A stretch of 32,000 nucleotides of DNA from Candidatus Thorarchaeota archaeon (GTDB lineage Archaea > Asgardarchaeota > Thorarchaeia > Thorarchaeales > Thorarchaeaceae). The first letter of the stretch is position 1. The number at the start of each line of letters is the position of its first letter. Under the pieces are notes generated by a model, which was not told the origin of the DNA, made no database searches, and saw only the letters and a list, made by a program, of their open reading frames with translations. Position numbers and translations under genes: made by a program. This document shows, in pieces, positions 1 to 32,000 of this stretch. The stretch spans positions 150,001 through 182,000 of the forward strand of contig SHMX01000003.1 in assembly GCA_008080745.1 (NCBI GenBank). Direction: 5' to 3'.

Positions 1-525
1 GTTGGTTATGTTGCATTTACTGTGCATATTAATTCTACATGGGATTCAGTAAATCTCTCAGTTTACATCGATAATGAGGTCGTTGAAGGACTGGCAAATA
101 TATCGATTGACCTTACTGAAAACGACGGGGATTATACATTCTATATCGATACGAGTCTCTATTCCAAATGGGAACATACACTGAAAATTGTAGTTGTAAC
201 ACCTGAAGAGATTACATCTGAAGAAGAAGGTACCTTTGGGTTTGCAAATATTCGGATTGAAGAAGTTATCAGCTTGGTGGCGCTTCTAGCTATAGCTATT
301 GCCATTCCCATGTCAAGGAAGAAGAGTGGTCAACCACTACAGCCAATTATTCTAGCAGACGTATTGTTTGTTGCTGTAGTTATGGGATTATTCTTGCTAC
401 TTGGTGTGACTTCGATTCCAGTGGCAATATGGCACTTTAACCTGGCAAGTGTGTGGGCAGTTGGTTTAACTCTAATTGGCTTAAACTGGGTAATGCCCTT
501 TATTTCAGGTGAAGTTGAAGAATAA
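1..525 (+). CDS. 3' part of a membrane-anchored surface protein (beta-rich Ig-like segment followed by about 3 TM helices); 5' end lies outside the window
   Basis: Frame is open from base 1 (VGYVAFTVHI...), so the GTG at 22 is probably not the true start. Beta-strand-like YTFYIDTS...HTLKIVV is followed by three hydrophobic stretches. Confidence 0.7.
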   Translation, partial: VGYVAFTVHINSTWDSVNLSVYIDNEVVEGLANISIDLTENDGDYTFYIDTSLYSKWEHTLKIVVVTPEEITSEEEGTFGFANIRIEEVISLVALLAIAIAIPMSRKKSGQPLQPIILADVLFVAVVMGLFLLLGVTSIPVAIWHFNLASVWAVGLTLIGLNWVMPFISGEVEE

Positions 526-530
526 TAGAA

Positions 531-1388
531 TCAAACCAACCTAGTCACAGGAATATGTCTGTCAGTCTCCAAAGACCAATCAGCAACCTCCATAAATTTG
601 GAGAGTTGATCTTTGGGGACTCGACTTTCCACTGTTTTACTTCTCCATTTCGATGCGTGTTTTCCAGTCTTAGCAATTACAACATCGACGTAAGCTTCTC
701 CAGATTTCGTCACATCAACCACAAATTCAGAACCAGAGCCGTTCTTTGATATGATTGCACCATACCCTATACATTCATCTTCAACAGTGAATTCAAGAAT
801 GTGTCCCTTTCGCCGTCCATCAATTATGTCTGCTGCAGTATCAACTAAGAGTCCAGGATGAGATAGATTCGAAAAACGCAGACTTCGAGGTATTGTGGAG
901 GAACCATTTAGAATTCTACACTTCACAATTCGAGACCGCTTTGTTGGTATATTATCAGGATGAGTTTCTATCCGAACTAGTTCTCCACGCGAATAGTATT
1001 TTATCTTCATCCAAAAATTATAGGCCTCAGGCGGCGAATCCGCAATGACTCGTGTCACTCCCTTCTTTCTCAAGATTTCCTCAGCAGCTTGTGTAAGTGA
1101 TTTTCCAATTGATTGTTTTTGATAACGTATATCCACACTCATATCACGGATGAGCCCAAGCTTACCAGTTCTGGAGTTACGTTCAGTTCGGAAAATTATT
1201 TCCCCAACAACTCTACTATCTATCTCAGCAACCAGCCAACCCCATCTGGAAAAATGTGAGCCTCTGTGAAGATCTTTGACTTCCTCTACAGTAGAATATC
1301 CATCTTGCCAGTGAGTTCCCATGTAAACGGTGAGCAAGTCCACACAATCTTCTAATCTTCCATTTCTGATAGTGAGCATGACATACAT
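531..1388 (-). CDS. GNAT-family N-acetyltransferase, probably with a degenerate second GNAT domain
   Basis: WLVAEIDSRVVGEI, then MSVDIRYQKQSIGKSL (acetyl-CoA-binding motif A, V..xxQxxxIG), then AYNFWMKIKY (motif B). Confidence 0.8.
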   Translation of the reverse strand: MYVMLTIRNGRLEDCVDLLTVYMGTHWQDGYSTVEEVKDLHRGSHFSRWGWLVAEIDSRVVGEIIFRTERNSRTGKLGLIRDMSVDIRYQKQSIGKSLTQAAEEILRKKGVTRVIADSPPEAYNFWMKIKYYSRGELVRIETHPDNIPTKRSRIVKCRILNGSSTIPRSLRFSNLSHPGLLVDTAADIIDGRRKGHILEFTVEDECIGYGAIISKNGSGSEFVVDVTKSGEAYVDVVIAKTGKHASKWRSKTVESRVPKDQLSKFMEVADWSLETDRHIPVTRLV

Positions 1389-1450
1389 CTCTCATTCGTT
1401 CTGTTGAGAGAGTTGTATGAAGTATGCACTTAAGATTGAGTAACACACGG

Positions 1451-2374
1451 TCACTTTGAGATAATATCCGCCACTCTAAGAACATTTGTTACCAGTTTGA
1501 CACCTGAAGGGCCAAAAGCATAGAGTATAGGTTCAATCCCGATTCCACCAGGGACAGATATAGCAATTAATGATGAGTCCCCTGGTTCAATACGTTCTAT
1601 CTCAGCCAAAATCTCCGCGACATCACTACAAGCCATATCAAGTCGAAATGTGGCAAATCCAGATGATTCTGATGCTTTGATAATATCATCCTGCCCGCGT
1701 AATGATAGACAAGCCCTGGGAGTGTCCCATGCCCTTTTTGCGCCTAGTACAAGTTCAGCAGTATGACGTGATGCACCAAATTGGGGATGCATCAATACAC
1801 GTGCTCTGCCCTTAACTAGAGTGATTCTCCCCGGTACAGCAAGGACATCCTGAGGTGTTCTAGAGTTCTTTTCACAAACTACTAGGTTTGGTCTTACCTG
1901 CGGCATTAGATCGGGAAAAAGAGATGACTGTTCTAACATAACCAATGATTGCTTCATATCTTGTACTATTCTAGCACGACTTGTAAATACACTATTTGAA
2001 CCACTCAGTAGTTCTGAACATATCTGACATTTCTCCTCAGCTAAATCAATATTAGTTGAAGAGTGACGATGGCAAATCTCTGAACTGACTCTTGATAACA
2101 TACAGCCTGAACAGAGTTCTTGAAGCACTTTAGAGGAGCTATAAGAGTCAGAAAGGAGTCGTTCCGCAATACGATTGGATAGAGCACCCACATCATATAT
2201 TGTTTGGTTTGTCCTCGAATCACTACGCAGATATTTACTGACTGCTGCTTGTGTGATCCCCATTCGCGAAGCTATCTCTGTCTGAGATAGATTCTTTTCA
2301 TACAATAACTTTGCCACTGTAGCTCGTACTAAGGGGAGATATTCGTTCTGGACAAGTTCACAGGGAGGTCGCAT
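1451..2374 (-). CDS. thiR: ThiR-type transcriptional regulator: HTH, Cys/His metal-binding segment and ThiN-like thiamine-phosphate-binding domain
   Basis: MRPPCE...LPLVRATVAKLL...SQTEIASRMGITQAAVSKYL (HTH); CSGC...CHRH...CQIC; ThiN-like PQVRPNLV...DVLAVPGRI...PQFGASRHTA...GGIGIEPILY; divergent from thiBPQ. Confidence 0.88.
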   Translation of the reverse strand: MRPPCELVQNEYLPLVRATVAKLLYEKNLSQTEIASRMGITQAAVSKYLRSDSRTNQTIYDVGALSNRIAERLLSDSYSSSKVLQELCSGCMLSRVSSEICHRHSSTNIDLAEEKCQICSELLSGSNSVFTSRARIVQDMKQSLVMLEQSSLFPDLMPQVRPNLVVCEKNSRTPQDVLAVPGRITLVKGRARVLMHPQFGASRHTAELVLGAKRAWDTPRACLSLRGQDDIIKASESSGFATFRLDMACSDVAEILAEIERIEPGDSSLIAISVPGGIGIEPILYAFGPSGVKLVTNVLRVADIISK

Positions 2375-2405
2375 CGATAGGGTCTCCGAGACGTATTTAT
2401 TGGGG

Positions 2406-2434
2406 TGTGTATTATAACTAAGTTGTATAACACA
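2406..2434. promoter_or_regulatory. Imperfect 29-bp palindrome, candidate ThiR operator overlapping the divergent promoters
   Basis: TGTGTATTATAACTAAGTTGTATAACACA: 11 of 14 positions pair across the central A. It lies in the 75-bp gap between the thiR start and the likely thiB start. Confidence 0.65.
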
Positions 2435-2449
2435 GATATAAAGGGATTG

Positions 2450-3571
2450 ATGATGTCAACTAGTTACCCAACAAGAAAGAATCCAAAAACTATCATTTTG
2501 GCAATAGTGGTTGTAGCAACTATTGCAGTTGCTTCCTTTGCCATTCTGACTTGGCCAAGACCCAGTCTAAAGGTATACACATATGATAGCTTCATGCTTT
2601 GGGGAGATAATCCCGAAACCATTGATGAAACTGTATTTGGCCAATTCGAGATAGAACATGGAATTGATGTAGAAATTATACGGCTCCCAACAGATGCTAA
2701 CGGCATTGTTTCCAGACTAGTTGCGGAGTCTGAGAACCCTCAAGCGGATGTTGTAATAGGTATAGACAATATCCTAATTTTACAAGAAGCTGCAAAGTCT
2801 GTTCTTACCCCGTATTCATCACCTAACGTAGACCTGATTGATGAGGAGGTAGTGGATGCACTTGATCCAGACCACTATCTGATACCTTTCGATTTAGGTT
2901 TAGTATCAATAATATACGAAACCAATTTCATTAATTCAACATCCCATCCAACAATAGAGAATCTAACTTTGAGCAATCTTGCCACAGAAGAATTTGCTAC
3001 ATCACTTGTAACCGAAAACCCGCATCAGAGTAGTCCAGGACTGGCTTTTCTACTAAGCCAGATTACCATTGCTGAAAAGATACTGGAAACTGATTGGACT
3101 GATTGGTGGGATATAGTTAAGGACGATATCAATGTTCAGGCAGGTTGGACAGAAGCATGGACAATCTGGCATGACTCAAGTGAGCGCAACATGTTGGTAA
3201 GCTATGGGACAGATCCAGCCTATTCCTCATACTATTCAGGGGAAGCTCCTGATATCGCTGTAGCTCCATTCCATTACAATGATAATGATTATTCATGGAT
3301 GCAAATCGAGGGAATTGGACTGGTAAAGAATGGTCCAAACCAAGCTCTCGCAAAGCAATTTATTGACTATTGCCTTACTGCACAAGTACAGCAATATATT
3401 GCCCTGAATCAGTGGATGTTTCCTGCAAATCCTAATATTGAATTAGATGACGCATTCCAATACGCACTGCATCCAGAAGAAGTAAATCTTCTAAACACTT
3501 TAATGCCATCCTCAGAGATTGCAGCTAACCTAACACAATGGTTAGATGACTGGGATCTCATAATGGCATAG
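2450..3571 (+). CDS. thiB: Thiamine ABC transporter substrate-binding protein
   Basis: N-terminal TM anchor; LKVYTYDSF, ADVVIGIDN, TENPHQSSPGLAFL, LVSYGTDPAY, QIEGIGLVK, QWMFPAN are typical ThiB/TbpA motifs. Start moved from the GTG at 2405 (inside the operator) to the ATG at 2450 (or 2453). Confidence 0.9.
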   Translation: MMSTSYPTRKNPKTIILAIVVVATIAVASFAILTWPRPSLKVYTYDSFMLWGDNPETIDETVFGQFEIEHGIDVEIIRLPTDANGIVSRLVAESENPQADVVIGIDNILILQEAAKSVLTPYSSPNVDLIDEEVVDALDPDHYLIPFDLGLVSIIYETNFINSTSHPTIENLTLSNLATEEFATSLVTENPHQSSPGLAFLLSQITIAEKILETDWTDWWDIVKDDINVQAGWTEAWTIWHDSSERNMLVSYGTDPAYSSYYSGEAPDIAVAPFHYNDNDYSWMQIEGIGLVKNGPNQALAKQFIDYCLTAQVQQYIALNQWMFPANPNIELDDAFQYALHPEEVNLLNTLMPSSEIAANLTQWLDDWDLIMA

Positions 3572-3581
3572 GTGTAGATGA

Positions 3582-5228
3582 ATGGATAGGCGTGATGTAG
3601 TTAGATATGCAATAGTAGGAATTCCCTTTGCAATTCTGATTGTATTCATCGTCTATCCGGTCATCTCTGTTATTATCCGGGGGCTTTTGAGTCAACCAAG
3701 TGTAAATCTGCTGGAGGTAATCAACTCACCTATTACTCAGAGAACACTCATTTTTACTATAAGTCAAGCATCTGTTAGTACGTTTCTTACCATTATAATC
3801 GGACTACCAGGAGCATTCTTAATTGCCCGTATCAAGTTTCGAGGAAGATGGCTTGTACGAGCAGCAATTGTTGTTCCTTTTGTACTCCCGCCTATTGCTG
3901 TAGTTGTGGGTTTTATCCAAATGTTCGGACCCTATGGTTTTGTTGACTCCATTGCAATGACAATACTAGGGACAAACCAATCAGTTCTAAACTTCGCTTA
4001 TGGAATTATAGGCATTCTACTTGCTCATGTATTTTACAATATCCCACTGGTGATACTTATGGTGTCCTCTTCTTTGGAGAGGCTTAATCCAGACTTAGAA
4101 GATAGTGCTGAGAGCTTGGGTGCATCAAAGATACAGAAACTGCGACATATTATATTCCCCCACATCCGTTCATCCTTATTTGCATCCGGAATTCTGGTTT
4201 TTCTGTTTTGTTTCATGTCATTCCCAATTGTACTTGCTCTTGGAGAGAGAGGAATAATGACCGTAGAAGTGCAAATATGGAATGCTTTTCGAAATTTTGA
4301 TTATGGAGAAGCCAGTGCACTGGTACTACTCCAAATTATCATAACAATGGCATTAGCAATTTCATATATCTATCTAAACAGAGGTGCAACGGATTCTTCT
4401 GGAGAAACAAGAAGCATAAGGAGAATTGGTTTGAGTGACCTTGAACTGAAAGAAAAAATTCTTGGTTCAATCTATCTTATCCTCATTTTAATTCTAATAG
4501 CTGGTCCTATTCTTGCACTCGGTCGAGCTTCGATTTTTGATCCGACTACTGGAACTTATACACTCCGTGGATTTGAGAATCTACTTGAACTAGGTCAAGG
4601 AGGTGGCCTGATACCATTAATCAACAGTCTCTACTACGGAGGACTTGCAACCATTCTGGCAATTGTATTGGGTATACCCTTGGCCTACGCCCATCAACAG
4701 CGTGGAAAGACAATGCCAACATTGTCATCTATTATGACATTATTGCCTCTTGGAATCTCATCCATAACTATTGCATATGGTCTCATGCTTATGATAGCAG
4801 TTCCTTTAGGACTCAGTTTTAATCCATGGCCCATAATAATCATAGCCCAGACTATTATTGGACTTCCTTTCACTGTACGATCCATCGAAATCTCTTTACA
4901 GAAAATAGATCAGAATATTCTCGATCAAGCAGAATCACTAGGTGCATCACGTTTACAGAAGTTATTTTTTGTAGAGTTACCACTGCTTGCACCAGGGATA
5001 CTTGTTGGTGGGGTTTTTGCTTTCGCAATGGCAATAGGGGAGATGTCTGCAACCCTCTTTATCGCCCTCCCACAAAATATCACGCTCTCAGTTCTAATTT
5101 ACCAGCAGCTTGGAGTTAGGAAGTTTGTTGAGGCTGGTGCAGCAGCAGTAATATTAGTTACACTTTGTTTTATCGCATTCCTAATAATAGAACGTATTTC
5201 AGAAGATAGTACAGGAGGTATGCTCTGA
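3582..5228 (+). CDS. thiP: Thiamine ABC transporter permease with two EAA loops
   Basis: Duplicated permease with LEDSAESLGAS and LDQAESLGAS EAA motifs, AHVFYNIP; stop codon overlaps the thiQ start (TGATG). Confidence 0.9.
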   Translation: MDRRDVVRYAIVGIPFAILIVFIVYPVISVIIRGLLSQPSVNLLEVINSPITQRTLIFTISQASVSTFLTIIIGLPGAFLIARIKFRGRWLVRAAIVVPFVLPPIAVVVGFIQMFGPYGFVDSIAMTILGTNQSVLNFAYGIIGILLAHVFYNIPLVILMVSSSLERLNPDLEDSAESLGASKIQKLRHIIFPHIRSSLFASGILVFLFCFMSFPIVLALGERGIMTVEVQIWNAFRNFDYGEASALVLLQIIITMALAISYIYLNRGATDSSGETRSIRRIGLSDLELKEKILGSIYLILILILIAGPILALGRASIFDPTTGTYTLRGFENLLELGQGGGLIPLINSLYYGGLATILAIVLGIPLAYAHQQRGKTMPTLSSIMTLLPLGISSITIAYGLMLMIAVPLGLSFNPWPIIIIAQTIIGLPFTVRSIEISLQKIDQNILDQAESLGASRLQKLFFVELPLLAPGILVGGVFAFAMAIGEMSATLFIALPQNITLSVLIYQQLGVRKFVEAGAAAVILVTLCFIAFLIIERISEDSTGGML

Positions 5229-6283
5229 TGGTTCGCGTTGAGCTAAAGCAACTCAATAGAGAATTCAAGGACGGAACTAGAATAGGCCCCATAGATCTTT
5301 CTGTTGAAGAAGGGGAGCTTGTGACCTTGCTTGGTCCGAGTGGGTCGGGTAAGACCACTACTCTCAGAATGGTCGCTGGATTTATCCCCATTGAAGAAGG
5401 TGACCTGCTGTTCGATGGAAAATCCGTCAAAGGATTATCGCCACGGGAAAGAACCATCGGAATGGTCTTTCAATCGATAGCATTGTTTCCCAATATGAAT
5501 GTCTTTCAAAATATTGCATTTGCTCTTGAGATGGCTGAGAAACCTCGTGGTGAGGTGATAAAGAGGGTTGAAGAGCTTGCCAATCTGCTGGGAATTGAAA
5601 AATTGCTTCATCGAGATATTCATGAGATAAGTGGTGGTGAAGGACAAAGAGTTGCACTAGCCAGAGCACTCGCCAGAAATCCTAAGCTTCTCCTCTTGGA
5701 TGAACCATTCTCAGCTCTGGACCCCCAATTACGAGAACGTCTTCAATACGAACTTAGGAGGATCCAACAGAGTCTAGGAATAACCACTATTTTCGTGACC
5801 CATAGTCAGCAAGAAGCATTTGCCATTTCTGACAGAATCGCAGTATTGGAGGATGGAGTGGTGGTTCAAGTAGGAACACCCAATGAGCTATATGAACATC
5901 CTGTCAACGATTTTGTTGCAAGATTCATTGGCTCTGGTAACGTCATTGAGGCATCTGTAGTTGAAACTGGTGAATCTGGTAGTGTGCTTCAATTCCATGG
6001 AATTGTAATAAACACAGAGAAAATTGTAACTAGTGAAAAAGTATTGATTTCTATAAAACCAGAGGACGTAGAAGTGTCTCTACAAGAAACGGAAAATTGT
6101 ATGAAAGGCACTCTTGTTTCTACAACACCCCAAGTAGGAGCGCTCCGATTAATGATTGAAATTGCAAATCAGCAAATTCTTTCTATAGTCGAGAATGGAA
6201 TTATGGATTCATTAGATGGACGGATTGGTAAAGAAATATTCGTGTCTTTCAAAGATAAAGGTGTACAGATTCTCAACCAATGA
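5228..6283 (+). CDS. thiQ: ABC transporter ATP-binding subunit with C-terminal TOBE domain
   Basis: Walker A GPSGSGKT, signature ISGGEGQR, Walker B LLLLDE, H-loop VTH; in operon with thiB and thiP. Confidence 0.88.
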   Translation: MVRVELKQLNREFKDGTRIGPIDLSVEEGELVTLLGPSGSGKTTTLRMVAGFIPIEEGDLLFDGKSVKGLSPRERTIGMVFQSIALFPNMNVFQNIAFALEMAEKPRGEVIKRVEELANLLGIEKLLHRDIHEISGGEGQRVALARALARNPKLLLLDEPFSALDPQLRERLQYELRRIQQSLGITTIFVTHSQQEAFAISDRIAVLEDGVVVQVGTPNELYEHPVNDFVARFIGSGNVIEASVVETGESGSVLQFHGIVINTEKIVTSEKVLISIKPEDVEVSLQETENCMKGTLVSTTPQVGALRLMIEIANQQILSIVENGIMDSLDGRIGKEIFVSFKDKGVQILNQ

Positions 6284-6287
6284 GAAA

Positions 6288-7478
6288 TTATTCGCTATAT
6301 TCTGAGCTTTCATCTTCTTCATCAGAAGAGCTGGATTGTAGACGACGAACACCCACATCGGTTTCAAGCATTTCTCGGTCTAGACTATCACGCATGTGTC
6401 TAATTATGCCATCGACCTCTTCTTCCCCAGGCAAGTCGGGAAGTTTCAGCTCCCTTCGTTCATCACTTTCTGAGAATGCGGCCAATAGATCTGGACCCCG
6501 AATTGGAGAGCCAATCTTTGATTCATATAGCTCTACTGCTTCCTCCGCCAAAAGCCTACGATCAACTAAAGCAAGTATTCGTTTTCGGATATATTGAGAA
6601 TTTTCAACCATATCTGGAACTTTGTATTTATTCAATAAAAGCCCAATAACCTTGTTGGTAGCACGCTTCTGGATTATTGAAAAAACTAGTGTAAAGTTAA
6701 TGACGATTGATAGGAGCGGCCCTAACGGTACCAGAATCACGAAAATTGGAATCCATGGGGCGGCACCTCCAGTATTTATTGTTAATTCAAGCCAAACTAG
6801 AATAATATCTACACCTGCAACAAATTCTAAGATATCTTCTAAATCGTCTCCGACATTACTGAGAGACCTATCTCTAACATCTAAATGGAAAAGACCTGCA
6901 GTCTTTATCAGCCATGGAGCATAGTAGAACTGCATTAAAATGAAAGGGAGTAGTGCGGTACAAATTATGAGAACATAAATCCCAAACAGCATAATATCTG
7001 CAGATTCAACCACTACTAACATATCGAAACTGATGATGGTCAATGCAATCCCAGTTACTAATACTGAACCATAAAGTGCTCTACGAAATATTTTGGAGAG
7101 AGATTGGTCAGACATATCAGGACAGAGAAAGTATTCACCTGTCTGACGTTTTAGAAAACTATGAATTTTCAAAGGTAATGATATCGACCTTGGATAATAG
7201 AGTATGATTATTCCAACTAATATTGCAACAACAGTGGCCCCTACGGAACCGATAAGCATCCAGGTAGTATACGGAATGATACGAGAGAGATCTATGCTTA
7301 CTTGATTGAAAGCGTACAGTAAATATAACAATCCCCAAGTAGATCCAATCATCAGTAGAATGGAAACTGTGAAACCAAGTATCAATTCCCACATACTGAT
7401 TGTTTTGGTTTCAGAAATTTGCTCCTTGTAAAAATCCATAGCATCTACCGTACCGGTCATAGATATCTCCAAAGACAA
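6288..7478 (-). CDS. Hypothetical multi-pass membrane protein with a charged, acidic cytoplasmic tail
   Basis: 396-aa ORF with about 6 hydrophobic segments and C-terminal SSSSDEEDESSEYSE; no family motif recognised. Confidence 0.7.
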   Translation of the reverse strand: MSLEISMTGTVDAMDFYKEQISETKTISMWELILGFTVSILLMIGSTWGLLYLLYAFNQVSIDLSRIIPYTTWMLIGSVGATVVAILVGIIILYYPRSISLPLKIHSFLKRQTGEYFLCPDMSDQSLSKIFRRALYGSVLVTGIALTIISFDMLVVVESADIMLFGIYVLIICTALLPFILMQFYYAPWLIKTAGLFHLDVRDRSLSNVGDDLEDILEFVAGVDIILVWLELTINTGGAAPWIPIFVILVPLGPLLSIVINFTLVFSIIQKRATNKVIGLLLNKYKVPDMVENSQYIRKRILALVDRRLLAEEAVELYESKIGSPIRGPDLLAAFSESDERRELKLPDLPGEEEVDGIIRHMRDSLDREMLETDVGVRRLQSSSSDEEDESSEYSE

Positions 7479-7644
7479 CTTGGAAATGTAATAGATAAGC
7501 GTATTTTAGACCAATATACTAGACTAGATACACTCTTTACTAATCTGACAAAGAAGTTTATAGAGAAAAATCCTATTCCATCCGAATAGGTATCTAACAC
7601 ACAAAGCTAAATATAGCGTAAATCGAGATAAACCGGTGTTGGAC

Positions 7645-7717
7645 ATACCGAACCAACTAAATAAGGCGTGGGAAAATCAATAATTTAACAAGCCCAGCTG
7701 ATATAGATGGTCGGTAT
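7645..7717 (+). other. Possible long irregular hairpin just upstream of the gelsolin-domain gene
   Basis: ATACCGA/TCGGTAT (7645-7651 with 7711-7717), then CCA/TGG, CTA/TAG and TGGG/CCCA nested pairings; read by eye, not folded computationally. Confidence 0.3.
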
Positions 7718-7735
7718 TGGGATAAAAAATACGTA

Positions 7736-8671
7736 GTGATTGAAATGGTACGGGGCTACGAAGTATCTGAAGACGGAACACTTCAAGAAGTAGAAATGGA
7801 TAAGGACAGCCTAGACTCGACAAAAGTAGTCTGTGTTGTTGATGACGAAACAAAGAGCATATACCTGTGGAAAGGAAGTCAAGCAGGTGTTCGAAAGAAG
7901 TTTATTGGTGCTAGGGTGGCAACCAACTTACGTACTGAATATGGTTTTCATTTCAAGGTTCGTCCACTTGATGAAGGTGAGGAACCACCTACATTCTTTA
8001 CTGCTCTTGATGGGACTACAGCTGCCACACCGGTATTAAAACCAGGTGATCCAACACCTCCCGAGTCCATAGCACCCCCGAAACCAAAACCTAAACCTAA
8101 ACCAAAAGAGAAAGAAACAACCTCAACACCACCCCCGAAGCCTAAACCAAAGCCCGCTTCAACTACTACTAGTTCTGCTTCAACTGCACCTCCAGTACCA
8201 AAGTCCACAGGTTCTACAGCAGCACCGAAAACAGCTGCTACCACTTCAGCACCAGCAGTATCATCAACGGAAATTCAAAGTATGATAAAGGAGCTAGAAG
8301 AAACTGAACCACCAGAGGGATATCGGAGAGAATTACTTATCGTGTATAATGAACTCTTCACAGTAGCTGAACATACCATCTCAGTCTTTGGACAAACCAA
8401 GATCGAACATAAATTTGAGAAGGTTAAAGACCCGCCAGAAGGGACTTTCATGGCTGAAGGTTTCGTTCCCCGTGTTATTGTAAAGGACGGCCGAGTCTTA
8501 GGTATCGAACTATTGAAAGGAACCCCTGATGCGATTCTTAGCCCAATTAAACAAGAGATGAAAGAACGTCTTGGAGACCTAATCACCTTCTTCAGGTCCG
8601 AAGTTGACGAGGGCACAATAGAGGAAGAAGAAAAGGGAAAAAGCGATAAGAAGAAACTCGTAGCCAAATAG
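7736..8671 (+). CDS. Gelsolin-domain protein with a Pro/Lys/Thr-rich linker and C-terminal 'X' domain (1DGelX-like architecture)
   Basis: N-terminal LDSTKVVCVVDDETKSIYLWKGSQAGVRKKFIGARVA...EGEEPPTF matches the gelsolin-repeat pattern (LD...IYLWxG...helix...QG.EP..F); about 85-aa low-complexity linker; C-terminal PPEGY.RE...PRVI domain. Confidence 0.82.
   Translation: MIEMVRGYEVSEDGTLQEVEMDKDSLDSTKVVCVVDDETKSIYLWKGSQAGVRKKFIGARVATNLRTEYGFHFKVRPLDEGEEPPTFFTALDGTTAATPVLKPGDPTPPESIAPPKPKPKPKPKEKETTSTPPPKPKPKPASTTTSSASTAPPVPKSTGSTAAPKTAATTSAPAVSSTEIQSMIKELEETEPPEGYRRELLIVYNELFTVAEHTISVFGQTKIEHKFEKVKDPPEGTFMAEGFVPRVIVKDGRVLGIELLKGTPDAILSPIKQEMKERLGDLITFFRSEVDEGTIEEEEKGKSDKKKLVAK
8009..8269 (+). 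repeat. Low-complexity PK-repeat and Thr/Ser/Ala-rich linker coding region
   Basis: Encodes PPKPKPKPKPK...PPPKPKPKP...STTTSSASTAPP; nucleotide AAACCT/AAACCA repeats at about 8079-8106. Confidence 0.8.
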
Positions 8672-8702
8672 GACAACGTCATATGCTTGAGGAGAGAAAG
8701 AG

Positions 8703-9092
8703 ATGTCATCACAACTAGATCCCGAAAAAGAAAGAGAACTTGTTGAACTTCTTATGGGACTAACTAACTATGCAGACCTAGACGCCATTGCAGTAATTAC
8801 TAAGCAGGGTGTGAAACTGGCATATTTCGCCACTGAAGAATCAGATACTGACCCAGATCTAATGGCAGCAGTAAGTGCTGCATTACTAGCAACTGGAGAA
8901 ATGGCAGCTGGGAGATTAGATCTTGATGAATTATTTGAAGTAACCGTGCGAGGAAAAAGGGGATTTGCTGTTCTTTCCCAAGCAGGAGAATTCCTACTAA
9001 TGGGAGCAGCACGCGATCTAACCTCAATGGGACTTGCTGTAACCCAAATGAGAAAATACGCCAGAGAAGTAGGAGCACTGCTTGGAAGATAG
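8703..9092 (+). CDS. Roadblock/LC7 (MglB-like) protein
   Basis: AIAVITKQGVKLA...DPDLMAAVSAALLATGEMAA...EVTVRGKRGFAVL...LLMGAA...MGLAVTQMR: roadblock pattern; GAGGAG RBS upstream; T-rich tract after the stop. Confidence 0.88.
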   Translation: MSSQLDPEKERELVELLMGLTNYADLDAIAVITKQGVKLAYFATEESDTDPDLMAAVSAALLATGEMAAGRLDLDELFEVTVRGKRGFAVLSQAGEFLLMGAARDLTSMGLAVTQMRKYAREVGALLGR

Positions 9093-9176
9093 CTTCCTTC
9101 TCTTTTTTTAAATTTTTAGCAGAATCCATAAACTGTAAATACTGAATATAATTGAGCACAAGCTCGGTTATGAGTC

Positions 9177-10382
9177 ATGAAATTGGCAATAACAGCACGT
9201 GCGGCTGATCTAAGATACGCAATTAGAGATATTGTCGTCGCAGCCAAAAGGTATCATAAAGAAAAGGGAGAAAATCCACTCTATCTCAATATAGGAGACC
9301 CGAACAAATACGACTGGACCACTCCAGACTTTATGATTTCTGCTCTATGCAAAGCTGCTCAGAAGGGCATCAATGGTTATTCTCCATCAGAGGGTTTAGA
9401 AGAACTTCGACAAGCGGCGGCAGAGAAAGAAAAAGCTGTCAACGGTATTGATATTGACCCAAACCGGATGATTGTGACAACGGGTGTTTCTGAGGCAATA
9501 CAGTTTCTATCAGGTGCCTTGGTAAATGTTGATTCAGAGTTTCTGGTTCCAGGTCCCGCGTACCCGCCATATATTTCCTATATCAACTTCTTTGGTGGAA
9601 AGCCAATCACATATCGAACTATTGAAGAAGAGGATTGGGCACCCGATGTTGAAGATTTGAGGAGGAAAATTAATGATAAAACAGTAGGAATTCTGGTAAT
9701 CAATCCTAACAACCCCACAGGTGCAGTGTATGATGAGAAAGTATTGAAAGAAATTACTAACATTGCCGGGGAGTATGGACTCCCGCTCATAACAGACGAG
9801 ATTTATGATCAACTGACATATGACAAAGACCAAACACCCATGGTTCGAGTAGCCAAAGATGTGCCAGTTGTTGGATTCAATGGAATCAGCAAAGTATACG
9901 TTGCTCCAGGATGGAGAATAGGATATATCTACTTCCATGATCAAGACGGAGAGTTGGAGCCCTTACAAGATGCCATGATTCGTCAAGCAAGAATTCGTAT
10001 CTGTACTAATGCTCCAGCACAAATAGCTGCTGCAGCTGCATTGAGAAGTGATGGAAGTCACCTTGAGGAAATGATGAAGAAGCTACGAGCTCGTAGGGAC
10101 CTAATCTACAAACGATTAAACGAGATAGATTCGATCTCCACACGATTACCACAGGCAGCATTCTATATCATGCCCAGGATTGATTTGAAAGAACGATGGA
10201 ATGATGATACCGAATTTGTTCTTGATGTTCTTAGTAACACAGGAGTTGTATTCGTACCCGGGGCAGGATTCTGTCGCACTTACGGAGCTAGTCACTTCCG
10301 TAGTGTCTTCTTACCTCCACCTGAAATGATAGAAGAAGCCATGAACCGACTAGAACGGTTCATGGAGAAAAAGAAGGTCTGA
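9177..10382 (+). CDS. PLP-dependent aminotransferase class I/II, alanine aminotransferase-like
   Basis: LNIGDP, YSPSEG, INPNNPTG, DEIYD, GISKVYVAPGWRIGY (PLP lysine), VFVPGAGF. Confidence 0.92.
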   Translation: MKLAITARAADLRYAIRDIVVAAKRYHKEKGENPLYLNIGDPNKYDWTTPDFMISALCKAAQKGINGYSPSEGLEELRQAAAEKEKAVNGIDIDPNRMIVTTGVSEAIQFLSGALVNVDSEFLVPGPAYPPYISYINFFGGKPITYRTIEEEDWAPDVEDLRRKINDKTVGILVINPNNPTGAVYDEKVLKEITNIAGEYGLPLITDEIYDQLTYDKDQTPMVRVAKDVPVVGFNGISKVYVAPGWRIGYIYFHDQDGELEPLQDAMIRQARIRICTNAPAQIAAAAALRSDGSHLEEMMKKLRARRDLIYKRLNEIDSISTRLPQAAFYIMPRIDLKERWNDDTEFVLDVLSNTGVVFVPGAGFCRTYGASHFRSVFLPPPEMIEEAMNRLERFMEKKKV

Positions 10383-10383
10383 G

Positions 10384-12171
10384 CTATTCTAGCTCAGATT
10401 TTTTGGTTTCTATAATGTTGATAATTTCAGATTCTATTGTTTCAAGAGATTCTCTTGCAACCTTTACCTTTTCAGGTGTTGTTGGACGTTCACCAACATT
10501 AAGTACGTCGTCTTCAGCGATGCCTTCTATAGTAGATCTAAGATCTCTCAAACGAGAAATCGCCTGATCAAGGGATGTTCGAATCTTTGTTCTAAGAGCC
10601 GCTAATTCTGGGTCTGTAGTTGCCGCAGCGGTAGGAACTTGTTTATGAATTTCCTCAAGAGTGCTGACGAGGTCTCCTGCCTTAGATTTGGCACCTAAAA
10701 TTTTTTCAGTCAAGCTCTTTTTCTGCTCAGCCCGAGCGTCCCATGTTCTTAATGACTCAGCAATCATACCATCAAGACTAATCTGAACCTGTGCAATTGA
10801 TTCGCTAACTTTTTCTTTCAGTGGAAGAATATTAGAAAGAGCAAACTTCTTCTTTGAGGTTTCTCTAGCAAGAGTGAGTTTATCACTCAATGCTTCGTCA
10901 CCTACAATCTCATCCATGAGGTCGACCGTTTCATTGACTACCTTTATTCGAGCTTTGCCGTGTTCAATCTCGGAAGATTCTATTTCAGTTCTAGCTCTCT
11001 GAAGAATGTTTTGAAGACCAGATATAATTCGAATAAGAGGTTCTTTCTCTAAATCAGATTCATCAACCGAGCTTGACAGCAGTCCTACCCGTCCCCCGGT
11101 TACATCGAGATCATGGAGAAGCTTTTCAGATTCTTTGAAGTCTTTCAGGATGAGTGTCCCTGGACCCGCTTGAAGAGAGTATTCAGTCTTAAGCTTGTCC
11201 TGATAGGATCCTCTCACCATCACTGAATATTCTTTAATACCTTCAAGTTCTTCTGCTGCCTTCACAATAATTTCCATTTCCATTACTTCACCTGAGGGAA
11301 GAACAGGCATGGTCTTATTACGTTCACCGGAAACAATCGCCAGACCCTCGTCCAATTCCCAAGATGCCTTTGGTGAAAGGGCTTCACCCTCACCAGTATT
11401 CTTGATAATCACTCTAAGTGGAAATTGTTCAGAAAACGTCATATCAACAGGCAAGTCCAATGTGGCGGAAATTTTAGGGACTTTTAATTTTCCACGCAGA
11501 ATTTGTCGAACCATGTCAAGCCCTTTATCCACATATTTCACAAAGTCTTGTGCTTTTGCGTTTGCTAGAGCTGCCTTTAGTTCGGTTACTGCAGCAGTTT
11601 CTGCTGCTGCAAAAGCCTCTAAATCTACAGATTGTAGAGCACTTTCAAGCATCTGTGGAATCTGACTAAGCCTTATTACATCAGGGAATCTCAGTTTTGA
11701 TGCATTTTCAGCTGCAAATGTTCGTGCCTTATAGAAGGCATCAGCCTCTTTTCCAATCATCAGATAAATCATACTTGACAAGACTGCTAATGCAGTTCCT
11801 TTTGCAGTTTCAGAGTCCTCGCCCCACATCAAGTATTCACCCGATGCATTCATCAGATCTTCAGCAGCAATTTCGTAAGCTTTGATAGCTTTATCAGATT
11901 CAGCTGTTTCTGAATAAACGTCACCGGCCATACACATGTTCAAGGCCGCATTCTTGAAGCTCTTCGATTCTCGATATCGGGAAGCTGCCTTTTCATAGGC
12001 TTCAGCAGCTTGTTTAAACACTTTAGTTGCTTCATCATAATCACCTTTCTGTTCGAGTAATTCAGCGGCTTCTTCGAATTTTCGACCAGCTGCGGTGAAT
12101 GATTCTCGTAACGACTCATTGGTGGCTTCTTCTATGATTCGTCTTGTTTCCTCATCGGACATGGTTAACAA
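10384..12171 (-). CDS. SNAP/TPR-like alpha-solenoid, Ig-like (CARDB-type) domain and C-terminal helical/coiled-coil region
   Basis: AGRKFEEAAELL...YDEATKVFKQAAEAYEKAA...KAIKAYEIAA helical repeats; LRVIIKNTGEGEA...LPSGE beta-sandwich; heptad-rich C-terminus. Confidence 0.65.
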   Translation of the reverse strand: MLTMSDEETRRIIEEATNESLRESFTAAGRKFEEAAELLEQKGDYDEATKVFKQAAEAYEKAASRYRESKSFKNAALNMCMAGDVYSETAESDKAIKAYEIAAEDLMNASGEYLMWGEDSETAKGTALAVLSSMIYLMIGKEADAFYKARTFAAENASKLRFPDVIRLSQIPQMLESALQSVDLEAFAAAETAAVTELKAALANAKAQDFVKYVDKGLDMVRQILRGKLKVPKISATLDLPVDMTFSEQFPLRVIIKNTGEGEALSPKASWELDEGLAIVSGERNKTMPVLPSGEVMEMEIIVKAAEELEGIKEYSVMVRGSYQDKLKTEYSLQAGPGTLILKDFKESEKLLHDLDVTGGRVGLLSSSVDESDLEKEPLIRIISGLQNILQRARTEIESSEIEHGKARIKVVNETVDLMDEIVGDEALSDKLTLARETSKKKFALSNILPLKEKVSESIAQVQISLDGMIAESLRTWDARAEQKKSLTEKILGAKSKAGDLVSTLEEIHKQVPTAAATTDPELAALRTKIRTSLDQAISRLRDLRSTIEGIAEDDVLNVGERPTTPEKVKVARESLETIESEIINIIETKKSELE

Positions 12172-12251
12172 ACCTCCATTAAACAGAGTGATTCAGAGGA
12201 CTTTTAGTCTTCCGAATAAGAAATAGATTATGGGTGGGCAATAATGCCCAC

Positions 12252-12560
12252 TCAATATACCTCTCTTGGTGAATGTTTCAAACGATCGGGAAGTCCTCCA
12301 CCATGACCCTCAACAACAAGTTCGTATCCTTTTCCAATACGTCCTTGTCGAGTAGTCTGAAAGCCAGACTTCTGAATTGATCGTGCATTTCTCTCAGCAG
12401 CTCTTCGCTGAATCAAGCTTACTCCACTTGGAATTGTGAGAATTAACTTCTTAGAAGAATCATCAACTTTTAGAATGATTTCACTAGAGCCCTGACCTTG
12501 TGCCTCATGAAATTTTGAATCTCGATACTCAAGAACTGTCATTTGACCATTCCCATCCAT
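12252..12560 (-). CDS. Single-domain gelsolin-like protein (ProGel-like) with a WH2-like C-terminal tail
   Basis: IILKVDDSSKKLILTIPSGVSLIQRRAAERNARSI parallels VVCVVDDETKSIYLWKGSQAGVRKKFIGARVATNL of the gene at 7736; tail GGGLPDRLKHSPREVY resembles the gelsolin G1 tail as I recall it (GGVASGFKHVVPNEV). Confidence 0.6.
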   Translation of the reverse strand: MDGNGQMTVLEYRDSKFHEAQGQGSSEIILKVDDSSKKLILTIPSGVSLIQRRAAERNARSIQKSGFQTTRQGRIGKGYELVVEGHGGGLPDRLKHSPREVY

Positions 12561-12651
12561 TCGGTCTATTACTGGTCAATTTGTATTCCCACCATATTAG
12601 CATTACTAGCAGGTACATCCTGTAAATAGAAGCAACAAGAAGAAAAGTTAG

Positions 12652-12679
12652 TCCAAGGACCTGAAGAACAGGTCCTGGA
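12652..12679. terminator. Hairpin with T-rich flanks on both strands; possible terminator
   Basis: AGGACCTG-AAGAA-CAGGTCCT, a perfect 8-bp stem extended by TCC/GGA; T-run on the + strand at about 12680-12685 and a T-rich tract following on the - strand. Confidence 0.45.
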
Positions 12680-12710
12680 TTTTTTATGTTGAAGCTAAAC
12701 CGCCAACAGA

Positions 12711-13001
12711 TCAGTCTGGTGGAGGTGGAGCGGGTGGAGTGTCATCCTCCTTAGTATCAACCGGTCTTAGAACCGAGTCACGTTTCTTCGAAGTGAAGAA
12801 GAATCCAATAAGAATCAGCACCAGTCCGACGACTGCAATGACCGCCCCGATGACAGTAGTCATCCCGGGTACAAAATCATATGCAGCATCAATAGTAGGA
12901 AGCAGAGCCACGACTGCACCAGCAATCACAAGTAATGCTCCTAAACATACTGGTCCTGAACGAACATATTCACGCCAGGTAAGATACGACATAGTATTCA
13001 C
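12711..13001 (-). CDS. Small two-TM membrane protein with a polyproline tail
   Basis: Two hydrophobic helices (VCLGALLVIAGAVVALL; VIGAVIAVVGLVLILIGFFF), basic KKR after TM2, C-terminal TPPAPPPPD. Confidence 0.65.
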   Translation of the reverse strand: MNTMSYLTWREYVRSGPVCLGALLVIAGAVVALLPTIDAAYDFVPGMTTVIGAVIAVVGLVLILIGFFFTSKKRDSVLRPVDTKEDDTPPAPPPPD

Positions 13002-13091
13002 CTTTAGAGGTCATGATAATATGACCCCTCTCAGATGTACTCAAGCATACAGGCCGATTTAAGATTGTCGTAGATATAATCAATGGTAATT

Positions 13092-13991
13092 TTATTCGGG
13101 TAATTTCAAATCTACCGTACATCCAATTGAAGATGTGTTTACATTTATTTCTAATCCAGCAATCTCAGCTATCTTTGCTGCTAACATTTCGTGAAAAGCA
13201 CATGGATACCCTGCTGGAAACTTGTCCGCATCAGGGTCTAGTTCGCGAGCCATCCATAGAACCTCACATCTCCCCGTTTCAACGGTCAGTTTATTGGTTC
13301 CGGTCTTGGGTAACTGACTCTCTTTAGAGCAACCTTGAATCATCTGACAGAACTTGGTAACAACTTGATGAGGATTACCTGGATTAATCCATTGCTTCAA
13401 CATGGAATTGGCAATCCGCGTAAGCAGGGCTTCAAGATGCTCTTGTCCCAAATCGCTAGCATAAGCTATTGCTTCATTGAGGATAATAGCATGAGACTCG
13501 ACACTCTTTTCCCATATTTTGTTCCCTACTATAGGCTTGAGTTCTGGTAATGATCCTATGTGAGCAGATTCGATAACAACTTCAGATTCCTCAGGTACCG
13601 CCTCGGAGGAACCCCCAGATTCAGCACTTGAAGAGGGTGTAACTGCGACATATTCGGTTCCATCCTCGCCATCGCGCACTAAGTCAGGAATTTCAAAATC
13701 AGGTGATACACCTGAGGTCTGATATCTTCGTGCGAACTGCATTAAGCGTCCAGCGCACATTGCTACTGAATGGCGACTCAACCCCTCCACTCGAATGTGT
13801 CCGTATATTATTCCCACAAAATTATCTAATGCCAATTCAGTCATTGTTTTCTCGGTGATTATTTTTTTTCCTCGTACCACTCTGCATGCCCACATCTCAT
13901 CCATAACACCAGCTTGGGCTCCATAACTGGTATTGGTAATTCCGACTAGTGGAGAAATCGGGTAGAAATCGCTCATTTTTTTACTCCTCAT
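13092..13991 (-). CDS. V4R/ATC-hydrolase-like (HNOB/Bet3-superfamily) C-terminal domain protein with an uncharacterised N-terminal domain
   Basis: C-terminal LTVETGRCEVL...YPCAFHEMLAAKIAEIAG...IGCTVDL shows the V4R-type Cys pattern; acidic Ser-rich linker in the middle. Confidence 0.55.
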   Translation of the reverse strand: MRSKKMSDFYPISPLVGITNTSYGAQAGVMDEMWACRVVRGKKIITEKTMTELALDNFVGIIYGHIRVEGLSRHSVAMCAGRLMQFARRYQTSGVSPDFEIPDLVRDGEDGTEYVAVTPSSSAESGGSSEAVPEESEVVIESAHIGSLPELKPIVGNKIWEKSVESHAIILNEAIAYASDLGQEHLEALLTRIANSMLKQWINPGNPHQVVTKFCQMIQGCSKESQLPKTGTNKLTVETGRCEVLWMARELDPDADKFPAGYPCAFHEMLAAKIAEIAGLEINVNTSSIGCTVDLKLPE

Positions 13992-14067
13992 AACAGATTA
14001 TATTACACCATTTAGTTAGTTTGAAGACTTACCATTCAAAAGAGTATCGGGACTGAATACAAATGTG

Positions 14068-16557
14068 TTAAGGTATGAATTTTATTCTAAAGGTAACAAT
14101 TGAATGAGCATCAATATCGATTTCAAGTGAATTTCCACTACTGGAAAGCTCACCAATATCCATTTCGCATAGGTCTACAAGATGTACACTCTCAATTTCT
14201 CTATGGAATGTAATTTTAGCCGTGCTCCTTTTTCCATCAACCTCAAAGAATCTCACTATGAATTCATTTGGATTTTCATGAGGTTTATAGCAAGAGAGAT
14301 GGAGTGATGCATCTTTAATTTCTAAAGCACTGTGTTCAGCAAGTAATTCACCCTCAGCATCATCAAGAGGATAGCCAATCAAAGGATAGAGTTGTTCACT
14401 TGAGCGACGCCATATAGCAGCATCTCTCCAAGACCCTTTATGCGGAATCAGAGCAATCTTAAAAGAAAATCTACCATTTTCGAGAGCTAATTCTGTTTCA
14501 ACTATATCATCATCAAGTCCTCGTGAGAGATGATCCACACTTCGAAGAAGAGTCACGGATAGGGTACCATCATGAAATTGGAACTCATGCAGACCATATG
14601 CAGATAGCGCTACCCCATATTCAGGACCTTCACAGTCAACCCAGTCCAATGCTGGAAACAAACCTTCATCATATTCAGCCCAATTATCTGAGTTATAGGG
14701 AATGACATGACGTTCCTCGGTACCAAATTGTGATCCAACAGTAATGGTATCTGAAAACACGGTTAAGGGATAATGCAACCGTATACGTTTATCCTGCCCC
14801 TTGTAATCTAACATTACTTCACAATCAATTCGTGGAATATCCGAATAGATAGAAACTCGTTGAGTTCGATATGAACCTTGAAAATCACCCTGGATTTCAA
14901 AGATGGTTCGTATTGGGCCGCTCTCAAGCATTTTTAGCTGAGCAGGAGCACGCAAAGAGGAGATTTCAGATTCTTCGGAAACACATCTAGATTCCTCATA
15001 GCGATGCAGATCACCAACGTCACTCTCCATTGTGATGTAATTTCCTGGAGAACGAAGCAATTCGACAGAATTAACTTTGTCAAAAATTCGTGAAATCGAT
15101 CCATTGAACTTATCGAATTCAATCATATAGAATTCGGACTCCATCCAATCTTTACCCGTTTTTATTTCAGTTTCAAATTCAGGTTTTTCATCTGCTTGTA
15201 CCACTGTATACACTCGATGTCCTAGACTAGGCAATTCCTTCGCAATGAATATTACTTCTACGGGAGCTCCAGGAAGGGATTCTCCTAAGATTTGATATGG
15301 TATACTATCGCCAGATACATCATGTATTTCGAAATATTCAGTTTCGATATTAGTAGTATCAATGGGTATTCTAACAATATCATCACGAGTCCATGATAGA
15401 GGGTTGAACACTACAAACGAATAATGACGAGATTCGTGTCCAATTTTGGTGCATAATGCGCCTACTGCATCTTCAAGCAGTTCCTCAGATTTCTCGATGG
15501 CTTGACGATATCGTCGCATGGCAAGCTGATATGGTTCATCAGCAATGGTGCCGCGAATAATATTGTGATCATGATTGAATAGTAGTACTCTCCACAAGTT
15601 CTCAAGATCAAGGAGAACCGAATTATCACCAAGTAATGAAGAATATACTTCAACGAGATAGAGAAGGGTTTCAAGACGTCTACTATTGATTTTCAACCGA
15701 ACCCTACTGCTGAGACCACCAGACCTAGTAGGAGTAAATCGTCCTGAGATGAGTGGTCCGGATATAGTGGGTAATTTAGCTTGGAAGGATTTAATTTTCT
15801 CAATGAATTCGTGAGGTGTTATTATGACCATTCTCATATCTGGAAAGGAGTCATTCCACTGGGATACGATATCAGCAAGATGTGGTGGGGGTGGAACAAG
15901 TTCACCACCGATAGGAAGAAAGACATTCTGAGACACAGATCTATCACTGGTTTTCTCTATACTTTTCAAGAGATTTGCAAAGGCCTCGCGTGAATTTTCA
16001 GATAACCAAGCTGCTCGACTAAATCCATCAGACAACCAGATTGCATTAACTCGACTTCCATCCGGCCCTTTCCATTCGAACTCTGATGGTGCATCATAAG
16101 GCATTCCTCTCCAGAAGACATAGGAATCTATTCCGCATTGTCGTAATACTTGAGGAAGCTGTGCAAAGTGACCAGATGCATCTATTGCCCATCCGGTCTT
16201 TGGTTCTACTCCAAACTCTTGTCTGAAATACGATTTTCCAAGTAGAAATTGTCGAATAATGGACTCACCATTTGGAATTACAAAATCTGGGAGAACATAT
16301 GTGCCACCAACCAATTCAATACGTCCCTCAAGAATTCTCTGGTGTAAAGCATCCCAATAATTGGGAAACAGACGTTTGAACCCTTCAAATAGGGTTACCT
16401 GACCCAAACAAAACTTGTGGTCGGGGTTCACATCCAGATAGTCAAGGATACTCTTTACGTTCCAAGAAACAATACTGATATTGTGTTCATAATTATGGGT
16501 TCCAGCATTGTTAAAGTGTAGGAAGGGACAGAGATTGACAATCCATTGATGGGGCAT
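14068..16557 (-). CDS. Glycoside hydrolase family 38 (alpha-mannosidase-like) with divergent active-site residues
   Basis: GRIELVGGTYV.PD...PNGESIIRQ...G, WAIDASGH...LPQVL, FEWKGPDGS, VFNPLSW.R, TLLRS; GGAG RBS upstream of the ATG. Confidence 0.88.
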   Translation of the reverse strand: MPHQWIVNLCPFLHFNNAGTHNYEHNISIVSWNVKSILDYLDVNPDHKFCLGQVTLFEGFKRLFPNYWDALHQRILEGRIELVGGTYVLPDFVIPNGESIIRQFLLGKSYFRQEFGVEPKTGWAIDASGHFAQLPQVLRQCGIDSYVFWRGMPYDAPSEFEWKGPDGSRVNAIWLSDGFSRAAWLSENSREAFANLLKSIEKTSDRSVSQNVFLPIGGELVPPPPHLADIVSQWNDSFPDMRMVIITPHEFIEKIKSFQAKLPTISGPLISGRFTPTRSGGLSSRVRLKINSRRLETLLYLVEVYSSLLGDNSVLLDLENLWRVLLFNHDHNIIRGTIADEPYQLAMRRYRQAIEKSEELLEDAVGALCTKIGHESRHYSFVVFNPLSWTRDDIVRIPIDTTNIETEYFEIHDVSGDSIPYQILGESLPGAPVEVIFIAKELPSLGHRVYTVVQADEKPEFETEIKTGKDWMESEFYMIEFDKFNGSISRIFDKVNSVELLRSPGNYITMESDVGDLHRYEESRCVSEESEISSLRAPAQLKMLESGPIRTIFEIQGDFQGSYRTQRVSIYSDIPRIDCEVMLDYKGQDKRIRLHYPLTVFSDTITVGSQFGTEERHVIPYNSDNWAEYDEGLFPALDWVDCEGPEYGVALSAYGLHEFQFHDGTLSVTLLRSVDHLSRGLDDDIVETELALENGRFSFKIALIPHKGSWRDAAIWRRSSEQLYPLIGYPLDDAEGELLAEHSALEIKDASLHLSCYKPHENPNEFIVRFFEVDGKRSTAKITFHREIESVHLVDLCEMDIGELSSSGNSLEIDIDAHSIVTFRIKFIP

Positions 16558-16704
16558 ATCGTTATCCTCCTGGGACTAGTGGTGTTGAATGTGACTTGCT
16601 GCATATAGCCCTATTCGTTTCAGCTCAAGGGAGGGAATAAGGATTTTCCCAATGTACTATGCTAAAAACAGAAAATGTAAAACTAACAAAATGTCGATGA
16701 TTGT

Positions 16705-16741
16705 AAAAAGAGAAAATTGAAAGCCGTGAATTTCACGACTT
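16705..16741 (-). terminator. Short hairpin plus T-rich tract downstream of cdc48
   Basis: AAG-C-CGTGA-ATT-TCACG-A-CTT at 16721-16741, followed on the - strand by TTTCAATTTTCTCTTTTT. Confidence 0.4.
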
Positions 16742-16765
16742 CCTTTGAATTATCATCTACTTGGT

Positions 16766-18955
16766 TTATACATAACCAGGTGGAGTTGTTTGACTTGCCG
16801 CAGGGCTTCTTCTGAGAACTCTGTCAGCTATCGCCATGAATTTCTTGGCATCGTCTTCTGAAATTGAAGGTCTAACCTCTTTCAGAGCAGCTTCAAAGTG
16901 CTCCATCTCCACAGGTCTAGTCTTCCAATCTTCTCTAACAGCTGCCATAGCTGCTTCTCGAACTAGGTTCTCAATATCAGCACCAGAGAAACCCTCGGTC
17001 ATTTCGGCAAGTTTCTCTAAGGACACATCCTCATCTAAAGGCATATTCTTAGTGTGGACCCTGAGAATCTCTTCACGAGCACCGAGATCTGGGGGTGGGA
17101 CATAGACTACAGAATCGAATCGACCCGGTCTAAGAACCGCTGGGTCAAGCATGTCTGCTCTGTTGGTTGCACCAATAACCAGCACATTCTGTAATGCCTG
17201 CATTCCATCAAGTTCAGCCAAGAATTGATTGACAATTCTCTGGCTTACACCAGTGTCATCTCCACGAGTGCGCATACCCATTATTGCATCAATCTCATCA
17301 AAGAACAAGATGCAAGGGGCAGTCTGTCGCGCTTTCTTGAAGACTTCTCGGATGGCTTTTTCAGATTCTCCAACATATTTGTTGAAGACTTCTGGGCCAC
17401 GAACCGAAATAAAATTGGCTTCGCTCTCAGTTGCAACAGCCTTCGCTAATAGGGTCTTTCCAGTACCTGGTGGACCGAATAGCAGGACACCTTTTGGAGC
17501 CCGTATGCCCATTTCTTCGAATACTTCAGGGTGCCTTAGTGGAGCTTCAACAGCTTCACGTAGATTAGCTTTTACTTTTGCAAGTCCACCAACATCATCC
17601 CATTTTACATTGGGTTTCTCAACGAGAAACTCACGAAGTGCCGAGGGTGAGATTTCGGACATTGCGGTTTCAAAGTCACTCTGTGTCACATATAGATCAT
17701 TCAGAACATCCTGGGGTATATCACCAGTTTCAGGATCTACATGGGGTAATGCACGTCGTAATGCTTGCATGGCAGCCTCTCTTGCTAATGATGCAAGATC
17801 AGCACCCACAAACCCATGAGTGACACCGGATAATTTCTCCAAGTCAACGTTCTCATCAAGAGGCATAGCTCTTGTATGAATTTGTAGAATCTCCAATCTT
17901 CCTTGTCGATCGGGAACACCAATCACAAGTTCTCGATCGAATCTTCCAGGTCGCCGAAGAGCTTCATCAACATCATCAGGACGATTTGTGGCACCAATGA
18001 CAATTACCTGTCCACGACCTGCAAGACCATCCATGAGTGATAGAAGTTGAGCAACAACTCTTCGTTCTACCTCACCAGTCACTTCAGCTCGTTTTGGTGC
18101 AATACTATCAAGTTCATCAATGAAGATGATACTTGGTGCGTTCTTCTCGGCCTGTTCAAATACCTCACGAAGTTTTCCTTCTGACTCGCCATAGAACTTG
18201 GACATTATCTCAGGCCCATTAATGACCTTGAAGTTTGCTCCAGATTCATTGGCCACAGCTTTCGCAATTAGAGTCTTGCCTGTACCTGGTGGTCCCATTA
18301 ATAGGACACCCTTGGGTGGCGTGATTCCTAATCGCTTGAATAGATCCGGAGATTTCATGGGTAATTCAACCATCTCTCGAATCTTGGTCAGTTCCTTATT
18401 GAGTCCTCCAATATCTTCGTAGGTAACTTGCGGAACTGTAATGTCTTCAGGTGATGCTGGTTCATTAAGGACCTCTAATTGAGTACGGGGTCCAATCTTC
18501 GCATGCTTACTTGGCGAAACTGCTGTAACTATGAATTGTAATCCTTGCCCAATTGAAGCTATAACAATTGTATCACCATGAGATACTGGTTTGTTTAGTA
18601 ATTGCTGGTGAATATATCTCTCAAATCCTGGTTGGAACCTTACTTTTTGACTGGGCGCGATTGTGACACGTGAAGCTGGTTGAAGATCAATCTTACTAAC
18701 TTCAACAGCCTCTCCCAGTTTTACGCCAGCATTATTCCTGATTAGTCCGTCCATCCGAACCATATCAAGAACTTCATCTTCTTGGAGGCCAGGCCAAGCG
18801 ATAGCAACAGTAGATTTCTGTCCTTTCATTAGGACATAGTCTCCGGACCTGATATTCAAATCTCTTCGTACCTGTGAATTTAATCGAACGATACCTCTAC
18901 CTTGATCTTTTGGCATCGCTGCGGCTACTTTTAGCCGTCTTGATTTATCTGTCAT
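16766..18955 (-). CDS. cdc48: CDC48/VCP/VAT AAA+ ATPase
   Basis: N-domain DQGRGIVRL; D1 GPPGTGKT...FIDELD...RRPGRFDRE; D2 GPPGTGKT...FFDEID...LRPGRFD; C-terminus ...PGYV. Confidence 0.97.
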
Positions 18956-18987
18956 ATACTATCCTCCATTCATTCTATCTTCTATTA

Positions 18988-19419
18988 TTACTCCTGATCC
19001 AAATAAGCTTCTTTGATATCGGAACTATTATCTGGATCTTCGGATTTTACTATTTTAATCTCAAGTACGCCGTTTCTGTAAGAGTACACTGATTTTTCTA
19101 CATCTGCTGCCCATGGAATATCAGTCTTCAAATCGGGTCTATTTTCTATAGGTGACGAAATTATTACTTCTCTACCCTCAATTTTTACGACTGGTTCTCC
19201 AACAAAAGAATCGACAACGATGAGTAATTCATCTCCCAATTCTATCTTTTCTAAAAAGGGACCAGTTTCTGTTTCAGCTTGCTCGTTCATACCAGATCCA
19301 GATCCTTTTGAAACTCTGAATCGCACAGTGTTACTTCTTACCCCATTTGGAGCTGAAGTGCCACCAAAGAACTGCTCAAACATTTGGCGTATCATTTTAT
19401 CGAAATCATCATCAATCAT
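18988..19419 (-). CDS. Small heat-shock protein (Hsp20/alpha-crystallin-like), divergent
   Basis: MIDDDFDKMIRQMFEQFF N-terminus and SYRNGVLEIKI motif; directly upstream of cdc48. Start set at the ATG at 19419 because GGAGGAAG precedes it. Confidence 0.72.
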   Translation of the reverse strand: MIDDDFDKMIRQMFEQFFGGTSAPNGVRSNTVRFRVSKGSGSGMNEQAETETGPFLEKIELGDELLIVVDSFVGEPVVKIEGREVIISSPIENRPDLKTDIPWAADVEKSVYSYRNGVLEIKIVKSEDPDNSSDIKEAYLDQE

Positions 19420-19562
19420 TTTTGTGCTTCCTCCTACTAGGGAAGCCCAGGGCGGAATCTCCGCCCTTTGAGTCACCAATTGGGCTTCTAGTACGTGTTG
19501 TTAGCATGGGACCATTTAGTCCCATGTCACTAAAAAGGATTTTAGAGTATATAAAATTTTGC

Positions 19563-20993
19563 CTATAACACTTGATGATCGTTAGGTCTTTCGCCATTTG
19601 GTAACTCGACATCTACTCCTTCTTTGCTCAGAATGTCACGAGCAATCATAACGCCTGACACAGAAGCCTGCATAAGTCCACGTGTAATTCCAGCCCCATC
19701 TCCTGCTGCATAGAGGTTAGCAATTTGGGTTTCAAGACTCTGCTTGAGCTTTAATCGAGATGAATAGAATTTAACCTCGACTCCATAAAGAAGGGTACCA
19801 GGTCCATTGACACCAGGACAAAGTTGATCCAAAGCCTCTAGCATCTCTATTATCGAGCTCAGATGGCGATAGGGTAATGCAAAGCTTAGGTCACCAGGAC
19901 TAGAACTTGGTAGTGTTGGTTGAACTGGACTTCTTGAGATTCTATCTTTTGTACTTCGTTTTCCTCTGTGTAAATCTGCAAGACGTTGGACAATAACACC
20001 ATCACCCAGCATGTTAGCAAGTCTGGCAATATGTTGTCCATAGGCAATTGGTTCCTTGAAAGGAGCTGTAAATCGAGTTGAAACTAAAAGTGCAAAATTA
20101 GTATTTTGAGTCTTTTTATGAGCAAAGGATTGACCATTAACCGTGAGAATCTCGTCATAGTATTCGCTAGTTACAACACCACCAGGATTGAAACAGAATA
20201 GCCGTACTTTATCATCAAAACGTTGAGAATAGTAAATCAACTTGGGTTCATAGAGAGCTTCTGCAATATCAGCCATAACAGGAGCTGGAATTTCCACTCG
20301 AACACCAATATCAACGTAGTTGTTTTCCGTATCAAGGTTCAATCGTGAAGCTTGTGTGGAAAGCCATTCATTCCCTATTCGTCCTGGTGCTGCTACTACA
20401 TATCGCGCTTTCAATAGTTCTCCCGCATCAGTATGAAGCCCTGTAACGGTATCATCATGTACATGAATGTCTTTTGCTTCAGTGTTAAATTTGACTTCAG
20501 CATGGTCCAAGATATGATCATACATGGAACCCATCACATCTATACAACCCTCACGACCCATGTGACGAACTTGTTGGGGAATAAGTTGCATACCAACTAA
20601 AGCTGCTTTCCGCATGTATTCCTCGGTAGCATCCTTATCATCACCATATACCTTTTCAGGAGCCCCATAGTCCAGATATATTCCATCAACATATTGAATG
20701 AGATCCATTAATCGATTTTCACCAATGAATTCATCAAGCCACCCACCCACTTGAGTGGATATGGTGAGTTTTCCATCGGAGAATGCTCCCGCCCCACCCC
20801 AGCCAGCTAAAATAGAACATGGATTGCACTTCTTACAGCCCCTAGCTGCTGTGGTATTAGGACAATGACGACGAGATATTTTCTTCCCTTTTTCAATTAT
20901 AACCATCTTCAAATCTGGTTTTTTCTTAATTAATTCAAGGGCACAAAAAATCCCAGCAGGACCACTTCCAACAATAGCGACATCATATTGCAA
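19563..20993 (-). CDS. NAD(P)/FAD-dependent oxidoreductase (COG2509-type 'FAD-dependent dehydrogenase')
   Basis: YDVAIVGSGPAG Rossmann motif, C...C..C..C then GWGGAGAFSDGKL, GVEVKFYS, LYAAGDGAG.TRGL.QAS. TTG at 20993 follows GGAGAG (alternative start 21008). Confidence 0.85.
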   Translation of the reverse strand: MQYDVAIVGSGPAGIFCALELIKKKPDLKMVIIEKGKKISRRHCPNTTAARGCKKCNPCSILAGWGGAGAFSDGKLTISTQVGGWLDEFIGENRLMDLIQYVDGIYLDYGAPEKVYGDDKDATEEYMRKAALVGMQLIPQQVRHMGREGCIDVMGSMYDHILDHAEVKFNTEAKDIHVHDDTVTGLHTDAGELLKARYVVAAPGRIGNEWLSTQASRLNLDTENNYVDIGVRVEIPAPVMADIAEALYEPKLIYYSQRFDDKVRLFCFNPGGVVTSEYYDEILTVNGQSFAHKKTQNTNFALLVSTRFTAPFKEPIAYGQHIARLANMLGDGVIVQRLADLHRGKRSTKDRISRSPVQPTLPSSSPGDLSFALPYRHLSSIIEMLEALDQLCPGVNGPGTLLYGVEVKFYSSRLKLKQSLETQIANLYAAGDGAGITRGLMQASVSGVMIARDILSKEGVDVELPNGERPNDHQVL

Positions 20994-21152
20994 AAGGTTT
21001 CTCTCCAAAAGAGTTTCCTAGACAATGCCGCGCTTGGAGTTTCACTCTTAAGGCTTTTTATCCATGTGTTTACAATATAGCCACGACGAATACGCTTAAG
21101 AAAGTCTAATCCGATTCTGCATTGTCCACTACGGATTATGGTGAGATAATAA

Positions 21153-22073
21153 ATGGCAACTTGTTCACTTTGTGGGGCAGAAGATCTATGCTTCACCTGT
21201 CCATATTGTAGATCAGTTTATTGCGCAGAGCATAGACTTCCAGAAAGTCATGGCTGTCCGGCGCTGCAACTTGCCAAAGAAGATGCTCGACGAAAAATTG
21301 CCCAGAGTTTCAGCGGAGATTATTATGAGGAAGAGGAATCTGGACAGAGTAGATTTCGGAGGAAACAAAAGAAGTCCCGGTCATCTTGGAAAAAGAAATA
21401 CAAGTTCTCTCAAACCGAAGTCAGAGATCTGACCATTGCAACTATTCTTGTTGCACTCGTTGGATTGGCCCTAATGGCACCATTCAGGGGAATTATTGTT
21501 GCAATTTCCAACCTTATTTTCTACATTCAAATAGGATTTGGATGGTATCCAATTGCAATGATTGGAATTTTTGTTGGATCATTTCTACTCCATGAGCTTG
21601 CACATAAGTTCACTGCCCAGAGATATGGTATGTGGAGTGAATTTCGGATGCTTCCAACAGGATATTTCATCTCTATTTTCTCCATATTAGCTTCAATCCC
21701 CATTGTGGGAACAGGTGTGGTGTTGTCCAGCGGAGCAGGGTCTCAGGAGGAAGATGCAAAAACTAATCTGGCAGGGCCTATGTCCAATTTCATATTGGCT
21801 TTGATTCTGATAGGGGTAATCGTCATATTTCGATTGATAACTGGAGGACCTTTAGCTGAGATTGGAACTATAGGAATAGTAGTATTGTATCTTGTACAAT
21901 ATGGTGTGATATTAAACGCATTTTTGGGTCTCTTCAATATGATTCCATTCCAACCATTTGATGGTGCTACGGTAATGGCATGGGATAAAAGAGTGTGGGC
22001 TGCATTAACCATCAGTTTACTGATAATTTTGATTATGGGATACATTGTAATTCCTATGTTTCTAACTGTGTAA
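21153..22073 (+). CDS. AN1-type zinc finger fused to an M50 (site-2 protease family) membrane metalloprotease
   Basis: CSLC...CPYC...YCAEHRLPESHGC (AN1); LLHELAHK (HExxH), NLAGPMSN, FNMIPFQPFDG (NxxPxxxxDG). Confidence 0.88.
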   Translation: MATCSLCGAEDLCFTCPYCRSVYCAEHRLPESHGCPALQLAKEDARRKIAQSFSGDYYEEEESGQSRFRRKQKKSRSSWKKKYKFSQTEVRDLTIATILVALVGLALMAPFRGIIVAISNLIFYIQIGFGWYPIAMIGIFVGSFLLHELAHKFTAQRYGMWSEFRMLPTGYFISIFSILASIPIVGTGVVLSSGAGSQEEDAKTNLAGPMSNFILALILIGVIVIFRLITGGPLAEIGTIGIVVLYLVQYGVILNAFLGLFNMIPFQPFDGATVMAWDKRVWAALTISLLIILIMGYIVIPMFLTV

Positions 22074-22145
22074 TCTGCACGTAATACACTCGTTGATAGT
22101 CTGGAAATATACTCATTCTGTGTATATCAGAAGGAGTATTCCAGA

Positions 22146-23675
22146 TTGCAAACTGTCAAACCAATCGAAACCGATGTAGTCGAACTTTCAGTTTCAGCCT
22201 GGTTTTATCGGAATCGAACCATAGCAGGCTTTGACAATCCAGCCCGATCACTTTATGTATCGATCCGTGAATTAGTTGAGAATAGTCTTGACGCAAGTGA
22301 AGATGCAGGCTATCTTCCAGAAGTCAAGGTAACACTATCACGCATCTCTGAACGGTCAGATTTGGGAGATTTATTCTCAGCAGGTCCTGAAGAATTCAAA
22401 CTCAGAGTCGAGGATAACGGCGGTGGAATTCCAAGATCAAAAGTCCCCAAATTAATAGGAAAGATGCTTACAGGTACAAAATTCATGCTTAGACAAAATC
22501 GTGGAACCTTCGGTTTGGGAGGAAGTCTTGCCCTACTCTATGGACAAGTTACTACTCAAAAACCCATCAAGATATGTACAGCTATACCAGGAGAGAATCT
22601 TAGACATGAATTGATTATGCGGCTAGATATTGAACAGAATACTCCTAAAATAATTAGAGAAAATTCAATTCGAAAAGATCCTGATGATCACGGTACAATT
22701 GTTGAATTCGCACTACAGGGAGATTGGATTAGAAGCAAGACACGGATAGCAGATTACTTCACGCAAACGAGTATTATTGTTCCTTATGCGAGTATTATTT
22801 TTAGCAATCCAGATGGAGAAACTCTCACCTATAAAAGACTAATAGAAACATTACCGCGAAGACCAAAAGACATGAAGCCGCATCCAGAAGGTATCGATGT
22901 TGAGATGCTCAAACAAATGATTCGAAAGACCAAGAAAAACACTCTCAGTAAATTCTTTATGAAAGCATTTCAGAGGGTGGGGACTACAACCGCCCAAGCG
23001 TTTCTCGATTATGCGGAATTGGATCCAGATATTCCACCCAAGACCTTGAAGCGTGAAGAATTAGTAGCCCTGATGAATGCAATGGCTTCATACGATAAAT
23101 TTCTACCACCCTCTCCAAAATCACTATCACCTGCAGGAGAGGCGGTATTAGAAGCAGGTCTCAAGAGGTTAGAACCAGAGTTTGTAGCAGTGAGTACACG
23201 TTCGCCAAGTGTTTATGAAGGGCACCCATTCATTATCGAAACTGCGGTGGCATACGGAGGTGGTCTTCAACCAGGTATCAATCTGTTGCGTTTCGCAAAT
23301 AGAATTCCGCTCCTTTATGATGAGAGATCAGATGTATCAAGTAGAGTAATCAGAGACCTCCGATTGAAGAATTATGAATTGAAACAGGAAGATCCCTTAG
23401 TCTTTCTTACCCATATCTGCTCAACCAAAGTACCCTATAAGACAGTAGGGAAAGAATTCATTGGAGATGTTGATGCAGTCCGACGAGAAGTCGATCTAGG
23501 ATTCAAAGAATGCTTAAGGAGAGTATCTGAAGGAGTTCGTAAAAAGAATCGAGCAAAGAGAAAGGCAAGACGAGAAAATAAGCTGCAGACCTATTACGAA
23601 TTTCTCACTGACACACTATCTGCCGCTACTGGTCGGCAAATCAGTTCGTCAATTCTTTTTGGAGATGAGAGGTGA
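22146..23675 (+). CDS. top6B: DNA topoisomerase VI subunit B
   Basis: GFDNPARSLY...RELVENSLDA, VEDNGGGI, RGTFGLGG, DDHGT (GHKL motifs); PHPEG.D, RFANRIPLLYD, KVPYKTVGKE transducer; overlaps the next gene. Confidence 0.93.
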   Translation: MQTVKPIETDVVELSVSAWFYRNRTIAGFDNPARSLYVSIRELVENSLDASEDAGYLPEVKVTLSRISERSDLGDLFSAGPEEFKLRVEDNGGGIPRSKVPKLIGKMLTGTKFMLRQNRGTFGLGGSLALLYGQVTTQKPIKICTAIPGENLRHELIMRLDIEQNTPKIIRENSIRKDPDDHGTIVEFALQGDWIRSKTRIADYFTQTSIIVPYASIIFSNPDGETLTYKRLIETLPRRPKDMKPHPEGIDVEMLKQMIRKTKKNTLSKFFMKAFQRVGTTTAQAFLDYAELDPDIPPKTLKREELVALMNAMASYDKFLPPSPKSLSPAGEAVLEAGLKRLEPEFVAVSTRSPSVYEGHPFIIETAVAYGGGLQPGINLLRFANRIPLLYDERSDVSSRVIRDLRLKNYELKQEDPLVFLTHICSTKVPYKTVGKEFIGDVDAVRREVDLGFKECLRRVSEGVRKKNRAKRKARRENKLQTYYEFLTDTLSAATGRQISSSILFGDER

Positions 23676-24831
23676 TATCAGGATGAATGAACGAATGCAA
23701 GATATGACCAATTCGGAAGTAATCGAACTTATTGATAATGTCATTTTTACCATAGCAGATACTATTCAAGATGGTATGTTTCCCGAGATTGGTTATTATG
23801 GTTCATCAAAAAAGAATGTAGAATACATACCTGAATCAGGATATACCCCCATTGACGAAAAACCATCATTTCTTGATGGACGAAAGGTCAAGAGTGCAAA
23901 AACCATTGCAAGTCTGGTATATGGACTTACTCGATTCAAAGAGCATCTTGATCAAGGACTATCCATGAGTCTGAGAGATTTCTATTATATGCACAAGGTG
24001 AAGGAAGTTCAAAATATCCTAAAAATAGATAGTCAGAATGAAACCAATCGCTTAATCAATTTGTGTGAACGAATTCTCCGTCTTCAGGGTTCTTCGATAC
24101 CCCGTGAAGAGTTTGGAGTAGTCAGTTCTCCCAAAGGCACTTTCTATGGTGATGTCACTCTAACTGACCTATCTGGTAAAAAGCTCAGATGCGATTATGC
24201 AGGAGAGTATGGATGGTTCATATCATCAAGGCCGTTTGAGGTGAAGATTCATCAGCTCAATATCGATGCCGCAATATTTGTAGAAAAGGAAGCTATGGCC
24301 CGCAACTTGATTGAATTAGGAATTCCAGAAGAAATGAACATCGGGGTTGGTGCCTTATTTGGTCAACCAGGAAGGAATATGAGAGCATGGATAAAACGTC
24401 TTTCAGATAATGAAGTGCCCATTCTAGTGCTTGTTGATATGTCACCATGGTCATTAAGAATTTTCTCAACTATAAAGAGTAATTCTATTGAATTAGCGAA
24501 TATTCAAGGACTTGCTGCTCCAGATACGAAACTGTTAGGTCTCACTACTGATGATTTCTGGTCATCAGATGGTATTCTAAAAGATATTGAGCATACACTC
24601 GAAGATATGTCAAAGTCTGACATAAGGTGTGCAAAACAGAATCAGAATATTCCAGCAATCAATAAAGATCCTATTCTAAAGAGAGAGAATGATATGCTCC
24701 TGAGAAAGAAACGTAAAGGAGAACTTGAGGCTTTCAAAGCTATTGGTCTACCAATATCAGAGCTAAAAACCACGTACATGGAGTATATCATATCAAAAGC
24801 CCGAAAGTATGATATTAAGTTGGGACAGTAG
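23659..24831 (+). CDS. top6A: DNA topoisomerase VI subunit A / Spo11-family protein with a non-canonical TOPRIM motif
   Basis: SLRDFYY (catalytic Tyr), SQNETNRLI, FVEKEAM, LFGQP, VDMSPWS at the canonical DxDPxG position, KGELEAF. True start may be one of the downstream ATGs (23683, 23695). Confidence 0.85.
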   Translation: MEMRGDIRMNERMQDMTNSEVIELIDNVIFTIADTIQDGMFPEIGYYGSSKKNVEYIPESGYTPIDEKPSFLDGRKVKSAKTIASLVYGLTRFKEHLDQGLSMSLRDFYYMHKVKEVQNILKIDSQNETNRLINLCERILRLQGSSIPREEFGVVSSPKGTFYGDVTLTDLSGKKLRCDYAGEYGWFISSRPFEVKIHQLNIDAAIFVEKEAMARNLIELGIPEEMNIGVGALFGQPGRNMRAWIKRLSDNEVPILVLVDMSPWSLRIFSTIKSNSIELANIQGLAAPDTKLLGLTTDDFWSSDGILKDIEHTLEDMSKSDIRCAKQNQNIPAINKDPILKRENDMLLRKKRKGELEAFKAIGLPISELKTTYMEYIISKARKYDIKLGQ

Positions 24832-24892
24832 TTGCATCTTTAGAAAACTGATTTAAGACGAGAAGCTTCTTGAAGATATGAGGAGTGGTATT

Positions 24893-25570
24893 GTGTCACT
24901 TGATAAAGAGAATATGTTGGAACTGTTCGAGAATTTCAAAGCTGCCATCGTTAAACTCATGGAGGAGCGTGACAAGCTCGCCACCGAAGCAGACGAAATT
25001 CGAGGAGCAAGACGTGAAGCTGAAGAAAAGGCTTGGCAAATAGAGGAAGACCTCAAAGAGGCTAAGACCGAGCTCATAGAGAAGGAAAAGGTGATTAGAA
25101 CCACCGAGGCGGAGAAAGTTGCTGCCGAGGCAAAGATTGACGAACTCACGAAAGAGATTGAGGATCTAAAATCAGATACTTCTAAAGAGGACCAATTAGC
25201 AAAGGTTACAGCTGAACGTGACGAGCTCAAAAAAGAGATGGACGAAATCACAAGTAAATTAGAGCGAGTTTCAGAACTCTATCGTGAAACAACTGCAGAA
25301 AAAGAGAAACTTGCAGAGAAGGTAGATGTGAGTGATTTGCTTGGAATCTATATCACCTTGATTGAAACGGTATTTGGTGGAAAACCACATGCAAGAGTGC
25401 TTTATACTTTACATAACACTCAGACAGCGATTCCAAGAAAGAACCTAGAGAAGAGTACAGGCATCATGCCAACAGCTATATTGAAGGCAATTCATGACCT
25501 CCGTAACGCGGGCCTTGTCGATTACGATGAGGAAAGTCAAGAGGTAAAGCTCCTAAAAGATATCCTTTAG
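24893..25570 (+). CDS. Long coiled-coil protein with C-terminal winged-helix domain
   Basis: About 135 aa of E/K-rich heptads, then VFGGKPHARVLYTLH...RKNLEKSTG...ILKAIHDLRNAGLVDYD (wHTH pattern). GTG at 24893 follows GAGGAG (alternative ATG at 24878). Confidence 0.75.
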   Translation: MSLDKENMLELFENFKAAIVKLMEERDKLATEADEIRGARREAEEKAWQIEEDLKEAKTELIEKEKVIRTTEAEKVAAEAKIDELTKEIEDLKSDTSKEDQLAKVTAERDELKKEMDEITSKLERVSELYRETTAEKEKLAEKVDVSDLLGIYITLIETVFGGKPHARVLYTLHNTQTAIPRKNLEKSTGIMPTAILKAIHDLRNAGLVDYDEESQEVKLLKDIL

Positions 25571-25617
25571 AAAGGCTTCCTTAAATTAACCAGTATTAAT
25601 TACCGAGATGTCGTACT

Positions 25618-26619
25618 TTGCCAAAGAAAGTAAAATATTCAGCAGCTCTCAGAAAATACTTGAAGAGATACAATCTGTTTAGAAAAGTAGATAGTATTGT
25701 ATCTATATTGGGCGATGATGCTCAACAAGTCTTTGATTGGGCACAGGAAGAAGCTCAGAGACGGATTGATGAACAAAAAGAAAAGAAATCAAACAAAGGC
25801 CGTTTGATATTTCGACTAGTGGGACGAGAAGCTGCAATTAGACTAGTCCAAGAAAATCACGCAAGAGGTAGGTTGACCACTAAAAGCGAGGTTAAAAAGA
25901 AAACTGGACAGAAGATGGAGATGCCACTTCTCTATCAACAGGCTGGAGTACGTCATCCACAGGAAGCCAGAAATCTAAGACACAACCTGTTTCATAAAGC
26001 ATTTCTTGCTCTGGCACACCACCTTTTTGGTGACATTGAAACACGAATTCCACAAACTGGAGAAGGACTAACACCTGATTTGGTAATTACTCACAAAGAT
26101 CCTGATTGGGAGATTTCAGTTGAGTATAAAGGATACCGAGCTCTAACCCTTCTGAGCGAGTCAGAAATATTGAAAGGGATACGTTATCAGGCTGCTTATG
26201 GAACCTCTTGGCTTGTAACTACCACTCAGAAGACAGTTAGAGACCTCTATAATGAAACATTAACCGTGAAGGAGTTGGTTCGAAATGGTATCCCTCGATT
26301 GAAAACCATTAGTCGACGACGTGCTTATACTGAGGAACAGAAGGAAAATCGAGGAATCTCGATGAAGGGTATCAAACACCTGGAGAAAAATAAGGATTTA
26401 GGCCTGAAATGCAAGTTAATTTCAGCTCAAGATTTACTCAAGTCATGCCATGAAGGTCAACCACTCAGAGGACTAGCTATTACCACTGGTATGGAATTTA
26501 TTGAGATGTTGAAAGAAGCAGGTTTGCATGAGCACGCAGAGAATGTTTTACAGGTAATGAAAGTACCAACCTATGCATTACATAGCGATAGTGTCACTTC
26601 AGTTCGCTTGATTGGTTGA
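25618..26619 (+). CDS. PD-(D/E)xK nuclease-fold protein with a basic N-terminal helical/HTH region
   Basis: LTPDLVI...ISVEYKG (PD...ExK); N-terminal RGRLTTKSEVKKKTG...LYQQAGV resembles HTH modules seen on archaeal endonucleases. Confidence 0.6.
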   Translation: MPKKVKYSAALRKYLKRYNLFRKVDSIVSILGDDAQQVFDWAQEEAQRRIDEQKEKKSNKGRLIFRLVGREAAIRLVQENHARGRLTTKSEVKKKTGQKMEMPLLYQQAGVRHPQEARNLRHNLFHKAFLALAHHLFGDIETRIPQTGEGLTPDLVITHKDPDWEISVEYKGYRALTLLSESEILKGIRYQAAYGTSWLVTTTQKTVRDLYNETLTVKELVRNGIPRLKTISRRRAYTEEQKENRGISMKGIKHLEKNKDLGLKCKLISAQDLLKSCHEGQPLRGLAITTGMEFIEMLKEAGLHEHAENVLQVMKVPTYALHSDSVTSVRLIG

Positions 26620-26718
26620 TATAATGGGGGAAAAAAAGGAGCTCTACCAAGATTTATTTGCGCAAATGATTCAGTAATATTGAGAATATGGACTCACTGT
26701 ATTCATGAAGGTGCTCAA

Positions 26719-27111
26719 TTGACAAGTTCAGCCTCTATCAATATTCCCGAACTACTGAAAGAACTATTGCGAGATTTGTCAAATAACTCGCCGATACTGG
26801 GAGCTGCAATTCTATCTCAAGAAGGTCTCCCTCTGGAGAGTCATTTCCATCGAGGATTAGAGGAGGCCACTATTGCTGCAATGGTAGCAGGCATATATTC
26901 CACCGGGGAACAAACGGTCAGAGAACTAAGACAGGGTAACTTGAGGAATATCATCATAGAAGGAGATATGGGTACTACAATTGTTTTATCGATCCCAGGC
27001 GGATATCTTCTCTGTGTTACAGCACCAGAAAACGCCAAACTTGGTCTAATTTTTAATGATGCAAAACGAGTAGCTAGAGAAGCCTCCAGACTAATCCAAC
27101 GATATGAGTGA
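26719..27111 (+). CDS. Roadblock/LC7 (MglB-like) protein
   Basis: ILGAAILSQEGLPL...EATIAAMVAGIYSTGEQTVREL..G.L..IIIEGDMG...LGLIF..AK; TTG at 26719 follows GAAGGTG. Confidence 0.92.
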   Translation: MTSSASINIPELLKELLRDLSNNSPILGAAILSQEGLPLESHFHRGLEEATIAAMVAGIYSTGEQTVRELRQGNLRNIIIEGDMGTTIVLSIPGGYLLCVTAPENAKLGLIFNDAKRVAREASRLIQRYE

Positions 27112-27943
27112 GAAAATGAGTGCAAACGAAAGGTATCCCTATATTCATCATCCTTGTTGGTCCCAAATAGATAGTTGGGAAAGAATTCATCTTCCAGTAG
27201 CAAGAAAATGTAATGTCAAATGTATATATTGTGATCATCTACTTGAGAGTGCGTGTCATTCTGGTTCTAGACCAGGTCGTAGTAGACAGGTGATGAAGCC
27301 TGAGGAAGCCATCGAAAGGTGTCTTTCTGAGTTGAGTAAACGAAAAAATCTAAGAATTGTAGCAGTTTCTGGACCCGGGGAGCCGCTAGCAAATAAAGAA
27401 ACATTTGAAACTCTTTGGCGAATTCGACAAATGAAATCAGATATCAAAATCTGCCTAAGTACGAATGGTACGCTTCTTAGCTCAAATATACAAAAACTGG
27501 AAGAACTGAATATTGAAACAATCTCTGTTACTGTGTCTTCTACAAATTTAGAAACAATAGAACAGTTGTATCAGTGGATGCTTATCGATGAGAAACGGGT
27601 AAGTGGTGCCGGAATGGCCTCGATTATTCTTAGATCTCAAATAAAGGGAATTGCAGAGGCGAGCAATGTTGGAATTTTTATCAAGGTAAACACGGTTCTG
27701 ATTCCTGGGCTAAATGATAGAGATATAATAGATCTAGCAAAGCAAATACATAACGCAGGTGCGAAAATTCACAATATCGTACCATTGATACCCCATTCAG
27801 ATGCCAAGAAGTATCGAGTACCCACTCAAAAAGAGATTGAAGATGCAAGAGCAAAATCAAATTCATTCATACCGCAATTTACACATTGCAGGCAATGCAG
27901 AAGTGATGTAGTGGGAATTCCCGGTCAAGATACAATCCTCTAA
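27104..27943 (+). CDS. Stand-alone NifB-like radical SAM protein with no NifX domain
   Basis: HPC, RIHLPVA, CNVKCIYC, SRPG, VSGPGEPLAN, ICLSTNG, KVNTVLIPG.ND, HCRQCRSDVVG; overlaps the roadblock stop by 8 nt. Confidence 0.85.
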   Translation: MSEKMSANERYPYIHHPCWSQIDSWERIHLPVARKCNVKCIYCDHLLESACHSGSRPGRSRQVMKPEEAIERCLSELSKRKNLRIVAVSGPGEPLANKETFETLWRIRQMKSDIKICLSTNGTLLSSNIQKLEELNIETISVTVSSTNLETIEQLYQWMLIDEKRVSGAGMASIILRSQIKGIAEASNVGIFIKVNTVLIPGLNDRDIIDLAKQIHNAGAKIHNIVPLIPHSDAKKYRVPTQKEIEDARAKSNSFIPQFTHCRQCRSDVVGIPGQDTIL

Positions 27944-28779
27944 GCTAAGGATTTAATGCCAGCTAAACCAAGGCAACCCGAATCTACTAAGAGATTAATA
28001 AGAAACCATATGGCACTGGAATCATATGGGAGTCCTTGCATTATGTCTTGTATTCTTTGTGAGCCATCGGAACTTCGAATCAAATCTTCTACAGGTTGAC
28101 CATACTGTGCTTTTAACCTCTCAAGTACCATAGGTTCGCATTCCAACCGAATTAAAATATCGTTATCAGTGAGAGGCTTCTTGAAATGTATCCATTTGAA
28201 TTTTGCAAGAGCAGAAGCAACAGCCATCACCTCTCCATCAGTCAAGGCGATTCTATTGACAATCTCACCCAAAGAGCGTTTACCATTGATAAAATCCTCG
28301 AACTCCTCCATTTTCTGGTCAACATAACCAACACGGTAGGGAATCTGTTCACCTCTTCTTTTTAGAGGAACAAGTTCAAGGTCTATCTTATGATAAGGAA
28401 AGTGAACTAGAACGGAAAAACAAAACTCCCGAAATAAACGGACATCACCATCAAAATCAGCTAAAGCTTCTTGATATCCAGTTTCAAAATCTGATAGAAT
28501 TTGACGCAGATGTTTCCTATAGGGAGCTTCGTCAGGAACTGGATCGACAACCAGTAATATCAGAACTTTTTTACCAACCTCAATTAGAATATCATAAGCA
28601 GCTTTTCTAATTGTACGAATTGGTGTCTTTGCAAAGATAATAACAGCAGTTACAAATCCAGCTATCAAGTCAGGATCAACGGTCATGGTGGCATATGGCA
28701 GGCTGAGGATGGACTCACCACCTTCCAGTCGAATGATAGAAATATATCTGATTCTGGATACATCAACTGCCAAATGCAC
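27940..28779 (-). CDS. Longin-like domain plus two winged-helix-like repeats (NPRL2-like), paralogue B
   Basis: RYISIIRLEGGESI...VDPDLIAGFVTAVIIF...ILLVVD...YRKHLRQILSDFE (longin pattern); FINGKRSLGEI and SDGSQRIQDI repeats; AAGGAG RBS. Confidence 0.7.
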   Translation of the reverse strand: MHLAVDVSRIRYISIIRLEGGESILSLPYATMTVDPDLIAGFVTAVIIFAKTPIRTIRKAAYDILIEVGKKVLILLVVDPVPDEAPYRKHLRQILSDFETGYQEALADFDGDVRLFREFCFSVLVHFPYHKIDLELVPLKRRGEQIPYRVGYVDQKMEEFEDFINGKRSLGEIVNRIALTDGEVMAVASALAKFKWIHFKKPLTDNDILIRLECEPMVLERLKAQYGQPVEDLIRSSDGSQRIQDIMQGLPYDSSAIWFLINLLVDSGCLGLAGIKSLA

Positions 28780-28895
28780 ACATACTCCTTTTTGATTTGG
28801 AAAGAGAACTCCTATAGTATCTATTTGGAAGGCTGCTTATAATAATTCCATAAAAGAATATCCTACCCGTATATTCTCCTCGCATCGCCAACATA

Positions 28896-29759
28896 CTATT
28901 TCTTTGCCCCCATTCCTGAAGCATATCGAAGCACTCCATAGTCAATGAGTGTCTTCGCAACCACCATTACAACTTCCAAACTATATGGAAGCATCTCACT
29001 AACTTCACCCAGATTTCTAGTTCCGTCACATAATTCAACAAGATTTGATATCTGTTCACCATAAACAGCTATTAGAAAATCAGGAGCATTTGAGATCTTT
29101 ACAAGCTTGACAGAATCCGTAATTTTGGGAGAGAGTGTAACCCAATTATATCGATCTAATAGGGAAAATATAGCCATTACCTCTCTCTCAGACATTCCAG
29201 ATGCTTCAATGATTTCATTTATGGATCGCTTTCCATTGATGAAGTTTAATATCTTGTGAATCTTCTCATCGGTCTTTCCGACACTCCAGGGAATCTCAGA
29301 ACGATGATCTGGTGCCGCATCAGATTTGCTTACGAGTTTTGGTACTAAAGATGCCTCCAAGATACGATATGGAAAGGTTTCAAGAATCCCTAAGGCGAAC
29401 TCTCGGAAGGGTCTAATATCACCTTTCCAAGATTCTAAAAGTGATTCATACTCTTTTTCAAAACGATGTGTTAGTTTCTTTAGTGCCTTACGATACACCT
29501 CATCATTTTCTACACGGTCTATGATAAGCAGACTGACTACCTGTTCACCCTCCTCAATGATTACTACATAACCCTCTTTTGTAAAAGTTTTAAGTTGTCG
29601 ATTTTCAAAGATGATAATGGCGAGAACAAAGGATGCAACTAAATCGGGGTCTACACTCATCTCTCGATAAGGTATACCAATGATAGGTTCACCACCCTCT
29701 TTCCTGACGATTGAGATATAGCGTACCTTTTCTTCGTCTAGGTCTTCACGTATCATCAC
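28896..29759 (-). CDS. Longin-like domain plus two winged-helix-like repeats (NPRL2-like), paralogue A
   Basis: RYISIVRKEGGEPI...VDPDLVASFVLAIIIF...SLLIID...YRKALKKLTHRFE; FINGKRSINEI and CDGTRNLGEV repeats; collinear with 27940..28779. Confidence 0.72.
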   Translation of the reverse strand: MMIREDLDEEKVRYISIVRKEGGEPIIGIPYREMSVDPDLVASFVLAIIIFENRQLKTFTKEGYVVIIEEGEQVVSLLIIDRVENDEVYRKALKKLTHRFEKEYESLLESWKGDIRPFREFALGILETFPYRILEASLVPKLVSKSDAAPDHRSEIPWSVGKTDEKIHKILNFINGKRSINEIIEASGMSEREVMAIFSLLDRYNWVTLSPKITDSVKLVKISNAPDFLIAVYGEQISNLVELCDGTRNLGEVSEMLPYSLEVVMVVAKTLIDYGVLRYASGMGAKK

Positions 29760-29802
29760 AAAATCGATACTCCATTCTCCTAATTAAACTTAGTTCGATG
29801 CC

Positions 29803-30693
29803 TCATATAAATTCTGATAATCCCGTCTGGTTTATTACCCGAACCTCTGAGTCTCGGTCGATATGGTATCCAATAAGTCGTTTAGAATTGATATACGTGT
29901 ATGTGCCATCTAGAGAAAGAATAAGTAAAGGACCTTTTAATCCAACAACAGAGCCTAAAATCTGTGTCCCATTAATTGGTGATCCTCTTTTTAGAATTGG
30001 CTTTGGAAGACTATCAAGTTCGGGGATATTATAGAAGGATGAGAGATCTGCTAAGGAAGAATCTTCTGGTACAGGTAATCCAGCGAGCTTAGAGAATTCA
30101 GCAATCTTAGAATATGCTTCATCAATCGCTAACGGTGTGAGTAGATGTTTTGCTTTAGTAGAAGCTCTAACCGACTTGGTGATACCTCTCAACCGTCCAA
30201 GTTTAGATTCAATTTGTCGAGCTGCTTTACCTCCGCGTATCTTCTGTATTATAACAGCAAAATCTGCTCCTTGTTCAATCCATCTTGTTCTAACCCTTCT
30301 CAGAGAAGATACACCAACTTTGATAGCACCCGTTTTGAAGACAGCTGAATACACTGCATATTCAGTATTCTTGCATCGTTCCCAACGCTCTGGTTGAGCT
30401 TGACACACTCGACCATCACAACGAATACAGGCATCAATATAATCCATGGCTGAACAAGGTCCGCAGCGAATTTTTGACTTAGAGATGCTCTGTGAATCAG
30501 GACAAGGATTTAGTCGCATATCCCGGTCAAGATATCCTACACAAGTCTTTGGACCTCGGATAGTCCAAGCAATTCGCTGTCCTTTCTCAAGTTTTAGAAA
30601 ATACGGTTTCTGTTCTCCACTTGACCAGGTATGCAGTCCTCGTTCAAATTCACCCTCGGGGGTTTCTCGCCAGAGAATGTTGGAAACGTGCAT
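29803..30693 (-). CDS. DUF2797-family Cys-rich protein
   Basis: TCVGY...CP...CGPC...C..C...C...Y.VY.A...IKVGVS...RWIEQGA pattern recalled for DUF2797. Confidence 0.7.
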   Translation of the reverse strand: MHVSNILWRETPEGEFERGLHTWSSGEQKPYFLKLEKGQRIAWTIRGPKTCVGYLDRDMRLNPCPDSQSISKSKIRCGPCSAMDYIDACIRCDGRVCQAQPERWERCKNTEYAVYSAVFKTGAIKVGVSSLRRVRTRWIEQGADFAVIIQKIRGGKAARQIESKLGRLRGITKSVRASTKAKHLLTPLAIDEAYSKIAEFSKLAGLPVPEDSSLADLSSFYNIPELDSLPKPILKRGSPINGTQILGSVVGLKGPLLILSLDGTYTYINSKRLIGYHIDRDSEVRVINQTGLSEFI

Positions 30694-30702
30694 TCTCTAA
30701 CC

Positions 30703-31746
30703 TCAGAAGAAATGTCGACCAGTTCCCTGTCCCATCCATTTGACTCCAGCAATATTAAGATCAGCTCCGCAGTCAGGACATTTTCCTTCCTCATTGAGAT
30801 TATTCTTCTTCAAATAAACCGAATATCTCTCAATTGCCTTATAGCCACAGTTGGGACAATAGGTATTCTCATGATCGTCACCAGGGATATTCCCGGAATA
30901 GATGAATTCTAGACCAGCATCTTTTGCAATATTGATGTGGCGTCTGAGTGTTTCTGCATTGGTGCGAGGAATATTAGTCAGTTTGTATGTGGGAGAGAAT
31001 GCAGTGATGTGTAAAGGGGTTCGAGGTCCTAGATTATCTACTATCCAATTAGCAAGATGTTCAGTGTCTTCCTTGTGGTCACCCACCTGAGGAATTATCA
31101 GATTGGTTATTTCAATGAATATGCCTTCTTCTTTGAATTTCTTTAGAGCAGTAAAGATTGGTTTGACCTTAGGTACACCCATATACTCCTGATAAAACTC
31201 CTTGTTTCCACTTCCTTTGAAATCAACCGTTACTGCGTCAAGGTAAGGTGCAATGAACTCGATGGCTTCAGGGGTTTCATATCCATTTGTCACGAAGGTA
31301 TTATAGAGTTCATTCTCTTTTGCAATCTTTGCAGTATCATATGCAACCTCCATGAAAATAGTAGGTTCTGTGTAGGTGTAACTAATCCCATCACAATTAT
31401 TTCTGATAGCCATTTTTACTATCTCATCTGGAGTCATATCACGACCCGCAGGTTCTTCTCTTTGAGATGAATGATAGTTCAGGCAAAATTGACATCTAAA
31501 GTTGCATGATGAGGTGCTTATTGAGAAAGCACGAGAGCCAGGGGCGAAATGAAATAGAGGTTTCTTTTCGATTGGATCAGCGGCCATTCCATCTATTTTG
31601 CAATAGACTTTCGTATACAAGACACCATCTTTTAATGTTCGAACTCGACAAAAACCAGTTTCTCCCTCTTTAATTACGCATCTTCTTGCACAAAGGTCAC
31701 ATCGAACTCCATCCTTGAGTTTTGTATACAGCACCGCTTCTTTCAT
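30703..31746 (-). CDS. amrS: AmmeMemoRadiSam-system radical SAM enzyme (PflA-like)
   Basis: CDLCARRC...G.CRVR, DPIEKKPLFHFAPG, CNFRCQFC, ISYTYTEP, EITNLIIP, YCPNCG. Start set at MKEAVLY (31746); the ORF-track extension to 31833 looks non-coding. Confidence 0.9.
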   Translation of the reverse strand: MKEAVLYTKLKDGVRCDLCARRCVIKEGETGFCRVRTLKDGVLYTKVYCKIDGMAADPIEKKPLFHFAPGSRAFSISTSSCNFRCQFCLNYHSSQREEPAGRDMTPDEIVKMAIRNNCDGISYTYTEPTIFMEVAYDTAKIAKENELYNTFVTNGYETPEAIEFIAPYLDAVTVDFKGSGNKEFYQEYMGVPKVKPIFTALKKFKEEGIFIEITNLIIPQVGDHKEDTEHLANWIVDNLGPRTPLHITAFSPTYKLTNIPRTNAETLRRHINIAKDAGLEFIYSGNIPGDDHENTYCPNCGYKAIERYSVYLKKNNLNEEGKCPDCGADLNIAGVKWMGQGTGRHFF

Positions 31747-31854
31747 ATCAGATAGAGAACACAAAGGGTTTCTTATTCCTCTTGTGGTATAACAGCGACG
31801 TGAATATATGAAACCATTAAAAGGAAATAGCACTATTTACAAGTGGTCTGTCCC

Positions 31855-32000
31855 ATGCCAACCAGAGAAGAGCTAAAAAAGATACGGGGGTTGCTAGAGA
31901 CTCTTACACTTCGCAAGCATCCCTTTCTTGAAAAATGTGCAACCGCTAAAGTGTTGGCATTCTCTGATTTTGATGGGGCAATCAAACAATATCGAAGTTT
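31855..32000 (+). CDS. 5' fragment of an unidentified protein running off the window
   Basis: ATG at 31855 opens [48 protein letters not shown] with no stop before the window end; divergent from amrS. Confidence 0.5.

Follow-up and report, generated by a model that had tools for sequence, protein, structure and literature searches.

Gene content of the roadblock–nifB locus

The window (the whole stretch of DNA analysed, 32,000 nucleotides from a Thorarchaeota genome estimated to be 98% complete) encoded a single-domain radical SAM enzyme of the NifB family (hereafter nifB) behind a roadblock/LC7 gene. NifB makes the [8Fe-9S-C] core of the nitrogenase cofactor, with SAH and 5'-dA released in the process. 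The features of the locus were as follows.

25618–26619, + strand: 333-aa protein of the Thorarchaeota order, upstream in the same conserved block, with a weak PD-(D/E)xK nuclease-like lead
26719–27111, + strand: roadblock/LC7 gene, 130 aa, upstream neighbour of nifB (PF03259, E 3.5e-13)
27116–27943, + strand: NifB-family single-domain radical SAM enzyme (TIGR01290, PDB matches, Foldseek; start from 55 genomes)
27155–27190, + strand: C18 (HPC; bridges the K-cluster) to H29 (ligand of K1), both at 100% in 119 sequences and equivalent to C18/H31 of 7BI7
27209–27232, + strand: CxxxCxxC radical SAM cluster motif, C36/C40/C43 (alignment)
27254–27277, + strand: altered plug loop, C51 90%, H52 99%, Glu 1% (119-sequence alignment)
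27452–27454, + strand: C117, K1 ligand, 100% conserved
27683–27691, + strand: K194 and N196, equivalent to K192/N194 of 7BI7, 100% conserved
27887–27898, + strand: C262/C265, K2 ligands (Cys pair 100%), then the family-specific RSDV
27940–29759, − strand: pair of Asgard paralogues (279 and 287 aa) whose genes converge on nifB (sequence comparison)

When called from its most upstream ATG, the nifB open reading frame spans 27104–27943 (+ strand, 279 aa), and this choice of start creates the ATGAGTGA overlap with the roadblock frame, which ends at 27111. A second in-frame ATG at 27116, 4 nt past the roadblock stop, is the start position used by the family relatives (55-genome comparison) and gives 275 aa, as in the database record of this protein. 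Residue numbers given here follow the 279-aa frame (start 27104). The initial annotation had described translational coupling through ATGAGTGA and had proposed that conservation of the overlap be checked; the overlap proved to be a matter of start-codon choice, as its 8-nt form occurred in 1 of 55 family genomes (the source genome only) and any overlapping nifB ATG in only 8 of 55. Usually, nifB started at an ATG 3–15 nt after the roadblock stop, and the distance from this stop to the HPC motif was 17–76 nt, mostly 35–43 nt, in the 55 genomes. Such conserved tight spacing suggests that both genes are likely carried on one transcript. A promoter and terminator scan, run with a bacterial model on this archaeal host, gave counts at chance level.

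Family assignment and predicted fold

Profile, structure and fold comparisons all bore out the earlier description of a NifB-like radical SAM enzyme. TIGR01290 was the best family model (E 2.7e-66, with MoaA next at 2e-22); the score of 224 bits lies below the curated cut-off of 343.65 of this two-domain model, which includes a NifX domain absent from single-domain archaeal NifBs. Among solved proteins, the best sequence matches were PDB 6Y1X (E 4e-65) and 7BI7 (E 2e-57), and archaeal NifBs (6Y1X, 7BI7, 7JMA, 7JMB) were the best solved structures by both sequence and fold. The AlphaFold model (pLDDT 82.7, with the plug loop and both termini at low confidence) retrieved only NifBs as its top five Foldseek matches (TM 0.74–0.81), at E 7e-28 for NifB versus 1e-10 for the best other radical SAM enzyme. 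Close database homologues carried Thorarchaeota names. On sequence and predicted fold, the gene is real and is a member of the NifB family, but the term NifB paralogue, as initially used, is not apt since the source genome has no other NifB.

Cluster ligands and fingerprint residues

Residues were compared between 119 Thorarchaeota-family sequences and 124 representatives of other NifBs. The cysteines and histidine first noted (C18, H29, C36/C40/C43, C51, C117, C262 and C265) were all found in place. All five K-cluster ligands (C18, H31, C115, C260 and C263 of 7BI7) were kept in 119 of 119 family sequences, as was the HPC motif, and identity to the query fell to 41–54% across the family while the ligands and K194/N196 stayed invariant. 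The equivalent residues K192/N194 hold the bridging sulfide proposed as acceptor of the SAM methyl (PMC8179604). The ribose-binding Thr (T141 of 7BI7) corresponded to T143 here, and was Ser or Thr across the family.

The statement that all cluster ligands are kept was nevertheless incorrect, because the Glu of the ExRP motif is itself a K1 ligand (E65 in 6Y1X, E53 in 7BI7; PMC8179604), and this plug-loop Glu was absent in 118 of 119 family sequences (present in 1%, versus 86% of other NifBs). At the position of E53 in 7BI7, directly after the loop Cys, 99% of the family harbored a His (H52). Replacing the loop Glu or Cys in a characterised NifB abolished or greatly reduced the formation of NifB-co, and loop mutants still cleaved SAM while making little NifB-co (PMC8179604).

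Readings of the altered motifs as GSRP, SGPG, SVTVS and CRQCRSDVVG were also correct. ExRP, here GSRP, was found in 0 of 119 family sequences and in 78% of the other representatives. AGPG read SGPG (SGPG 94% and AGPG 6% in the family, AGPG 94% in others), TxTxN read SVTVS with its middle Thr kept (TxTxN in 2% of the family, 86% of others), and Cx2CRxDAxG read CRQCRSDVVG with RxD kept and Ala replaced by Val (2% versus 89%). N145 was lost in 91% of the family and kept in 97% of other NifBs, while RSDV was present in 96% of the family and in 0% of the 124 other representatives. New near-invariant residues were W25, H52, E157, W158, M171 and a fixed C-terminal PGxD. The six-motif NifB filter (PMC5715403) was passed by 0 of 119 family sequences versus 69% of other representatives, which places the family outside strict NifB membership, although the enzyme may still work like NifB. 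A His seven residues before the K1 His, considered as a K2 ligand, was dropped as a diagnostic residue: the family is without it, but so, at that position, are about two thirds of the other representatives.

Changes in the plug loop were also found in NifBs encoded together with known client families. NifB of one McrC-bearing genome (G163) is without the loop Cys by sequence comparison, that of another (G160, 88% complete, one NifB found) is without both of these residues, and operons with NifH/NifDK-like genes (L070, L075, L216) also encode NifBs devoid of the Glu. These sequences indicate a plastic plug loop in client-bearing NifBs.

Distribution, phylogeny and selection

The nifB variant was found in 72 of 86 family genomes, in all 16 genera and in 23 of 23 high-quality genomes, essentially as a single copy, and is a core gene of the Thorarchaeota family. 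Five genomes at least 85% complete without nifB were also without its upstream gene, which points to unassembled regions. Frameshifted copies in two genomes (G023 and G084) were not taken as a sign of decay; in G023 a neighbouring gene is frameshifted too, which makes assembly error likely there. Outside the family, NifB was found in 8 of about 210 Asgard genomes.

In the phylogeny proposed as a check, family NifBs formed one clade (99/98) within the sampled NifB diversity, apart from the McrC-linked NifBs of Helarchaeota, ANME and Methanocella, which formed a separate clade (100/98) excluding the Thorarchaeota one. The sister of the Thorarchaeota clade was weakly placed (84/91) on a long branch in a tree built with neither outgroup nor AU test, so no claim is made on donor or on gain versus loss.

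The dN/dS of nifB was about 0.18, versus 0.05–0.09 for three neighbours (12–18 unsaturated, non-independent pairs). Among the four genes, nifB had the lowest identity in 98% of 703 pairs, and it evolved about twice as fast as its neighbours. These ratios indicate that nifB is under purifying selection, less tight than that on the neighbours.

Search for client proteins

No nifHDK or nifENX genes had been reported in the window, and none were found in the window or in the source genome. The nitrogenase fold (PF00148), NifH and McrC were each found in 0 of 86 family genomes while positive controls were detected, and Mmp7 and McrA, searched for in the source genome only, were not found there. In the source genome, neither profile searches at E up to 1 nor phmmer --max runs (queries: Asgard McrC, Nfl and CfbD) gave any credible match. 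The suggestion of a non-nitrogenase target was thus supported family-wide, with the second known client family, McrC, absent too. The McrC/Mmp7 explanation of methanogen orphan NifBs fails for Thorarchaeota.

Several weak candidates were rejected. A phmmer match to McrC (C9:26725-27528, E 0.009) fell on a protein that looks secreted and does not share the ligand pattern, a weak PF00148 match (E 0.23) was discarded, and two weak NifH matches were MinD/ParA-type ATPases. Next to the orphan nifB of two other Asgard genomes (G290/G291) lies the gene for a 247-aa protein with a homologue in the source genome; this protein was dismissed as a client candidate because its homologues occur in 97 of 106 genomes of a NifB-less family.

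Comparison with known NifB systems

The Thorarchaeota enzyme resembled the NifBs of Methanothrix thermoacetophila (6Y1X) and Methanothermobacter thermautotrophicus (7BI7, 7JMA, 7JMB) in its single radical SAM domain (37–40% identity, TM about 0.8), and shared with them the radical SAM motif, the C18, His and Cys ligands of K1, the two Cys ligands of K2, the loop Cys, the K/N pair and the ribose Thr. It differed from them by the absent loop Glu and the His adjoining the loop Cys, and by SGPG, SxTxS/SxSxS and RSDV. M. thermoacetophila is likewise without nitrogenase; unlike the hosts of methanogen orphan NifBs, however, the source genome is without MCR, McrC and Mmp7.

Orphan NifB as such is already known from methanogens: all of them carry an essential NifB, and the enzyme of a species without nitrogenase produces the L-cluster (bioRxiv 10.1101/2023.10.20.563283). 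L-type clusters were later found in McrC and Mmp7, a non-nitrogenase client, in work that also recorded NifB in Asgard archaea (PMC12176620). The Thorarchaeota case resembles the NifBs that supply this MCR activation complex, Helarchaeota NifB among them, in having NifB without nitrogenase in Asgard archaea, but the Helarchaeota/ANME/Methanocella NifBs keep ExRP, co-occur with McrC and form the separate clade described above. Group IV nitrogenase-like (Nfl) systems are other users of the NifB product, and their NflB, MarB and NfaB also represent a non-nitrogenase use of NifB chemistry (PMC13474568). Some uncharacterised NflBs likewise are without the loop Glu or carry SGPG; NflB, MarB and NfaB nonetheless adjoin NifH- and NifDK-like genes, whereas none were found in the 86 Thorarchaeota genomes.

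Proposed function of the Thorarchaeota NifB

The reading we put forward, to which we give about an even chance, is a lineage-specific NifB that would still fuse two [4Fe-4S] clusters and perform the SAM chemistry for a further client, neither nitrogenase-fold nor McrC/Mmp7. Following residue conservation and the cited work on NifB, the radical SAM cluster would be bound by C36/C40/C43, and two substrate [4Fe-4S] clusters would be loaded on C18, H29 and C117 and on C262 and C265, then fused into an 8Fe K-cluster. One SAM would donate its methyl to the bridging sulfide that K194/N196 hold in place, the radical from a second SAM would drive this methyl towards carbide, and the outcome would be an 8Fe cluster of the L or an L-like type, with H52 probably taking the place of Glu as plug-loop ligand. 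The product would be passed to the presumed client, and the roadblock gene would be a co-transcribed neighbour in an older block that nifB had entered (or from which nifB was lost in the sister family).

NifB-like function is favoured by the five K-cluster ligands and K194/N196, invariant in 119 sequences at 41–54% identity, and by the kept ribose Thr, the NifB fold, the core-gene status and the dN/dS of about 0.18. Loss of the loop Glu is compatible with function given the plasticity of the loop in client-bearing NifBs, and a client is favoured by precedent, since a nitrogenase-free methanogen NifB makes the L-cluster and a non-nitrogenase client was later found. Against NifB-like function stand the fruitless client search, the result of the six-motif filter, the loss of the loop Glu and of N145, and the faster evolution.

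These same observations could also fit an enzyme in which the NifB scaffold and ligands were kept while the chemistry changed, for example cluster fusion without carbide, or radical or methyl chemistry directed at a different substrate, the auxiliary cluster then serving as a permanent cofactor. We consider such repurposing rather unlikely, although it would account for the coordinated family-wide change at four fingerprints (loop Glu lost, SGPG, N145 lost, RSDV) and the new near-invariant residues, and is in line with the faster evolution relative to the neighbours, with the family genomes holding no known L-cluster client and with the behaviour of the loop mutants of real NifB; on the other hand, the residues for K-cluster binding and for the methyl-accepting sulfide are all invariant, several substitutions are conservative (A to S, T to S), and no gene linked to nifB suggests a substrate. 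Improbable in our judgement is a hidden client of known fold (nitrogenase-like, McrC-like or NifX-like) that has diverged beyond the reach of the searches, or an enzyme left over from a lost Nfl operon and in slow decay. The nearest relative of the family (P0327, weakly supported and on a long branch) does sit in a NifDK-like/NifH operon, constraint on nifB is relaxed, and five NifX-like PF02579 domains are encoded elsewhere in the source genome. Yet the sensitive searches described above found nothing credible, the NifX-like genes lie in unrelated contexts (e.g., a MinD-type ATPase operon), and decay is unlikely because nifB is kept in all 16 genera with invariant ligands and a dN/dS well below 1.

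A partnership with the roadblock protein, in which the enzyme would report Fe-S/SAM status to GTPase signalling, had been suggested by the initial annotation and appears very improbable. The roadblock gene was directly upstream of nifB on the same strand, at tight spacing, in 55 of 55 family genomes. However, this adjacency was no better than background: of the gene pairs in random regions of two distant family genomes, 44 of 47 tight same-strand pairs and 164 of 200 adjacent pairs had the same order in the source genome, and a block of about 15 kb around the two genes was syntenic in the family. A sister-family genome (G292, 96% complete) carried the same roadblock gene between the same neighbours, with no nifB there or elsewhere; one of its contigs held the coiled-coil gene, the 333-aa gene, the roadblock gene facing a convergent gene, DUF2797 and an AmmeMemoRadiSam gene. 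No match to this roadblock was found beside eight other Asgard NifBs examined, the source genome held 15 roadblock-domain matches, and the overlap was not conserved. A complex prediction for the NifB-like and roadblock proteins scored 0.00 and was counted neither for nor against. The gene order indicates that the roadblock gene belongs to an older block, with nifB having either entered downstream of it or disappeared from one sister genome, and most likely it is only a neighbour of nifB.

Implications of an orphan NifB without known clients

The known users of the NifB product are limited to nitrogenase-fold enzymes and to the methanogen McrC/Mmp7 activation complex, recognised as such since 2025, and the latter client was foreshadowed by the same pattern of a conserved NifB without nitrogenase. 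An Asgard family with NifB and neither client predicts a third client class or a new NifB chemistry. A tentative extension of the NifB-like reading, plausible though short of an even chance, is that the 8Fe cluster made by Thorarchaeota contains carbide and serves a third class of proteins, with no relation to either the nitrogenase superfamily or the MCR activation complex; if true, this class would be found in an Asgard lineage with neither nitrogen fixation nor MCR. In the literature searched, no orphan NifB was described in a lineage with neither client family and no paper named Thorarchaeota with NifB, but unnamed Asgard sequences figure in the NifB tree of PMC12176620, so an earlier mention is possible.

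The value of the locus lies in the family-wide absence of known clients for a core, fingerprint-altered NifB with its five K-cluster ligands kept, and not in its roadblock neighbour. As a natural variant with the plug-loop Glu replaced, the enzyme also bears on the proposed gating mechanism. Complementation assays exist (an A. vinelandii nifB mutant and the essential nifB of M. acetivorans) and need no culture of the host.

Neighbouring genes and related Asgard loci

The two paralogous proteins converging on nifB are Asgard-specific and 36–38% identical to each other. The 287-aa paralogue had weak winged-helix matches, including HTH_NPRL3 (E 0.003), and the N-termini of both appeared longin-like by eye. 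G292 has a single copy that directly faces the roadblock gene, which makes these proteins likelier roadblock partners than NifB. The 333-aa protein upstream is order-restricted and 54–66% conserved across genera; its PD-(D/E)xK/Mrr nuclease-like lead (Atlas 0.88) is below the reliable range. The same-strand run is headed by topoisomerase VI B and A genes and a coiled-coil/HTH gene (22146–25570, + strand); top6BA is missing from the block in five family genomes (G008, G013, G014, G021, G023) and in G292.

Two of the five NifX-like (PF02579) genes of the source genome are followed by two MinD-type ATPases with ferredoxin inserts (G000 C2:492225-494735), and the three further domains lie elsewhere, one fused to a cation-efflux-like protein, none of the contexts being linked to nifB. 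A second Asgard family (G290/G291, both 100% complete) harbored an orphan Glu-less NifB (L072:6641-7441, L073:7005-7805) with no PF00148 or McrC match. Asgard operons in G092 (L070:4140-7060) and G137 (L075:941-3975) pair a lone NifD-like gene with a NifH-like gene and a NifB devoid of the loop Glu, and a further locus (L211:2937-10824) encoded two NifDK-like genes, NifH, a very divergent NifB, three more radical SAM genes and a methyltransferase.

Follow-up and report, generated by a model that had tools for sequence, protein, structure and literature searches.

Tandem NPRL2-like longin and winged-helix paralogues of Thorarchaeia as a candidate regulator of Arf/Rag-like GTPases

We analysed a window of 32,000 nt from contig SHMX01000003.1 (positions 150,001 to 182,000 of the forward strand) of a Candidatus Thorarchaeota archaeon (assembly GCA_008080745.1), and focused on two adjacent genes on its minus strand, here called A and B. 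As an open reading frame, gene A (28896..29759) comprises 287 aa. Its product probably has 286 aa and begins at the ATG at 29756, in line with the database gene call, which is 286 aa long and starts one codon downstream at ATG. Gene B (27940..28779, minus strand) encodes 279 aa with the same domain order as A. The two are separated by a 116-bp spacer on the same strand (28780..28895); in relatives, the distance varies between a 4-bp overlap and about 130 bp. The initial annotation had described two adjacent, co-oriented genes that align end to end, and BLASTP confirmed this (37% identity and 60% positives over 278 residues, E = 2e-67). All common blocks that it quoted were present in this alignment, namely RYISIxRxEGGE, VDPDLxAxFVxAxIIF, GDxRxFREF, FPY, LVP, FINGKRSxxEI, EVMA, YG, DG and LPY. 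A and B are full-length paralogues.

Both genes belong to a co-oriented run (rSAM2-DUF2797-A-B), whose first member encodes a radical SAM enzyme of the AmmeMemoRadiSam system (30703..31833, minus strand). It is followed by a DUF2797 gene (29803..30693, minus strand), a conserved neighbour directly upstream of A; in genus g15, the DUF2797 gene and A were lost together. On the opposite strand, a NifB-like radical SAM gene (27104..27943, plus strand) converges on the pair, its end overlapping the end of B, and its start is overlapped by a Roadblock/LC7 gene (26680..27111, plus strand), likewise convergent to the pair. The Roadblock/LC7 neighbour is conserved both in the family that carries the pair and in its sister family f2, and the NifB-like gene is absent from the corresponding site in f2. 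A block of nine genes around A and B is conserved as a whole across relatives, so that the adjacency of A and B is by itself weak evidence of a common function. For the same reason, and because it lies on the other strand, proximity of the Roadblock/LC7 gene has little specific weight, and a functional Ragulator/GATOR-like module of this gene and the pair was rejected. No GTPase gene was found within the window or adjoining the pair in any of the loci compared.

Structure models were made of full-length A and of its C-terminal half (155 residues). The full-length AF2 model (pLDDT 85.5, pTM 0.79) consists of an N-terminal beta-beta-alpha-beta-beta-beta-alpha domain and two helix-helix-helix-hairpin units. 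Together with the structure matches, it places a longin domain at about residues 8–130, a linker that includes a beta strand, winged helix 1 at about residues 160–212 and winged helix 2 at about residues 226–280. A longin-like N-terminus had been proposed from the letters alone, and the order of secondary-structure elements in the model fits this assignment. VIA-align matched the domain to the Sec22 longin (3egd_C) with a Z-score of 13.5 over 123 aligned residues (rmsd 3.1), and many further longins reached Z 10–13, covering model residues 6–135. The two related C-terminal repeats noted in the same annotation correspond in A to the two winged helices. Their predicted arrangement is that of NPRL2 residues 168–328 (8fw5_B; Z 11.8, 141 of 155 residues aligned), with a similar score for Npr2 (8adl_S; Z 11.2, 141 residues aligned).

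In a Foldseek search of the PDB, the best 13 matches of full-length A were all NPRL2, NPRL3 or Npr2 chains (E 7.5e-8 to 2e-5). The same proteins, from seven species, made up the entire top 10 in AlphaFold Swiss-Prot (E 2.1e-9 to 1.2e-5), where residues 11–279 of A aligned on residues 6–325 of NPRL2. NPRL2 chains were also the top Foldseek matches of the C-terminal half (E 2e-4, TM-scores by query 0.54–0.64), whereas single or generic winged helices scored Z 8.6 or less and covered about half of this model. Global TM-scores of A to NPRL2 were low (0.34–0.38), owing to domain orientation and eukaryotic insertions. For B, the fold assignment is based on its 37% identity to A and on an ESM Atlas model (pTM 0.70), which has a TM-score of 0.82 to a Thor cluster of the NPRL2-like family. 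In the predicted structures, each protein is a longin domain plus two winged helices, and both the whole fold and the C-terminal tandem prefer NPRL2/NPRL3. As whole A and its C-terminal tandem matched NPRL2/NPRL3 above other solved or Swiss-Prot structures, the suggested preference for NPRL2 over generic winged helices of the PqqD/MarR type stands at the structural level.

NPRL2 and NPRL3 (Npr2 and Npr3 in yeast) form the core of GATOR1/SEACIT, the GAP for RagA/Gtr1. A and B resemble them in being two paralogues that each combine a longin domain with tandem winged helices, and NPRL2/NPRL3 came first in the structure comparisons both of the whole protein and of its C-terminal half. They differ from NPRL2 in being about 100 residues shorter, without its last about 50 residues and without the eukaryotic insertions. 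An N-terminal longin is also shared with FLCN-FNIP, C9orf72-SMCR8, Mon1-Ccz1 and Fuzzy-Inturned (Z 9–10.7 to the longin of A), in which it pairs with the longin of the paralogue to hold a small GTPase. The C-termini of these regulators, however, are DENN or further longin domains rather than tandem winged helices, and in matches to the whole protein they rank below NPRL2/NPRL3. After NPRL2/Npr2, the tandem winged-helix half was best matched by the N-terminal domain of FAM91A1 (8jj9; Z 9.1, 123 residues aligned), which lacks a longin domain and aligns with a higher rmsd (6.4 Å).

Significant sequence similarity to eukaryotic NPRL2 or NPRL3 was not found in PDB profile searches or with the Pfam NPR2 and NPR3 families. 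In the PDB searches, the full-length profile matched NPRL2 at E 0.73 and the C-terminal profile, with NPRL2 as its top rank, at E 0.14, neither of which is significant. The HMMER match to NPRL2 chain 6ces_N covers residues 184–236, and a 40-residue NPRL2 stretch quoted in the initial annotation appears there letter for letter. Pfam NPR2 (PF06218) and NPR3 (PF03666) had no match anywhere in the source genome at E up to 10, and none in hmmscan of A or B. Pfam HTH_NPRL3 (PF24064) had its sole match in the genome on A, with 17.8 bits (below the cut-off of 27.2), and B was without a match; 11 of the 30 A orthologues matched this family, the best at E 9.6e-9. The PqqD model of NCBIfam stayed at 19.4 bits, below its cut-off of 46. 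A profile search of 1.84 billion representatives returned 284 matches. Full-length matches of 375–509 aa were considered as eukaryotic NPRL2 and rejected, as they proved to be archaeal variants that carry V4R or additional winged helices. The third GATOR1 subunit, DEPDC5/Iml1, was searched for with Pfam IML1 (PF12257), which found nothing in the 98%-complete source genome, a further difference from the NPRL2-NPRL3 system.

The family as such is not new, since an Asgard NPRL2-like family with a longin and an NPRL2-type C-terminal domain has been reported in most Thor MAGs (Liu et al., bioRxiv 10.1101/2020.10.19.343400; Nature 2021). A and B have exactly the organisation and distribution described there. 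In the main text of that work, the tandem Thorarchaeia paralogues, the timing of their duplication and the fusion of a paralogous module to an Arf-type GTPase are not mentioned.

Family members were present in 83 of the 87 genomes of the class, and among 251 genomes of the phylum full-length pairs occurred only in family f1. Within this family, the order A then B was kept in about 65 of the 68 genomes with full-length A, spanning at least 15 genera, so that the expected adjacency in relatives was borne out; in the exceptions, A lies at a contig edge. In three genomes (L013, L022, L023), A and B overlap or abut, as is usual for genes of subunits made in equal amounts. Phylogenetic trees recovered an A clade (support 100/99) and a B clade (100/98). 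In the sister family f2, only one copy occupies the syntenic site, and this copy is sister to A, B and a further paralogue, C, combined (98/88). In the source genome, C is encoded on contig C7 and preceded by two short longin-only ORFs; a 625-aa fusion protein and other paralogues are also present. The A/B duplication arose inside Thorarchaeia, after the split from f2. With a single copy in f2 and pairs confined to f1, A and B do not descend from the duplication that gave NPRL2 and NPRL3; the pair parallels NPRL2/NPRL3 and is not ancestral to them, and the term 'prototype' in the initial annotation has to be given up in that sense.

The paralogous modules are genomically tied to Arf-type GTPases. 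In the 625-aa protein of the source genome (contig C4, L004:307-2181), an Arf-type GTPase (Pfam Arf, 1.8e-18) is fused to an NPRL2-like module that matches A with an hhalign probability of 99% (E 9.2e-18), and frames of 633–682 aa with an equivalent match were found in at least 25 genomes. In family f8, the one NPRL2-like gene forms an overlapping operon with a gene for an N-domain plus an Arf GTPase. Like A and B, the fusion and the f8 operon protein (a relative 28% identical) carry a longin plus a double winged-helix module. Their modules are physically linked to the GTPase, whereas A and B are free-standing proteins whose genes have no GTPase gene close by. The link to small GTPases proposed in the initial annotation has thus gained support from the domain fusion and the f8 operon, both of which concern paralogous modules. 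Candidate substrates in the source genome amount to 12 matches to the Gtr1_RagA HMM and 34 to the Arf HMM.

We also compared the longin loops of 30 A and 21 B orthologues. The beta4-beta5 hairpins, described earlier as short (IEEGEQV in A, IEVGKKV in B), are indeed so and read I-E-E-G-x-x in A and I-E-V-G-x-x in B. They hold no conserved Arg or Lys, with Arg present in 1 of the 30 A and 0 of the 21 B orthologues. The conserved I-E at the end of beta4 is reminiscent of NPRL2. We take this hairpin to be the equivalent of the loop that holds Arg78 of NPRL2, and on this assumed mapping it is three residues shorter and without the arginine finger. Arg78 is the catalytic arginine finger of NPRL2 and is located on a longin-domain loop (PMC8534245). 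In relatives of the f8 type, the hairpin does contain an Arg (I-E-R-G), at the position taken by Glu in A and by Val in B; an arginine finger in this place as a family trait was rejected, the I-E-R-G form being limited to the subgroup most similar to the f8 operon type. Given the lack of a canonical finger, A and B would more probably act as a scaffold, or in a GEF-like or effector-like way, than as a GAP of the NPRL2 type. The beta1-beta2 loop reads R-x-E-G-G-E-P in A, invariant in the 30 orthologues, and R-x-E-G-G-E-S in B, where the last residue is never Pro among the 21. In eukaryotic longin GAPs, a GP motif before beta2 neighbours the arginine finger, and it is present in the catalytic NPRL2 and absent from its partner NPRL3 (PMC12290439). 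The contrast of G-G-E-P in A and G-G-E-S in B is an asymmetry that recalls NPRL2/NPRL3, yet a strict G-P is missing. In addition, B orthologues share an invariant stretch of their own after helix 1, P-I-R-T-I-x-K.

We consider it reasonably probable that A and B are Asgard NPRL2-like proteins, tandem-duplicated in Thorarchaeia, and that they are a candidate longin-paired regulator of, or platform for, Arf/Rag-like GTPases. Their domain order and predicted spatial arrangement are those of NPRL2 residues about 6–328 (and of NPRL3). Since the tandem duplication, both copies have probably been retained side by side under purifying selection. By analogy with NPRL2-NPRL3 and other longin/roadblock regulators, A and B may pair through their longin domains, and the pair may regulate one of the many Arf/Rag-like small GTPases of the genome or provide a platform for its binding. 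A complex prediction of A with B from our own alignments, run without controls, scored 0.02 against a mark of 0.32 and speaks neither for nor against binding.

Alternatively, A and B might not pair, each forming a homodimer (or associating with C or the GTPase-fused module) and serving a different GTPase, their tandem being inherited gene order. The three g15 genomes (96–99% complete) retain B but lack an A orthologue; B can therefore be kept in the absence of A, which argues against the obligate heterodimer put forward in the initial annotation. The single copy in the sister family implies an ancestral homomer, the additional paralogues in the genome offer other partners, and within a wholly syntenic nine-gene block the adjacency of the pair needs no special explanation. 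We nevertheless regard this reading as unlikely, in view of the adjacency across at least 15 genera, with overlapping or abutting copies in several genomes, and of the Pro/Ser asymmetry of the beta1-beta2 loop. Moreover, the known paralogous longin regulators NPRL2-NPRL3, FLCN-FNIP, C9orf72-SMCR8 and Mon1-Ccz1 are heterodimers (PMC8534245, PMC8213707).

It is decidedly improbable that A and B regulate transcription in response to a ligand, with the longin/roadblock-like domain sensing a signal, the winged helices binding DNA, and the likeness to NPRL2/NPRL3 reflecting no more than a shared ancient domain combination. Orthologues do match generic DNA-binding winged helices in Pfam (HTH_47 in 23 of 30, plus HTH_27, HTH_24, TrmB, MarR and AsnC-type families), and single domains resemble ROK, IclR, MarR, AsnC and ArsR regulators in structure (Z 5.5–6.5). 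Among the relatives are proteins with V4R or further winged helices, and some in AlphaFold DB are automatically named 'ArsR family transcriptional regulator'; Liu et al. also describe NPRL2-like longins fused to two-component signalling domains (bioRxiv 10.1101/2020.10.19.343400). However, the whole tandem matches NPRL2/Npr2 far better than any DNA-binding protein, and the paralogous modules are associated with Arf-type GTPases, not with DNA-related genes. Every orthologue has an acidic winged-helix half (net charge −17 to 0, with a median pI of about 4.8–4.9), which in the preferred reading would make protein-protein contacts instead of binding DNA. Also improbable is that the A:B dimer acts as a genuine GAP on a Rag/Arf-like GTPase with its catalytic residue elsewhere, for example the Arg at the end of beta1 (R19 in A, R17 in B), which is invariant in the 30 A and 21 B orthologues and directly precedes the loop matching the GP motif position (PMC12290439), but varies across the superfamily at large, while the beta4-beta5 hairpin lacks a conserved basic residue.

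Within the preferred reading of a longin-paired regulator or platform, a more specific version is possible, though on the doubtful side: a 1:1 A:B longin heterodimer, derived from a homodimer by a duplication separate from the eukaryotic one, may regulate an Arf/Rag-like GTPase of Thorarchaeia in trans and without an arginine finger, in a GEF-like, GDI-like or platform role. The GTPase concerned could be the longin-GTPase fused to the sister module.

Longin heterodimers such as GATOR1, folliculin, C9orf72-SMCR8 and Mon1-Ccz1 control nutrient-signalling and membrane-traffic GTPases in eukaryotes, and their origin is sought in Asgard archaea. The pair leaves this general picture unchanged, as the family had already been reported from Thorarchaeota and the duplication is particular to this lineage. 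It does provide a compact system, two proteins of ~280 residues, in which dimerisation, the GTPase partner and the role without an arginine finger can be addressed. The Arf-type GTPase fusion and the operon name concrete candidate partners, and the natural loss of A in genus g15 is a built-in comparison. If the heterodimer reading is true, A and B would be a small, soluble prokaryotic model for how regulators of the NPRL2-NPRL3 type arise and work.

The window lies on contig C3 of a 3.16 Mb genome (98% complete) and encodes topoisomerase VI subunits B and A, which marks it as archaeal; for proteins related to those of the window, the sources give the name Candidatus Thorarchaeota. Two adjacent ORFs on its minus strand, at the positions given in the initial annotation, gene A (28896..29759, 287 aa) and gene B (27940..28779, 279 aa), are separated by 116 bp and encode paralogues that align end to end (BLASTP: 37% identity, 60% positives, E 2e-67). 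All blocks listed as shared by the initial annotation were found in this alignment. The end of B overlaps the end of a NifB-like radical SAM gene, whose start is overlapped by 8 bp by a Roadblock/LC7 gene (the two plus-strand genes together span 26680–27943). The radical SAM protein scored 224 bits against the NifB model, under its cut-off of 344 bits, and the sister family f2 is without this gene. The plus-strand region 22146–26619 holds the genes for topoisomerase VI B and A, a 230-aa coiled-coil protein that weakly matches SMC-related models, and a 333-aa protein of no family, in an order conserved across the class. A peptidase M50 (site-2 protease) domain fused to an AN1-type zinc finger is encoded at 21153–22073 (plus strand). 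Farther away (10384–12171, minus strand), a 595-aa protein matched SNAP (soluble NSF attachment protein) just below the cut-off (E 2.3e-5, 24.5 bits), and is possibly another eukaryote-like trafficking protein.

Pfam and NCBIfam searches gave only sub-threshold matches for A (HTH_47, E 3.7e-4; HTH_NPRL3, E 2.9e-3; PqqD, 19 bits) and nothing useful for B. A confident AlphaFold2 model of A, built from 24 sequences (pLDDT 85.5, pTM 0.79), consists of a beta-beta-alpha-beta-beta-beta-alpha domain followed by two helix-helix-helix-hairpin units. When this model was compared with 48,161 PDB representatives by VIA-align, residues 6–135 matched longin domains, namely those of Sec22 (Z 13.5) and VAMP7 (Z 13.0) and, at Z 10–12, adaptin sigma/mu, Mon1-Ccz1 and a Lokiarchaeal longin. 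Nearly full-length alignments were obtained with yeast Npr2 (8adl_S, Z 10.7, 235 residues aligned) and NPRL3 (8fw5_C, Z 10.1, 253 aligned). In a Foldseek search of the PDB, the first 13 matches were NPRL2, NPRL3 or Npr2 chains (E 7.5e-8 to 2e-5), and all single-domain longins ranked lower. The ten best matches among the AlphaFold Swiss-Prot models were likewise all NPRL2 or NPRL3 (E 2.1e-9 to 1.2e-5; fly, fission yeast, human, cow, mouse, worm and budding yeast), with NPRL2 6–325 aligned to A 11–279. The model and these searches bear out the predicted architecture of a longin domain and two winged helices. The sequence bridge to the eukaryotic proteins is weak: a profile of the C-terminal part ranked NPRL2 top among 177,635 PDB sequences, yet with an E of only 0.14, a genome-wide search with Pfam NPR2 and NPR3 gave no match, and HTH_NPRL3 matched 11 of 30 A orthologues (best E 9.6e-9) but left A itself below the cut-off. 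The case for membership in the eukaryotic family is thus one of structure and architecture rather than of sequence statistics.

Across the class, the NPRL2-like family was found in 83 of 87 genomes, and a full-length A orthologue (44–86% identity) in ∼68. Directly after A and on the same strand, ∼65 of these 68 carry a B orthologue (36–45% identical to A), the exceptions being genomes with A at a contig edge. In the loci of 18 genomes from 15 genera, B always comes after A, with spacers from a 4-bp overlap to ∼130 bp, and all these loci lie inside a conserved nine-gene block, in which Top6A, the coiled-coil gene, the 333-aa gene, Roadblock and the NifB-like radical SAM gene on one strand converge on B, A, DUF2797 and an AmmeMemoRadiSam radical SAM gene on the other. 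The same block occurs in the sister family f2, where it holds one NPRL2-like gene only. In genus g15 (three genomes, 96–99% complete; loci L028 and L029), only B is present, A and DUF2797 are missing and the rest of the block is kept; this joint absence reflects either one deletion or hints at a link between A and DUF2797.

Maximum-likelihood trees recovered an A clade (100/99) and a B clade (100/98). The g15 gene falls inside the latter, which makes the absence of A in that genus a secondary loss. A third, dispersed full-length paralogue, C, groups with B as its sister. In our genome, C (264 aa) lies on contig C7 within locus L003:1492–3119 (minus strand), with two ORFs of 87 and 162 aa upstream on the same strand that have longin-like N-terminal motifs only; together these may form a second paralogue cluster that is degenerate or split. 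With GTPase-fused modules as the root, the single copies of families f8 and f15 branch first, then that of f2, then (A,(C,B)), the f2 copy being sister to A, B and C (98/88). Among the 251 genomes of the phylum searched, full-length pairs were found only in family f1 (58 of 59 genomes), which, together with the position of the f2 copy, indicates that the duplication is Thorarchaeia's own. The initial annotation had proposed the pair as a prototype of the NPRL2-NPRL3 heterodimer; judged by tree and synteny, we regard the A/B duplication as parallel to that of NPRL2/NPRL3 and not its source. The proposed heterodimer was also called obligate, which overstates the case, given that g15 lost A and kept B. 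This loss and the single ancestral copy would fit A and B forming separate homodimers, as they may; near-universal retention of the tandem, the overlap of A and B in a number of genomes and the example set by all known paralogous longin regulators argue instead for a heterodimer.

To ask whether the repeats match generic winged helices only, a possibility the initial annotation had allowed for, we folded the C-terminal 155 residues of A alone (pLDDT 80.5). The best matches were human NPRL2 168–328 (8fw5_B, Z 11.8, 141 of 155 residues aligned) and yeast Npr2 (8adl_S, Z 11.2, 141 aligned), followed by FAM91A1 (Z 9.1), and the six best Foldseek matches were NPRL2 or Npr2 chains. Winged helices of the RRE/PqqD, ROK, IclR, MarR, AsnC and ArsR types cover one of the two units only (Z 5.5–8.6), so that this half by itself shows a clear preference for NPRL2. 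That A and B are DNA-binding regulators is a reading weakened by the acidity of their winged-helix halves (net charge −17 to 0) and by the match of the entire tandem to NPRL2. Four A orthologues in the 30-member alignment weakly match DUF742, known from actinobacterial conservons as the winged helix partnered with Roadblock and a small GTPase; this match hints that the winged-helix type is an old companion of GTPase/Roadblock systems.

We take the loop carrying Arg78 of NPRL2 to be its beta4-beta5 hairpin (…C-I-E-H-K-K-Y-S-R-N…). The corresponding hairpin in A (I-E-E-G-x-x) and B (I-E-V-G-x-x) is three residues shorter, and an Arg occurs there in one of 30 A and none of 21 B sequences, in agreement with an earlier remark that it appears too short for the arginine finger. 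In NPRL2 this finger, Arg78, sits on a longin-domain loop (PMC8534245). The hairpin reads I/F/V-E-R-G in two outgroup genes (f8, f15) and two close representatives and is variable elsewhere in the superfamily. Eukaryotic longin GAPs bear a GP motif in the loop before beta2, which NPRL2 has and NPRL3 lacks (PMC12290439). At this site A and B differ by Pro versus Ser, the loop being invariant as R-x-E-G-G-E-P in A and R-x-E-G-G-E-S in B.

No GTPase gene was found in the window. Profile matches elsewhere in the genome identified a 625-aa fusion protein (contig C4, L004:307–2181, plus strand) that begins with an N-terminal domain, followed by a GTPase of the Arf/Roc/Ras type (Pfam Arf, E 1.8e-18; Gtr1_RagA, 24.8 bits). 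After an acidic linker comes a complete NPRL2-like longin and double winged-helix module, which aligns with the A profile over fusion residues 359–615 and A residues 27–271 (hhalign probability 99%, E 9.2e-18). At least 25 genomes of the class, f2 and g15 included, have frames of 633–682 aa that match in the same way. In f8 (genome G092, L031:3591–7358, minus strand), the sole NPRL2-like gene lies in an operon of five overlapping genes encoding proteins of 351, 276 (N-domain and Arf-GTPase), 180, 303 (NPRL2-like, with the hairpin Arg in I-E-R-G) and 157 aa. The 276-aa protein, encoded two genes upstream of the NPRL2-like one, has the layout of the fusion's first half (E 1e-25 to the GTPase of the fusion; Pfam Arf, 5.8e-16), and the operon is the split counterpart of the Thorarchaeal fusion. 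Together, fusion and operon are good genomic evidence that a small GTPase is the working partner of the NPRL2-like module, whichever GTPase A and B may serve.

The A/B pair is real, its architecture was read correctly, and it belongs to a known kind, the NPRL2-like family that Liu et al. described for most Thor MAGs (bioRxiv 10.1101/2020.10.19.343400). Beyond this, our analysis quantifies the conservation of the tandem, uses synteny and trees to date the duplication, shows that one genus lost A, measures the lack of an arginine finger, and brings to light the Pro versus Ser difference between A and B as well as the GTPase fusion and operon.
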